DNA of 61,580 bases, counting the filler, from Stramenopiles sp. TOSAG23-3 (Eukaryota), in the NCBI GenBank assembly GCA_900128585.1. It is 19 parts of 19 records of this genome, joined end to end, with 100 filler letters (N's around TTAATTAATTAA, not from the genome) between each part and the next. Parts side by side here need not be neighbours in the genome. Positions count along the whole stretch, not along the records: positions 29,295 to 32,441 come from LT644391.1; positions 32,542 to 35,687 come from LT644392.1; 17 more parts are not named here. One strand, written 5' to 3'. Within the stretch, counting starts at the first letter, position 1, and every line of letters starts with the position of its first letter. The position numbers and the translations under genes are program-made. The notes under the pieces are model-generated. The model saw nothing but the letters and a program-made list of their open reading frames with translations, ran no database searches and was not told where the DNA came from. Positions 1-61,580 of this stretch are shown here, piece after piece.

Positions 1-2
1 GG

Positions 3-455
3 CTCCTTACGCTGACAGAAGAACAGCTGGCGGCGCTTCACCAAGTGGCAGAAGTGTTTCGATATTACGATACGGACCGTAACGGTTGCTTAGGCCGTGA
101 CGAATTCTCTCACTGCTTTAATTATTTGAAAGAATCGGGGTACACGATTGGCGCACGTTCGCAAGAGGATGTAATGACAGAGGTGGATACTGGGCACGAT
201 GGCAACATAAATTACAACGAGTTCATCTCGTGGATGGTTACCATTGGCGTCCTAGAAGTCTCGGGCATCAAACGTGTCGATCTAACCCAACACCAGATTG
301 AGAATTTTGCAAGAAAGTCATTTGTTGAAGGTCAAGAAATCCTCGCAGAAGGAGGTGGAGAAGAGGCATTTGGCGGAAGCACTTTAACCAGTGTAACAGG
401 GGAAGCAACGACGGTTACAGAGACAGCGGGCGCATTGCAAGCGCAGGGTCTCTGA
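3..455 (+). CDS. EF-hand calcium-binding protein, C-terminal part (5' truncated)
   Basis: Frame is open from base 3. Two EF loops, DTDRNGCLGRDE and DTGHDGNINYNE. Confidence 0.85.
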   Translation, partial: LLTLTEEQLAALHQVAEVFRYYDTDRNGCLGRDEFSHCFNYLKESGYTIGARSQEDVMTEVDTGHDGNINYNEFISWMVTIGVLEVSGIKRVDLTQHQIENFARKSFVEGQEILAEGGGEEAFGGSTLTSVTGEATTVTETAGALQAQGL

Positions 456-742
456 AGAAAAAACATGATAGACCGACTAATAAATATAGATAAATATAAT
501 AATAATGAAGAAAGAATGATTTTATAATTTTAACTTTTTTTTAACTTCAAGCTAAAGAGAGAGACTAATAATTATGAGGGTGCTATTTCTATCTTATAAT
601 GTAATAAATACTCTCAAGTTGTTAACTGATGATGAATATTAATAATATATGAACACAGCATAGAGATAACGAGGCGAATGGAAGATTTTATTTTTTTTAG
701 ATTTTGATGATGATAGATAATTATTTTTTAGAGTTCAGTATC

Positions 743-754
743 TTTGGCGCGGAA
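743..754. promoter_or_regulatory. E2F-like site (TTTGGCGCGGAA)
   Basis: Matches the TTTSSCGC consensus within an AT-rich spacer upstream of MLH3. Confidence 0.3.
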
Positions 755-1142
755 TTGAAATGTTGAACATTATTTTTTTTAACTATTTGAAATGAAGATT
801 TCTTTATGAAAAAACGATAATTTTTATAAATTTCAAGTCGTAAAAGTGGTTTGAGATACACAAAATTGTGCCAGTATGGTTCATTTTTCTAAAGCTTGCA
901 AAAGAATAAGTGATTGTTTGGGTGGTGTTTGGTCCAAATCGTCCATTTCACAAAAAATTGTCCCTACGAACCGTAATTCCAAGTCAATGGACGGCAAACA
1001 TTTTACAAACGTTCGTTGGGGAGCGAATGTCGTGAGCGGGGCAATCGCGTGATCTAAACTTAAGCAAATATGCGTCCTCCTGCCTTTCGTTTGTCATTTT
1101 CTGGATAAACGCTTCCATACTTTGAAATTCCAGGAAGATTTT

Positions 1143-1154
1143 TTTTCGCGCCAA
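1143..1154. promoter_or_regulatory. E2F-like site (TTTTCGCGCCAA)
   Basis: Matches TTTSSCGC about 470 nt upstream of the MLH3 ATG. Confidence 0.35.
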
Positions 1155-1616
1155 GGCGAGTGGTCACTTTATTGCTCAGGTGTCTATCATGGCCTTTTAC
1201 TTAAAGAAAAATACCGATGGTCGTGTTGACAAAATGGGAACAATTTTCATCATTAAGATAGACACAGCATTAATAAGAAGAAGAAACTTTCGAATGTAAA
1301 GTAATTATTAATACAGGGCAACACAATGGGAATCAGCGAAACAATAAAAATGATGATGATTTTTTTTTACCCAACACGCCTCGTCGTCGCTACGCTGATA
1401 AATTCAAAGTAAACAACTTACCATTCTAAAATGAATTATAAAGTATGACTTATAAGTCATTTAAGACCGGAAAAATGCCTAAGCGTTGTAGACACAAAGA
1501 TTCACCTTTGAAACCAACATAACTACGATCGTCGTGCGTACCATTCTACCCAAGAGCTTTCTGCGTCGGAAGACACGCCCGAGAGACACGCACTCGCATC
1601 AGCGAAGAGCACTCCA

Positions 1617-3165
1617 ATGAATAGACTAGCGGGGAAAGACATTGATTTCCTTCGATGCCGAGTAACACTCCCTAGTTTTTCGAGAATTGTGGACGAACTT
1701 GTAATGAACGCACTAGATGCAAGTGCGACAAAGATAGAATGTTTTGTTCGGCTCGAGGGCCTCTTGTTCGTGAGGGTATGGGACAATGGCCACGGCATTG
1801 CCCCCGACAGCATGAAGCAGCTCCTGGGAGGGTCCCACTCAACATCAAAATCTGGCTCTGCTCGTACGTTTGGTTTCAGGGGCGAGGCTCTGTACTCCCT
1901 GGCAACCCAGGCCCGTGAGATGGAAATACTGTCTTCTTGTCCTGGGAGCAATTTAGTGTACAAATTGGTAAAGTCGAAACCAAATCAGCTGGTGTCCAGA
2001 ACGACCAACACCTCCACGCCTTCGTTCACGAGTGTAACGGCGAGGGACGTGTACCACCGGTGGCCCGTTCGAAGAAAAGCTTTGGTTCCTACCAAAGAGA
2101 TTGTCGATATACAGCGTCACCTGATGACTATCCTGCTGCAGCACCCATCAGTGAATTTCAGCCTTTTTCAAATAGACAGTAGGGGTCAGAATACAATAGA
2201 AGTCATGTCGATCAGATCGTCGGCGTCAGTTCAGCTGCACTGGCTGCAGATGCACCCAGAGTTCGATCAAACCAGTTTTGGGACCGTGGCGTTCGCTTCG
2301 GGCAGGTTTGGGTTTGATTTGGTGTACTCCCGAGAGATTGTCAAAACGAATTCCCACCAGGTAACGTATGTGAATGGACGACACGTCCTGCTGCCATATG
2401 TATGCCGAGCGGTGCACGAAATCTTACTTGAAAAATACGGGACGCAGTCAAAATGGGTCGAGCGGGGCTGCAAGTTTTTCCCAGTGTTTTGTCTCAACAT
2501 CGTTTGCAAGCCTGATGAGTACGATATCCTGTTCGATCCCCAGAAAGCAAAATGTTGCTTCTTCGACGATGAAAGCTTGATGTCTAGTTTGAAACAATTC
2601 GCCAGCAAAATAATAGGAAAGCCTTGTACGGCAAGTACTTCGGCAGTTCCAACGGTGACTTGGCAGGCCCGGCCGGCGGCCTCGGGCGCCCTTCAACGGA
2701 ACCCCCGGCGCCTGATGAAACGGAGAGTGACGGGAGAGACTGTGTTGCCGGAATTCTCGCTTGCGCAAATGTACGAAAATTTTGTCGCCACCCAATTTGA
2801 AGGCCGCCCATTAGAGACAAACTCAGACGAAATTCGGGTAGGAAAATTTAAAGGGGTCGCGCCAGCGCGGGCAAAAGAGGCAGTACCGCGAGCCGAGCTG
2901 CATTCGCTGTTCTTGATTGGGCAATTCGACCGAAAATTTGTCATTGCGGCAACGAAAAATCGGCAACTGGTCTGCATCGATCAACACGCAGCCTCGGAGC
3001 GGGTCAATTTGGAAAAGTTGGAAGACTCATTTTTGTCAACACTTGAGCGCGATGGAACGTACCGTACTATGTCTTCAGGAACAGAACACGAACGGGTGAT
3101 CTCGCCCCCTGAGAAGGTGGTACTTTCTGGTTTGTATCTAAAGTCCGTGGCGCGCTTTTCAAAGG
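1617..3165 (+). CDS. MLH3: MutL-family mismatch repair/meiotic protein, MLH3-like (3' truncated)
   Basis: GHKL motifs ELVMNALDA, DNGHGI and TFGFRGEALYS. C-terminal GQFDRKF and endonuclease motif DQHAASERVNLE of the MLH3 type. Confidence 0.85.
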
Positions 3166-3265
3166 NNNNNNNNNNNNNNNNNNNNNNNNNNNNNNNNNNN
3201 NNNNNNNNNTTAATTAATTAANNNNNNNNNNNNNNNNNNNNNNNNNNNNNNNNNNNNNNNNNNNN
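3166..3265. other. Artificial contig spacer (first of 18)
   Basis: 44 N + TTAATTAATTAA + 44 N. Others start at 6430, 9687, 12943, 16198, 19449, 22699, 25947, 29195, 32442, 35688, 38932, 42174, 45416, 48655, 51889, 55121 and 58351. Contig lengths fall from 3164 to 3130. Confidence 0.98.
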
Positions 3266-3750
3266 CCAACAAGGATTAGCAAGATCACATCCCAGAACGT
3301 TCTCTGTTTTGCGTTGCAGCTCAACAAATACCAGGGCTTTTTTTGCAGTTCTGCCCCATCAACAGTAATGCTTTTCGTATTAGAACCCTTTGCATTTATC
3401 GCCGCATTAGTCGCGAGAATATAGTTTGAAATTTCTTTCAACGACCGGCGGCGGTGTGTGCGCAACGATGAGCTATACGCTCTTAGCTCCGCATCAACTG
3501 TTGTTCGCCGCTTTGGTGTTTGGAAAGATGGCCGGTCTACGGATGTGCTATCATACGAAAAATAATTCCTCGCTCTCTGCTGTTCAGAAATAGACAGACT
3601 CCTTTCCCTTCCAGAGAGATTAGTGAAGATTGGTATCGTTGGGGCAGAAGAGCCGCTTAAAGTTGCTTCACTTTCCGGGTCCGGGCAAGACTTGCCATTG
3701 CCTATTGTTGGCAAAACGACCGTGGACTCATATCCGGTTATACTCGACAT
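3266..3750 (-). CDS. N-terminus of a probable cyclic-nucleotide-gated/EAG-like cation channel (3' truncated)
   Basis: Low-complexity N-terminus, then PWYLL...RTFWDVILLILV, typical of the pre-S1/S1 segment. Runs into the contig end. Confidence 0.55.
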
Positions 3751-4365
3751 TGTGATGAGCGCGATGATAACAACATTTTCAGAGATGGTTCAGTTTAATA
3801 CCAAATGTTTCACGGCTTGAATGATGAATTTGAACTTGGTGGCAGTAGCCTCCTTCGTTTCTTTTTATTCTGTTAATCTTTCTCTGCTAGCTGTTGGTCG
3901 ATAGTAGATAGGTCGATAGTAGGATAACAATATCAGAGGAGGGATGTTAGGTCATAATAGCAGAAGGATGTATACTGATGTACTTGATACCCAGGACTCG
4001 CGCAATTTTTTGTGACTTGTTGTGACTTCTCCTCTAAAAAATGAAATATTATTATATATAAGAACACAATATATTATATAATATTAATATATTGTACTTT
4101 GTGTTTGGTAACAACAACTACTATTACGTTATAGTGTTTATTGGCCCCCATGCGGGTACAGCATCATGAGTACGTACTACTACTTTTTAATAAACAGAAC
4201 TAACAGCAGCAGGGTCTTTCTCCGGGGGTCGTTGTCTCTAATTCCTATTTGAAATTGCTTCTACTCCTTTCCATATTTTCAATACCATTCGAATTTGAGT
4301 TTCCGAGTTGTGCGAAAAATTTCTCTCACTTCAACATCTGCCATCTATTTCCTAAAACAACAAAC

Positions 4366-5205
4366 ATGTTGAACATATTCTCGAAAGGAAAAAAAACAAA
4401 GAAAACGACTGAAGCGATCTTTTCTTTATTGTATACCCCGTCTCTACATGTGGAAGAGCTAGCAACAGTCACTGTGGCGACGTCGGAAAGGTTTCTAGTG
4501 CAGCACCATGCAAAAGTTAGAGCTTCGAAACAATTAAAATCCCTAAATATTTTAAGTGATGATCAAAGGAACAGGGGTTTGCCAGGGCAAACATCTAAAT
4601 ATGTTGTTGATCCTGAGTGGGCTAACGAAACCGCAACTAGCATTCGAGTTGCCCTGGAGGATCTTGCTAAGTTCTACAAAAAACACAACGTTAACACTGT
4701 TTTTGTTTTTGAAGCCAATGATTTAGCCGTGTTACAAGCAAACATAAAGGAGCATGCAACATTAGCTTTTCCCGATATTGAATTCTTGTCTTCCGAAATA
4801 ATTTTGGGGGGACCGGAAATAGTTCGAGGAAACACGTTACAAGAGTTGTACGATGCACGATTCCCTCATCACGCGTTTCAAATACGGTCACCACTGGAAG
4901 AGTGCATTGCTCAAGACAAAATTGCCCGCAGCATATATGTTGGCGGTCGTGTTATGATCCAAGTCGGCTGCCCAATGCCGACAGTTGAGCAATTGACTCA
5001 AGAGGAGTTTAAAATTTGCGATCTGGATGGAAACGGGGAGATCTCAAAAGAAGAGTTCCGGGACTGGTATTCCAGTCAGTGGGAAAAAAAATTTGTGTCT
5101 GCTGATACAAATGGGGATGGATCGATCAGCTACGAAGAATTTAAGAACTGGTACGTCCCACATGAAATCAAAATGAAAACCGATTACAAAATGGGAAAAC
5201 CATAA
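4366..5205 (+). CDS. Degenerate DEDDh-exonuclease-like domain plus two EF-hands (paralogue A)
   Basis: First ATG at 4366. EF loops DLDGNGEISKEE and DTNGDGSISYEE. N-terminal domain aligns by eye with the 5457-6239 product. Confidence 0.75.
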   Translation: MLNIFSKGKKTKKTTEAIFSLLYTPSLHVEELATVTVATSERFLVQHHAKVRASKQLKSLNILSDDQRNRGLPGQTSKYVVDPEWANETATSIRVALEDLAKFYKKHNVNTVFVFEANDLAVLQANIKEHATLAFPDIEFLSSEIILGGPEIVRGNTLQELYDARFPHHAFQIRSPLEECIAQDKIARSIYVGGRVMIQVGCPMPTVEQLTQEEFKICDLDGNGEISKEEFRDWYSSQWEKKFVSADTNGDGSISYEEFKNWYVPHEIKMKTDYKMGKP

Positions 5206-5456
5206 TTTCATGACCGCTGCACAAAATAAAGTGCAGTAGAAAAGCGAACAATAATTACTTTATTTGCGATAGGAGCGTACGAAATGTGTTAAATGTAATT
5301 AAATTTTACAATCAAGAATTCTTAATTATACTCTCGGAAATATATAAATTTAAAAACAAATTATTTGATTTTATTTCGATATGTTAGTCTAATACCAAGG
5401 GGATTCAATACGTTTTTTCCCCCGTTTTTTCTCATTTAATTTATATCATCGATACT

Positions 5457-6239
5457 TTATTTTCTATATTCCCGTGAACTGTACCACGTTTTGAATTCCT
5501 CAAAGGAAATAGTATCGTCTTTGTTAGCGTCGGCCAACTTGAACTCGCCTTCCCATGTCTTGCGGTACCACTTTTCAAATTCTTCTTTTGAAATTTCCCC
5601 ATTATCATCTGCATCGCATTCTTTAAAGGCTTTGGAAATGGGATCCAATTCTATCTGGCATTTTCCCTCTTCGCCGAGCATGGATATATACCCGTTTTCA
5701 AGATATGTTTCGATAAGCTCTGCTTGCGCGATTACGCCGCCATTCAAAGAGTGTGTATTGATATTTTTGGCTGGAAACTGGTGTTTATACAATCCAGTCA
5801 AATTGCGCTTACCGTGGTTTTCTGGTCGCCGCAAAAACGGCAATGTCTCAATTCGTACAAATGGAGGTGGACTCAGACCAAGCTTGGCACACTCCGCGTC
5901 GAGCAGTTCATACTCGGAATCATGGTATGTAAGTAGGCATTTGACCTTGTTTCCTTTCCAGAATGCAAACAAATTTTTCAGAGCCGATATGGCCGACACA
6001 CGGTCACTTTCAAACCAGCCTATCTGTTCGCACAATATCTTTGCTCCAAGAGTTTCGTAAGGGGAATCATTTGCATCCGCATTTGAAAACAAAGATTCGT
6101 TCTCAATAAATGCTTGGTATTGGATGTAGGTGGCCCCGACAAGGCAGCTCGCAATACCCACGATGTGACGGCTGAATGGATCGGCTCTTAGTTTCGGCAC
6201 TGCCTTTATCTCGAGTACTGCGTATATTTTACTTTCCAT
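5457..6239 (-). CDS. Degenerate DEDDh-exonuclease-like domain plus two EF-hands (paralogue B)
   Basis: YAVLEIKA, LLTYH..EYELLDAEC, IETLPFLR and THS...GV follow DnaQ Exo I-III spacing with acidic residues altered. EF loops DADDNGEISKEE and DANKDDTISFEE. Confidence 0.8.
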   Translation of the reverse strand: MESKIYAVLEIKAVPKLRADPFSRHIVGIASCLVGATYIQYQAFIENESLFSNADANDSPYETLGAKILCEQIGWFESDRVSAISALKNLFAFWKGNKVKCLLTYHDSEYELLDAECAKLGLSPPPFVRIETLPFLRRPENHGKRNLTGLYKHQFPAKNINTHSLNGGVIAQAELIETYLENGYISMLGEEGKCQIELDPISKAFKECDADDNGEISKEEFEKWYRKTWEGEFKLADANKDDTISFEEFKTWYSSREYRK

Positions 6240-6529
6240 TGGTAATTTGCTTATATTGATATTTCTGTTTGGGTTGCTGAATATTTTTAAATATTGGCGT
6301 TGAACCCTTCGCGTTCGTTACATTGTGCGAAACCAGTGGCACTGGCATTATTAATATACCGATAGACTTTGTGAAGTACCGGGAGGAATGGTGTTATACA
6401 TCAATTATTATACTACAGCACCCAAGAAGNNNNNNNNNNNNNNNNNNNNNNNNNNNNNNNNNNNNNNNNNNNNTTAATTAATTAANNNNNNNNNNNNNNN
6501 NNNNNNNNNNNNNNNNNNNNNNNNNNNNN

Positions 6530-6602
6530 TTCTTCTTCTTCTTCTTCTTCTTCTTCTTCTTCTTCTTCTTCTTCTTCTTCTTCTTCTTCTTCTTCTTCTT
6601 CT
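6530..6602. repeat. (TTC)n microsatellite at contig start
   Basis: Perfect trinucleotide run. Confidence 0.95.
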
Positions 6603-7067
6603 TTATTATAATAATGAAAGAAGAGGATTTTTTTTGTACTTGCTTCTTTATTATTGTTTCGTTACTCTAGTGGGATAGCAGGCGAATAATTTTACTATAG
6701 AGAAGCCCTATTATTAGAACGACTACCAGATAATACTATTAACAGTACACTGATAATAAAAAGCACGCTAATAATGAAGAAGAACAAAAAAGAAGATGAT
6801 TGATTGAACATACAAATAGAAGGGAAGAACAACAAAACACAGATCAATCGATGATAGAAGAAGAAGAGGAGAAGATGCGGAAGAAGAAGAAGCACTATGT
6901 AACTTCTGCTCTTTTTTCTTTACTAGATGGAATACGTTCGTATGACAAAATAGAATCATTGATTTTCCGATTGTCCACCAATGAAATGGGTGAATCAAGA
7001 GGGAGAGAGAGAGAGTTGTTGGTGTTTATTGTGCGAAAGTTACGATAAATACACAAGAGTTTCAGTG

Positions 7068-8492
7068 ATGGCGGACCCAGGGGAGGGCAGCGACGGTCGT
7101 GGCGGCGGCGAGCAAAACCGGAGGACCATGTCCAATATTAAAAAGCGCATTCGTGTCGCCGGGGACCGGAGGGCGTTTCGTAGGACACGGTCTACGATCG
7201 ATAACTTGCGGTTTGTATTCGACCAAGTCGACGTGGACGGGGATGGGGTAATCAAGCGAGCGAAGTTTGAGGACTTGCTGGTCCACTTTGGGATATCGAA
7301 AAACAGCATAGAAGCGCACGAGCGTTTGCAAAACTCTGGGTACGGGGACCAAGACAATATTACTTTCAGCGAATTTACGTCGGTCGTGGAAGAGTGGGGA
7401 ACGAGGGGCAAGGGCATCAACGTAGATGTAGAGGCGGAGCGATGGGCGAACGACCCGATGTTAATCGATGAGACAGGAACTATTTTTGACCCGAAGAACG
7501 AGGAGGAGGAGACGCAGAAGAGTATGACGGATCGGTACTCGGTCATTCCGTTGTGGATGGTTCACGACGAGCGGTTCAAAAAGCTAGTGGCCGGGGGCAT
7601 TGCTGGAATTTTTGCAAAGACGTTCGTCGCCCCCGCAGATCGTGTGAAGATTTTGTTCCAAGTCCATTCGTCGAAGAAATTTACGATTCTCAACGCCGTG
7701 CGGGAATCGGTTAGTATTGTCAATAAGGAGGGGGTCCCGGCCCTATGGCGCGGCAATTGGGCCACCGTCCTGCGCGTGTTTCCATACGCGGGGATACAAT
7801 TTTTAACGTTTGACATGTATTCTGCCTACCTGAAGGGCACGCGGCCTGCAAAGGCAGACGAGAGATACGTTCCCGAATTCTGGCGTCTCCAGGGGGAAAG
7901 GCTGTTGTCCGGCGCCATGGCCGGTGCAACCTCTGTAGCGGTGACCTACCCGTTAGATTTAGTGCGCGCACGGATGGCCGTCCAACAGCTTGACCCGACG
8001 GCGGCTGGAAACATTGGGGTGGTGAACACCTTTCGTTCGATCGTCCGTGAGGAGGGTTACTACGGCCTGTTTCGAGGCATGAAGCCGACCCTTATCGGCA
8101 TCTTGCCCTACGCCGGATTTGCGTTCCTTGGGTTTCACTGGATGAAAAGCTCAGTGGAAAGGATTAAGCAGCGGGAAATTCTGTGGTGGGAGCGCCTCCT
8201 TTGCGGGTCCTTGGCGGGGTTGACCGCCCAATCGATGTCCTACCCGCTCGACATGGTCCGTCGTAGAATGCAGACGGAGCGTGTGGTGTTTGCCGACACA
8301 CGGGAGGTTTCTCGTTATGAGTCGATTAACGGGACGCTGTCGATGATCAGAAAATCAGAGGGCTTTCGGGGCCTGTTCAAAGGCCTGACGATGAATTGGT
8401 TGAAAGGCCCCCTGGCGGTTGGAATCAGCTTTGCCGCGAACGATTACATTCGGAGAGAAATGGGCGTGCTGGAGAAGAGGGAAGTCCCCTGA
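7068..8492 (+). CDS. Mitochondrial carrier (CoA-carrier SLC25A42/SLC25A16-like) with N-terminal EF-hands
   Basis: Three carrier signatures (PADRVK, PLDLVR, PLDMVR). AKTFVAP and LWRGNxATVLRVFPYAGIQF resemble the CoA-carrier clade. EF loop DVDGDGVI. Likely ATG at 7068. Confidence 0.85.
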   Translation: MADPGEGSDGRGGGEQNRRTMSNIKKRIRVAGDRRAFRRTRSTIDNLRFVFDQVDVDGDGVIKRAKFEDLLVHFGISKNSIEAHERLQNSGYGDQDNITFSEFTSVVEEWGTRGKGINVDVEAERWANDPMLIDETGTIFDPKNEEEETQKSMTDRYSVIPLWMVHDERFKKLVAGGIAGIFAKTFVAPADRVKILFQVHSSKKFTILNAVRESVSIVNKEGVPALWRGNWATVLRVFPYAGIQFLTFDMYSAYLKGTRPAKADERYVPEFWRLQGERLLSGAMAGATSVAVTYPLDLVRARMAVQQLDPTAAGNIGVVNTFRSIVREEGYYGLFRGMKPTLIGILPYAGFAFLGFHWMKSSVERIKQREILWWERLLCGSLAGLTAQSMSYPLDMVRRRMQTERVVFADTREVSRYESINGTLSMIRKSEGFRGLFKGLTMNWLKGPLAVGISFAANDYIRREMGVLEKREVP

Positions 8493-8819
8493 AAAGTATC
8501 GTAGCATATCAGAAAAAATTAATAATTTTCGAATATTTTATCATATTATCAATGTACGCGTATACACTTTTGCAAAATGCACGCGCACTTTAAAATGTTT
8601 TTAAAACATTCGCTTACTAACATTTATTTGATTCGTGGCAAGTATTTAATAGCTTAATATGTTGCAGTATATGCAGCAAGATGGCTTCCGGGACAAGGAC
8701 GTTGCGACTGTTTCCCCAACTGGCACGACATGTAGTGCCGCACACGGTGGGAGAGGCTGACGTGATATTTGTAAATATAACTTGTGTGGGTAGCGAAGGT
8801 ATTCAGTTGCGTTTGAACT

Positions 8820-9482
8820 TTAAATTAAATGCATGTTATGATTTATTTGCAAATCATACTTTTCTTGGAATTCATCGACAATGTCATCCAAAGAATCTTC
8901 CAGATCTTCTAACCCTTCAATCATTTGGCATAGTTCTAAGGCCAGTTCTGCCGATTTTGCCGCGGCCTTGGGATTATCCTTGGTTTCAATGTTCACAATA
9001 TGCAACGGTTTGAAATCCACCGACTCACGAATTTGCAAGTCCTCTTCCACAAGCTCATAGACTCGCTCCTCGAAACAGACGGCTACGTCCACCAAACCAA
9101 TAATGTCAGAATCTTGCCATCGCTCGGGTGCTTTCTTAATGTTACGGTTTCTGTCGTTCATATCAAGCATACCGTTCTGTTTGTAGAACTTCTCGTTCTC
9201 CGACTCTAGGGATTTGTAAATGGAATCGTATGGAGTGCCAAACGGGAAGACCCTTGCCCCTTTGAATCCTGGAATTTTGACCTGAGCCCCCGCGCCGTAC
9301 GAGGATACCTTGAGGTTGTTATCTTTTAAAATCTTGTGACCAGCGCAGGATCTGTTCATGTTCGAGGAACAGATCATCGCATAATGAAACTTCCCTTCTT
9401 TCGCACTAGTCTGGCCACTATCATCTTTCGCACGCTTTGAAACGCTCCCGGCCCCTTCGGACTCTGCAGCACGTTTGCTCAT
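8820..9482 (-). CDS. SSU72: RNA polymerase II CTD phosphatase Ssu72
   Basis: CX5R active site CSSNMNRS, plus SSYG..VKIPG, FGTPY, PERWQ and CFEERVY. Likely ATG at 9482. Confidence 0.93.
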   Translation of the reverse strand: MSKRAAESEGAGSVSKRAKDDSGQTSAKEGKFHYAMICSSNMNRSCAGHKILKDNNLKVSSYGAGAQVKIPGFKGARVFPFGTPYDSIYKSLESENEKFYKQNGMLDMNDRNRNIKKAPERWQDSDIIGLVDVAVCFEERVYELVEEDLQIRESVDFKPLHIVNIETKDNPKAAAKSAELALELCQMIEGLEDLEDSLDDIVDEFQEKYDLQINHNMHLI

Positions 9483-9786
9483 AGTTTTCAACGCGTTTCC
9501 GACGGAATATAAATGTTTCAAATACAATTTCTACAATTCAAAGCGTATTTAAGTCTCGCTCTCCTGGATTAATCCTGTCTTCGTTTGACAAAAATCAACG
9601 GAAATCCATAAAACAATACTCTTTTGAACACAAAATAATACAAAATGGAGGGTTATTATTTATACAATAGTCTAATAATAATAAAANNNNNNNNNNNNNN
9701 NNNNNNNNNNNNNNNNNNNNNNNNNNNNNNTTAATTAATTAANNNNNNNNNNNNNNNNNNNNNNNNNNNNNNNNNNNNNNNNNNNN

Positions 9787-10928
9787 TTTTCCCTTGTTGT
9801 TTTCGACGTGCACCCGCAACACCACCCTGGCCAGCTCCAATCATCTTCATCAAGACGGTACAAGTAGTTAAAATGCTCAACAACTTCGTGTTTTGTTGCA
9901 CTTACGGGTAAATTGGAGACGTAGACGGAATAGTCACTGGCGGAAATATTTGCTTTTTGCCGGAGGTATTCTTTTCGGACCCGCTCTTTATACAAAAGCG
10001 CCGTGAACACCAATCCTAGAAAAGAGATTATGTCCGCAACGATGATGGTCAAGTGAGCTTCGGTTCTTGAGACGTTTGCTCCATTAAAATAATACGCCGT
10101 TTTGGAGTCGAGGTATACAGCTTTTGTAGTGTTTACAAATTCTTGCAATGACGAATTTTGAATGGCCGCCACGCTTGTTCTTTGAACCGTATCAACTTTA
10201 TCAAAAAGTGCTACATTGCCAATGGAGCATGTAGACAAAATTCCATTAGGCGCTACGGAGCCTTGGAGCCGGCCTTCCAACCCGTTGTTCCCCACGGTGC
10301 ATGCCAACAATATTGTAGGAAAATTTATTACACATAACATCAGCAGTGCAAAGCCCATGTATTTATACAATAAGAAATGAAGAATCATGCCACTACCCAA
10401 AGCATTATTGCTGTTCAGCTGTTTTATTGATTTGCTGCAGGTCTGCTTCACCGTTGTTTCACCACGCCGAAACATGCTTGATTTACGATGAAGTTGTGCC
10501 GTTTCCAAGCTAGGGGGTGGGTGATTGATCCCGTTCGTTTGAAAATCGTCGCCCAGGCTTCGGTACGCTTCTTCGACATCTTCCACTAAATAATCCTCTG
10601 GTTTCCAGTGGGTCCAACCGTCTCCCACCTCTTTTGTAGCTCGATCCAGGTTAGCATCTATTTGGTTTCCTGGGAAATCTGTCAACGTCTTTCTACCAGT
10701 TGACGTATGCCCAAATCCTTCGGTTGAGACGTGTTTCAATATCTCGTTGAACGATACGGTTCGCCCACAGGATTCTTCCAAGACATCAACTACGCCATGG
10801 TACGATGAACTGGCGTAAGAAGATGATCCAGCGATCGATGGCAGAATTTTCTTGCCAGGCTTGCTGCTGAATTTTGAAGAAATAGACCTGGGCTTCTGCA
10901 ATGGTGGAAGCCGTGTACCTGCATTCAT
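9787..10928 (-). CDS. OSCA/TMEM63 (CSC1)-like or TMC-like membrane channel, N-terminal part (3' truncated)
   Basis: LGSGMILHFLLYKY followed by a TM helix, a second TM helix, then SASDYSVYVSNLP. Confidence 0.6.
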
Positions 10929-11878
10929 TTCAACCCATCGGGGTAGAACAATCGTTGTTTTGGGAAAGATATGCTTTTTCTAAAAATATTTTTATTAAAG
11001 GAAAAGCGCATATTTTTTATATAATATAATATTTTTTAAAATATGTTGTGGTGAATGATGATGATGATGAAGGAGAGGAGGAGAGGAGAGAAGAGGAATA
11101 AAATGAAGAATATAATAAATTATAATCAACAATTATTACGTAAAACAAAATATTTTTTTCTTTTTTTATACTAAAAAATAATCCCATAGTATATATATAT
11201 ATGATGTGATATTATTAATATGTTAGAATGGACAATATTGTTCGTTCTACTATTTGTGGATTTATAGTCCTATATGGTACTGTTATTCTCTGATTTAGTT
11301 TACCTATTTATATTAGTATAAAATATAGTATTCTTTCCATTATTATTTCAAACATAGTCACAACATTGTATTATTGAAAACTATATTAACACAGCATAGA
11401 AGAAGAGATAACGGTTTTTGATTTAGATGACGGTTTTTGATTTCATTTTAATAACAGCTATTACTATACTCTACAGTACCGTACGAACCTTCTCTAAAAT
11501 AATAATAATTATTATAGAATGAAGAACGAAGAAGAAAGAAGAAGAAAAGAAGAAAAGAAGAAAATAATACTACACAGAAGCTCCTCCTCCTCCTGCTCGC
11601 TCTTTATATTTACCTTTCATATATTATAATAATAAAAGAAGAAGAAGAAGAAGCAAGCGGCGCGAAGAAAAGAAAACAGTACCGTAGTAGAAGAGAGGGT
11701 CGACGGATACATATGAGTTATAAAAACTCATACTTTCGAACATATTGACAAATATTAATGAATTAGTATGTGTGTATTTGTTTGATAAAAGGAAAGGGGA
11801 TTTGTATCTAACGTATTGAACATTCTGTCGTTCAAGTTCCAATTTTTTGAACGCACATTGTTAAATAATACTCGACCA

Positions 11879-12942
11879 ATGGACAACAACAAATTAGAAA
11901 CTTCCTTGGCAAGTGGTGGCTCGGGCGGGGTTGGTCCCGTTCCTCAAGCGAAAACTTCTAGCAATGGGGAAGGTTGCGTGGACAAAGAAAACCAAGCAAA
12001 TGGAGACCCTGGCCAAATGAGTAAACAAGCACTTCCCTCTCCGATGGACAAAAGAAAGATATTTTCGCTAACCTCAGTAAGCCCGTTTGTGCGTGTTGGC
12101 AATAAAATTGAAGCGAAGCGCGACATGGTCATTACACAAGACGTAGAAGTCCCAGAGACATCGCCTCCTAGCAGCAGTAGAAGCGAAGGGTCGAGCACGG
12201 GCCCGAAAGAGCTGCCTAGCTTGAAACCGTACAAGATGCCCCAAGGGATGCCACCTATGCCGAAAGACAACTTAAAGAAGTGGTTTAGTTTATTAGAACA
12301 GGCGCGCGCAGAACGAGCTGAAGCCTTGGCGGCGCTGGACGCGACGCAGCGGTCCTTGGACACTCTGAAAGCGGGGTTTCTTGAGTTGCAGAAAAACCAC
12401 GATGCAACTGTCTCCTTCAAATCCGATTTGGAGCGAAAACACGAAGATCTCAAAGAGGAATATGCGGAAGAGAGCCTTAGGTTTGACGGAAAAATGTATG
12501 AAATGAGAGAATCGGCGCAACAAGAAAAGGCAAAGAGTGACTTATTGCTTGAAAAATCGAGGAAACGGTACAGCGATGCTGTCAACGCATGGACTGATAA
12601 GCATGAAATTTTGAAAACCCGGTTAGAAGAGCAAAAGAAGCAAACGTCTGCAGCCATAGAATCGGCCAAGGAAGCAAAAGATGAAGTCGCCGCGCGGGAG
12701 AAGCAAGCGCAGACGGATGCAGAAATAAAGGCAAACAAGAAAAACCTAAAGGCACTGCAGGAGATCTCGAAACTAGAGAAGGAAGTTAGTGTACTGAAAA
12801 GCAAGTTGAAACATGCTTCTGCTAGGTCAAAGGGTGGGCGGCAGAGCCATGTATCGGATAGCATGGCCATAAACGCTGCATATGAAACGAACAAACGACT
12901 GAAAGAAAAACTTGCAGCGGAGGTGGATCGGTCAGAAAAACT
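11879..12942 (+). CDS. Long coiled-coil protein with N-terminal KEN box (3' truncated)
   Basis: ATG at 11879. DKENQ in a disordered region, followed by an extended E/K/A-rich heptad region. Confidence 0.75.
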
Positions 12943-13042
12943 NNNNNNNNNNNNNNNNNNNNNNNNNNNNNNNNNNNNNNNNNNNNTTAATTAATTAANN
13001 NNNNNNNNNNNNNNNNNNNNNNNNNNNNNNNNNNNNNNNNNN

Positions 13043-13328
13043 CACAAGGATCACAGCGCGTGCGCGTGTATATCTCTCTTACGTCTTTCGGTTCCATAAA
13101 GTAGATTTCATTGTTAGCGGAGAATAAAGATATTGTTTTTGCCATTGCCATCCATTGGAGTACGATTAATGTAGCAGTGAATACTAAATGAACAAGGCAG
13201 AAAATATACGAATTGGCACGTTTGTATTTATTGTTGTATTCACTAAATGTCTTGACGCCTTTATTTCTCGCAATTTTGTTGCGAATTTCGCGGCCCTCCT
13301 GATTTTTTTCACGAATTTGGTTATCCAT
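13043..13328 (-). CDS. Membrane protein N-terminus, possibly choline-transporter-like (3' truncated)
   Basis: ATG start and one TM segment (YIFCLVHLVFTATLIVLQW). Open to the contig end. Confidence 0.45.
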
Positions 13329-14069
13329 GTCGCTTCACATATGTGATAAAAAGGCCAACTAAAGTGTGAAACTATTTCTCCAGTCAGTGATCTCCTGGAT
13401 TCATATCGAGTACACTTCAGTGATCAGCCAACAATTATAATCATTCCGAATGCCAAACAATTGTTTGAAATAATATCGTGTAAGTACTTTCAATTCCTTT
13501 TTTTCAACTTGTTATTTATAATATTTGTAAAGCTTATTTTTTTTTTTATAATTTAAAATATTTAATGAGTCTCTTAAAACATATTTATATATTTTTTTTT
13601 TTTTTTAATAACGAGGAGGGAGAAGAGGAGGCTAAAAAAATAAGATGAAGAAGCGATGAAAAGAAAAAATGGATTCTTCTCCGATTCTTCTTCTTCTTCT
13701 CCCTTCTTCCCTTTCTCTTTTTGTATAAATTACTACGTAGGACATATATATTTAAAGTATACATAATATTGTACTTATGATCGACGATATTAGTTTTCCC
13801 TTTTTTTCGCATGTGAAAAAAAAAGACAAACACCTGTGAATTTTTTTCACAACAAATATTATAATGCTGCGCTGGTTGGTGGTGTGCTTTTCCGTCTAAT
13901 TAATTACACTATACCCCGAATTAATTGTAACAAATATCAAATCGAAGTGTATACGCCCCACCGGAAAATTATCATTGGCCTGTCAACCAAAAGAAACAAA
14001 ATTCACCGCTTTAATTCGTCTGAAACCGGCGGAACACACGCACAAAAAATACACGAAGAAGAATCGGCC

Positions 14070-14783
14070 ATGGCCTCAATCTTGCCGAACATTGAATTCA
14101 GAGCATTCCGCTCTAAAACAAAAATGCACGGTTTGAAAATTTCTAGTATCCCGTTCGATTGTGCAATTTGTTTTCGGGAAGATATCGAAAAAGTTCCGCT
14201 GCCATGCTGTGGAAAGGCAGTGGAATCATCTATGGCATATTGTGCTTCATGTCTACAAAGAGTCTGTTCGTTTAACATAGCATGTCAAATTGGAGTTTGC
14301 CCAACTTGTCGAAAGGGATTTACAGTTGAGGAGACGAGCAGCGGCAAATTTAGATGTAGGAAAGCTAAATTAAACGAAGAGTTGACGCCAGAGGAGTATT
14401 ACGAACGATATTCTAAAGTTTTTGCAAAACAAAGATTAAAAATGGATCTAAACGATCCATTGCAGAAAGAATTGTTTTGGATCGCCGAGGAAGCGATGAC
14501 CAAACCGTTGCCTCACGGTTGGGTTTTTGTAGAAGATGGGAAAAGTAAGCTACTGTATTATAGAAATGAGCGCAATAACGTATCTCAATGGAAGCACCCC
14601 GAAGACGCAAAATACATTGAGCTATTTCAAACTGAATTGAGAAAGAAAATCCAAGAAAAGGAACGGAACGAAAAGCTTAAGAATCATAAAATAGAGATGG
14701 AAAAAATGGCAATTGAAGCCCGAGCTTACGTGTTGAGATTGGAAAAATTCAACAAAGAAAGGCTTCCTTTTCTTATTGCTTAA
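14070..14783 (+). CDS. RING-finger plus CEP164-type WW-domain protein
   Basis: CAIC..LPCC..CASC..CPTCR, then LFWIAEEAMTKPLPHGW...YY.N....SQWKHP, then a coiled-coil tail. Confidence 0.8.
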   Translation: MASILPNIEFRAFRSKTKMHGLKISSIPFDCAICFREDIEKVPLPCCGKAVESSMAYCASCLQRVCSFNIACQIGVCPTCRKGFTVEETSSGKFRCRKAKLNEELTPEEYYERYSKVFAKQRLKMDLNDPLQKELFWIAEEAMTKPLPHGWVFVEDGKSKLLYYRNERNNVSQWKHPEDAKYIELFQTELRKKIQEKERNEKLKNHKIEMEKMAIEARAYVLRLEKFNKERLPFLIA

Positions 14784-14937
14784 ACATCCCCGTAAAAGCT
14801 GTGTGTCGAATAAATAATAAAATATTATCTGTTGTTTTTTATAAATATAAATACATTTTTGGTACAAGGTAATACTACCATTGTTGTGTTGAATACATGA
14901 TAACCGCTTATTTAAATGTTTATCGTAAAGTAAGTTT

Positions 14938-16197
14938 TTATATAAACTCAAAACGAAACCGAAATTTGTGAGAATTGCCTGTACCATTGGTGAAAGGGTA
15001 CCATACAGGGTAATTGGTGTTCCAAATATTTCCCACCAATGCAAAGTGGACCCCCCCTGACGGGTTCGGCACGACCAATGGGGTCGGTACTGGGGAAACA
15101 ACACCAATGCTAACAAGTGCTGTATCGAGGGAAACAAATTTTATGGACTCAGTCTTCTCTTTTGAAAATGTAGTCACACCATTGTCCCCGACCGCATGCA
15201 AATGGATTCCACATGTCAAGTGTTTCATCCCATCGCATCCTAAATCAACGTCGGTTGGGTCAATGGAAGAGCCCAGCTTATCCAAAGCAACACGACCGAA
15301 TGATTCAGGAATAGACTTTGCTTTCAAGTCTGCCAAAGAAAGTGGAAAATGCGACAGCCATATGGTTTCTGGTATGTGGGTTGCAGTTTTGTTGAACCAT
15401 CGCAAGTCGTAGTGGATGCTGTCCTCCTCGCATGCGATGTTGACTTGAAATTTCTCAGGAGCGCCTCGTTTTTTGTGCGCTTCCCGATTCTCCATGCCAA
15501 GGTCAAGCACGATTTGGGTAACATTATCCGCCCTAACGCGGAGCAAGGTAGTGTTTGAACTAATTGCCTCGGATTTTAAACCAGGCTTGTACAGGCCTTC
15601 TGCAGTCAATTCTGGCCAAATTGCAGATATTCCCGCGATGTATTGCTTAACGTACGTTTTGAAGAAGGAGCTGTCCATGCCCTGATAATGGACTTTTCCA
15701 ACAGGGTGGTTTGCATCTGCAAACACTTTTTGGCCTTTCACCAAGTGTACTATTGACCCATCCTTTCCAAACCCAATTTGAAACTTTCCGCACCTTAGAA
15801 CACTTTCTGACCCTGCAACAGCATCGCGCAAAAGGCCGCCACCGTCGTCCAGTTCAGGTCTATTATGATTCTCAATGTCGTGCCATGCTTCCAGAATTTG
15901 CCTTGCCAAAACGGAGGTCTGGTCAAGTGCCGCCACTGCATTCCTTAAGATACTACGTTGTTCAATCCACCCCAACGCTGCTGTTTGAAAGTCCTTATCG
16001 TTCTTCAAGCTATGCTGCAATGCACTGTTTTCCCAGCTTTTGTACATGAGTGGGTCACCATTCCAACCCCATGTGTGCTCGCCGGCCACAATGAGAAGCC
16101 TTTCAAACGTTTTGAATTTTTGCTCATCGCCATTCGCTAATTTCAAACAGTTATTCTCTTTTGCGCATGTTGAATATACACGCTGGGCCGCGCGAAA
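14938..16197 (-). CDS. DUF5054-like putative glycoside hydrolase, C-terminal part (5' truncated)
   Basis: EHTWG, NKTATHIPETIW, HLHAV, SLDTALV and NIWNTNYPVWY motifs. Confidence 0.7.
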   Translation of the reverse strand, partial: FRAAQRVYSTCAKENNCLKLANGDEQKFKTFERLLIVAGEHTWGWNGDPLMYKSWENSALQHSLKNDKDFQTAALGWIEQRSILRNAVAALDQTSVLARQILEAWHDIENHNRPELDDGGGLLRDAVAGSESVLRCGKFQIGFGKDGSIVHLVKGQKVFADANHPVGKVHYQGMDSSFFKTYVKQYIAGISAIWPELTAEGLYKPGLKSEAISSNTTLLRVRADNVTQIVLDLGMENREAHKKRGAPEKFQVNIACEEDSIHYDLRWFNKTATHIPETIWLSHFPLSLADLKAKSIPESFGRVALDKLGSSIDPTDVDLGCDGMKHLTCGIHLHAVGDNGVTTFSKEKTESIKFVSLDTALVSIGVVSPVPTPLVVPNPSGGVHFALVGNIWNTNYPVWYPFTNGTGNSHKFRFRFEFI

Positions 16198-16299
16198 NNN
16201 NNNNNNNNNNNNNNNNNNNNNNNNNNNNNNNNNNNNNNNNNTTAATTAATTAANNNNNNNNNNNNNNNNNNNNNNNNNNNNNNNNNNNNNNNNNNNNCG

Positions 16300-17190
16300 A
16301 ACGAAGGCGATCCACTGGCCGACATCGTGTGGATACACCGAGAACTGCATCGGTGGATCTACGGTAACGTGGTGCACAAGTGGGCAAGTATTCTTCGAAA
16401 ACCCCAAAAGTTTTTTCGCATGTTTGCTGGGTACCACGTCACCAACGACTTTATTCATGAGGCGTTGGCAAGGTCCGACGTTGATTTTCAAACTGTCCCA
16501 GAAGTATTGCAATCGTGGTCATGCTCGACGTTGCACCAGATCATTGCTCATTTTATCGAGATACGGTTTCCAGTCTTTCTGGCCCTGAACAAACGGGACA
16601 AGCCACAGGCCAAAGCTCATATCGAACGAATAGGAAAAGTGTACCCAACGTGCAGGTACAACAGCGTGTCTGCTAGGGTGGGCGGCCAACTGCGCTCCTG
16701 GATGCGCGATGGCGTCTGCGAATCGTACAGTGTTACGGAGCCCGTGTCAATCAAACTGCTGGGGGAGTTTGCCGGTAACGAGCGGATAAAGTTGCAAGCA
16801 GAGGAACTGAAATCTTTATTGCGCGCCACGGGGCCACCGAACATATTGAAGACGGTACGAGATGCCATGAAGATGAGATGGCCCCGTCTAGTCTTTCCTG
16901 TTTCCGATGTAGAAGACGGAAAAGACAAAACGCTGTACCTCGGTCTTGTCTCCAACACCCGCTTTGGAGACTGTATACCTTTTCGCCATGGCTCTACCAT
17001 CAAGGATGTATTTAAATTTTTGACCAAAGAGGGCATTCTTTCGGGGGATTTTGTCCGGGCAGAGATGCTGCTGTGGCCACAAGAGAAACGGAAATTGGTT
17101 CGGAAAACTGAACTGCTGAAAGACGCCGTTACCGTCGTCAAAATCTCGACAAATCGAAAACGCCAATGGCAAAATCCAAAGCGTGGCTAA
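16300..17190 (+). CDS. Obg-family GTPase (YGR210C/archaeal YchF-like), C-terminal part with TGS-like domain (5' truncated)
   Basis: DPLADIVWIHRELHRWI, G4 motif ALNKRD, SA motif, and DCIPFRHGSTIKDVF. Confidence 0.75.
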   Translation, partial: NEGDPLADIVWIHRELHRWIYGNVVHKWASILRKPQKFFRMFAGYHVTNDFIHEALARSDVDFQTVPEVLQSWSCSTLHQIIAHFIEIRFPVFLALNKRDKPQAKAHIERIGKVYPTCRYNSVSARVGGQLRSWMRDGVCESYSVTEPVSIKLLGEFAGNERIKLQAEELKSLLRATGPPNILKTVRDAMKMRWPRLVFPVSDVEDGKDKTLYLGLVSNTRFGDCIPFRHGSTIKDVFKFLTKEGILSGDFVRAEMLLWPQEKRKLVRKTELLKDAVTVVKISTNRKRQWQNPKRG

Positions 17191-17448
17191 GAATGTTTTT
17201 CTTTTTGTAAATAATTGTGTAACAATCTTACATAATTTAAACCAGAACACAAAGGTGCAGATTATGAACACCGACCCAAACGACCCCCCTTCGACACCTC
17301 AACTCACAAATGCCAATCCCTTGATTGCTCCACAAGACAGACAACGAGCACCTTTAAAACAATTACGCCGCTGCTTGGACACCAACACAAGGAATGATTA
17401 ATCTATGAGCGAGACACTGGATGAGGAAGTTGATTATGGGTCTCCTGT

Positions 17449-17800
17449 AGGGTATACTGATTAGTAAAACCACAAGAGCAGAGATAAGTTCGCAGCACAT
17501 GAAGGAACGTAAACCTCTAATTCGAAAATGTCTAATAAATTTAGAGTTCAGTTCGCAGTACATTAATTTTAATTACTTAAGTAACAGCCAATTTTCTTGT
17601 GTTTTCAAAATATCATATAATTTAAATAACAGCCAATTTTCTTGTTTTTTTAAATTTTTTTCCTATTTTATAATTTAGAGTAATTTGGTGGTGATTGACA
17701 ACCAACAATGAAACAAAATTACAGAACCAACAAGGTAGGATTAGTAGGGTATGAGGAAGCTAAATTTAATTACTTAAATAACAGCCAATTTTCTTGTTTT
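17449..17800 (+). repeat. Dispersed repeat: module A, a lone core, and module B
   Basis: 17449-17600 aligns with 35788-35950. 17725-17800 aligns with 39675-39740. Three TAACAGCCAATTTTCTTG cores. Confidence 0.9.
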
Positions 17801-17855
17801 TAAGTAATTTGATGGACCATGGGCTGCCCGGACCACTTCCAGAACGACTACCATC

Positions 17856-18446
17856 TTATTTCTCCATCTCCATTTCTGCAGGGGCGACTTTTACCGAATT
17901 TTTCGCAACGGCGTAGTTTGGGCTTAAAATCTTTTTCTGAAAATTTTCTAAAGCGCGTGCCTCTTGGCAGACTGCGCAAGGACTGCAGCACAGGTGAGAA
18001 GAGAATAAGTTGGTCAGCCAATTGGAAGGGGAATCCCCTACTGCCTTCTCCACCTTTCCTCGCCCGAGGGAGCCGATGTAGCACGGGCAGCAGAGGATGA
18101 CCCCCGGGACCAAGCAATAAACTACGGAATTGCAACAAAACGCAAATTTTGACTTTCCCAAACGACTTCTTATAACCGCACCAATGTACATCTGCTCTTT
18201 CACTTTGTTCCCTTTTGATTTTTTTATTGATGCGTGAAACAAGCCTGCTTTTTCAATGTTGGAGGCATACAAGCAGCCAGGAGCTAGCGTTCCACAGATG
18301 CAGACTTTCGTCGAATTCAGATCTATGCGACAAAGTCCACCCCCGTATCGCAAGAATCTGCGCGCATGTGGCTTTGGCTCTTGGCCGTGGTAACACAACA
18401 TTTGCTTGCAACCATAACTGTGTTCGTATGCGTCGTCGTCGGCCAT
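17856..18446 (-). CDS. PLAC8-family cysteine-rich protein
   Basis: CCPC, R..., and HLCCSPCAVCQEAR motifs. Likely ATG at 18446. Confidence 0.85.
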   Translation of the reverse strand: MADDDAYEHSYGCKQMLCYHGQEPKPHARRFLRYGGGLCRIDLNSTKVCICGTLAPGCLYASNIEKAGLFHASIKKSKGNKVKEQMYIGAVIRSRLGKSKFAFCCNSVVYCLVPGVILCCPCYIGSLGRGKVEKAVGDSPSNWLTNLFSSHLCCSPCAVCQEARALENFQKKILSPNYAVAKNSVKVAPAEMEMEK

Positions 18447-18883
18447 GTCGTCAAGAGTACGTGGTGGAAAAGTTGTTGTTTGTAAGCAGCCTTGGAGCAA
18501 ATGTACATTTAACTTTTCTCTCCTCCACCTGTTCAATGTTCAATTGAATCCGGTTCCTTTTCGTGTTTCCAAATACATCAAACCTATCATAGTATATTTT
18601 TTTAATATAATACAAACACTGTATATGATAATTTCGTTACATGTACAGGAGTAAAACAACAGAGAAAAGAAGAGCACCACTTCAACTCTTCAACTTACCC
18701 GAGGGAGGAAGAAGAAGAATGTAACGGAAGAACAACTGCTGAGCGGGTGAGTGTTTTATATAAATCATTCCAGAACTAGTATCTCCTTGTTTCCGTATAG
18801 TACTATAATATAAGTATAAATAGTATAAATATTAAATAGGTAGAAGGCGTATATTTAATATTTTCTTTATTTTTTGTTTTGTT

Positions 18884-19008
18884 TTCTTCTTTCTTCTTCT
18901 TCTTCTTTCTTCTTCTTCTTTCTTCTTCTTCTTCTTCTTCTTCTTCTTCTTCTTCTTCTTCTTTTTCTTTTTTCTTCTTCTTCTTCTTCTTCTTTCTTCT
19001 TCTTTCTT

Positions 19009-19039
<31 letters not shown>

Positions 19040-19448
19040 AACTTCTTCCACCGACAAAAAAACAAAAGTGCAAAAGCAAAGAAAAACGAAAGCAATGTAT
19101 ATCTATCTAACTAACTATCTTTGAACAGAATATTTCAATGTCAACGAAAATGCATTACACTTTTTAAGCAATCAACATACTGTACTATTATTCTACTTCA
19201 TGGATTTTCACTCTCCATTCGATTATTATTCACTTCTTTTTTCTTCTTTTTTTTTTTTTTTATTATATATTTTTTTTTTAAATTTTTTTTATTAATAATA
19301 AAATTTGTGGAGGAGAGAGAAAGGAAGAAGAAGAAGAAGAAGAAAAAGAGAGAGGAAGGAAGAAGAAGAAGAAAGAAGAAAGAAGAAGAAGAAGAAGAAG
19401 AAGAAGAAGAAGAAGAAGAAGAAGAAGAAGAAAGAAGAAGAAGAAGAA
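18884..19448. repeat. Imperfect (TTC)n tract (about 18884-19038) and (GAA)n tract (about 19320-19448)
   Basis: Seen directly; the two tracts are complementary to each other. Confidence 0.95.
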
Positions 19449-19548
19449 NNNNNNNNNNNNNNNNNNNNNNNNNNNNNNNNNNNNNNNNNNNNTTAATTAA
19501 TTAANNNNNNNNNNNNNNNNNNNNNNNNNNNNNNNNNNNNNNNNNNNN

Positions 19549-22098
19549 TCCAACGCTACAGCATCCAACCAGGACGAGGCCCAGGGGGGCACTGCCGAAA
19601 CGAGCGGTGTCACGGAGGAAGAGTTGGAGGAAGAAGAGAGAATTTTGAAGCAAGCGGCAGAGTCCCAGATGGTACTGAAGCGGGCAACGAACGTTGCGGC
19701 AAGGCAGGGTGTACCCGTTGAAAAGATCCAAGTCGTAGACAAGTACGGGGCGTTCGTGTCCGTTCCAGCGCTTAAGGAAGAAATCAATGCGGCCCTTGCC
19801 GTGCGCCAGAAACGAAAAGAGCGCTCAAGGGCGAGAAGAATGGCGTTGCAAACGGCTCCCGTCGTTCCCCAGTTCAAGTGCAGCTGTCTGAACGACATGA
19901 CCTCGCGGCACCCGGAGGAGCAGATGCGGTTTGCCTTCAAACTGGCAGACCTGAACGGCGATGGGCGAGTGACGAAGGACGAAATTGAAGAGGGGCTGTT
20001 GCAATTTGCGGGGGGCGACGAGGACGACGAGGACGAGCTGTGGGCCGTTGAGCGATTCAAGGACATCGTAAACGAAGCATTTAGCGCGGGAGGCAGTGCC
20101 TCTACGTACGTCGACGAAACCCATTTGATGGAGTCCGAGTGCGCGGGGACAGCGGTCGGCGCGCCCCTGAGCGTTACGGTCGACGAACTGGTCGCTTTGA
20201 AAAAGTGGGCAACCGACGTCAGCTACTACGAGCAAGTTTTTACCAAAACGTTTTTGGGCCTCCTGCGCAATGCATTCATAGCCGCATGCCACGAGACCGC
20301 GTTTTTGGCGCTGAAAGAGACGGAAGACGTGCCGTGGTTTAAGGGCATCCCAGCGAGTTCTTCATCGGACAAGCAGTCGGAAGGCGCAAAAGAATCCGAA
20401 CAAAATATAGCGTTTTTGAGCGCCTCTGGCCTGAAAGCGGTGAACGAGCTGCGTGTGAACTGCGGGGGGGCAACGAAGAAGGTACGGTCTACGCTAGCGC
20501 GCTACGACAGCATAAAGTCCGGCTACATTAAACTGAACGACTTCAAGCGGGCACTGGGCCATTTCAACGTGTCAGAGCACAACATAGACATTCTGGCGAA
20601 GGTATGCGAAGATCCGGACCACAAAGACCACTACATGTACGCGAGGGTCGGGGATATTCTGCATTCTGCGACCACGCTGGTCGCTGAAGACAGCCAGTAC
20701 ATGGAAAAAGTGATCAGCGAAATGTCAACGTCGGAGCGGGGCGACACCGTATTCAGTCCTCGCCTGGAATCGTTCATAACCCACGCGAAGGACCAGTGGG
20801 ACGTCTTTCCGGCGGCGCTGTGCGCAAAAGCCTGGAAACTGTTAAAGTGCATCCGGGACAGGAAGAACCTCTCGAGTATGATCCACCCAGGGGTGGCAGT
20901 GAAAGCCGGGAAGGGCGGGTACGCGGATTCTATTCCCCTCTTTGCCGAGGGCGACGATTGCGTTAACGCATACAGCTGCCACGAGTGGGAAAATGCGTTG
21001 TGGAGGCAGCAGGTCCAGCGGAATTACGCGCATATCGTCGAGGCAAGTCCGGGTGGGAACGGGATTCGAATGAAAACGACACCGACGCTGGAAGAGGATG
21101 AAACGTCTGGGGCCATCGTGTGGGTTCGGCTGCTCGGTTTCATGTACGACCGCCGGGCAAGCCTTCGCAAAGATGCGCTGACGGAGAAAGAGCACAAGCG
21201 GTTGGTGACGATGCAGCGAATGAGCGCGATGTCGAAACCGAAAGCCTCGTCGCCATCGAAGCGCCAAAAACGAGAGGAGGAAATCGAACGCAAGCGCAGA
21301 AGGAAGGAGCGGGAGCGCCAGAAACTGCTGAACGCGGCGGGTGGCCCCACCTTCGTGGAGCGCATGGACAAAAAGATCGCGGAAGCACGAAAGAAGAAAG
21401 AGCGGGCCGTCGAGGAGTACGAGAATACGCTGAAAAAGAACGCCCTGGGAAAGAGGAACCCCGGAAAAAAGGCCGACACCCTCGGGTTTTTGAAGCGGTT
21501 GCAAGAGAGCGAAGAGCTAAAAGAGAAAAAGCGGAGGGACAAGATTGCCGAGGAAATGCGAAAAAGCAAGCCCGCGCGAAAGAAACATTCCGAGGGGGAA
21601 CAGGTCAAGAAGCTGTCGAGGGCCTTGACGAAAGCGCAGAAGGCGAAGGCGGAGGAAGGGTTCAACAAATTTGACATAGACGGGAGTGGTTTTATAGAAA
21701 AAGCAGAGTTCGAGCAGGTTGTCAATGCATTGGGAGAATCGTTGACCGAAAAGGACTTAATGGTCTTGCTACGGAGGCTGGACACGAACGGGGACGGGAC
21801 GATAAGCAAGGACGAGTTCATGGCCTGGTGGCTGTGCCGTTGTCCCAGCTGTTTCTACGTAATGGAGCGACAGCCCGTCCCGGGGCGCAACAAGCGTCGG
21901 TTTGTCCTAGGCACGGACGACGCGGTGAAGTGGGCAACGGACTACCGAGTGCTGGACTTTAGCGACCCGCCCCTACCCCCTACCAAGGAGATGCTGATAT
22001 GTGCGAGTTGCTACGACGTCTACAAACGCGATCGGTTCATTGAGCGCTTGGACAAAGCAGAGGCGAAGCGTCTTGCTACTTTGGGTCTACGGCGGTAA
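19549..22098 (+). CDS. Large multi-EF-hand protein with coiled coil and C-terminal CxxC..CxxC (5' truncated)
   Basis: EF loops DLNGDGRVTKDE, DSIKSGYIKLND, DIDGSGFIEKAE and DTNGDGTISKDE; CPSC...CASC. Confidence 0.85.
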   Translation, partial: SNATASNQDEAQGGTAETSGVTEEELEEEERILKQAAESQMVLKRATNVAARQGVPVEKIQVVDKYGAFVSVPALKEEINAALAVRQKRKERSRARRMALQTAPVVPQFKCSCLNDMTSRHPEEQMRFAFKLADLNGDGRVTKDEIEEGLLQFAGGDEDDEDELWAVERFKDIVNEAFSAGGSASTYVDETHLMESECAGTAVGAPLSVTVDELVALKKWATDVSYYEQVFTKTFLGLLRNAFIAACHETAFLALKETEDVPWFKGIPASSSSDKQSEGAKESEQNIAFLSASGLKAVNELRVNCGGATKKVRSTLARYDSIKSGYIKLNDFKRALGHFNVSEHNIDILAKVCEDPDHKDHYMYARVGDILHSATTLVAEDSQYMEKVISEMSTSERGDTVFSPRLESFITHAKDQWDVFPAALCAKAWKLLKCIRDRKNLSSMIHPGVAVKAGKGGYADSIPLFAEGDDCVNAYSCHEWENALWRQQVQRNYAHIVEASPGGNGIRMKTTPTLEEDETSGAIVWVRLLGFMYDRRASLRKDALTEKEHKRLVTMQRMSAMSKPKASSPSKRQKREEEIERKRRRKERERQKLLNAAGGPTFVERMDKKIAEARKKKERAVEEYENTLKKNALGKRNPGKKADTLGFLKRLQESEELKEKKRRDKIAEEMRKSKPARKKHSEGEQVKKLSRALTKAQKAKAEEGFNKFDIDGSGFIEKAEFEQVVNALGESLTEKDLMVLLRRLDTNGDGTISKDEFMAWWLCRCPSCFYVMERQPVPGRNKRRFVLGTDDAVKWATDYRVLDFSDPPLPPTKEMLICASCYDVYKRDRFIERLDKAEAKRLATLGLRR

Positions 22099-22207
22099 GA
22101 ATGATAAAGGTTTAACCACATACCTTAAATATACCACAGTGCAAACCTTTTAAATGAAATAAAGAATAAATGTTTTAATCACTTTAAAAAACAAATTATA
22201 TAGTATG

Positions 22208-22280
22208 AAATAACAGCCAATTTTCTTGTTAAAAAATTATATATAAAATACTTAAATAACAGCCAATTATTTTCTTGTTT
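22208..22280 (+). repeat. Two cores of the dispersed repeat
   Basis: AAATAACAGCCAATTTTCTTGTT and TACTTAAATAACAGCCAATTATTTTCTTGTTT. Confidence 0.85.
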
Positions 22281-22798
22281 TTATTTTAAGATTAAAGTAT
22301 TAGATGGAACACTGTTATTCTCCTCGATGATGATGGTGGTGTTTTTTCATTGCTGCTGTTGTAAAGAAGATAAAGATAATTAAGTTTTTTTCAACAATAT
22401 TACTATGTTTATTATAGTATATAGATATACCGTTACTGAGACCTGGATGTCCCTCATTGATGATCCAACAGGTACATAACACTGTATTATAATATTATAT
22501 AGGTTAATAAATATATTACAATACATAATAAGTATAAAATATATAATAAAACAATGCCACAGCATCAATCGATTTTACTGTCCGTCCACCATCCACTCAT
22601 TCCTTCTTTCTTCACTTTTTATATTAGAGAGCTGACAACGAACGTTTGCTGAACACGCATTCATAGGAAATACCGAACCACTTTATAAGTATAAACTANN
22701 NNNNNNNNNNNNNNNNNNNNNNNNNNNNNNNNNNNNNNNNNNTTAATTAATTAANNNNNNNNNNNNNNNNNNNNNNNNNNNNNNNNNNNNNNNNNNNN

Positions 22799-23273
22799 TT
22801 TTGGTAGACGAAGGGAACGCAGAAGAAAGGGATTTTGCAAAGCCTTTCCGCTGCGGGGATTTGCTGCCACTGGGCAGTTTCCGCTGGCGGGCTCGATCAA
22901 GATTTGGCTGCTTCTTGTTTATTAACCCGAGCAGGTCACTTTTCCATGCAACTATTTCGTCTTTTATTTTAGTCTTTATTTTGTCCACGGCGCACGTTGT
23001 GACGAAGTATATACTGACATATGGCGTGTGTAGCCACCCACTCGGGAAAGTCTTCAAGTCCCGCATATTGTTTGAAAAAAATGGCACCTTTTTGCTAAAA
23101 TTAATGGACAGCTGGTTGACAGGCACCGGTGCAGCTACGAGCGATGTTGTCCAGGTAACACTGGGCAACGTCATCACGCCAAATGGGAATATGTTTTTAT
23201 CATCCACTACATGTATATTGATACCGCTTCCTATGTCTACGATTGGCAGCTCTTCGGCTCCGTCCGCCGCCAT
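22799..23273 (-). CDS. TRAPPC10/Trs130-like N-terminus (3' truncated)
   Basis: LPSVTW..VNQLSINF and PYVSIYFVTT..DKIKTKIKDEIVAW resemble the TRAPPC10 N-terminus. First in-frame ATG at 23273. Confidence 0.6.
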
Positions 23274-23833
23274 CTCCACACACCCCAAGTCGCTGTGTAA
23301 CGTTGTGATCACGCGTCCCAATAGGTCGTCATAAAATCTTTCCAACCAACTCTTCTCCCCGCAAATTATGGTTGGATCATGCAAAAAACTTATTGTACCT
23401 AATTTTTTTCTTTCCTATTTATTTATAAAGGCGTACATTAGTTGTGATTTTAAATACCCAGTCTTCTTTTGTTGTGTAATTATTACTTTAGTTTTTTTAT
23501 TTATTATTATTATTTTTTTTTTTTATTAATTATTATATATTTTTTAATATTATTATTATTTTTTATTTGTCGTCGTGCTCCCCCCATCATCGATCATCAT
23601 CATCAATAGAAGAAGAAGAAGAAGAAGAAGAAGGAGAGGAGGAGGAGGAGAAGGCCTGATATATGCTATGATGGGTTGGTTGGGTGGTGAGTTTTATTGT
23701 TGTCTTGTAATTGTTACGATTGTTACGTCTACCATATTAGCTAGCTCTTATGATATATATTACGAACACAACTCTGTGAGAAAAAAAGTTTAGAAAAGGT
23801 CCTTGTTTTTGAAACAATTTTTCTTTTGCTTTT

Positions 23834-25009
23834 TTACACCTTCGAGTAATCCAGTTTGCTTTCCAATTTCTTGGCCTCTGCCATTTTTCTACAGGCTTTC
23901 AAAAGGTCCTCTTCCAACACGTAATCGCGGTTGGCACGGATGGCAAAGATGCCGCCCTCGGTGCATACGTTCCTCAGATCGGCCCCATTGAAGCCATCGC
24001 TCAGCTTGACAATTGCCTCGAAATCAATGTCGCCTTGGGTCTTGATCTTTTTCGCGTGGATTTTAACAATGTCCATTCTCGAGGCATCATTTGGCAACGG
24101 AATTTCAATTTTCCTATCCAAACGACCCGGGCGCAAAAGTGCGGGGTCCAATATGTCCGGTCGGTTTGTCGCCATCACGATCTTGACTTGGCCTAATGCT
24201 TCGAAACCGTCCAATTGGTTCAACAACTCCATCAGCGTGCGCTGAATCTCGCGGTCGGCGCTGGTACCTTCCCCGGCGCGCTTTCCCCCGATGGCATCGA
24301 TTTCGTCCATGAAGATCACGCATGGCTCGTGGTCCCGTGCGTACCCGAACATTTCTCGAATCAAACGCGCACTTTCGCCGATGTATTTGTCCACAATTGC
24401 ACTTGCAACTATCTTCAAAAAGGTCGCATTCAAGTTACACGCTAGCGCTCTCGCAAGCAGCGTCTTTCCCGTTCCCGGCGGACCGTAGAGCAGGACACCC
24501 TTTGGCGGTTTTATGCCCACACGCAAAAACAAGTCCGGGGACGTGAGTGGCAGCTCGATAGTTTCCCTTAACTCCCGAATTTGATCGTTCAGTCCGCCTA
24601 TGCTGGCCCACGAGACTTTCCCGGGGTCTTCGTTCAGCATATTATAAACATTGGGGTCAACTTCGCGGGGAAGGACTCTCATGATCGTGTGAGTGGTCAT
24701 GTCAAGCGTGCAGCGCACACCGGGTTTCAACGTTTCTTCTTTGATTTTCTTCCTGCAGCCAACCACATACCGTGGGCCCGACGAGGCTTTTACGATGTAC
24801 TTATCGTTGTCTAACTTTTTCAAAACTTCCCCAATGATCTGGCCGACACTCTGAAGCGCTTTCAAATCGTTCTCCGTCTTGGCAAACTGTTTCTGTAAAT
24901 CTCTGGTCGATTCCCTCAATTCTTTGATTTTTGAATCAACCTCACGGTGCTCTAAAATCGTCCGCTTGCACTGTGCAATTTCACGCTCGCGCGCCGTTTG
25001 TTCCGCCAT
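23834..25009 (-). CDS. RPT4: 26S proteasome AAA-ATPase subunit Rpt4 (PSMC6)
   Basis: [46 protein letters not shown], and C-terminal KKLESKLDY. Confidence 0.97.
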
Positions 25010-26188
25010 ATCGATTGTACTGAAGTAAACTTGCTGGTCTTGCTGACACACTGTTTGAGATCTGTGTAAGAGTGAACGAAGACTACCTACAAACAACAAC
25101 TATTTTTAACAATTGAATTATTATCGAAAACTTTCAGCCCAATTTCTTGTCAATTCTATTTTTAACTGTATGAATCATCTGTGGGGGAGGGCTCTCAGTT
25201 TTTAACAACTGCGCTTGTACGTGCGCTTGTGCGTGTGTTTGCTAGAAATTGCTGTTAGATTTTTTATTATGGAAGAAGGAAGGAAGAAGGAAGGAAGGAA
25301 TGAAGGAAGGAAGGGATTGATAATATTTATTATAAATATTAATATATAGAAATAGTATGGATGGGGGAAGGGATTCTTTTTTTTGATTGATTGTGATAGG
25401 GGAAATAGAAAAGAAGAAAAAATAAGAATCTTTTGTTCATCTTTAGCTGTTGTGTGGTGTATCTGTTAGAATTCTTAATACAATAAGTATATTATTAGAA
25501 TACTAATATATCCTATAAAAATAATATTTAATCACTTCGAAAATGAATTCCAATTATCGATGCTATTTTCATATTAAATTTCAAACCTGGATTGAAAAAT
25601 TCAATTTTACATTGATACAGCAAGGAATACAATAATAAACAAAGATGGAAGGAAACATTTTTTAAAAATAAAGAAGAAGAATTCTTCTTTCATTTCTTCG
25701 TTGATATAAAAAATGATGAAGGAAGAATGTATATTTTTTTGTTAGAAATAGGGTTTCAGGAAAATAAAAAAATGCTGATGATGAGGAGGATGAAGAATAA
25801 GAAGATTTATTATCAGTTTTTTTTAATGATATCATATGATATTAAAAATGACAACTTTGCATTTAACTTTAGCTTAAACGTGAATTAAGTCTAGATTAGA
25901 ACATATTGTGCAAGGATACAAATGAGGCTGTTAATCTTATTTATGTNNNNNNNNNNNNNNNNNNNNNNNNNNNNNNNNNNNNNNNNNNNNTTAATTAATT
26001 AANNNNNNNNNNNNNNNNNNNNNNNNNNNNNNNNNNNNNNNNNNNNACAAAGTTGCACAAGGTAAATAGCAGGCAAAATAACAAAAAAAGGAAGAAAAAT
26101 GACATTTGAGTTTTTTTTTTTTTTTCCTCCACTGTCGGATTTAAATGAATGACTTCTACTCTAAAAAAAAAAAAAATTATAATTTTAT

Positions 26189-26417
26189 AAACAAGAAAAT
26201 TGGCTGTTATTTAAGTAACATAATTAAATTTAGCTTCCTCATACCCTAATCAATTCAATACTAGCCAATTTTTTGTTTTTATAAATTAAGCTAAGTACAC
26301 AGTAAAACTGAAAACTGTCGTTTTCGTTATACTGCAAACACTTGTCTCTGCTCCCGAGGTTTTACTTTTTTATAATTTAATAAAAAATACGCGAACACCT
26401 TTGTCACTTAGTCTTGA
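26189..26417 (-). repeat. Dispersed repeat in reverse orientation (module B plus fragments of module A)
   Basis: 26189-26250 is the reverse complement of module B plus core. 26341-26366 and 26398-26417 are reverse complements of module A segments. Confidence 0.85.
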
Positions 26418-26563
26418 CTATCATTCTGTATTAATTTGTTTTTTCATATTCTTATATGTGTAGTCCATGCATGATCCGAATCGGTATGGCGATTTGCGTC
26501 GATTAAACAAAAAAATATATACTTTTAAATGTCTTACTTTGGACATTTTGTCTGGAAGTTTTT

Positions 26564-27622
26564 TTAGTAATACACTGTCAAAGTTCTATGGTGAGGGCGC
26601 ATGGTAGCAAGACGATGCTCCCCCGTTTGCCATAAGTACCAATCCAATTCCACAGATGTAATTTCAAGCCCGAGTGCTATGCAACGGGCGTTTAGAAACT
26701 CCACTGCCTGGACAGTTGCGGCTCGAATTTCAATTTCCTCCTCTGAGCCTACAGGTATTGGAATCTTCTTGTCGATTTTAGAAGCCAGACTACCCAGGTA
26801 GACCAGTATATTTTCCTCCCGCAAAAGCTGGGGTACGCGGTAATCTGCAAACATAGTCAATTGCGACATGTCATAAAAAGTGCAGGGATGATGTTGTCGG
26901 GATGAGGATTGAAGGTCAACGATACTCTTTCTGCCAAAAGCCGCCCAGACGTCACCCACCAATATCTGAGCACGCTTATAAAAGAACACTTGCCGACCTT
27001 TGTAAACCGAATGATCCCTAAACCCTGGGAAAGAGTCTACAACCAAGTCCACCAGCATCGTGGCAGAATTGTTCGCTTGTTTTACCAAATTTATCGCTAA
27101 CCCATCGTATTTATTCATCAGCCCAACTCCCAGCTCATTTATTTTTTGCACTCGTTCGTCCGCCATAGGAATCTGCAAGGGCAAAAACCAACTTTCCAGT
27201 TCCTGCTCTGTTAGTTCCGCGAGCTTCTTCGCGTCAAATGCGTCGGGCGTACTTATAAGGACTTGCTTCAACGATACAGCCAACTGCTCGTACTCGAAAT
27301 TGTCAGTAGGCCAAAAACACCAGTTTAGAGCGTCCAAAACAAATATGTACTGCACTGTTAGGTGCCCGTCTCCCCCTTTATCTTCCCGGTCTTGGCAGTA
27401 GTGCCAGCCACACTCATCCCAGTCAACATACTCTTCCCCAACACCACATGCTCCTTCGTTTTTTGCCCGCTTTTTTATCAAATCATCCACCAACCGTCGT
27501 GCGAATTTATCCATGCACTCACCCTGGTCAATTTGAACAGATCCGGCAACCTCCATTACCTTGGCTGTAGTCCTTCGAACTGCAGCACAACTCACTGCTC
27601 CAGTTACCATGTGGCTGGACAT
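26564..27622 (-). CDS. QNG1: Queuosine salvage nucleotide N-glycosylase (DUF2419/C9orf64)
   Basis: VLDALNWCFWP, FYKRAQILVGD, LTMFADYRVPQ, EIEIRAA, LDWYLW and HHRTLTVYY. Confidence 0.93.
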   Translation of the reverse strand: MSSHMVTGAVSCAAVRRTTAKVMEVAGSVQIDQGECMDKFARRLVDDLIKKRAKNEGACGVGEEYVDWDECGWHYCQDREDKGGDGHLTVQYIFVLDALNWCFWPTDNFEYEQLAVSLKQVLISTPDAFDAKKLAELTEQELESWFLPLQIPMADERVQKINELGVGLMNKYDGLAINLVKQANNSATMLVDLVVDSFPGFRDHSVYKGRQVFFYKRAQILVGDVWAAFGRKSIVDLQSSSRQHHPCTFYDMSQLTMFADYRVPQLLREENILVYLGSLASKIDKKIPIPVGSEEEIEIRAATVQAVEFLNARCIALGLEITSVELDWYLWQTGEHRLATMRPHHRTLTVYY

Positions 27623-28340
27623 TTTTAGCTATTGCAGATTCTATTCACGTTTCTGCATTGCCTCGGTGTCGCAATTAAACAATTAGAACCCAATTTTGTG
27701 CGCCCTTCAATGCATGGGCACATTGCATCATGTCACTCACTCAGTTGTGCTTCTCTCCAGCTCTTGATAAAAAGAAAAAGTTACGGGAGTTCGCGATGAT
27801 GATTGTTGTCTTTCTTCCACAATACTCCTCATTCACTCGACGGGGTAGTACGACGGGGTACAGGTACGGTATAGGTATAATACCTACTTCCTGGTACGGT
27901 ACCTACAGGTACTACGCACAAAATAAACCACCACCTATGACATTATAAATATATATATTAGAGCTAAAACAACAAAAATTAGTCCTCCTGCTGCCGCCTA
28001 TGACGCCGAGACTTGATAAAACAATGCTGTGTCAGCTTACCGAATTTAAAAAGGAGGACGAAATTAATCCGTATTATTCTTGTGCGTGATAATCTAGACA
28101 CAGCATAGAAATTGAGAAATTATAAAATGCGGAATGAAATAAATTAGGCCCCTCCGTACAAGCATGTGAAACCTTAAAAATGGGTACGTTTCATCATCCT
28201 TCCTCCTCCTCCTCCTCTCTTTACAAAATGGATTCCGACGAGGTGGAAATTGTCAGCCAGAGCAAAGGCCGCCCTGCCGTTGCGCTTTTTTTCGACACCC
28301 TATCACTAACATTATCGCTCGTTCATGCTGTGCCATGCTA

Positions 28341-28704
28341 TTACGACAAAAGTCGATAGCGGTAGAAGGTCCGAAGAAGCCGGCCATCAATTCTTTTGTG
28401 GAATTTTTCTCTTGCAACAACCGTACCTCGCAACTCTGCGCAAAAACGTCATCGTAGTGCGAATATTCCAAGCCCCACCTTCCCGAAAGAAACCTCCAGT
28501 AACGTAGCGGGGAAAGCTCTTCAGGGCGACTTCTTCCATTGCTTGAAGTTTCTCCCAAGCCGATAGTGCCTCTTCTTTCAAGACATAGCCTGTAGTGCTC
28601 CCGCCAAAGCCTACTGCTTGGAAAATCGCCTGGGCGAGAGCCAAGGGGGGCTGCTTTCGAGAGAAGGCCTTGTTGTGATACTTGGAGCGCCTTGCTGGTG
28701 GCAT
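28341..28704 (-). pseudogene. Frameshifted small virus-like gene
   Basis: ORF MPPARR...FSRKQPPLALAQAIFQAVGF...TTMTFLRRV continues plausibly in another frame as ELRGTVVAREKF...RTFYRYRLLS*, with the stop at 28341. Confidence 0.45.
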
Positions 28705-28848
28705 GGCCTTGCTTGCAATTTACAGTTAGGAAAATGCGTCCTATATACACTGGCCGCAGAAGTAAAGAAGTGGGAGTCAAGAGCGCTGCTTGCCGCTGAG
28801 CGATTGCGGGACTGAGGGAAAGGCCAAAAGCACCTTCTGTCAGGAATT

Positions 28849-29091
28849 TTAAGTAAGCCTCGTCTGTGATAGCCTCGAGGTGCCGTCCTCAAGTATTATG
28901 CGCACGGTTGGTAATTCCTTGCCCCATGTCATCATAATGTATGATAGGCTCGCGTAGTGGTCTACTCTAGGCCTTTGTTGCTGGAATATTGGGACTTTAT
29001 ATACTCCAGTGCTGAATGTCGTGCTTGGAAGCGAGGCGCTTAACTTAAGTAATACTCTGTAAGATCGTAGAGATATTTGTACACTCTTCAT
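28849..29091 (-). CDS. Short hypothetical ORF, possibly a frameshifted remnant
   Basis: TAAAATG start context. A second frame (LEAITDEAYLKFLTEG...) is open from about 28880. Confidence 0.3.
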   Translation of the reverse strand: MKSVQISLRSYRVLLKLSASLPSTTFSTGVYKVPIFQQQRPRVDHYASLSYIMMTWGKELPTVRIILEDGTSRLSQTRLT

Positions 29092-29294
29092 TTTAAATTC
29101 AAAACTGTGCCTAGATTAATAAATTATAATTTAACAGCTCGACACTTGTTCGACATTAAAGGAACACATACGACGCCAGTTTTCTCCGTCGTTGNNNNNN
29201 NNNNNNNNNNNNNNNNNNNNNNNNNNNNNNNNNNNNNNTTAATTAATTAANNNNNNNNNNNNNNNNNNNNNNNNNNNNNNNNNNNNNNNNNNNN

Positions 29295-29540
29295 CCTTTT
29301 CTAGACATTTTTCGAACCGATGATAAGGCCATGTCGGCTGAAATTATGTTTCCATCGGTCCCCGTTCGTATGAATGGTATGGAGGTACTTCGCCCACACG
29401 ATATGGATGGGCATTTGCGTTTAAAATATGGTTCACGGTACATGAAGGATTGCTTGTCGCCATATTGGGATCATGTTAACGAGCGTGCACTGACCGTGTA
29501 CAATTATTCATGTAGAGCTATAGACAAATTATGTTTATAA
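29295..29540 (+). CDS. LicD-family nucleotidyltransferase C-terminus (5' truncated), virus-like contig
   Basis: Frame open from the contig start: FLDIF...MFP....MNG....PHD...HLRLKYG.RYM. Confidence 0.65.
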   Translation, partial: PFLDIFRTDDKAMSAEIMFPSVPVRMNGMEVLRPHDMDGHLRLKYGSRYMKDCLSPYWDHVNERALTVYNYSCRAIDKLCL

Positions 29541-29957
29541 TATTAATCGTACTTTGTATTTTAGTTTTTGCCATTTGTTTCCATCTTTGTAATATTCCCA
29601 TGCCTTTTCGTGTTCTTCAATGGTATACCTCGCTTTCGGAATGCGGTAAAAGGTGCATCCTCTTCCCATTGGATCGGGTACTTTTTTGCCAATGACAGAA
29701 GTATAATTATAAATGTACCCTGTTTCTTTGAGTAACTTGTGTTTAATGCGTACTATCTCATCGTTCCGTTCAACACCAAAGAGTCCACCATCGGTTAGTA
29801 TAGCGTCAAAGGAGTGCGAACCGTACATGGATAAAATTCTCAACCATGTAATGGTGTCAAATATGTCTCCTTTGATATCAGCATCTTCAATGTCTACGGT
29901 GACAAATTCCTTCAACAGGCGAACCTCGCGTATTCGTATTCCGACCAGTAACCACAT
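29535..29957 (-). CDS. Small SAM-methyltransferase-like protein, virus-like contig
   Basis: VTVDI..ADIKGDIFD...SFDAILTDGG resembles FtsJ-like Rossmann motifs. Confidence 0.55.
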   Translation of the reverse strand: MWLLVGIRIREVRLLKEFVTVDIEDADIKGDIFDTITWLRILSMYGSHSFDAILTDGGLFGVERNDEIVRIKHKLLKETGYIYNYTSVIGKKVPDPMGRGCTFYRIPKARYTIEEHEKAWEYYKDGNKWQKLKYKVRLIL

Positions 29958-29973
29958 TTTATATTTCTTAAAG

Positions 29974-30507
29974 TCATTTTATAGTACATATTTCAGACTC
30001 ATCGCGTTCAATGTCGGTTGTAATGCCGGCTCGTCTCCTACTCATTCCAGCACAGCCGATGAATATGTCCAGACAGTAGTACTCATCGCACGCAAAGCAT
30101 TTGCTAAGGCTATCCCTTACATTTGAATTCATATTGAATATGGTTTCAAAGATACATGGAAATACACAGTGTTCTCTATCGCATTTAACGTTTTCAATCC
30201 AACAGTCTGCACACGCACCCGTAAGACCTGCATCAACAAAGCATTCTTTCGAGGTACCCACAAAGTCTTGAAAGGCACATCCTCTAGCAATTTCCGTCAA
30301 CGTATTCCTCTTCTCATGGTACGTAGTATAGTCTTGGACCGTGGAACATTGACCACACGCACCACAGTGTTTGATGGACTCTGATATATTGCACTGTCCT
30401 TGCACTTTGTTGTCTAGATTGTATTTGGGAGCTTCGTAGAGGGTGTATATTAGTAGGAAAATAAACAAAACAATCGATAGTGTAATAAAGCACAACAGGA
30501 CTCGCAT
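29974..30507 (-). CDS. Signal-anchored cysteine-rich protein, virus-like contig
   Basis: N-terminal TM segment; HCGACGQCS, CADCW, CFACDE and CAG..RRRAGITTDIER. Confidence 0.8.
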   Translation of the reverse strand: MRVLLCFITLSIVLFIFLLIYTLYEAPKYNLDNKVQGQCNISESIKHCGACGQCSTVQDYTTYHEKRNTLTEIARGCAFQDFVGTSKECFVDAGLTGACADCWIENVKCDREHCVFPCIFETIFNMNSNVRDSLSKCFACDEYYCLDIFIGCAGMSRRRAGITTDIERDESEICTIK

Positions 30508-30529
30508 TTCTTAGTGCTCGTATGATAAT

Positions 30530-30865
30530 TTATACAATAATACCCTGTTCGTCGATATTTGTCAAAGTATAAAAATGTGGATAGGAGACCGGTATGCTAA
30601 TGTACAAGGACCCCATGCTGGTACGAAACTTCAGATCGGACCATATGGTACCTTCTGGTAAATAATAATCAAGAACGACTTCTCCATCGGACAATGGGAT
30701 GCCTTCAAAGGATGTCTCTTTCATTCGTATACTATGGCCATCGGATGTACAGTCGTATGACATTCTTGGTGTCAGTGGAACCTGTAACTCAACATTTGCA
30801 TGCTGTATTTTATGTGCATGAACAACCGATAAAATATATACTATATAGAAAAGGAAACGAAACAT
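30530..30865 (-). CDS. Secreted small protein, possibly an Hsp20/alpha-crystallin fold
   Basis: Signal peptide; YYLPE...GSLYISIP resembles the last beta-strands of Hsp20. Confidence 0.5.
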   Translation of the reverse strand: MFRFLFYIVYILSVVHAHKIQHANVELQVPLTPRMSYDCTSDGHSIRMKETSFEGIPLSDGEVVLDYYLPEGTIWSDLKFRTSMGSLYISIPVSYPHFYTLTNIDEQGIIV

Positions 30866-30909
30866 TTTAAAAGTGATTGTGTATTTAAATAAGTACTTTT
30901 TCTATTAAA
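30866..30909. promoter_or_regulatory. 44-nt divergent promoter containing palindromic TATTTAAATA
   Basis: Lies between head-to-head ATGs, both in TAAAATG context. Confidence 0.5.
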
Positions 30910-31335
30910 ATGTTTAAATATTGCATTTGGTTTAAATTAAAGGACCACCATATACTCCATCGACACATACAACGGTATGCCAAGACCTTTAACACCACCC
31001 CATTTCCGGCTCATATTACAGTTAAACATGGAATGACTTACGAAGAGGCATTGTCGTACTCGTTCATGTTCCCCCCATCCTACGAACCAATTGGTGTACC
31101 TGTGGTAACCTGTACCGAGGTGGAAGGTCGATCCTTTTACGCCATTGAACAGCCATTGACAATGGGAGCACACATATCGTTGGCATATCGATTTGCACCG
31201 TTTACTCCAGCGGAGCTTTCTGTGATATCCCCTATCGTGCGTATCTCCAGTACCGATCTAAACATATGCTTGGCCGACTGTTCGGAGGCCATCGAGAAAT
31301 GGTCTGTAGTATATAAGATGGATGAAACTATGTAA
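30910..31335 (+). CDS. 2H phosphoesterase (cyclic phosphodiesterase-like), virus-like contig
   Basis: Two HxT/S motifs: FPAHITV and AHISLAY. Confidence 0.8.
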   Translation: MFKYCIWFKLKDHHILHRHIQRYAKTFNTTPFPAHITVKHGMTYEEALSYSFMFPPSYEPIGVPVVTCTEVEGRSFYAIEQPLTMGAHISLAYRFAPFTPAELSVISPIVRISSTDLNICLADCSEAIEKWSVVYKMDETM

Positions 31336-31719
31336 ATGACCGAGTGTTATGTTTGTCTAGAATCGTGCACAACATCCGCGCCTTGCTTGTGCAAAAATTT
31401 GTATTTGCATCCCAACTGTCAAATGATAATGCGCGTGTATGAACAGAATCATTGTGGTATTTGCAAAACACCATATGAACAAGAGAAACAAATAACTAAA
31501 ATAAAAACTAGATATGTTGTCCTATGCAATTTAGTTAGTGCGGTTCTTTTGCTACTTGTATTTCATCTCTTTAATGGTCAGCCTTTTTCATTAGAGTATG
31601 ACAGCGTACCTTTTCTTGTTTTCTTCTGTTTTAGTTTTTGGTGTAGTGGATTTGCGCAAACATTACAGCAAAGGCGAAATAACTTAAATCAACCACAATA
31701 TCGTGGCCCAATGGTTTAA
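31336..31719 (+). CDS. RING-variant (C4HC3, MARCH-like) E3 ligase with two TM helices
   Basis: CYVC..PCLC...HPNC..CGICK followed by two hydrophobic segments. Confidence 0.8.
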   Translation: MTECYVCLESCTTSAPCLCKNLYLHPNCQMIMRVYEQNHCGICKTPYEQEKQITKIKTRYVVLCNLVSAVLLLLVFHLFNGQPFSLEYDSVPFLVFFCFSFWCSGFAQTLQQRRNNLNQPQYRGPMV

Positions 31720-32410
31720 AGGAGAAACTTCCAACGTTCAAACCAACTAAAAACACATGTACATATGCCCCCATCGATCGCGCACTAACTAAAATAAAGG
31801 CTAGTAAAAATATCAACACTACCAAAGGATACAGAACATAGTATTCTCGCTGCTGGATAAATAAAAGTTCATTGCTAGAAGCTTTGAACATAAGCAATTC
31901 GTCATCGTTCATTTCGCGTGGAGTTTGACCCTTTCTTCGTATTTCTCTGTAATTGGATATACCGAGCTGCTTCTTTTTGCTCAAAGTGGTAGATTCTAGT
32001 ACGTACAGTCGGTTGCTATCGTAACAACTATGGTGAAATCTATTCTCGATGTCGTCTTCAAACACATTCAAATGCAAATGGGCAATTCGGTAACCCGGTG
32101 CCTTTTCAAACAGTGACTCGTCAATCTTGCCCAACCGCTTCTCTGCATATCGTATCAAAAACATGATCTCTTTGTATAGATGGACGTAAAACATAGTCGC
32201 AACAGCTACGCACGCGTTCAATGGGTCACCCATGAAGAGAATACCATGGAAAAAAATAATCCAATACTTCCTATAAAATTCCTTTTCCATAACAACATAT
32301 TTGTACTTCATATGCATCAATGGGTACATAAAACAAAGGTAATAAAGCATCATCATCGGGAAGAAAAAGAAATACAATGACCGAACAAATGGCAAATGTC
32401 CAGTCAACAT
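31631..32410 (-). CDS. Multi-pass membrane hypothetical protein, virus-like contig
   Basis: 259-aa ATG ORF with hydrophobic N- and C-terminal blocks. Confidence 0.7.
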   Translation of the reverse strand: MLTGHLPFVRSLYFFFFPMMMLYYLCFMYPLMHMKYKYVVMEKEFYRKYWIIFFHGILFMGDPLNACVAVATMFYVHLYKEIMFLIRYAEKRLGKIDESLFEKAPGYRIAHLHLNVFEDDIENRFHHSCYDSNRLYVLESTTLSKKKQLGISNYREIRRKGQTPREMNDDELLMFKASSNELLFIQQREYYVLYPLVVLIFLLAFILVSARSMGAYVHVFLVGLNVGSFSFKPLGHDIVVDLSYFAFAVMFAQIHYTKN

Positions 32411-32542
32411 AAGAACACAGACAGACGAATAGCCGAAAAATNNNNNNNNNNNNNNNNNNNNNNNNNNNNNNNNNNNNNNNNNNNNTTAATTAATTAANNN
32501 NNNNNNNNNNNNNNNNNNNNNNNNNNNNNNNNNNNNNNNNNA

Positions 32543-32917
32543 ACGTGCATTTACGTAAAAGAGTGTAAGGCTCTTTTCGCCGAAAATTTGGTGGAGGGCC
32601 TTGCTCACATTACGGGAGGGGGTCTTGTGGAGAACATTCCTAGGGTGCTGAAAGACAGCGTTGCGTGCGAAATCGACGCTTCCACTTGGAAAGAGCACTG
32701 CCCACCGATATTCTCTTGGATTGCCTCCAAGGGCCTCGTGCCCCTGAATGACCTGTTTCGCACGTTTAACTGCGGCATAGGCATGGTTCTGTTTGTAAAA
32801 GCCGAGTATGTGAGCACGGTTCTCGGAAAGGTAAAAAATTCTATTGTAATAGGGAACGTGGTAGATCGGGGGGACCCGGGAACTGAACAGGTGAAAATTG
32901 AGGGTAGCCCCTGGTAG
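32543..32917 (+). CDS. purM: AIR synthetase (PurM domain) C-terminus (5' truncated)
   Basis: GLAHITGGGLVENIPRVL and FRTFNCGIGMV. Ends without a PurN domain. Confidence 0.92.
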   Translation, partial: TCIYVKECKALFAENLVEGLAHITGGGLVENIPRVLKDSVACEIDASTWKEHCPPIFSWIASKGLVPLNDLFRTFNCGIGMVLFVKAEYVSTVLGKVKNSIVIGNVVDRGDPGTEQVKIEGSPW

Positions 32918-33174
32918 ATGGTTGCAAAGCTCACTGATTCTGTTTTTTTTAGATTTCACATGTACAGTAAAAGGTTTTATCTGCGTGTAAAAAGCTAAAA
33001 ATGTGGTACATTCTTCAAAAAATTCCTTAGTTGCAAACGAATATATATATAATCTGATATCTTATAAGTCTTAAGTCTTAAGAGTACTTAGTCGGTAAGA
33101 AGATAAAATGTTCTGTGACTAAACTAAACATTTTTTTCTACTCTTGGTATCTCCCGCTGGGATCTTGTCCATGC

Positions 33175-33618
33175 TTAGCGAAAGAGGCGGGCGCCGCCGT
33201 CACTAATTGCGAGTAATTCGACCGTGAACTTTAGGGTAGCCCCACCAGGAATGTCTTGACCGGCACCTTGATCTCCGTATCCCATGCTTGCGGGAATAAC
33301 AAGCGTACGTTTCTCGCCCACGCACATTGCTTTAAGACCTTCGTCCCAACCTTTGATAACTTCACCTGCTCCTAATTTGAAGGAAAAAGGACCTCTACCG
33401 ATCGAAGAATCGAACTGTTTTCCTTTTTCTCCAGCTGAAGAGCTTTGATCAATTGTACCAGTGTAGTGCATGGACAGCGAGTCCCCTGGCTGCGATTTTC
33501 TGGTGCCTTCACTGTCACAGTTATCAGGCTTAGACGTCGTCACCACCGACAACTGTTGAGCTGCCGATAGCGCGGCCAGGCCGCCAAATGCTAAAGCAAC
33601 AAGAAGTTTTTTTGCCAT
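33175..33618 (-). CDS. Secretory FKBP-type peptidyl-prolyl isomerase (FKBP2-like)
   Basis: Signal peptide; [26 protein letters not shown] and GYG motifs. Confidence 0.95.
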
Positions 33619-34224
33619 GCTCTTTGTGTATTTCGATTTCGGTAAACAGTAAATTTATAGTGTTTCACTAACGTAGTGCAGGTCAATTAATTATTTCCAA
33701 CCTTTGAAGAAACAGTAAGAATTTGTACTGGTCATGTACACGAACTCAGTTGTAAGAGAAGGTCCGATTATGTGCGCAAACTCAACTCATTGAGAAAGAG
33801 AACACGCACAATCATTATCCTCCCCCCACTTCTTTTCCGTTCATCATGGTGTCCCCCTGTTATTTATTATTGTGAAGAGTCTTCCTCATATCATTCTTCC
33901 AAAGGGGGGGAGTGCAGAGGAATATTCGCTAATTTATCTTAATGCTATTTATATATAATACATTACCAAGGTGTATAAGAATAAGCTACGAATATAATAT
34001 AATAACGAACAAACAAGAAAAAAGAAGATGAAAAAAAACAACACGAAAAAAAAATAATTTATTATTATTATTTTTTCGTATTAATAGTAGTAATAGTAGT
34101 AGGGTTATATATATAGTCTAAGCTACTGGTATAAGAAGGGTAAAAGGTTTAGCTGAAAAAAAACTGAATATTTTAGTCGTCGTCTACGAGTAAATGTAAA
34201 AACCACTTCGTAATGTGTATCAAG

Positions 34225-35687
34225 TCAAATGGAAAGGCCAAGCCGTTTTAGTTCTGTGGTGTCACTGACGTCGTTTGCCTGGCCCAATCGAAGCACCCGG
34301 GACTTTGATGGCGTCCCGTTCTTTGAGCTTACCTTTATGTTGTTATGTACAATTCTACTCTTCTTTTGGGTCCATTTGCTGACTATATCAACGTTCAATT
34401 TAACATTTGGTTCTGAAGGCACTTTGATACACATGTAGTCAATGAGCCTTTGCTTGACTGCCCCAGAAAAATAACCATTTGCAACAAACTCCCGTATTTC
34501 GTTTGCCGTGATAACCTGGCAAAGCAGCCCAGTGTCCGCCACAACGGTCACAGGTGAGGGAACATGGGTTCTGTTGCTTAATATTGCTAGCTCACCAAGG
34601 ATGTCACCGGGGCCCAGGGTGCTGACTTGCACGCTTTGAAACGTAACGTTATCTTCAACATCCCGCCGTTTCATCAGCGACGCAGTTCCGGGCTTTGCCA
34701 GCTCTCTTTGTGCATGCAGAACATTCCGGTACTGATTTTTCCACAACAATTCGTTGTGACTGGTATATTTTCGCCGGCTGCTGATTTTCCTGAGCACCTT
34801 GCAAACTCCCCGTTTGATGACGTAAAATTTGTCAACGGTCTGTCCCTCAGACAACAATACCGTGTCAACGGGAAAATTTTCAAAACGCCCGGCAATAGCA
34901 ACACTATTTACCATTTCTTTAGACATGGCATTGAAGACGAACGAGGCTTCAAGGGTGGATACTCTTTGCTGAAGAAGGGCAGCAAAGCAAACTTTAGCAG
35001 GTTTAGCAGCTTCGAGAACAGAGTGATCCAAACACAATAGTTCGCACGAAGTTTGCACGTATACGGCAGCAGGATGCACCTCGCCGGCGATCACGCCTCC
35101 AAACCAATCCCCCTCTTCGATTTGGCGGGCGGTCACCTCTACACTGTTCCTGTCTATGGCATTCAAATGTTTCATCAATCTCAAAATCCCACCGGCTACG
35201 ACGTACAGTTTGTTCATCGGGTCCCCTATTTTGTAGACGTAGGAGCCGCCAGTCACATGCTCAATGTTTGCATGCATGCAGAACAAATGGACTATCTCCT
35301 TTGGCAAATCTTGAAACGCCTTAAGCTCTGACAGCACTTCGTAAAGTTCCTCTACCTTTTCGGGCGAACGTTCTCCTGGGCGTCCAGCGCTGCTAAGGGC
35401 GTATGCATATGGGCTGTTCAGCACTCGTTTGAACTTTTTTCGGGCCTTTAGCACGCCCATTAAGGCAGCCGCCTCTTTTCGACCTTTTTTCTTTTTTTGA
35501 GAGACCGTATTCGAGAGAGTGAATATTGATTTTTTCCGCTTTAACCCGGGAATTGCTGCGGCTCCCCAGTTGTTGAGTGCTCCTGACTTTTTCTTCTTTT
35601 CCCTCGCTTTACTTTCCGGACTGTTTTTCTGCACCAATTTGATGTACTGCAACGTGGTCATGATCCTTCTCAATTCCTCCCCCGCTT
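34225..35687 (-). CDS. Protein with two cyclic-nucleotide-binding domains (5' truncated)
   Basis: YKIGD...LYVVAGG..GDWFG and EG...FYVIKRG...GDILGELA. Confidence 0.85.
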
Positions 35688-35787
35688 NNNNNNNNNNNNN
35701 NNNNNNNNNNNNNNNNNNNNNNNNNNNNNNNTTAATTAATTAANNNNNNNNNNNNNNNNNNNNNNNNNNNNNNNNNNNNNNNNNNNN

Positions 35788-35950
35788 TCAAGACTAAGTG
35801 ACAAGGGTATATCGATTAGTAAGACCAAAAGAGCAAAGATAAGTTCGCAGTTCATGAAGGAATGTACGACCTAGAATGTCTAAATCTAGATTTCAGTTCG
35901 CAGTACATTAATTTTAATTACTTAAATAATAACAGCCAATTTTCTTGTTT
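35788..35950 (+). repeat. Dispersed repeat, module A plus core
   Basis: TCAAGACTAAGTGACAAGG...AGTTCGCAG (twice)...AATTACTTAAATAATAACAGCCAATTTTCTTG. Confidence 0.9.
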
Positions 35951-35985
35951 AAAATGAAAAAGAGTGTTTTTAAGAGATTACTTTT

Positions 35986-38931
35986 TTAAATAAATTGCTT
36001 TGTTTTTCTTGTGGCTCCACGAACCTTTGCCCCGGCAGGGAGTTCCCACGCGGTCTCTCCTGTGTTTAAATTGTGGAAATAATTGTTCCCAGAGGCAGCA
36101 TCCAAGAGCTTCTCCCAGGCCGGGGGCACTTCGACTGCAACGTTTGAAGGCGCACTTTTTTTGACAGCATCGCTTTTAATCTTCTCGGCTCGCTTTGCTG
36201 CATTTTTCAATTCCCAAGAGTTCCGACTAACTCGTCTAGTCCTCTTGGGTTTGTGGGCACCCAGGGGGTTTACAAATTCCCGATCACCGTTGTCTTTCAC
36301 GGTCAACTCGACCATGCTTTTGCGTTTCCACACTTTTTTCTCCAAGATGTCTTTCATTTCGATTCCTTCGTTGTCCGTGCCAACGCCTTTCAAATATTCG
36401 ACAAATTTCAGGTACGTTTCGAAATCCATTTCTTTTGTGCCGAATTTTTTCATCAACCGCTTGACTTGTGTTGATGACACACTCGCCCCAAATTCATGTT
36501 CTAGCATTATTTGAATTTCACCAGCATCTAGAGTTCCATTACCATCTTTGTCGATAGAATCAAAAAACTTCTTAGTCAAATGCTTTTTCAGCACATGGCG
36601 GTGTTTGTGCGCGCAATACGTCGCTTGTACAAATATTATTGCACCAATAATAATTACGATTATCCCTCCAACACCAAGGTAGAATGAAGTGCTACCGGGC
36701 TCCATCCATTTGCATGAAACAGAATCACCCGCTTTACATTTGATGGCAGCTTTCTTCTCTTGAACTTGGTCAACAATGTTGTTCAAAGCATTGCATGTCT
36801 CCCCCCCCTGGTCTTCTGTCACACTTTCTGGAGTCGGAACGCGGGATATAGGGCAATAAACCGCGTTCTTTAGAATGTCTGCACATATGTTATCCCCACT
36901 TGGAGAGGTAGAAAACTCCTTCGATGCATAATCGTACGTTCCGCTCGAACTCGAAGTTCGGACAGCGAAATCATACTCAGTAAACTTTGCGTTGATTTCA
37001 ATTTCGTCTTTAAGTTTTAAGCACAACGTTGCGGGGTTTGCAAATGGTGTCACTGCAGAGCTGACTTCGAGGCAGTCTCCAACCAATTGCCCGACCAACT
37101 TTCCTTTGGTATTCTTGACTACAGTATAGCAGTCGGCAGAGTTCATGGTGTCGCCTTTACTGCCAAGCCGGCGGCCTTTGGCTTCTCCCCCAAACCCCGG
37201 AATGTACGATTCTTCACACAACGTAATGGCGGATTCTGTAGATGTTGAAGGCAAAGTATCTGCCCGGACTTGAATATTCGACGTTTTGATGTTTCCTACC
37301 GTCTCTTCTACATCTTGCAGCAAGTTTACTTTTGCTGTTTCTACACAGCCAGAGATCAGCCCCAAAATTTCAGCGGAAGGCGGGGCATCGCCTGCTCCGC
37401 AAATACCAGATATTGTTTCCAGAGCGTGCGCCTGCTTTCCGACCATGCACGCAGTGAAGGTTATGCCGCGTTCGTCTTCAAAAGTGTCAGTAATGCGACG
37501 AAAGGAGTTTTCAAACCTCCATCCTTCCAGCCGCTTCTCCCACTTGTTTTCCGATATCATCTCTTTATCTACCCATTGCAGCATGCTAGATTGTTCCCAT
37601 TTAGGCTCGATCCAGTTAGGTGTGATCCACTTATTTGTACTGACCATGTGGCCACCACACTTTTCGCATTCTTCTTGATCTTTCCCATTTTCCCAATATC
37701 CTTCCCTGCACCGTTTCGCAGCAAGGCAACTGCTAGCGTTGTAAGCAGTGGATTTCCAAATACCTCCCTTTTCATTACATTGTACCTCACCCAATCGTGC
37801 AACGGCACAACTTTCGCTTCTCCAAAGGTAGCGGACCATGCTGTCCCAGCATCCTCCGATACATCGCCCTCCTGTGCTGTTTACATTATAATTTTGGCAG
37901 CTCTCGTAGTCTGTGTTTTGAAAAACACAAACGTGAGCACGGGTAATACTCGAATGACCATGGTTATCGTACCAACTCTCGGGCACCCCCCCCTCGCATC
38001 TTCCGGCAGCTTCACAATCTGCCTTCGTCCCGAGGTGGGAAAACGGTCGAGTGCATTCGCCTCCTTTGTCTGTACAGCTTGCTGCGGTGGTAATTGAATC
38101 GAATACCTGTTTGTTCCTGGTGCAGACGTTTGCAGTGCACTGCTCAGCAGTGGCTCTCGAAACTTCCTTGGTGTAACCGGATTGCCACGAATGTTCTTTC
38201 CCGCAAAAGGACCCACCTGTGCAGCTGTTTTTAGGCACATTATTCTCCGAACAGGTTTTCTTCGAAAGGCATTGGGTTTCACAGGCTGCCCCTTCACAGT
38301 TGCGTTCACACGACCACTTGCCCGTTGTGGAATTCTGTTTATACTCTTGGCACCAGTTCCGCGGATCATATTTGTAGCCTTGTGGTCCGTCGCACGATTC
38401 GACAGAGGCAAGGTTAAAAATCCCATTTCCCACCTTTGCACCTTTATCGTTCTTATCGCCGTCGGCAAAGACATTCTTTACAAGTCTGCTAGCCTTGGGG
38501 TAGGCACTAAGCAATTTTAAAAGGCACTTCCCAAGAGGTTCTGCTGCGCTTGGACCGTTGATTAATTGGCAGACCTTGGTCTTGCCTTCGTATTCTCCAG
38601 CCTCGAAACAATCCTTTGTTGTTTGTTGTAATGTGTTCACCCCCGTGTCCACGCATTTCCCGCTAAAACAGTCGCTATCATCTTCGCAGAATTGGATAGA
38701 TTTACTAATCCTCCAGCTATAGCCGTCGTCGACAATAGCCTCGAAGCAGCATTTTGGAGCGTTTCGAATCTTCTCAATAGCTTTCCCTCTTTCATCGAAG
38801 TCTTCGAAGCACACCTCCGGCTTAGTTGATGCGTCAACAAAACTTTGGGCACTAACAATGGCGGAGGCAAGAAAAGCAGACGCCTCGGACTTTGAAATTG
38901 ATGGATCGTTTGCGCATCGTTTTGCAACTTC
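35986..38931 (-). CDS. Cysteine-rich single-pass membrane protein with cytoplasmic EF-hand and WW domain (5' truncated)
   Basis: Cys-rich ectodomain; TM segment FYLGVGGIIVIIIGAIIFV; EF loop DKDGNGTLDAGE; WW VPPAW...YFHN..TGETAWELP. Confidence 0.88.
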   Translation of the reverse strand, partial: EVAKRCANDPSISKSEASAFLASAIVSAQSFVDASTKPEVCFEDFDERGKAIEKIRNAPKCCFEAIVDDGYSWRISKSIQFCEDDSDCFSGKCVDTGVNTLQQTTKDCFEAGEYEGKTKVCQLINGPSAAEPLGKCLLKLLSAYPKASRLVKNVFADGDKNDKGAKVGNGIFNLASVESCDGPQGYKYDPRNWCQEYKQNSTTGKWSCERNCEGAACETQCLSKKTCSENNVPKNSCTGGSFCGKEHSWQSGYTKEVSRATAEQCTANVCTRNKQVFDSITTAASCTDKGGECTRPFSHLGTKADCEAAGRCEGGVPESWYDNHGHSSITRAHVCVFQNTDYESCQNYNVNSTGGRCIGGCWDSMVRYLWRSESCAVARLGEVQCNEKGGIWKSTAYNASSCLAAKRCREGYWENGKDQEECEKCGGHMVSTNKWITPNWIEPKWEQSSMLQWVDKEMISENKWEKRLEGWRFENSFRRITDTFEDERGITFTACMVGKQAHALETISGICGAGDAPPSAEILGLISGCVETAKVNLLQDVEETVGNIKTSNIQVRADTLPSTSTESAITLCEESYIPGFGGEAKGRRLGSKGDTMNSADCYTVVKNTKGKLVGQLVGDCLEVSSAVTPFANPATLCLKLKDEIEINAKFTEYDFAVRTSSSSGTYDYASKEFSTSPSGDNICADILKNAVYCPISRVPTPESVTEDQGGETCNALNNIVDQVQEKKAAIKCKAGDSVSCKWMEPGSTSFYLGVGGIIVIIIGAIIFVQATYCAHKHRHVLKKHLTKKFFDSIDKDGNGTLDAGEIQIMLEHEFGASVSSTQVKRLMKKFGTKEMDFETYLKFVEYLKGVGTDNEGIEMKDILEKKVWKRKSMVELTVKDNGDREFVNPLGAHKPKRTRRVSRNSWELKNAAKRAEKIKSDAVKKSAPSNVAVEVPPAWEKLLDAASGNNYFHNLNTGETAWELPAGAKVRGATRKTKQFI

Positions 38932-39033
38932 NNNNNNNNNNNNNNNNNNNNNNNNNNNNNNNNNNNNNNNNNNNNTTAATTAATTAANNNNNNNNNNNNN
39001 NNNNNNNNNNNNNNNNNNNNNNNNNNNNNNNAA

Positions 39034-39279
39034 TTCCATTGCCATATGGAGCAGCACATACCACTTGGTATGATTATGGCGTTGAATGTACTCCCGAGCC
39101 AACAGCCGCCCATCCCTGGCAATGTTCCGACCGAGGGACCTTGCCCCGTTTGGTCTGCCAAACCTGAAGCCGCGCATAGCGGGCTCGAAAACCACCAATT
39201 GCTGAAGGAGAACGAGAAGCTTCAGCAGCGAGTAAGCGAGTTGGAGAAGGAGCTGCAAGGAAAATGCGGTGCCCAATAG
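39034..39279 (+). CDS. Multicopper oxidase C-terminus (5' truncated)
   Basis: Reading upstream of the listed ORF gives FHCHMEQHIPLGM, the HCHxxxHxxxGM copper signature. A coiled-coil tail follows. Confidence 0.8.
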   Translation, partial: FHCHMEQHIPLGMIMALNVLPSQQPPIPGNVPTEGPCPVWSAKPEAAHSGLENHQLLKENEKLQQRVSELEKELQGKCGAQ

Positions 39280-39518
39280 GTTGACTTTTTCGTTGGCACT
39301 TTCGATTTTGTTTGATTCATTGCACCGATTGTGAAAAGAACAATATGCCGAAGAAACCCAAGAAGTTTAGTAAAAAGAAAAAAATATCAAAAGCGAAATT
39401 AAAAGAACAAGCAAAAGGTATTTTTAAGTTTGTGATGCTATTATGATGTAATAAAATTAATATTTTTTGAGTTTGGAATTCTCAAGAAAAAAGTTCCTGA
39501 AATCTCTTCTTTACTACT

Positions 39519-39740
39519 TCAAGTACTAAGTGACAAGGAAATATTGATTACTAAAATCACAACAGTAGAGATCAGTTCGCAGTACATTAATTTTATAATA
39601 ATTACTTAAATATAACAGCAAATTTTTCGTTCTTAGAGTAAATCTCATACAATGTGTTGTTTTTAATAATGCAAAACCAAGTTAGGATTAGGGTATGAGA
39701 AAGCTAAATTTTAATTACTTAAATAACAGCCAATTTTCTT
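39519..39740 (+). repeat. Dispersed repeat: internally deleted module A plus module B
   Basis: Aligns with 35788-35950 minus the segment between the two AGTTCGCAG. 39675-39740 aligns with 17725-17800. Confidence 0.9.
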
Positions 39741-39743
39741 ATT

Positions 39744-42173
39744 TTAATGATGATGTGGTTGAAACAAAATTGGAGAGTGGCCGTCAGCAAGCTTCCAGCT
39801 GCTCAACTGAACAATGTGCACGCCATCTGCTCGCGACGCTAGTAAAATCCCGGGGCCCATAACTGTCCTCACCGTTTGTACGTTGTGGTCGTGCACCTCC
39901 AGCTTGGCCTTTCTTAAAACTATTTTGTCCGGCATGTGGGATTCATAATTTGCCATTTCGTAAACCTTATCCCCCTCCTTAATCCAGTGGTGTTTTTTGC
40001 CGTACCGGTACAGCCCCTGGCAAAGAAGAATTAGTGCTAGCAACACCACGCATACAATTATAACTGTGCCGCCTGCATCTTTTTTGTTGTTGGTCTTTAC
40101 CCCAACATCTGACCTGTCAGGTTTGGTCACGTTTACAATTGTATTGGTGCCTTCGTCCTCATCAAACTTGGAGTTTGTGCTTTCCCCATCTAACCCCTTC
40201 TCATTTTCGCAATAGTCGCCGACAAAATTTGATTTGCATACGCAACTGCAAGATGAAATGCTGCCGTACCCGGAAGATGTTCCACCATTTTCGCAGGTTT
40301 TTCCATCTTTCCCAGAACTGCATGGCAATGGCGTCTGGCAATTGTCTCCTCCATAGCCTTCCACGCATTTGCACGAACAACTCCCTGTGACGCCATCAGG
40401 TTGCCCCCCATTTTGGCAATCCGCGCCATTTGGACCGACGGTGCAAGCGTCGATGGTTTCACAATTTGGTCCACTATAGCCTGGAGCACAAATGCATGAG
40501 CATGAACCGGAGGTTCCATTCGGTGTTCCACCGTTTGCGCACGCTTCCCCATTGGCACCAACGGTACAGGAATTCTCGGTCTCACACAATGGTCCTCCAA
40601 ATGTGCCGTGGCACGTGCAAGCACAATGAGCTGGACCGCCCGATCCAGTGGCGTTTCCACCATTTTTGCAGGCGTTTCCGTTTGGGCCTGTAGTGCAAGG
40701 GGTGGCAGTCTCACAATTGGCACCACTTCGGCCCGGGGGGCAGTCACAATAGCAGTTACCCGTCGTCCCCTTCGCACTTCCCCCAAATCCACAAACATCT
40801 CCGTTTGCACCACTTGTGCACGCGGTTGCGTTTTCACAACTGGGCCCAGCGTACCCAGGGAGACAACTGCACCCACAATTTTCCATCGATCCTGTTGGCG
40901 TCCCCCCATTCATACAGTTTGTGCTCTTACAAGCAGTTTCGTAGACGGTCTTCCATGTATTTGCCACCCCATTCTGTAGCAACGCCATGGTGCAAACCCC
41001 ATTGCTCACGTATGCGCTGTCCCCCACGTCATTTGTTTCCATTACATTTTGTTTACAATACAGACCTTTCCCCGTTACATTTTTAACAAAATCCTGAAGG
41101 GCTAATGAAGGCCCGACTACGCAAGGAAACTCAGAGCACACGTCATCCGGGTCTGGAAGATCGCACTTCGTCTCGTCCGAATGCTCTACGCAAAACTCTT
41201 GAACTGAAAGTGCATTTGAAATATTGACATCGACGTCGCTGACCTTTCCACAACCCCTAATGTATGTTGTTACGTTCTCGACGGAGTCACAGTCTGGGTC
41301 CCACCTTCCACAGTTGCAGTCGCAGACACTACTGTCATTAAATTTGCTAACATCGCACGTCCACCCAACAACTAATTGTTTTGCAGTTTCGTCAACCTGA
41401 AGCTGGAGAGTTCCAAGAGTAATATTTGTGTTATTTATCAAATCTGCTTCAGACGCGGTAGACAATTTCTCCGCTAACGCTGCCAAGTCACTGCTGGCTG
41501 CAGACAGTTGAGCTTCTTCGATGCCCACTTCTACATTTCCATCGTCGTCTACGGTTAACTCAGGGCGGTCCGCTTCCAAAATTATGATGTCGACCGGTAC
41601 TTTCTCGCCCAACCTCCTCCTCCCCTTGCCAATTTTTGCTTTGGCCTTTGCAAAGTCACCGATCCCAGCAACCTGGATTCGTGATTCAGGGATGCCAAGC
41701 AACTTTGCAACGTTCGTGACCAAACCGCTTATACCAGTAACGAAGAATTCGTCGTCGGTGATCGTTATCTCCGTTGATAACACCACCATGTTAGACACGC
41801 GTATCTGAACTTCGGCAGGGCCACGCAATACGAACTCGACGTATCCCTGCAGCCGATCGTAGAAATTGTCCCCGTGGTTCAGAGTGGGGAGCAAAGCGGA
41901 CATGTCAGGTCCCGTTGGGTTGTCAAACGCGATCTGGGCCAAAGGCTCTACCTTTCTCCCGCGCACATAAACATCGACTCGGTTTGCAGTCCCATAGTAG
42001 TACTTGATATGGACCGCGTCATTTGGACCAGCATCTCGCATTTGCACACGGGTCACGCCCGGGTTTGTGCTCGTATGGTGTACTGTATGCGTTGCACCAA
42101 TATGCCCAGTCAGCCACAGGGTATTCCATCTGGCAATTTTTCCGGACCATGAGGTTTTGTATATGGGCGGTCC
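39744..42173 (-). CDS. Fibrocystin-L (PKHD1L1)-like surface protein with six EGF-like repeats and a TM helix (5' truncated)
   Basis: YY...RVDVYV.G, GDNFYD and LVTNVAKLLGIPESRIQV. Repeats of CxNGG..G...C.C.C..GY.G..CE. TM segment VIIVCVVLLALILLC. Confidence 0.8.
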   Translation of the reverse strand, partial: GPPIYKTSWSGKIARWNTLWLTGHIGATHTVHHTSTNPGVTRVQMRDAGPNDAVHIKYYYGTANRVDVYVRGRKVEPLAQIAFDNPTGPDMSALLPTLNHGDNFYDRLQGYVEFVLRGPAEVQIRVSNMVVLSTEITITDDEFFVTGISGLVTNVAKLLGIPESRIQVAGIGDFAKAKAKIGKGRRRLGEKVPVDIIILEADRPELTVDDDGNVEVGIEEAQLSAASSDLAALAEKLSTASEADLINNTNITLGTLQLQVDETAKQLVVGWTCDVSKFNDSSVCDCNCGRWDPDCDSVENVTTYIRGCGKVSDVDVNISNALSVQEFCVEHSDETKCDLPDPDDVCSEFPCVVGPSLALQDFVKNVTGKGLYCKQNVMETNDVGDSAYVSNGVCTMALLQNGVANTWKTVYETACKSTNCMNGGTPTGSMENCGCSCLPGYAGPSCENATACTSGANGDVCGFGGSAKGTTGNCYCDCPPGRSGANCETATPCTTGPNGNACKNGGNATGSGGPAHCACTCHGTFGGPLCETENSCTVGANGEACANGGTPNGTSGSCSCICAPGYSGPNCETIDACTVGPNGADCQNGGQPDGVTGSCSCKCVEGYGGDNCQTPLPCSSGKDGKTCENGGTSSGYGSISSCSCVCKSNFVGDYCENEKGLDGESTNSKFDEDEGTNTIVNVTKPDRSDVGVKTNNKKDAGGTVIIVCVVLLALILLCQGLYRYGKKHHWIKEGDKVYEMANYESHMPDKIVLRKAKLEVHDHNVQTVRTVMGPGILLASRADGVHIVQLSSWKLADGHSPILFQPHHH

Positions 42174-42274
42174 NNNNNNNNNNNNNNNNNNNNNNNNNNN
42201 NNNNNNNNNNNNNNNNNTTAATTAATTAANNNNNNNNNNNNNNNNNNNNNNNNNNNNNNNNNNNNNNNNNNNNG

Positions 42275-43192
42275 TTGACCGCGGACCTCGCCGCCGTACT
42301 GGACCGCATCCGGCACAAAGCGAGTCACCTGTCCCTGGAGCACATAGAGTTTATCTCGTTCCAGATGTTTGCGGGGTTGAAGTACTTGCACGATTGCGGC
42401 ATCGTTCACCGCGACCTTGTCCCCCGGAACATATTTGTCGACCTCAAGTGCAACGTTGTCATCGGGGACTTTGGGCTGGCGCGCCCCTCGTTCCTCGAGC
42501 GCGGGTCCGTCAAGTGGAGCCAGGTGAAGCCCAGCGAAGTCGGTTCGACGCGGTTTGTTGCCCCCGAAGTCTTGCTTGGGAAGAAGCGCGCCAGCTTCTC
42601 GTCCGACATGTGGGCTGCGGGGTGCATTGTGGCGGAAATGTTCAGGGGAGGGAGGCCGCTCTTTCCCGCCCCGACCTCCATCGAGGCGCTCCTCGACGGG
42701 TACGGCCGTGTGCTCGGGTCCCCGGGCGAAGGGTTGTTGGACAAGTTGTACAAATGCCGGGGTGGGGGCGTGCGTGCGGGGGAAGCGTTTGAACGGATAA
42801 AGATCGGAGGGAACGGCGTCCCGCTGATCAAGACGGTCATCGAGGAGTACTTGGAGACGTTGCCTGGTCGGACGGAGGGCGGCGAAGGCACTGCGAAGGG
42901 GTTCGAGGACATCCTTCAGAACTCGGTCACGTTTGACTACGTGAATCGGCACAGCGCCGGGAAAGTTCTTGGGGTCGACGCTGTGTACCATTCCCTGCGC
43001 ACCGAGTGGGAAGTGGGAAAGGTGGCGGCAAGCCTGGACGGGAAGGAGCTGCAGAGTGAGCTCAAACGCAAGATGGCGCTGGAAATAGAGCTTCATAAGA
43101 TGAAGCAGAAAGGGGAGTTGGACACTGCGATCGAACTGCTCCGGGGCGCCATCTTGGAAAACGTCGAGGTGCTTCCCGTCGCATTGCAGTAA
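42275..43192 (+). CDS. CMGC/MAPK-like protein kinase, atypical (5' truncated)
   Basis: HRDLVPRN, DFGLAR, APE, DMWAAGCIVAEM and PLFP. Confidence 0.9.
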   Translation: MTADLAAVLDRIRHKASHLSLEHIEFISFQMFAGLKYLHDCGIVHRDLVPRNIFVDLKCNVVIGDFGLARPSFLERGSVKWSQVKPSEVGSTRFVAPEVLLGKKRASFSSDMWAAGCIVAEMFRGGRPLFPAPTSIEALLDGYGRVLGSPGEGLLDKLYKCRGGGVRAGEAFERIKIGGNGVPLIKTVIEEYLETLPGRTEGGEGTAKGFEDILQNSVTFDYVNRHSAGKVLGVDAVYHSLRTEWEVGKVAASLDGKELQSELKRKMALEIELHKMKQKGELDTAIELLRGAILENVEVLPVALQ

Positions 43193-43484
43193 TGATGGGG
43201 TGTTTACTGAATATCTGATTCGTTCGTACTCTGTTTTTAGAGCGAGAGAGGGGGAAAATTCTTGCGCGTGGATGCAAAGGATTTAAAAATATAAAATTAT
43301 CTCTCGGTTCATTATTACTCATCTTATCATATATAAAGAGACAGTAAAAAATTAAAAACAGAGACGAAAGAACAGCTTATAACTCTTAGCTTTTATTTTT
43401 CATTTTTAACGCAGAGACGTGTGTACGAAATATTCTTTTTCGCAAGAGAGAACTTCTTGAAACGCACCGATGACCCCCCCCGAT

Positions 43485-44439
43485 TCACTGGTTGTTCTTC
43501 TGAACTTCAAAGTACTCCAAGTCAATCAGCATCGCTGCGCCGAAGAGTAAGCTGCGGTTTTCTGGGGTAATATTCTGCGGAAAGAGGAGTTTGAATTTGT
43601 TCGTGTGGAGGCAGATCTCCCCGCATCCGTCGAACATTTTCCTTATTTCGCCCACCGTTGACCTCGTCTTCGGGTCTTTCACTTCAAACAGGACGTCTCC
43701 GCAGCACGGGAAGCAGATTGCCGGTTGGCAAAAGGTCCCGCCGATCTCAAAGACTTTCTGGTCCATGCTGTTGTACACGTGCGAATCCATCTGGCACAAG
43801 CACATTTTTTCGACCGTGAACGGGTCTTGTATATGGCCCAGGGCAGTCCCCATCCCGTCCGAGATGAGAAGCTTTGGCCGCATAAAGCAGCACCCTTGAA
43901 GATGGAAGGGTTTGTGCATTTGCAGCCATACGGGGCTGTTCCGGTCAAACCCGGTATGGGCCAGCAAGGTCAACGTTCGGTTCGGGCCGCAGCAAAGGCG
44001 TTCCAGGCACTGGGAGTCTTCCCGGACGTACAGGACCTGCTGCCCGTTGCTGCTTCTTGCTTTCGGGTCGGCGAACGACCGGTGAACCCTGTACCGGTTC
44101 TTCGCCTCGCAACCTATCGCTTCCATGAGGGCAAACTCCTGCTTGATGATAACGGCCTCGGCGCCTTGGAACGCATCGTTCCGTGCCATCTGAAGCGCGG
44201 GGGGGGGGCACTCCAAAGTTCAGCGGCTGGGCGATAACCGTCGGGACCACGACAGGGACCGGCGCTTGGTACGGAACCTGAACCGTTGTCCCTGGGACCA
44301 TGCCGTCCTGTACAGTGAACTGCACAAGCTGACCGTTCTGCAGCTGAGTGCTCAACAACTGCCCTACGAATGCGTCGGCGGGAACTTGGACTTGGACCAT
44401 TGGCACGGCGCCCATAGGGTTTGGTTTCACCTCGTTCAT
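43485..44439 (-). CDS. Phospholipid scramblase, split by a frameshift in a C10 run
   Basis: Pro/Val/Gln-rich N-terminus from ATG 44439 reaches the homopolymer at 44199-44208. The scramblase domain (EAKNRY, REDS..LERLCC, FP......R.LL.GA..LID..YFE) is in another frame. Confidence 0.85.
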
Positions 44440-45110
44440 GCTCGTTACTCTCTTCTCTATGCCTCTAAAAACGCTGCCCGGAAAGAAAATGTGCGCTGCC
44501 ACCACCAAGAATAGTAATAATAAGATTAAAGCGAAGATGGAGGCTAAGCACACGCGCGCACACACACACACACAAAAACGCAAAATCAAATCGTCTACTC
44601 TTTCATGCAAAGTTTTCATTCATCATCATATATAAATATAATAATACAGAATGGAGAAAAAATAATAATAAATAATAAATACTACTAGGTAATCATTTTC
44701 CATGTTATTATTCAATGTAATTTTGTGTTCATTCGTTCATTCTTCTTCGTTCATTTATTATTATTATTATTTTTTTTTTTTATTTTAATTATTTTTTTTT
44801 GATTTATTTTGATGAATTAATAATTGTTGTTTTTTTGATTTAATTATTAATATTATAATATCACCGGCCTCTTTCTCTTTCTTTACACGAGACAGTGTGT
44901 GTACGGTATCGGTATATTTTATCATTATGTGACATTTTCCTTAATTTTTGATCTATCTATATTAGCTATAAACTATATAGTTTAGAGTATTTACAAGTAT
45001 AATAATACATATATTAGATAGGAAAATCTAATCGGAGGAACCATTATCTATAAAATAACATATAATACCATATTATACTGTGTATATGTTATATTAATAA
45101 TAATAATTAG

Positions 45111-45296
45111 AAAAAAGAAAAAAGAAGAAAAAAGATGATAGAAAGAAGAAGAAAGAAAGAAAGAAGAAGAGAGAAAGAAGAAGAAAGAAAGAGAAAGAAA
45201 GAAAGAAAGAAAGAAGAAGAGAGAAAGAAGAAGAGAGAAAGAAAAAAGAAAGAAAGAAAGAGTCGAAAGAAAGAAAGAAAGAAAGAAAGAGTCGAT

Positions 45297-45327
<31 letters not shown>

Positions 45328-45415
45328 GTCGAAAAAAAGAAAGAAAGAAAGAAAGAGTCGAAAGAAAGAAAGAGTCGAAAGAAAGAAAGAAAGAAAGAGT
45401 CGAAAGAAAGAAAGA
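45111..45415. repeat. Purine-rich (GAAA)n/(GAA)n tract with periodic GAGTC interruptions
   Basis: Seen directly. Confidence 0.9.
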
Positions 45416-45833
45416 NNNNNNNNNNNNNNNNNNNNNNNNNNNNNNNNNNNNNNNNNNNNTTAATTAATTAANNNNNNNNNNNNNNNNNNNNNNNNNNNNN
45501 NNNNNNNNNNNNNNNATCAAATAATACTATTTAATAAATATTATATGAACTCATATAGGATATATTGTTTTAACAATATATCTTATGGATATACAAGTAC
45601 AATATAGTAATTTTAATGGACAAGAAATGATGCATAGGAATTTCAATTATAAAATCAGAAGATCGTGCAAGCCTGCCAAAGACGGCAGGTTTTTGTCTTC
45701 ATCTAACCACTAACTATTCAAAACGCAAAGACGACTGCTGGTAGTATATCGCAGATCGCTGCAATAACAGCACACGGTATGAATTTATTTAGGATTAAAT
45801 CTTTTTGACATACACAATATTGTTTTGCTTCAT

Positions 45834-48654
45834 TTAAACAGATTTAAATTTCGACATGTCCAACATATCAATTACTTGTTCACAAGCTTTTTTGAGTTCA
45901 TCATCGGAAACCCCAGTACCATCATCACCATCCTCGTTATCGCCTCTCTCTCCATTTTCTGCACCTTCATCCGTTGCATCGGAGGACCCCACGCCGGCAC
46001 CCAGTGCCATGGGCAAAATTGAATTGATCACGGAATTGAAGGGACTTGGTTTACCAAAGGATTCAATCCCCAAGTATACAAACATCAACATGAACAGCAA
46101 CACCAGTAAGCCAGCTGCAAATATGCCCACCAAACGCATGGCGGACTTCTTTAACTGGCCCAATAAAAGAAAAGCCAGTTTGGTTTCCATGTTCAGCATG
46201 ATTGTTTGCAGCCCGTAAACACCAAGGAGGCCTGATCCTTCTGGATCTCCGATGGAAAACAATTCCAGCGCCTTTTCTTCCGTTAGCTCGATGCCGTAAC
46301 ATTTCATTACAGTTTTGAATTCGTAAACATTTAGATACCCCAATTTAGATTCGTCAAACATTGAAAAAACAAGAAACAGTTGCCTGTCTCGGATACTTTC
46401 AGCGTTTTCATTAGCTTCGTGTCTTTCCACAAGTTCATCCGATAATGATTCTTCCAAATCATTTACTTCCCCATTGTTAGAAAGAACTGGAACCACTCGT
46501 AGTAATAGCCTCGCTAAATCTTGCATCAACACTGAGTCGTACTCACCAAGTTCACGCCCCATCAAACCAAAGGCGGACATATCAGAACGTGCTAAACCAC
46601 ACACCGCGATGGCTTCTGACGAAGGGAAGCTTGCCGTGTCAGACGAGTATGCCTTTTGGAGCCCCTCCATCGCATTTAAATAAGCCTCATCCGCTTCCTT
46701 TGGGGAACTTCGCGGACTACAAAGATCAATGATGCTGGAGATGAGATCTGCTGCTTTCGCACCTGGCATCATTTTCTCGGCGAGGGTTTTTGCAGTTTCT
46801 TTTATTTTATCTATATTGCTTGGAGCGTCGACATCACTGAGATATAAACCGTTTAACTCCAGTTTTTCCGAGTCATTCAAATAATCTTTCGCAAGGTCAT
46901 TCGCCGCAGTTCCAATGCCAGCGCCACCTTTACCAAAATTTGTGCGACCGCCCGCCAGCAAATCTAACAGAGCACGGAAAGATTTGGAATTGGAATTGCT
47001 TTTACATCTACGTGGCAGCTCTTCAAATTCAAAGTCCTTATTTCGGTCTAATTCATACTCTTTAAAGCAGGGGTGTTTTCGATTTGCTAAATACGCTATT
47101 TCCTTCATCAGTTTCTCTTCACCAGTAAGTTTGCACACTTGATCGATATCAGAACACAAAGTGTAATGTATTAGTTTTTCTAAATCTCTCGATGCATTCG
47201 ATGCATTCGATGCAATACCCAAATATTCACCGAGTTTCTCAAAATGTTTTTTGTCATTCTCTATGTTTTTGTCATTCTTCATGTTTAAATCCACTAAGAG
47301 TTCAATATATTTCAAATATGGCATAGTTGTTGCCCATTTTTCTTGTTTTTGCAATTTTTTTGCCCAATCTTTCAACTTGGCAACATTGTTCGTTAAAATG
47401 TAATAATACAAAGAGAGGAAACCAAACTCTTTTCCCACCTTGAAGTCACTACGTTCAGACAACGATTTTTCTATATATTCTATATCTTCGTCCTTTGCGT
47501 TTTTGTTAAACATTGCAAGCATGCGTTTTATAAAGTCTTTCTCCTCCAGTAACTGAAAATAATGATCGATGTATTTTTCGTCATCGTGTGCAACTGCCAT
47601 CAAGAACTGGCATAAATAAAACTTTTCACCACCCTTGATCGTTTTAACTTTAATTTTTTCAGGGAAGAGCTTTTTTTCAATCAAATTGTACTTTAAACAT
47701 TTTGCCACAGTGTCGTCATCTTTGGATACAAGGGCCACGAAAAACTCTCCGTACATATGATTGGTTTCAAAATGAAGCCTAATTTGATCCGAATCGAGCA
47801 AATCGCAATCGAGGCCGCCCCGCGGTTGTTCATTGACGTACGTCTCCTTGTAAAACTTCGCCAACTTGTCGTACATGTCATTGGAGGAAATGGTCCCCAA
47901 TGTATCATGATGAATGGCGTGCATTTTATCGACGACATCGCACAAGGGGCATTTCTTCTTCTTCTTCACCGTTACTAAATATTCGTATATAGTGCAGCAG
48001 GCCTGTAAACTAACACGCCCTTTGCATTGAGCACAAAGAAGGATGCTCGAAACAAGCTTAGGCTCTAGGCCTAATTCTTTGCAGATTGGTTGAATCCAAT
48101 CTTCGACATTCGCTTGCGTTAAAGATGCGCCACATAAAAATCCGAGACAGATCTTTGGATTAACGTGCACCCGACTAGAGATTATTGCCGCTGAATTGTG
48201 CATTTTGCTTTCTTGTCCCATTGCTATGTTTAGTATGGCCAGCGCTAGTTGTTTGTCCAATGATAAAGATGAACACAATACGTTGGATGTAAATTGGACG
48301 GTGGCCACATCATTTGCAGCCAATGCGGCTATGGCAATAACCAAATCTGTCACCGGATGAATTTTTGAGCTAATAACGCCGTCTCCCTCCCCGTCCTTTA
48401 TTTCCCAAGCCTCTTTTTCCTTACTTGCAACACGAACGAAGAACTCCAAACCAATGTTGGGGTCAGACACCAAGCTTAGTCGTGCTAAAATGGTTTTTAA
48501 CTCTTCTAACTTTTTACATTCAGACAGAACTTTCTTCACAGTTTCTGCAGAACCTGTAGAAATCGCAATAATTAGTTTTCTGCATATGATCTGATAGCCA
48601 TCTTTACTTTTGCTATCGATGGAATATTCACCGCGTATAAGCAAGCGCAATACG
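45834..48654 (-). CDS. Large helical protein with C-terminal EF-hand-like pair and membrane anchor (5' truncated)
   Basis: Over 930 codons open. FDESKLGYLNVYEF and GDPEGSGLL, then a TM segment LVGIFAAGLLVLLFMLMFVYLGI. Confidence 0.85.
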
Positions 48655-48995
48655 NNNNNNNNNNNNNNNNNNNNNNNNNNNNNNNNNNNNNNNNNNNNTT
48701 AATTAATTAANNNNNNNNNNNNNNNNNNNNNNNNNNNNNNNNNNNNNNNNNNNNAAGAAGACGACTGCTGCATCAACAAGCCGTTTGAAGCAGAAGCAAA
48801 TAAGTGAATGCACAGAAAGGCCCCAGTTACTAAGAAGAAAGTGTATGCCAATCCTCCACTTCCGTGTTCAGTTCCGGAAAAAAGGAAAGTATTGTTAAAA
48901 CATCGAATAACGTGTTCTCTCGCAAAATCCTACCACAGGGCGCAATTTTATACACGTTAGGCATTTGCAAAAAGTACGTGCACTCTCTCTTCACA

Positions 48996-50000
48996 ATGAG
49001 CAACGATGCATACTGCCGGGTGTACAATAAAGAAGCCTTGAAGATGCTAGTAGCGGGGAATGAGTTAGAAAACCGTGTTCAGCAGGAGATCAAGAAAAAA
49101 GAGCTAGATGCAAAGCGGTCAAGAATGAGCTCTCAAAGTGGTTTGAATCGGAACTCGCTTGTCGCCAGTGAAAGCGAAAAGAAGATGCGTGAACAGCAAC
49201 GCGCCGACGTGAGGTACGAACGGTTCAAAGTGGCACAGGAGAATCGAGAGAAAAAGGAACGGGTTGAAAAGGCAAAGCGCATGGAGGAGTCAGCAAAAAG
49301 GAAAGAAGCAAAATTCAAGTATTGGCAAGGCAGGGTCAATGACCCTGTTGAACGAAAAGAAGTTGAAAATGTAATAAATTGGCTAGACCGCCACGACGCC
49401 AAACAACGAAAGAAACTTGAAAAACTCCACGAAGCGTGGGACACTGCAATTTACAGCAAAATCAAGAATTATATTAACGACAAGCTTGATAAGCGGGACC
49501 ATATTGCGTACAAAGAAACCGTTCGTCGAGAATACCAAAACTACGTAGACATAACCAACAAAAAGGGTGCCGTTTTCCGCGATATATATGTAGAAAGCGA
49601 GTACGATCCATTCGTCATCAGTCGACAAACCATTAAGTTCAAAACAAAGAAGTTTGAAGACCCCATCAAGAGACTCTTGGACAAAAGAAAAGAAGAATTG
49701 GGGCAAATCAAAGGAGGGTGGTTGATTAAACAAGACAAAGAAGGGGGAAGAGAAACTTTGGACGTGGAATTATGGCAAACTGGAAAGATAGAGAATACGC
49801 CACATGGTTTGGCAGCCAAGTTTGGTGAGCCACCAAAGCCAAAAACCGACATTGAGAAGAAGTTGTCGCAGTCGCGAGTAGTTATTGATCATTTCAATGT
49901 ACTAATGGGGAAAGAGGGACAGGCTGCCCTAGATGCAGAATTGGGTCCTGGGAAGCGCCCGATTCCAGGGCGAGGCGGGAGCACGTTGCAACTAGGTTGA
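48996..50000 (+). CDS. FAM228-like coiled-coil protein
   Basis: LHEAWDTAIY, KKGAVFRDI....YDPF and DPIKR motifs. ATG at 48996. Confidence 0.6.
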   Translation: MSNDAYCRVYNKEALKMLVAGNELENRVQQEIKKKELDAKRSRMSSQSGLNRNSLVASESEKKMREQQRADVRYERFKVAQENREKKERVEKAKRMEESAKRKEAKFKYWQGRVNDPVERKEVENVINWLDRHDAKQRKKLEKLHEAWDTAIYSKIKNYINDKLDKRDHIAYKETVRREYQNYVDITNKKGAVFRDIYVESEYDPFVISRQTIKFKTKKFEDPIKRLLDKRKEELGQIKGGWLIKQDKEGGRETLDVELWQTGKIENTPHGLAAKFGEPPKPKTDIEKKLSQSRVVIDHFNVLMGKEGQAALDAELGPGKRPIPGRGGSTLQLG

Positions 50001-50088
50001 AGCGAATAAACTCATGCGAAAGAGTATAAAATGTGTAAGTGGAGGGAAATAATTTTTTTTTTTCAGTTCTTTTCTAATTAGTACACGG

Positions 50089-50817
50089 TTAATTTTTCTT
50101 TCTCCTCGGTGACTTCCGTCTCGTAGATGCTTTTAATTTGGCTGTTTTCTCCTTCTCTTCTTCATTTAATTTTTGCAAATATGCAATTTTCTTTGTTTGA
50201 TGCTTCTCCTTGTGCTGTTCTATGCCACTAGCTAAGCCAAAATGCCCCACGGAATAATATTTCCCCCCTCCCATTCTCCATACACGGTCGTCGTAATTGT
50301 ACTTTTTGGGAGAGTGGTGTTTGTGGTGGAAGTAATGGTTGTTAGAATGAAGTACACGGCGTTCTTCTTTGTCTTTTAAATTTCGCACCAACTCCCGTTT
50401 GTGCTTCAATATCTCCAAATGTTCTATAAGCGCTTCGTTTTTTTCATCCCCAATGTGGTCCCTCAAAAACCCAAATTCGTCGGTATCCTCTCGAAAGTGA
50501 TCGCGCAACGTCTGCAGTGTACAGTGACCAACAATACTCCTCTGTTCGCGTTGGCGCTTGCGTTCATCAGAAATGTACCTCCCATAATTTTCCCTTCTTA
50601 AATACATATGAACCTCCTCCCAACCAACTGTCTTTTGGGAAATACTATCACGTCTTACTTCTGCCAAGTACTGCTTACGCAATGAATCTTTCTTCATCAC
50701 AGGATCGGACCAGTCACTATCTATACAAAAATGTTCTATATGTGCCAACAAATGCCCCCTGCTGCTAAATTTTAAATTGCATTCAACGCACTCGAGGTGC
50801 CGGTCACTATACGCCAT
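50089..50817 (-). CDS. Protein with N-terminal zinc finger (CCDC17-like) and coiled coil
   Basis: CVECNLKF....LLAHIEHFC. Confidence 0.65.
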   Translation of the reverse strand: MAYSDRHLECVECNLKFSSRGHLLAHIEHFCIDSDWSDPVMKKDSLRKQYLAEVRRDSISQKTVGWEEVHMYLRRENYGRYISDERKRQREQRSIVGHCTLQTLRDHFREDTDEFGFLRDHIGDEKNEALIEHLEILKHKRELVRNLKDKEERRVLHSNNHYFHHKHHSPKKYNYDDRVWRMGGGKYYSVGHFGLASGIEQHKEKHQTKKIAYLQKLNEEEKEKTAKLKASTRRKSPRRKKN

Positions 50818-51420
50818 TCTAAAGTTGCGAACCGCTTATTTTTCATGCCAGCACGCGTTATCTTCACAACCATTCACCTTTGTCGGAAATTACTGCTTGA
50901 TCATGTTTGCATGGCTATATCAATTAGTGTCTATATACTCACTTGAGCAGAAAGAAAATTCATCTCCTGCTTGCTGCTGCTGCTGAATCATCAGAGGCAG
51001 CGCATGCAGGTGGTTTCAGCTTTTTTTTGTTGAAGTCGTTTTTTCACCAAATTTATTTACCCTATCTATAACACTACAATGAACCAACAAATAATAAAAA
51101 GAAGAGGCAGGCGTTTTAACGTTGTTATTTTTTCCTCCATTTTATTTATTTGTTTTTTTGTACTACGTACTGATGCTGTGTAGTATTATTAATACATCAA
51201 ATAATAATAAAAATATTATATTAATGGCATATTTTCCTTTCTTCTTTTTCTATCTTTGAAATATACATGTCGGTTATAATTATACTGTGCAGTAGTTGCA
51301 TATCCCCCGTTCGTTCAATTGATTACATGTTTGCGTTTTTATGGAATGTGTGGGTTCTTCTGTGTAATGTTAATCGGTTTGCCTGATCGGTTTGTTGTTT
51401 GCTAGCTTTGCCTCGCCGGC

Positions 51421-51888
51421 ATGTCGTCTAATAATTACGAGGAGGACGATGATGACTACTCATTGAGTGGCTATTCATCTGATGAAATAGACCCATTTGA
51501 AGAGAAACTTCGATACATTCAGGAGCATGGAAACCCAACGGATCAACTTGTTGCAATACAAACCCGTATAAACCACACTGTTCTCGAGTTTGATGAAGCA
51601 CTGGGTACAGACACTTTGGCAGATTTACGATTTCAGAGCGACCAGAACAGCAGGAAACGAATTGAGGGTCTTCTCAAAGCACAGGAGCGTCGCGCGGTAC
51701 AACTAAAAAATCTCCGAAAATCTGTCGAAAATGGTCCTGAAAGCGACCTGGACTCGTCTGATGATGAGTGGAAAATTGAAGAGAAAAAGATTTTCCTGGG
51801 GATGGAGTCCGACAACACCCTCGCAGTAGAAGGATCGCGCAACGTACAAAATTTAATAATGAAAATTACTGGCATTCAAAGTGGGGCT
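51421..51888 (+). CDS. Hypothetical acidic protein (3' truncated)
   Basis: ATG after an AT-rich spacer, coding-like composition, open to the contig end. Confidence 0.65.
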
Positions 51889-51988
51889 NNNNNNNNNNNN
51901 NNNNNNNNNNNNNNNNNNNNNNNNNNNNNNNNTTAATTAATTAANNNNNNNNNNNNNNNNNNNNNNNNNNNNNNNNNNNNNNNNNNNN

Positions 51989-52923
51989 TTCCCTGAACCA
52001 GCTGCTTTTAAATTTTTAAATCGACCAGTACCACTACTACGACCTTGATTTAAAACACTTATACTTTCAACTAATATAAATGATAATTTACTATCATTAC
52101 CCATAAATTGTATACGCGATTTTGGATATGTTGGATCCAATGGTACATATGGATTCCCAGTTTTCATTACAGCTAATATAGATGCAATGGCATAATGTCC
52201 ATTGCATGATACACCAACAGGATTTTCACTATTTGGAAACAAACCATTGTCTAATAATGTTTGAGCAATTAATGTTGACATTGCATTTAATTGTTGATAT
52301 GATATTTGAAATTTTTCAGATACGATAATTGCAATTTTATTTGGTTGTTGCATTACTTGGCGTTGAATATAACTATGGATAGTATTTCTTGATGAATTCG
52401 CTGTTTTTAATGGTATATTTGGTATGGTAATAGTATCATCGTTGAACATGTTATTATTAGTATTATTATTAATAGTATTCTTGTTTGTTGAATGAATATT
52501 ATTATTATTATTACCATTATTATTACTAACACTACTGCCAAATCCAAGTCCTAACCATTGCAATAATGTTGGACGAGATGCTGTATCTTCTGATAATGAT
52601 TTAGCACGTTTATTCATCGATGATGATGATGATGTGTGTCGTGTATGATTATTATAATTATTGTGAAATGCAGTTGATTGTGCACGTGAGTTGGATCGTC
52701 GGGATTTTTTTTGTTTATTATTAAAAAAAACATTATTAGAAGAAGCGACACGATATCCTTTTTTATTGTATTTATCACGTTTGTATCGTAAGGTGACACT
52801 TCTTCTATCGATTAAATCTTGTCGTTGAAATAAGTTGTCGTTGTCGTTGTTGTTGTTGGTATTACCACGTGTGTTTTTCTTCTTTTTTTTCGTTGGTGAT
52901 GAATGTACAAATGAGTTAATCAT
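51989..52923 (-). CDS. NRPS-type adenylation-domain protein with Asn-rich leader (3' truncated)
   Basis: QPNKIAI, A1 motif ISYQQLN, and A2 motif ILAVMKTGNPYVPLDPTYPKSRI. Confidence 0.8.
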
Positions 52924-53596
52924 GTTGATATAGATTATCGTCAAATTTGTAATTTCTAACTAATTAAATTTAAACGAAAAAAAAAAAATAGAAATGATGC
53001 GAAAAACAAAAAAAAATATATATATATAAAATATGTAAAATAAAATTGGTTGATATTGGAAGTAATAATTATTATTCCAATAGGTTTTACTATGTTAATA
53101 AGTCGTTCACTAATTGAAATATACATATATATATATATACACATTCATCGCATATATCTATATATATATATGAAGTTCTACGACGAAGAAGAAATGTCCA
53201 AGGGTTCGCTTGATGGTGGTATTGTACTTCATAGTATACTGTAATATGATAGGAAGACGGGAAAAATTGACGACCGAAAAAAATTGTTGAAATTCGAGTT
53301 GGTGAAAAGCACAAAAACAAAATTTATAAAAAAATATTCTTGTGTATATATGTTGTATGTCTTTGTATATGTATATCTTTGTATTACATTTTGTTGTTTT
53401 TATAAAACTCATAATTCCCTCCGTTCTGTGTGATTCTCTGTGTGAGATGTGAATTAATAATAATTTAAAACCATCTTTTCATCCTGTTCTTTATCCCGCC
53501 GAACGTTTTACGAAGTACATTGCGTGTCGTGTTTTTTTTCATACCCCCTTTTTTTTTGTTGAATATCTACACAGGCTACACACACACCAACATTTT

Positions 53597-54841
53597 CTAA
53601 ATACGTGGCATTGGTGAATGTACAAATTTATGATTGGTGGTACGTAATGGTGATTTAAAAACAGTTTTTAATTTCTTTGTCATACGTTTTTTAATTTTCT
53701 TTGATCTTGTTTTTCGTGTATTTTGAACTGTATTTTCTTGATCATCATGAAGTATATGGAATGATGTGTTATTATTATTACTATTATTATTACTATTATT
53801 ATTATTTACTTTTTTCTTCGATGCTTTTGTTGGTATCAATGTATCAAAAGTATTATTGATTGATATTTCTGATAATACATTTAATTTTGCTGGTATTACA
53901 GTTTCTACAACTACAGCTTTTTCTTTTTCTTCTTCTTGGAGAACAACTTCATATGCTTCGGAAACTTCCACTTCAGATGGATAATCTAAGTTAACATATT
54001 TACGTTTTTTCATAAAGTTCATTGCAATTGCAAGACAGAACATCCCATATACAATAAATGAACCATATGTATTTTCTGCTTCAATATTTTTTGTTGTTTC
54101 TTTTTCTTGAACATTTTCTGTCATCATTTTTTCCATCGAATCATTAAATGCATCTAAATCATTTGCCATAGCAACTTGGTATGGTCCGTACATTAATTCC
54201 ATTCTACATGCATGTACATCTTTGAATGATTGACAATGATCAGTAATAACTAACAATGTTTGTTCTTTTGCATTATTATTATTATTTTCTTCTTCACCAT
54301 TATTATTAGTAGTTTCGTCGTCTTTAGCTACTGTTTCATCAATATTTTCAGTCTTTTGATAATTAATCGTAGTTAATTGTGCAACAACGGCACTATGTAA
54401 TGTTGCAATTGATGTCGAATCGTTTGAAAATTCAGGATTGGCATAAAAGAATGACAATACAGCATCATTTACATTATCATTTTTAAAATAAAAAAATGAT
54501 TTTGATACACCATGTTCATTTGTTATTGATAAATCAAATAATAATTCATTTTGTAACCTTTGTTGAAATTTTTCACGTAATGCATTTACAATTCGTTCTT
54601 GGCATGGCATTTGCATCGTATTCATTGCACCGACACTATTGCAAAAGTTAAAACTAACTTGTTCCATGGAATCACCTTCATGAACTGCAATAGTTTTCGG
54701 TACTAAATTAGTAGAATGTGCATCATACAAATTTACGGTAATAGTTGTTAATATTTTCGTTTGTATTTGTATGGATGTTACATGTTGTAAAATTAATGTT
54801 GATAATATTGTGATTATCAATGTGGTGGTAAATTTTTGCAT
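53597..54841 (-). CDS. Signal peptide plus TM hypothetical protein with poly-Asn tracts
   Basis: 414-aa ORF in very AT-rich DNA. Hydrophobic N-terminus and TM segment FIVYGMFCLAIAMNF. Confidence 0.75.
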   Translation of the reverse strand: MQKFTTTLIITILSTLILQHVTSIQIQTKILTTITVNLYDAHSTNLVPKTIAVHEGDSMEQVSFNFCNSVGAMNTMQMPCQERIVNALREKFQQRLQNELLFDLSITNEHGVSKSFFYFKNDNVNDAVLSFFYANPEFSNDSTSIATLHSAVVAQLTTINYQKTENIDETVAKDDETTNNNGEEENNNNNAKEQTLLVITDHCQSFKDVHACRMELMYGPYQVAMANDLDAFNDSMEKMMTENVQEKETTKNIEAENTYGSFIVYGMFCLAIAMNFMKKRKYVNLDYPSEVEVSEAYEVVLQEEEKEKAVVVETVIPAKLNVLSEISINNTFDTLIPTKASKKKVNNNNSNNNSNNNNTSFHILHDDQENTVQNTRKTRSKKIKKRMTKKLKTVFKSPLRTTNHKFVHSPMPRI

Positions 54842-55220
54842 ATTTCTTTTGTTCCCTTCTTTTTTATAGTGTATGTTTTTGTTTTTTTCTTTTGTGGTAA
54901 CAATATTATATATATATGTACGTATTTTTTTATCTGTAGTTACTTTGTCTCTTTTTGTTTTGTTTTGTTGTTTGTTTCAATATCTATCTCTCTACATATC
55001 TTTCTATGTGTATGTATGTTGTATTTTTTTGTTTTGTTTTTCGAAATGCAACAACAAATCTTGGTGGTGGAAATTTAGCATGCAATTAGCATTGGTTTTT
55101 TGATTGGAGGTTTCGAGACGNNNNNNNNNNNNNNNNNNNNNNNNNNNNNNNNNNNNNNNNNNNNTTAATTAATTAANNNNNNNNNNNNNNNNNNNNNNNN
55201 NNNNNNNNNNNNNNNNNNNN

Positions 55221-56020
55221 CAGTAGACTGGGTCCCGCCCTGTCGGCGCAGCTTTGCTGAACGAGACCGCGGGCTCATTCCGTCGTGTGGACAGCGTCTG
55301 CGGCCCAATGGCGGTGTGGTTGTTTTCGTAAGCACCGGCCCCTGGCAGGTCGTCCCTATCGCTCGATTCTATCGCTGCCAATTCCTTTGACAAGTACTTC
55401 TTCCGATCGCCCTCTTTCGTAGCCGTGGAAAAGATAACTTTGGGCGAGTTCTGGCGGTGCGGTCGCCCCTCGACTTGGTGCCCGATGGAGCCGGGCAGCA
55501 TGGTCGGACCTTCCAGCGTTGGATGCATCCCAACGTCCAGGGCCCGGTAAATGGTCGAAATCTCGGCCTTGGTCGTCAAATCGATCAGCAGGGCCCTCTG
55601 GGACCCTCCCTCCCTTGAGCTTCGCCCGAACGTCGCCTTCGGCGAGGACGGGATTGAACGATTGTTTGGGGTGACCGGCGTCCGGCTCGGGCGAAACGTT
55701 TTGTCGAACAGGGTCCCCCCACCAAGGGTGTCGTGCTCGTATAGGGCCATTCTAACTTTCTGGCTGTTGGAGAGGTCTATTGCGTCTAAGTCGATGCTCT
55801 TCCTTGGCCGAGGTATCGCGGGCATCGACTTTGAGGACTTGAGCATGGCCTTTTTTCTAGAATTTGGCGACGGGTGCCAGCTGTGCTCCAGGTTCAATGG
55901 CGACAGGACCCCACCATGCGTTGGCACCGTCTGCAAAACCTTCAACTGTCGCTCTAATTCCAACTGTTCCAAGAGCTTGGCCTCCAGCGCCAGCGTCAAC
56001 TTCAAGGACCGAGACGCCAT
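55221..56020 (-). CDS. SHIPPO/ODF3-like PG-repeat flagellar protein (3' truncated)
   Basis: PGAGAY motif and repeated IG.Q..S....P..(S)F units. Confidence 0.6.
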
Positions 56021-57028
56021 TTATACGGTCGGGGCGAACGGGTGTGTATTGATTTATAAACACTATGCGTATATTGTATATAAATGATCTATCTATTGAC
56101 GAATGGTGCCTTGTCAAATCGACGACAAATCAAGACATAAAATATCAAACCAATATGCAATGAATCCAAGTACATTCATTCATTCAATGAAAATGCATTG
56201 GCACACATACAATATTAGGATTAACTTACTTTCTATTGTGATTGATCATTATTGATGATCTAAGAAAGATATACTTGGTATATGAGGAGATTTAACGATC
56301 GAATATATAGGGGAGCTCCTTCTTTCGCTATTTTAAAAAATAAAATGAAAAGCAACAATGCTATTTAATGTTTTTATGTATTATTTTCAATTGTATTATA
56401 GGATCAATACAACTTAAAATACAACGGATTCCAACTAAATAAATTATAATATAATTATAATAATAAAAAGTATACTAATTAGTATCTTCTATATAATAAT
56501 AAGTATACATTCATCAGTATAGAATAAAATATATTTTATTTACCTATTCATATATTTTATAACTACATCTTTCTATATTTTTTATTCGTTTTTTTTTTTA
56601 ACTTATACTTTTAAATTTCCTCATGCTATTCCATGTTCTTATGTAGAATTAATTAAATTCTCATTCTCTCTTCCATATTATTCTCTTGTTATTTATATAA
56701 TTAATTATAATAATAATTATTTTATACTTTTTCATTTTGGACTAACCTCACTTCACTTGGTCACATACGTTTATGTATGGAAGAAAAGGGATGTACTTAA
56801 AAAAAAGAATGTAAGGGAGGGAAAGACGAAGCGATTGCATGAGGATAATCACTCAATTACAGGCAATTGTTTACCGCGCTGTTCCGTTCAACGCTTTCTT
56901 GTTTAAAGAAAAAACTGACAAAGATATAAATAGTATTGCAACAGTTGTTGTCGTTGGCACGCACGCATACCGTCTTCTGGAGAGCGCACCATTTTCTTTT
57001 CAAGGCAGCACGCAGCAACGAGAGCAAG

Positions 57029-58222
57029 ATGTCTACCGTCGAACAAGAGCTATGGAACATCTTCACGTTCTACACGCTGCACGGAAACCCCATGTACCCT
57101 GACTTGTTGAAGGCTTCCCAATTCGTCAAGCTAGCCCGGGAATGCAATATCATTCGACCGAACGTAAACGCTTCGTCCCGCCACGTTACGCAAGCGGACG
57201 TCAACGTCGTGTACATTATGGAGGTCAAGCGCCGCGACCGGGGCTTCGGAAGGAACCAGGCACAGATGACGTACAACGACTTCCTGAATGCCCTCATGCG
57301 ACTGTCCACTCGGCTGTACAGCGAGGCCGACACCGTCGACGACGCCTTTCAGCAATTGCTGATGGAAAACGTCCTGCCGCTGGCGTCTCGGCGGTCCCCG
57401 GACCCCGTCGCCATGCACATGGAGAACGAGGAGGTCCAACACTTGTTTTCGTACTTTGGCGACGCCTTGTTCTTGCTGTACCAGTTTTACGCCACTGCGG
57501 CGGACGCGAAGCGCCGAAAGAATACGATGAAGCGCTCGGATAGAAGGCGTGTCAACTCCATGAAGGAGTGCCTGGGTTACAACGAGTTCCTGAGGTTTGC
57601 GATGGACTTTCACTTGAGCTCCAACGTGATCTTGTCGACGTTGGAGATTGGCGACATATATTTGAGCAGTATCAAGGTCTCGGATGGGCAGGAGAACATT
57701 CGAAAGCTCACGTTTTCGGAGTTCTGGGAAGCGGTAGTGCGGTGCGCGCTCGTTGCTTACTCAAAAATAAGCATCTCCTCCCCCGGGGACAAGATTCGTG
57801 GCCTGTTTTTGTACATGTGGAGGTCCATAAACGAAACCGTCCCGCGCGCGATCGAGGAGCGCCGGAACATAACTACGTACATGGGGGATTTGATAAACGG
57901 TAGCATGGCATTTAACGTCAAGTTCACCGCGATGTGGGCGAAGGATGGGTACCGTGATTATTTGTCGCCAAAGCCGATCGCACGAGAAGAAGCGCGCGAC
58001 GTGCTTAGCCGATTGCTGACGAGGCCGACCGCGAACCGACTGACGGACGAAGTCAACACCTTGCAAGAAGAAAGCAGCTTGGCGGCCGTAGACGAGAGTG
58101 GCGGTGGCGATGGGTTGAACATGGCAGGGCAAGAATTTTCCGAGTCTCAACTTAGCGAACTTTTGTCCCGCAGGCCTTCGATAGCAGAAATGTTGCATAG
58201 AAACGTGTCCCAAACCGATTGA
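57029..58222 (+). CDS. p25-alpha/TPPP-like (EF-hand-like) domain protein
   Basis: LWNIFTFY, SQFVKLAREC and MTYNDFLNAL, with a second repeat EFLRFAMDF..LTFSEFWEAV. ATG at 57029. Confidence 0.7.
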   Translation: MSTVEQELWNIFTFYTLHGNPMYPDLLKASQFVKLARECNIIRPNVNASSRHVTQADVNVVYIMEVKRRDRGFGRNQAQMTYNDFLNALMRLSTRLYSEADTVDDAFQQLLMENVLPLASRRSPDPVAMHMENEEVQHLFSYFGDALFLLYQFYATAADAKRRKNTMKRSDRRRVNSMKECLGYNEFLRFAMDFHLSSNVILSTLEIGDIYLSSIKVSDGQENIRKLTFSEFWEAVVRCALVAYSKISISSPGDKIRGLFLYMWRSINETVPRAIEERRNITTYMGDLINGSMAFNVKFTAMWAKDGYRDYLSPKPIAREEARDVLSRLLTRPTANRLTDEVNTLQEESSLAAVDESGGGDGLNMAGQEFSESQLSELLSRRPSIAEMLHRNVSQTD

Positions 58223-58450
58223 TGGCGTCAGTTGTGGTCTGGTCGTAGTCATCTTCTTTAAATATACAACACTTATAATATTTATTGTTTCGTATCGTAT
58301 CGTATCGTTCACTCTCTCTCTCTTCATACGAATTATGACGTTTTGCTTTTNNNNNNNNNNNNNNNNNNNNNNNNNNNNNNNNNNNNNNNNNNNNTTAATT
58401 AATTAANNNNNNNNNNNNNNNNNNNNNNNNNNNNNNNNNNNNNNNNNNNN

Positions 58451-58545
58451 GAAAGAAGAAAGAAGAAAGAAGAAAGAAGAAGAAGAAAGAAGAAAGAAGA
58501 AAGAAGAAAGAAGAAAGAAGAAAGAAGAAGAAGACAAGAAGAAGA
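58451..58545. repeat. (GAAAGAA)n tract
   Basis: Seen directly, at contig start. Confidence 0.9.
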
Positions 58546-58750
58546 CATGAACGACCGGACCCGCTGCTGCCAACCATGAATAATTATAATATATAATCAC
58601 TTGAATGTGGGCGGATCGTGTGTACAAATGTCAATAAGAACAAACGAAAGAAATTAAACAGTAAGAAGACCATCAATTGAAAATATTGCTTCAAAATAAG
58701 TAGCAATTTGTAACGTGAAATACACACCAACAGTTACGTATAACACAACC

Positions 58751-59863
58751 ATGAAATACAGCGTGCGCCTTCTCGTCGTTTCGGTGCCTGCCCTGTTGCT
58801 GCTTTTTGCGCAGAAGACAACGGCGCAACCCAACGCGGGCGGGACAACGTGTACTAACAAAGCTGCCAGATGGGGCAACCCTTCCGGTGGGACGTGCATT
58901 CGAGATATGAGATCGGGCAACGATTACGCTTACCCGGGTGACTTTTGTGGGCTTACCTCCTATTATGAAGAGCACGAGTGCCCTAGCTCGGGAGTAAGAG
59001 TGATTTTTTCCAACAACATTCCAGACCACAACGTTCGTGTTGGTAATCCCAACCCGCCGTGCTCCATACCATTCAAGATAACCCTCCCCTTGAACGGTGA
59101 ATACAAAAGTACGATGACAGAACCTCCCGCGCTGGGAATATTGGGCATAGCGTCGAACGGCGTGGCGCTCTATGGCGCGCAAGAGGGCGGTGGCACGAAC
59201 GCAGCGGAGCCGGAAGCCGGCGCACAAATCACGGACGCGCAGTATTGGTACGGCCACGCCGCCATGCAAGGGGATTGGCACTATCACAGTCCGAACGCGG
59301 GAAACAAGGAAATGCCATCGCACCTCACAAAGGTCGGCTACGCTTTTGATGGGTTTCCCATTTACGGTGCGCTGCCCGATAGCAATTTAACTAGCCTCGA
59401 CGCATGCAACGGAAGGATCGATCCTGTGACCAACAAGTACCAGTACCATGTTCGGACGAAAGAGCAAGTCAACGCGAAGGGGAAAGAATACTGTTCAGGG
59501 CAAAATCCTGCCATTCAATGGAACTATATGGTCGGGTGCTTCCATGGTGACCCGGGAAAGACAAAGGTGGAATCGTATTTAGATTCCCGCTCCCTACCCG
59601 ATGATGACTGCGTAGCAGTCAAGAAAGTAGGAAACCCAGACGCTGTTAGCTCGTGCCAATTGTCCACGCTGGCTATTGCCTTAATCATAGCAGGAGCGGT
59701 AGTGCTCGTTGTCTGCGTGGCGTTTGCAGTCAAAAGAATAGTGGCTAGAAGACAAGCAGCAAAACCTGACCCATCAAAACCTGCGATTGCCGGGCAAGAG
59801 AAGGAGGCGGAGATGCATTCGGTGTCGAATGAAGTGGAGTTGACGCAAATCGATGAAGTTTAA
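58751..59863 (+). CDS. YHYH-domain type I membrane protein
   Basis: Signal peptide; GIASNGV, WHYH, GYAFDGFPIYG, LDACNG and YQYH; C-terminal TM segment. Confidence 0.88.
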   Translation: MKYSVRLLVVSVPALLLLFAQKTTAQPNAGGTTCTNKAARWGNPSGGTCIRDMRSGNDYAYPGDFCGLTSYYEEHECPSSGVRVIFSNNIPDHNVRVGNPNPPCSIPFKITLPLNGEYKSTMTEPPALGILGIASNGVALYGAQEGGGTNAAEPEAGAQITDAQYWYGHAAMQGDWHYHSPNAGNKEMPSHLTKVGYAFDGFPIYGALPDSNLTSLDACNGRIDPVTNKYQYHVRTKEQVNAKGKEYCSGQNPAIQWNYMVGCFHGDPGKTKVESYLDSRSLPDDDCVAVKKVGNPDAVSSCQLSTLAIALIIAGAVVLVVCVAFAVKRIVARRQAAKPDPSKPAIAGQEKEAEMHSVSNEVELTQIDEV

Positions 59864-59948
59864 ACCTAATGATGCATAAGTAAAATCGTAAGTTCTTAAC
59901 ACGAAAATAAAAATAAAGCGCTGTCATATTGAACACTTTTTAAGAAAT

Positions 59949-59989
59949 CAAGAAAATTGGCTGTTATTTTTTTTAAGTTTAATTAAATT
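59949..59989 (-). repeat. Dispersed repeat core, reverse orientation
   Basis: CAAGAAAATTGGCTGTTATT. Confidence 0.8.
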
Positions 59990-60532
59990 GATTTTTATTA
60001 TATGATACTTTCAAAACAATATCACACAGATGATCACTGCTCCCACTTTCCGAAACAGTTTACTGGGTCTTTGCATTAACATCTCCATTCCTTCCATCGA
60101 TGTAAGTTTTGACCCCGTTTGATTTTCTTCTCCATCAAACCGAAAACTTCCATGCACTATCGCATCTTTCCCACTTCCCACCACTTCTAAAAATAGAAGA
60201 AGAAGAAGATTCGGTGCGATTCCTCTGTTCGTTCCGTACCGTAGTAATACCCCATCCGTAGTACCCTACCGTAGAGGAAAAGTGGTGAGAGTGAGGAGAG
60301 TGATTATTGAGTAGGACTGACAAAAAAAATATCGATTTGCTTTTTTTGCATCCAATTGTTGTGTATACATTGTTATACATTTCAAAAGATTAAAATTTTT
60401 AAACCTAACAATTATTGTTCTTCAGTAATATCTTCACTTGTTCTCTATTACAAAACATGTGGTTATAATTTCGTGATTCTATTTTTTCCCTTTTCCTATC
60501 CTCTTTCTTACTTGTTTTCCGGTTCACCAAAT

Positions 60533-61348
60533 ATGGAACAAAAGGGAACAAACGACGTCCCTGACACATTCTTGAAGATTGAGGAACGGCTCCTTCACTC
60601 TCCTTCGATTGTGTTGCAGAACGCCCCAAAATGTGTCATTGTGTTCCACATAAGGTTGGAGGGGAACAATATGGTGCTGGATATGAGAGAACCGCTCAGT
60701 CCGTGCGTCCACCACAATGCTGACGTTTTGGACTACCCACAACAAGTACGGCTAACTGTGAACTCGAGGGACGACTTGGAACTTTTACGAACTGGGCAAC
60801 TATCGATGAAAGACGCGTTCGACCTCAACAAAGTGGACATAGACGGGGAAGAGAAGATATTGCGTAGGCTTGGTGGTGAAATACAGCTCGCGTATGAAAT
60901 TTTGACGGACCCAGAGGCGAAGCGTCTGTTTGAAATGACTAGGAGCAGTGAAGGGGACGTGTACAGCAAGTCCAATTTTGGGAAATTCAGCGCGGCGTAC
61001 AGCGAGGCAGTTGCGGCCGCGGAGAGAGAGGCGGCAAAGGCACGGGACGAGGCGAAAGAGAGGAGGGAGGGGTGGGAGCGGGATCTGGCGAGGGATAAGA
61101 AACAGTTTATGATCCAAAAGAAAGAATTCGAAACGTGGAAACAGGGCGTGTTTGCATACTTAGAGCTGCTCGTAGAGAAACTGGACAAAATGGAGGACTG
61201 CCAGGCGAAGGCGGACATTCTGACCGGCTTGCAGCGGCGAATGGAAGGGCTGAAGAAAGAGGTCGACCTGGCATTGCAGAAATCTCGGGCTGCGGCGAAC
61301 GCGGCCATTGTCCCAAAACTGGCAGGAAACAAGTCGCACTACGAGTAA
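60533..61348 (+). CDS. SCP2 sterol-carrier-like domain plus coiled coil
   Basis: LTV...DLELLRTGQLS..DAF...KVDIDG resembles SCP2. ATG at 60533. Confidence 0.6.
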   Translation: MEQKGTNDVPDTFLKIEERLLHSPSIVLQNAPKCVIVFHIRLEGNNMVLDMREPLSPCVHHNADVLDYPQQVRLTVNSRDDLELLRTGQLSMKDAFDLNKVDIDGEEKILRRLGGEIQLAYEILTDPEAKRLFEMTRSSEGDVYSKSNFGKFSAAYSEAVAAAEREAAKARDEAKERREGWERDLARDKKQFMIQKKEFETWKQGVFAYLELLVEKLDKMEDCQAKADILTGLQRRMEGLKKEVDLALQKSRAAANAAIVPKLAGNKSHYE

Positions 61349-61580
61349 AATTAGAGGAGACGAATAACGTGCCGGAGCAGTGAGCAGTAAAGTAGGATAA
61401 ACTATGATGCACAGTAAATGGAACGAACAGACCAACAAGTAAAATAAATATCCTGAAGGACGCTTGTCGCACGCACCCTTTTGCACAAGTTTCTCCCTCC
61501 CTCTCGCTCGCTCGTCCTCCCTCCCTCCTTTTCTTTCGTTCACACGGCCTGGTCGTCCTCGTCGCCAATGCAGTCGCCCT

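Follow-up and report, generated by a model that had tools for sequence, protein, structure and literature searches.

A convergent pair of stramenopile genes predicted to join degenerate DEDDh exonuclease domains to EF-hand pairs

What might be the function of two genes that lie tail to tail in Stramenopiles sp. TOSAG23-3, each predicted to combine an exonuclease-like domain with a calcium-binding module? The original prediction was of a Ca2+-regulated pair of dead DEDDh nucleases. The two genes, termed A and B (Table 1), share one 3,164-bp contig (G000:C4915, window positions 3266-6429) of a 28.4 Mb assembly comprising 7,088 contigs, in which a search for 18S gave no match. The window, i.e. 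the whole 61,580-nt stretch of DNA that was analyzed, consists of separate pieces of about 3.2 kb chained through runs of N. Genes beyond 3266-6429 are therefore not established as neighbors of A and B, and the only proven neighbor is a partial gene at 3266-3750 on the same contig.

Table 1. Positions of the features of genes A and B in the window
Feature	Position	Strand	Description
Gene A	4366-5205	+	279 aa, intronless; short basic N-terminal tail, DEDDh-like domain, EF-hand pair
A DEDDh-like domain, degenerate	4408-4959	+	about residues 15-198; from ESM Atlas, homology to the B domain, position map
A EF-hand pair	4984-5160	+	Pfam EF-hand_1, E = 7.6e-13
A EF loops	residues 219-230 (5020-5055) and 247-258 (5104-5139)	+	16 residues apart
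Spacer between the A and B stop codons	5206-5456		251 nt, AT-rich
Gene B	5457-6239	-	260 aa, intronless; DEDDh-like domain and EF-hand pair
B DEDDh-like domain	5682-6230	-	about residues 4-186; from ESM Atlas, hhalign, position map
B EF-hand pair	5469-5645	-	loops at residues 209-220 and 237-248
B EF loops	residues 209-220 (5615-5580) and 237-248 (5531-5496)	-	16 residues apart

The proposed arrangement of two convergent genes 251 nt apart is borne out by open, intronless frames on one contig, and by a DNA contig (X3 record 23, 5154-5475) that bridges the spacer and joins the 3′ ends of A and B. Both are real genes covered by RNA contigs. X1 record 2 covers the whole of A (4363-5252) and X2 record 18 the whole of B (5424-6267), in each case with no joint. 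Coverage was compared with four runs, three of RNA (including X1 and X2) and the DNA run X3; the RNA evidence takes the form of assembled contigs rather than reads, from which strand and level cannot be read. Overlapping antisense transcripts are not seen among the RNA contigs, in which A reaches no further than 5252 and B begins at 5387, although contigs cannot prove absence. The region 3800-4329 is covered by none of the three RNA runs, and largely by the DNA run. Parts of the window are present in 20 of 24 listed sequencing runs, from 14 studies; where these runs carry a label, they derive from marine or seawater metagenomes or from one coded organism. An additional A occurs within an A-run near the start of gene A (window 4388) in one low-depth RNA contig (X2). 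This is most likely an error, because the allele P0004 and the A ortholog P0005 keep the frame. Both A-types (A and its ortholog) start with a short hydrophobic-then-basic tail (4366-4407, plus strand) that is lacking in the B-types, and this is possibly a membrane or organelle targeting signal.

A and B are old paralogs along both domains. At full length they are 32% identical over 189 residues (E = 4e-24). The prediction had been made to depend on a relationship outside the EF-hands, and this was found. BLASTP of the N-terminal parts gives 24% identity over 116 aa (E = 1e-4), and profile-profile comparison gives a probability of 95% and E = 2.7e-8 over 114 columns, reached by none of 94 block shuffles. 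The diverged N-terminal blocks quoted as shared are all present and align. The EF modules had been described as near-identical, but they are alike at only 31 of 53 residues (58%), with 18 of 52 third codon positions matching, which points to a duplication long ago and shows no trace of recent gene conversion. EF module identity is 62% and 78% between orthologs, against 49-58% between paralogs. The duplication thus predates the split of the sampled organisms, and gene conversion between the modules is ruled out. N-terminal identity between orthologs is 40% for B and 63% for A. Contig searches, in which counts are lower bounds, found no further paralogs in the genome. In one contig the variants of B (all 14 differences) fall into six synonymous and eight non-synonymous codons; in another (14 of 29 differences shown) the numbers are four and seven. 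These numbers indicate modest constraint on B at best.

We examined the nature of the N-terminal domain using a family profile of four sequences (two A-types and two B-types) and a DEDDh reference profile of 41 sequences from own-genome, phage and bacterial loci. The closest solved relatives in the reference seed alignment are PolC exo (2p1j) and Pol III epsilon (2gui, 1j53). The two profiles align colinearly over 148 columns in local mode (E = 2.5e-4) and over 176 columns in global mode (E = 3.7e-5), with an hhalign probability of 43-44%. The score of 31.1 is higher than those of all 161 shuffles (81 block and 80 column; maximum 23.0), and the reversed profile scores 12.1. The Exo I, II and III regions occur in the expected order and spacing in the family profile, clearly in the B-type and weakly in the A-type alone, and the colinear alignment thus supports the motif register and spacing that had been suggested for gene B. 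The B-types alone give E = 4e-4, and the A-types alone E = 0.084, which is not significant. Compared with 565 ORFs from the reference loci, the family profile places three DEDDh representatives (9.2, 6.8 and 4.4 bits) above all 426 non-DEDDh ORFs (best 1.5). In the ESM Atlas, whose scale is not calibrated for protein parts, an RNase_T cluster ranks first for B, at 0.94 with 183 of 256 features shared, and second for A, at 0.93 with 163. The rank-1 cluster for A has no named family, and the features shared in the case of A number 146-163, below 170. NCBIfam NF005907 (DEDD exonuclease domain protein) weakly matches residues 83-138 of the B ortholog, the Exo II region (E = 0.076-0.14), and this ortholog has an intact H-x-x-x-F-D stretch at the Exo II position.

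Other results weigh against a DEDDh domain or say little about it. Against the DEDDh HMM, single sequences reach -0.8 to 2.2 bits, values matched by 1-37 of the 200 shuffles of each. Pfam and the PDB sequences gave no nuclease match for the N-terminal domains (0 matches in the PDB), and PHROGs gave no nuclease, only one unnamed family for one of the four members. AlphaFold2 models from alignments of 8-9 sequences have mean pLDDT values of 47 and 44, and about 21-65 in the N-terminal domains, so structure searches could not test the fold; three fold searches with these low-confidence models returned EF-hand matches only. At the level of sequence, the profile alignment, the ESM Atlas and the weak NCBIfam match all point to DEDDh ancestry, as had been proposed, and the N-terminal domain very probably has a DEDDh fold. 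The support is firm for B and is carried over to A by paralogy.

The catalytic positions of the reference set are well conserved (D in 39, E in 38, D in 41, H in 37 and D in 41 of the 41 sequences). In the aligned register, which depends on a weak alignment and may be shifted in places, B reads E10, K12, E111, H163 (the His site) and G168, and its ortholog E, R, D, N and S. A reads S20, L22, A121, R174 (the His site) and E179, and its ortholog S, K, A, L and D. The B-types therefore keep two of the four acids (first and third) and the A-types one (the fourth). The same losses, two in B and three in A, occur in each ortholog in this register, and they are complementary between A and B. None of the four sequences has the full D-E-D-D set in the position map, and the general-base His of Exo III is found in one of them (P0002, i.e. 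B), with N, R and L in the others. The suggestion that most catalytic carboxylates have been lost thus holds for A but not for B, which keeps E10 and E111. The IETL motif assigned to B lies outside the four catalytic positions of the alignment, and it had been overlooked that the Exo III acid lost by B is retained by A. A basic residue immediately before the L-x-x-L-Y helix is invariant within each type (R145 in B, R154 in A); the loop preceding this helix presumably has a substrate-binding role, as in TREX1. The calculated pI of the domain is 6.0 and 6.5 in the B-types, which are not basic, and 7.9 and 9.1 in the A-types; this difference would fit A as a nucleic acid-binding face. Twenty columns are invariant across the four N-terminal domains. 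These are mostly structural, and include no Cys or His. In DEDD catalysis four acids bind two metal ions, and the PXL domain, which keeps one DEDD residue out of four, is inactive yet binds nucleic acid (both from the available text of PMC13659232). Given the fold, it is thus highly probable that neither A nor B has canonical activity.

All eight EF-hand loops in the four proteins (P0001, P0005, P0002 and P0015) are canonical, with acidic or Asn ligands at positions 1, 3 and 5 and Glu at position 12; in loop 2 of the B-types D/E replaces Gly at position 6. The C-terminal ~60 residues are modeled confidently as an EF-hand pair (pLDDT 75-86 for residues 211-260 of A), and the pair should very likely bind Ca2+. 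The loops are separated by 16 residues in all four proteins and not by the typical ~25; in another EF-hand pair in the window they are 24 residues apart. The closest known EF-hand Ca2+-sensor modules are a calmodulin lobe, the regulatory domain of the ATP-Mg/Pi carrier (4zcu) and, for spacing, lanmodulin. The gap falls between the typical value and the 12-13 residues of lanmodulin (PMC10232371, in the part available). Lanmodulin has four hands and Pro at loop position 2, whereas A and B have two hands and no Pro2, and are therefore not lanmodulins; NCBIfam LanM scores 21.9 bits against a cut-off of 135. There are 796 candidates for EF-hand_7 (PF13499) in the genome, and all 150 that were scored pass the cut-off, giving at least 150, so that EF-hand fusions are common in this genome. 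Many of these matches are in ORFs of 500-2,200 aa.

The family has a narrow distribution. Word-indexed searches returned the alleles P0003 and P0004 and one A ortholog (P0005, 66% identical). HMMER with B residues 1-191 against 1.84 billion representatives gave three matches, an allele, a B ortholog (P0008, 40%) and a repeat protein (P0009) that was spurious and was dropped. Since this search missed the A-types, more distant relatives may be missed also. The B ortholog cluster P0008/P0015 is 45% identical to B, and the P0008 cluster has six members. Run X1 contains a further B relative, with 29 differences over 197 nt. Two multi-EF-hand proteins matching 18-23% of the query (P0006 and P0007) were discarded. 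All full-length members share the two-domain build; no longer or fused form appeared among 8,000 scored candidates, which is weak evidence. The N-terminal domains had no tblastn match in phages, none of 38 candidate viral contigs was confirmed, and the EF pattern gave no metagenome locus. A scan for the B-type found one of 400 candidates (L007), on a contig of 1,161 bp that carries no other gene. On this contig the B ortholog stops where its EF module starts and gives way to AT-rich sequence (1081-1161), with no GT at the break; this is likely a contig-end artifact, because full-length members exist. Apart from A and B themselves, just one A-type and one B-type turned up. We regard the family as lineage-restricted. 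Our literature search found no published fusion of a DEDDh or pseudo-exonuclease domain with EF-hands, most subscription papers and supplements being outside its reach. In the available text of PMC7050145 a DEDDh domain and an EF-hand are both mentioned, but in unrelated passages, and that of PMC3359990 (RIF4/RIF5) has no bearing on A and B.

Could A and B associate? ESMFold2 predictions for B(1-258) with A(12-268), made without alignments, gave a median score of 0.51 compared with 0.06 for the best control. At least 93% of contacts are shared between runs, and partner pLDDT is at least 62. B folds as a compact protein in these models (pLDDT 72-78). A complex score of 0.60 or below is reached by five of 78 solved complexes, but also by all four of the mismatches that passed, and seven of 44 blind gene neighbors pass the test in a calibration that held no paralogs or close relatives. 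The pass may echo solved DEDD or EF-hand dimers. The suggested heterodimer thus gains weak support from the difference between 0.51 and 0.06, in a low-scoring range that mismatches reach as well, and we consider its formation possible but somewhat doubtful.

How do A and B compare with known proteins? They resemble the DEDDh exonucleases (PF00929; DnaQ/Pol III epsilon, PolC exo, TREX1, RNase T) in how Exo I, II and III are ordered and spaced. They differ in having two (B) or one (A) of the four acids and no conserved catalytic His, in the C-terminal EF-hand pair, and in that no family model reaches its cut-off. A DEDD-like domain without the catalytic set is found in the EXO-SAM proteins Exuperantia (Exu) and PML-1 PXL, and in the available text of PMC13659232 PXL retains one of the four acids, like A. 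Exu is counted among dimerizing RNA-binding proteins (PMC5785220, in part). In Exu/PXL the EXO domain is followed by a SAM-like helical domain that aids RNA binding; this is absent from A and B, which have the EF-hand pair instead. Exu and PXL are animal proteins. Metazoan MAEL has a DnaQ-H-derived domain that lost its DEDD residues and became an RNA-binding module (available parts of PMC4408791 and PMC2628886). A and B are similar in their loss of these residues, but with no invariant Cys or His they have no ECHC (or EHHCHC) zinc-binding residues, and the Pfam Maelstrom model does not match their N-terminal domains. A and B work most like the EXO-SAM pseudo-exonucleases, yet are members neither of that family nor of MAEL, and are probably not active DEDDh enzymes. 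We infer that they are lineage-restricted, Exuperantia/PXL-like pseudo-exonucleases with an EF-hand pair, in which nucleic acid binding would be gated by calcium.

The function that we propose, tentatively and with less than even confidence, is that of a Ca2+-gated pseudo-exonuclease pair that would bind nucleic acid but not cut it, with an A-B dimer as the probable form. The ancestor would have been a DnaQ/PolC-epsilon-like DEDDh exonuclease that acquired an EF-hand pair at its C-terminus in a marine protist lineage rich in EF-hands, the fused gene would then have duplicated into the inverted pair, and each copy would have lost part of its two-metal site. The resulting pseudo-exonucleases could hold a nucleic acid end or structure, and Ca2+ bound to the EF-hands would switch this binding, or the dimer, on or off. 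For nucleic acid binding in itself the balance is not quite even, and its coupling to Ca2+ we infer. A stricter version, an obligate Ca2+-switched heterodimer with complementary losses that captures or releases RNA (or DNA) ends upon Ca2+, is distinctly improbable. A dead nuclease fold might instead be a protein scaffold, A and B being Ca2+ sensors or adaptors that bind one another or further proteins (of the flagellum or a membrane, for example) and no longer make contact with nucleic acid. The neutral to acidic B domains, the mostly structural character of residues invariant across both types, the short basic and hydrophobic tail of the A-types, and a genome in which EF-hands (at least 150 EF-hand_7 matches) are joined to many kinds of protein would all be consistent with this. 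Yet the characterized DEDD pseudo-nucleases in the available text of the cited papers all bind nucleic acid (PMC13659232, PMC4408791, PMC5785220), and there are invariant basic residues near the presumed substrate loop. We think a scaffold role somewhat unlikely.

If on the other hand B were a still-active, non-canonical nuclease turned on by Ca2+, A could provide a basic substrate-binding face within a heterodimer. RNase T dimers bind substrate across subunits, for which our literature search found no paper. B retains acids at Exo I and Exo II together with an invariant H106, the two B-types carry K12 or R where the second acid would be, and the complementary losses and the dimer score of 0.51 lend some weak support. 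However, both B-types have G or S for the Exo III Asp, and the ortholog has Asn for the Exo III His. Moreover the four acids form one intradomain site, so that, judging from the DEDD mechanism (available text of PMC13659232), the Exo III acid of A cannot simply complete the site of B, and activity of this kind is very unlikely. There is a similarly small chance that the N-terminal domain has some other alpha/beta fold, its likeness to DEDDh being a chance match of helix-strand pattern. The hhalign probability of just 43%, the lack of any library match above cut-off and the poor models would allow this, but the full-length colinear alignment beats every shuffle, including the 81 block shuffles that keep the local pattern, the ESM Atlas and NCBIfam independently indicate the DEDD family, and H-x-x-x-F-D is intact in the B ortholog. 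Lastly, the pair might be a duplicate under weak constraint that drifts fast and has no particular function in common, its adjacency a relic of an old duplication. The very narrow distribution, the N-terminal identity of the orthologs (40% and 63%), the many non-synonymous variants and an A-B adjacency that did not show up elsewhere (in the metagenome search and the single 1,161-bp contig) fit such drift. We give it only a slight chance, since both frames are intact and RNA-covered, and other organisms still have the two types, in which length, architecture and every EF loop are preserved.

Should the Ca2+-gated pair prove correct, it would have some wider significance. Exu, PXL and metazoan MAEL are animal RNA-binding modules, none of them described with a built-in second-messenger sensor in the available text of the cited papers. 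A pair of protist proteins carrying EF-hands of their own would have arisen independently and would link Ca2+ directly to nucleic acid handling; in the stricter heterodimer version, the DEDD scaffold, joined to an EF-hand pair with a short linker, would itself be the switch. It would also offer a small, easily expressed model for complementary loss of catalysis in duplicated enzymes. Three things limit the impact, namely how very narrowly the family is distributed, how abundant EF-hand fusions are in this genome, and the fact that we know of no cultured host.

The genome also encodes an intact DEDDh protein on another contig (L003, G000:C175, 1423-2118 on the minus strand; PF00929, E = 1.9e-13). 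It has 98 phage matches, with 24-32% identity among the best 40 of the 98, and is a candidate for the kind of gene from which the A/B pair came. The neighboring gene at 3266-3750 (minus strand) is the 5′ part of a gene directed away from gene A and truncated at the contig end, and is covered by RNA contigs. Its 161 aa have no Pfam match, and the end of the product resembles what we take to be the start of an ion-channel membrane domain. Other pieces nearby in the window carry eukaryotic genes for MutL-like, Ca2+-type mitochondrial carrier and Ssu72 proteins. The carrier gene, in the next piece (6981-8492, plus strand), encodes EF-hands together with a mitochondrial carrier, and is of the ordinary Ca2+-regulated type.

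Follow-up and report, generated by a model that had tools for sequence, protein, structure and literature searches.

A contig in a protist assembly as a probable internal piece of a free marine mirusvirus genome

How does a 3,147-bp contig of tightly packed small genes come to lie in the assembly of a protist: which kind of virus, if any, does it belong to, is that virus free or integrated, and did it infect the cell with which it was assembled? Mirusviruses are common marine plankton viruses related to herpesviruses; their hosts are poorly known, and the main value of the contig is as a clue to the plankton cell infected by this virus group. The analyzed window, a stretch of 61,580 nt, consists of 19 contigs joined by the linker N44-TTAATTAATTAA-N44, and positions 29295–32441 are exactly one whole contig, G000:C4923 (here C4923; no strand assigned), with both ends cut inside genes. 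Run X1, from which C4923 may come, includes an 18,979-bp contig that covers it completely. We find that C4923 very probably comes from the interior of the genome of a free marine mirusvirus, co-amplified and assembled with the protist. Taken alone, it is an unremarkable piece of an already known virus phylum.

The layout described in an earlier note on this DNA is borne out. Seven small ORFs cover 97.4% of C4923, with gaps between successive ORFs of -6, 16, 22, 44, 0, and -89 nt, and the convergent, back-to-back stops of ORF1 and ORF2 both lie inside the TTATAA seen on inspection at 29535–29540 (no strand assigned). We considered this stop pair as a special feature and rejected it, since closely abutting convergent genes are commonplace in these viruses: 7 of 31 convergent pairs in the relative G001 overlap by 4 nt. 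The recurrence of AAATG starts, also pointed out before, extends to all five complete starts on C4923. In G001, AAATG is found at 51/110 starts vs 112/888 internal ATGs, and in the near-identical virus together with contig C2364 at 12/18 starts vs 11/102 internal ATGs; in host-type contigs it occurs at only 2/34 starts vs 32/236 internal ATGs. The AAATG excess at viral starts exceeds chance. Host-type AT/GAA spacers are indeed lacking, a weak distinction given a single run in C4923 and likewise none or one in four of the remaining 18 contigs of the window. The tetranucleotide comparison that the note had proposed gives a correlation of 0.88 between C4923 and the viral contig C2364, and of 0.68 with the other window contigs. 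No hallmark gene is visible on C4923 itself, as had been stated.

The seawater contig L022 matches C4923 at 98.7% over all 3,147 bp and the seawater contig L023 matches it at 93.5%, each with all seven ORFs in order and with no stops or indels. Codon changes number 27 silent and 15 amino-acid-changing against L022, and 125 silent and 60 amino-acid-changing against L023. These alignments show the genes to be intact and under purifying selection. G001 (133,808 bp), of which G002 is a near-copy, carries ORF7-6-5-3-2 in the order and orientation seen in C4923, and the records G004 and G006 each carry a capsid gene together with ORF7-6-5. ORF2–4 were not found in G004 positions 1–9000, and the block is therefore only partly kept there. 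Profile scans of 185,579 prokaryote genomes returned no confirmed locus for ORF3 and a single one for ORF5. The latter belongs to a bacterial MAG, on a contig of 27% GC where the neighboring genes resemble those of large viruses, and we infer that it is misbinned. Consistently bacterial or cellular best matches, which the earlier note had named as grounds for abandoning a viral origin, are not what the analysis gave.

Viral synteny and viral neighbors support the view of C4923 as a fragment of the genome of a large eukaryotic DNA virus. The note had wavered between Nucleocytoviricota and a mirusvirus, and we favor the latter because the syntenic G001 encodes both an HK97-fold capsid protein and a terminase, a class assignment that rests on relatives at 33–57% protein identity. 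The structure model of this 640-aa G001 protein (pLDDT 83) aligns with HK97-fold capsids (Z 13.0 for LME-1; Z 12.6 for HK97 1ohg, rmsd 3.3, 236 aligned), and the protein matches the varicella-zoster capsid at E 9.5e-6; an Atlas search with it returned nothing. The terminase was recognized by Terminase_6N (E 1.4e-4, 22.1 bits vs a cut-off of 22). G001 also encodes TBP, two heliorhodopsins, M16 and C1 peptidases, Ras, RNAP A, TFIIS, TopoII, and RNR, and the accessible text of Gaia et al. 2023 (PMC10132985) names TBP, heliorhodopsin, and M16 among the genes in which mirusviruses are enriched. PolB was not found in G001 or G002, both of which are partial records. As far as the accessible parts of PMC10132985 and PMC12768974 describe the marine intron-poor Mirusviricota (‘Demutovirales’), these have in common with the relatives and the bin an HK97-fold capsid, terminase, PolB, RNA polymerase, TFIIS, and TBP, and further heliorhodopsin, M16/C1 peptidases, Ras, RNR, dense, mostly intron-free genes, and a marine habitat. 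The virus is probably a member of the Demutovirales, the intron-poor, polymerase-encoding kind, an order assigned, after PMC12768974, on the strength of its marine occurrence, its scarcity of introns, and a complete informational module. Unlike published mirusviruses as these sources present them, C4923 comes not from a bulk metagenome but from the assembly of one protist. Neither the accessible text of PMC10132985 nor that of Medvedeva et al. 2025 (PMC12768974) mentions the ORF7-RING-2H-ORF4-ORF3-ORF2 block, although the supplements of both may list these gene clusters.

A member of the Nucleocytoviricota that has this gene block in common with mirusviruses is an extremely improbable source. 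AAATG starts occur in both groups, and cargo such as RNR, ubiquitin protease, and Ras is likewise common to both in the accessible text of PMC10132985, but G001, G004, and G006 each link block genes to an HK97-type capsid gene. The double-jelly-roll capsid PF04451 matched none of four genomes, in a search without a positive control. A second question is whether the mirusvirus was co-binned or endogenised, both of which the earlier note had allowed. The bin contigs C2364, C5067, C2088, C4923, and C2222 tile L022 positions 1–8556 in one copy each, so that both neighbors of C4923 are viral and neither of its ends has a junction with host DNA. Capsid and PolB genes, which the note had suggested looking for elsewhere in the bin, are present: PolB on C6476 (E 3e-105) and capsid pieces at 65–72%, the two of which seem to come from different viruses. 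TFIIS and TBP lie on C732, RNAP A on C6566, and a terminase piece (79%) on C176; C6476, C732, and C6566 are tied to C4923 by G001 synteny and a shared repeated gene family, not by physical overlap. At least about 105 kb of bin contigs (12 contigs) were judged viral. So much viral DNA within a eukaryote assembly, next to host-type contigs that bear short mirusvirus-like pieces, might suggest a large, recently integrated mirusvirus, i.e., a giant endogenous element in the protist chromosome of which C4923 would be part. We regard this as very unlikely: C4923 has no host junction, no gene decay, and no drift to host composition, its tetranucleotide profile being viral. Its viral neighbors, intact genes, and 98.7% match to a seawater contig narrow the choice to a free virus that was co-assembled. 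Among the 24 runs listed, organism A is represented by just one sample that contains C4923, which speaks weakly against integration.

This free mirusvirus would have been inside or on the protist cell or cells when DNA was amplified, and would thereby have been assembled together with the host. Finding much of such a genome in a single protist assembly, alongside related fragments in host-type DNA, leads to a specific, testable host prediction. Three host-type contigs (C685, C1320, and C6771) bear 90–320-bp pieces of related mirusvirus genes. In C685 this is an intact piece of a capsid gene, with 97% identity to a protein from seawater. C1320 holds a piece of a conserved gene that resembles L036 at 180/237 nt and L022 at only 155/237, and C6771 a decayed piece of C4923’s own RING gene, with deletions of 28 and 12 nt, that is nearer to strain L023 (66/69 nt) than to the bin’s virus (62/69). 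Neither of these last two pieces is therefore a copy of the co-amplified virus. For a 275-aa ORF of C6771, none of 17 candidates was confirmed in viral contigs. We tentatively propose, as a reading less likely than not, that the protist naturally serves as a host for an abundant lineage of marine mirusviruses, and that it carries, besides the current virus, nuclear insertions of 90–320 bp that derive from two or more other relatives; that it was infected by the virus rather than having eaten it has about an even chance.

Only a little short of even is the chance that the virus was prey or a co-sorted particle that did not infect the protist, the pieces in host-type contigs being amplification or assembly chimeras or food DNA; this bears on the host link and not on what the virus is. 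It occurs widely in seawater, at least 14 DNA runs from nine other studies (13 labeled marine or seawater) containing 0.57–0.70 of the sampled C4923 words, and its depth is very high in the 1-Mb seawater run X4, as prey or co-sorting would allow. The intact C685 piece, so close to a seawater protein, is likewise what a chimera would yield. However, each piece would need two junctions with host-type DNA, and those of C6771 and C1320 do not derive from the bin’s virus. RNA support is scant, comprising four contigs of 157–297 nt from one metatranscriptome, for which a DNA origin is possible. A stricter-than-usual search found no 18S rRNA in the bin. No high-confidence endogenous regions are given for marine Demutovirales in the accessible text of a 2026 preprint (10.1101/2025.04.19.649669), which, by that text, required three viral hits per region; pieces of 90–320 bp would consequently be invisible to that survey. 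The open-licence literature on the order, within its accessible text, names no host, nor was a link of a mirusvirus to a MAST-type protist found there. The short related pieces in host-type DNA may be new. Should they prove to be true insertions and not chimeras of amplification, the protist becomes a candidate host for marine mirusviruses, and if the host reading is true, the Demutovirales gain a link to a host as well as evidence of repeated infection. We note that the C685 capsid piece has an acceptor-like sequence at its left edge; in C685 positions 1–10000, no donor-like end and no second capsid exon were found, and we set aside the idea of an exon from an intron-rich virus, which rests on the acceptor only.

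Searched singly in Pfam, NCBIfam, and PHROGs, all seven ORFs fell short of E 0.001. Of the cargo named in the earlier note, the LicD fragment, the 2H phosphoesterase, and the Cys-rich anchored protein stand, the motif alone marks the ligase as RING-CH-like, and the methyltransferase assignment is weak. ORF1 (29295–29540, + strand) encodes the last 81 aa of a 196-aa nucleotidyl/phosphotransferase of the LicD family whose N-terminus is hydrophobic. This stretch agrees at 100% identity with the end of an L022 protein, the full-length twin, which matches Pfam LicD (PF04991) at E 6e-11 (43.3 bits vs a curated cut-off of 22.6), and the N-terminal part is on bin contig C2222. Present in 2 of 43 related loci, LicD is a recent addition to the gene block, and its length of only 196 aa and its hydrophobic N-terminus set it apart from the LicD family. 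ORF2 (29535–29957, − strand) encodes a 140-aa protein with a weak likeness to methyltransferases: two of 12 family members give a match to Pfam Methyltransf_31 (E 0.01 for ORF2), the Atlas leads score 0.87–0.89, all below 0.9, and a profile search of PDB sequences returned noise only. Its alignment contains an invariant D-x-I-x-T-D-G-G, and the glycine-rich motif I was not seen in it; homologues are found in 15 of 43 related loci. ORF3 (29974–30507, − strand; 177 aa) has an N-terminal hydrophobic anchor, 15 invariant cysteines, and 17 homologues among 38 candidates, and ORF4 (30530–30865, − strand; 111 aa) has a signal-peptide-like start and homologues in 11 of 43 related loci, as well as elsewhere in G001 (59%). 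Neither belongs to a known family.

Motifs and modelled fold confirm ORF5 (30910–31335, + strand; 141 aa) as a 2H phosphoesterase, with a predicted fold nearest to plant cyclic phosphodiesterase. The motifs H35-I-T37 and H88-x-S90 are invariant, and the model (pLDDT 87.8) superposes on the plant enzyme CPDase (PDB 1fsi) with Z 10.6 and rmsd 2.9 over 131 residues. Nearly all of ranks 1–20 in the fold search are known 2H proteins; against BFVD there was no match at E 0.001, the top rows nonetheless being 2H proteins, and the sequence profile found only noise in PDB. ORF5 has the fold and two H-x-T/S motifs in common with 2H phosphoesterases such as 1fsi, Usb1, AKAP18, phage Acb1 (7t27), rotavirus VP3 (4rpt), coronavirus ns2 (4z5v), and the penguinpox cGAMP PDE (9bkq). 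It differs from CPDase in its length of only 141 aa and 13% identity, and viral counter-defence 2H enzymes fit it less well (Z 5.5–6.4) than CPDase does. By title or abstract start, the open-licence literature linking mirusviruses to phosphodiesterases holds nothing on the ORF5 protein.

ORF6 (31336–31719, + strand; 127 aa) combines a RING-CH-like (C4HC3) zinc finger, recognized by motif only, with two following hydrophobic segments, and is likely a membrane E3 ligase. The ligands C4, C7, C17, C19, H25, C28, C40, and C43 are invariant in 8/8 members, none of which matches Pfam RINGv; the best PDB profile match is the MGRN1 RING (E 0.034). Membrane RING-CH (MARCH-type) E3 ligases, which include KSHV K3/K5 and poxvirus M153R, likewise have an N-terminal C4HC3 finger and then two hydrophobic segments. 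The usual RING-CH spacing is seven residues between the fourth Cys and the His, whereas ORF6 has five.

The block may represent accessory cargo with which the virus remodels the membranes of its host and handles nucleotides. LicD would attach a phospho-alcohol to glycans, while ubiquitination of membrane proteins of the host would fall to the RING-CH protein. For the 2H enzyme, the most likely role is to open 2',3'- or 1'',2''-cyclic phosphates (RNA ends or ADP-ribose cyclic phosphate), and destruction of an antiviral signalling nucleotide is a less likely one. The block also offers two small conserved proteins that should be assayable, the CPDase-like 2H enzyme and the putative membrane RING-CH ligase.

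ORF7 (31631–32441, − strand) is a multi-pass membrane protein of 279 aa in full, of which 10 N-terminal residues are cut off. Its tail overlaps that of ORF6 by 89 nt, and an overlap of 86–101 nt recurs in 9/9 loci checked. Single-sequence scans of viral contigs confirmed none of five candidates for ORF7 and none of 12 for ORF5; the ORF7 alignment as query found five loci in viral contigs.

C4923 (window 29295-32441) is a mirusvirus contig. The earlier note attributed it to a large eukaryotic DNA virus, and this origin is borne out by viral synteny, by viral neighbours, and by the capsid and terminase of a syntenic relative, G001 (IMG/VR, 133,808 bp), in which ORF7-6-5-3-2 occur in matching order and orientation at 33-57% identity. 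Pfam analysis of 53 G001 ORFs and one ORF of the assembly from which the window is drawn (the bin) identified a terminase domain, TBP, two heliorhodopsins, M16 and C1 peptidases, Ras, Arf, RNAP A, TFIIS, TopoII, PCNA, a resolvase and RNR; a gene profile like that of G001 is the one described for mirusviruses in PMC10132985. A 640-aa orphan protein of G001, with 2,101 relatives and a structure model of pLDDT 83, matches capsids of the HK97 type, among them those of HK97 itself and of a herpesvirus. This capsid gene also occurs together with ORF7-6-5 in two further viral records, G004 (179 kb, classed as terminal-repeat) and G006. The NCLDV capsid profile (PF04451) matched none of four genomes, in a search that had no positive control. 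A probable place in the order Demutovirales is suggested by three traits, namely the marine habitat, the scarcity of introns and the complete informational module (PMC12768974). The virus phylum is already known, and C4923 adds a member to it.

Matches were not consistently bacterial: scans of prokaryote genomes found no relative of ORF3 and a single one of ORF5, on a viral-looking contig. The latter (L108; NZIM01000061.1, 641-4880) lies on a 27%-GC contig of a Legionellales MAG with large-virus-like neighbour genes, probably a misbinned virus contig.

C4923 is one complete contig of the bin (28.4 Mb, 7,088 contigs). The window joins 19 contigs of ~3.1 kb each through N-linkers, and adjoining window contigs are therefore unrelated to C4923. 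The dense packing of seven ORFs holds, with 97.4% of the contig covered and gaps of -6, 16, 22, 44, 0 and -89 nt. The TTATAA double stop is likewise present but ordinary for such viruses, since a 4-nt overlap is seen in 7/31 convergent pairs of a relative. The convergent tails of ORF6 and ORF7 overlap at window 31631-31719, and an overlap of 86-101 nt is found in all nine loci examined. We note that the residues conserved within this overlap are those of ORF7.

The proposed cargo was recovered to varying degrees. ORF1 is indeed the tail of a LicD protein, and ORF5 a 2H phosphoesterase in which neither catalytic motif varies. In predicted structure, the closest fold to ORF5 is that of plant CPDase (Z 10.6), whereas viral counter-defence 2H enzymes are more distant (Z 5.5-6.4), and we infer a cyclic-phosphate hydrolase. 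An RtcB-like ligase is listed as a core mirusvirus gene (PMC10132985), which would fit a role for ORF5 in RNA-end handling. In the putative membrane RING ligase (ORF6), none of the eight C4HC3 ligands varies and two hydrophobic segments are present, but no profile matched. The methyltransferase likeness of ORF2 is weak. The Cys-rich protein proposed for the membrane (ORF3) is, like ORF4 and ORF7, a conserved membrane or secreted protein, and none of the three matched a known family.

The earlier note left open whether the viral DNA was co-binned or endogenised. Scanning metagenomes with the ORF3 alignment gave 134 candidates, of which 43 were confirmed, spread over 42 loci. Two of the seawater contigs are colinear over all seven genes, L022 being 98.7% identical across all 3,147 bp of C4923 and L023 93.5%. 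Across the 42 loci and a further related locus (L004), many of them too short to display the full block, ORF2 occurs in 15 and ORF1 in two; ORF4, ORF6 and ORF7 each occur in 11, and ORF5 in nine. In the bin, C2364, C5067, C2088, C4923 and C2222 tile L022 1-8556, each in single copy, and this search with L022 therefore shows no host junction at either end of C4923. Silent codon changes outnumber amino-acid-changing ones against both L022 (27 vs 15) and L023 (125 vs 60), and the genes carry no stops or indels relative to either. Among the runs listed, 57-70% of sampled words are present in at least 14 DNA runs from nine other studies. One single-organism sample contains 88-100% of the words, with the C4923 stretch inside an 18,979-bp contig, and may itself be the source of C4923. 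Four short contigs of one metatranscriptome fall on ORF1, ORF5 and ORF7 but do not prove that these genes are transcribed. We therefore find that C4923 is viral and free-standing.

Short related mirusvirus pieces, candidate insertions, do sit on three host-type contigs, and the value of C4923 rests on this possible host link. On C685, an intact capsid gene piece of ~320 bp (L021:2150-2470; 97% protein identity to the seawater capsid P0177) is flanked by genes for a polycystin channel and an F-box/WD protein, in host-like composition (r 0.92). It is an insertion or a chimera, and could derive from a co-amplified virus. An acceptor-like sequence precedes its left edge. On C1320, a conserved mirusvirus gene found near the ORF block is represented by 79 intact codons (L017:4597-4833), which are nearer to another related locus, L036, than to L022; one flank segment weakly matched viral loci, and the putative insert may therefore be longer. 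A neighbouring 105-aa ORF may also belong to it. On C6771, a repeat-rich host-type contig sharing segments with host contigs, a decayed fragment of ORF6, the RING gene (~90 bp, L002:231-330, with 28-nt and 12-nt deletions) matches L023 at 66/69 nt and is nearer to that strain than to C4923. The pieces turned up by chance in searches whose queries were ~36 kb of viral DNA plus a single capsid protein, and three is therefore a minimum count; the 18 other window contigs contain none. The preprint 10.1101/2025.04.19.649669, which applies a criterion of three viral hits per region, reports no high-confidence integrated regions for Demutovirales. C685 also encodes a host-type protein of ~980 aa that contains two domains of the RNA-repair nucleotidyltransferase RlaP (L021:8964-9998 and L097:3-2951).

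Elsewhere, the bin carries terminase, capsid, PolB, RNAP A, TBP and TFIIS genes, on ~105 kb of contigs that we judged to be viral. The capsid pieces of C1065 (L018) and C685 (L021) differ in nearest relatives (~60% vs 87-93% to the capsid relatives P0178-P0184 and P0020), which suggests that the bin contains two mirusviruses. A repeated family of Cys-rich, basic genes (190-250 aa, DNA 73-84% alike) is dispersed over the viral contigs of the bin, at L068-L074 (C5768, C6476, C6566, C2741, C806, C732; several copies at most on C6566) and at L022:11962-12531. It has no Pfam match and looks like a mobile endonuclease.

The recurrent AAATG start context proved a genuine viral signal, present at 5/5 starts on C4923 and at 51/110 starts vs 112/888 internal ATGs in G001, against 2/34 vs 32/236 in host-type contigs. 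The longer forms TAAATG or TAAAATG, noted at starts in G001, L022 and the window, mark 36/110 starts vs 14/888 internal ATGs in G001; such starts are similar to the poxvirus late initiator. Simple repeats of the AT/GAA spacer kind are indeed lacking on C4923, but this is a weak sign, 4 of the 18 other window contigs being equally clean. In tetranucleotide usage, C4923 correlates at 0.88 with a viral contig and at 0.68 with the other window contigs. The contig at window 51989-55120 (GC 0.28, Asn-rich ORFs including an AMP-binding enzyme) is strongly unlike its neighbours and may come from another organism.
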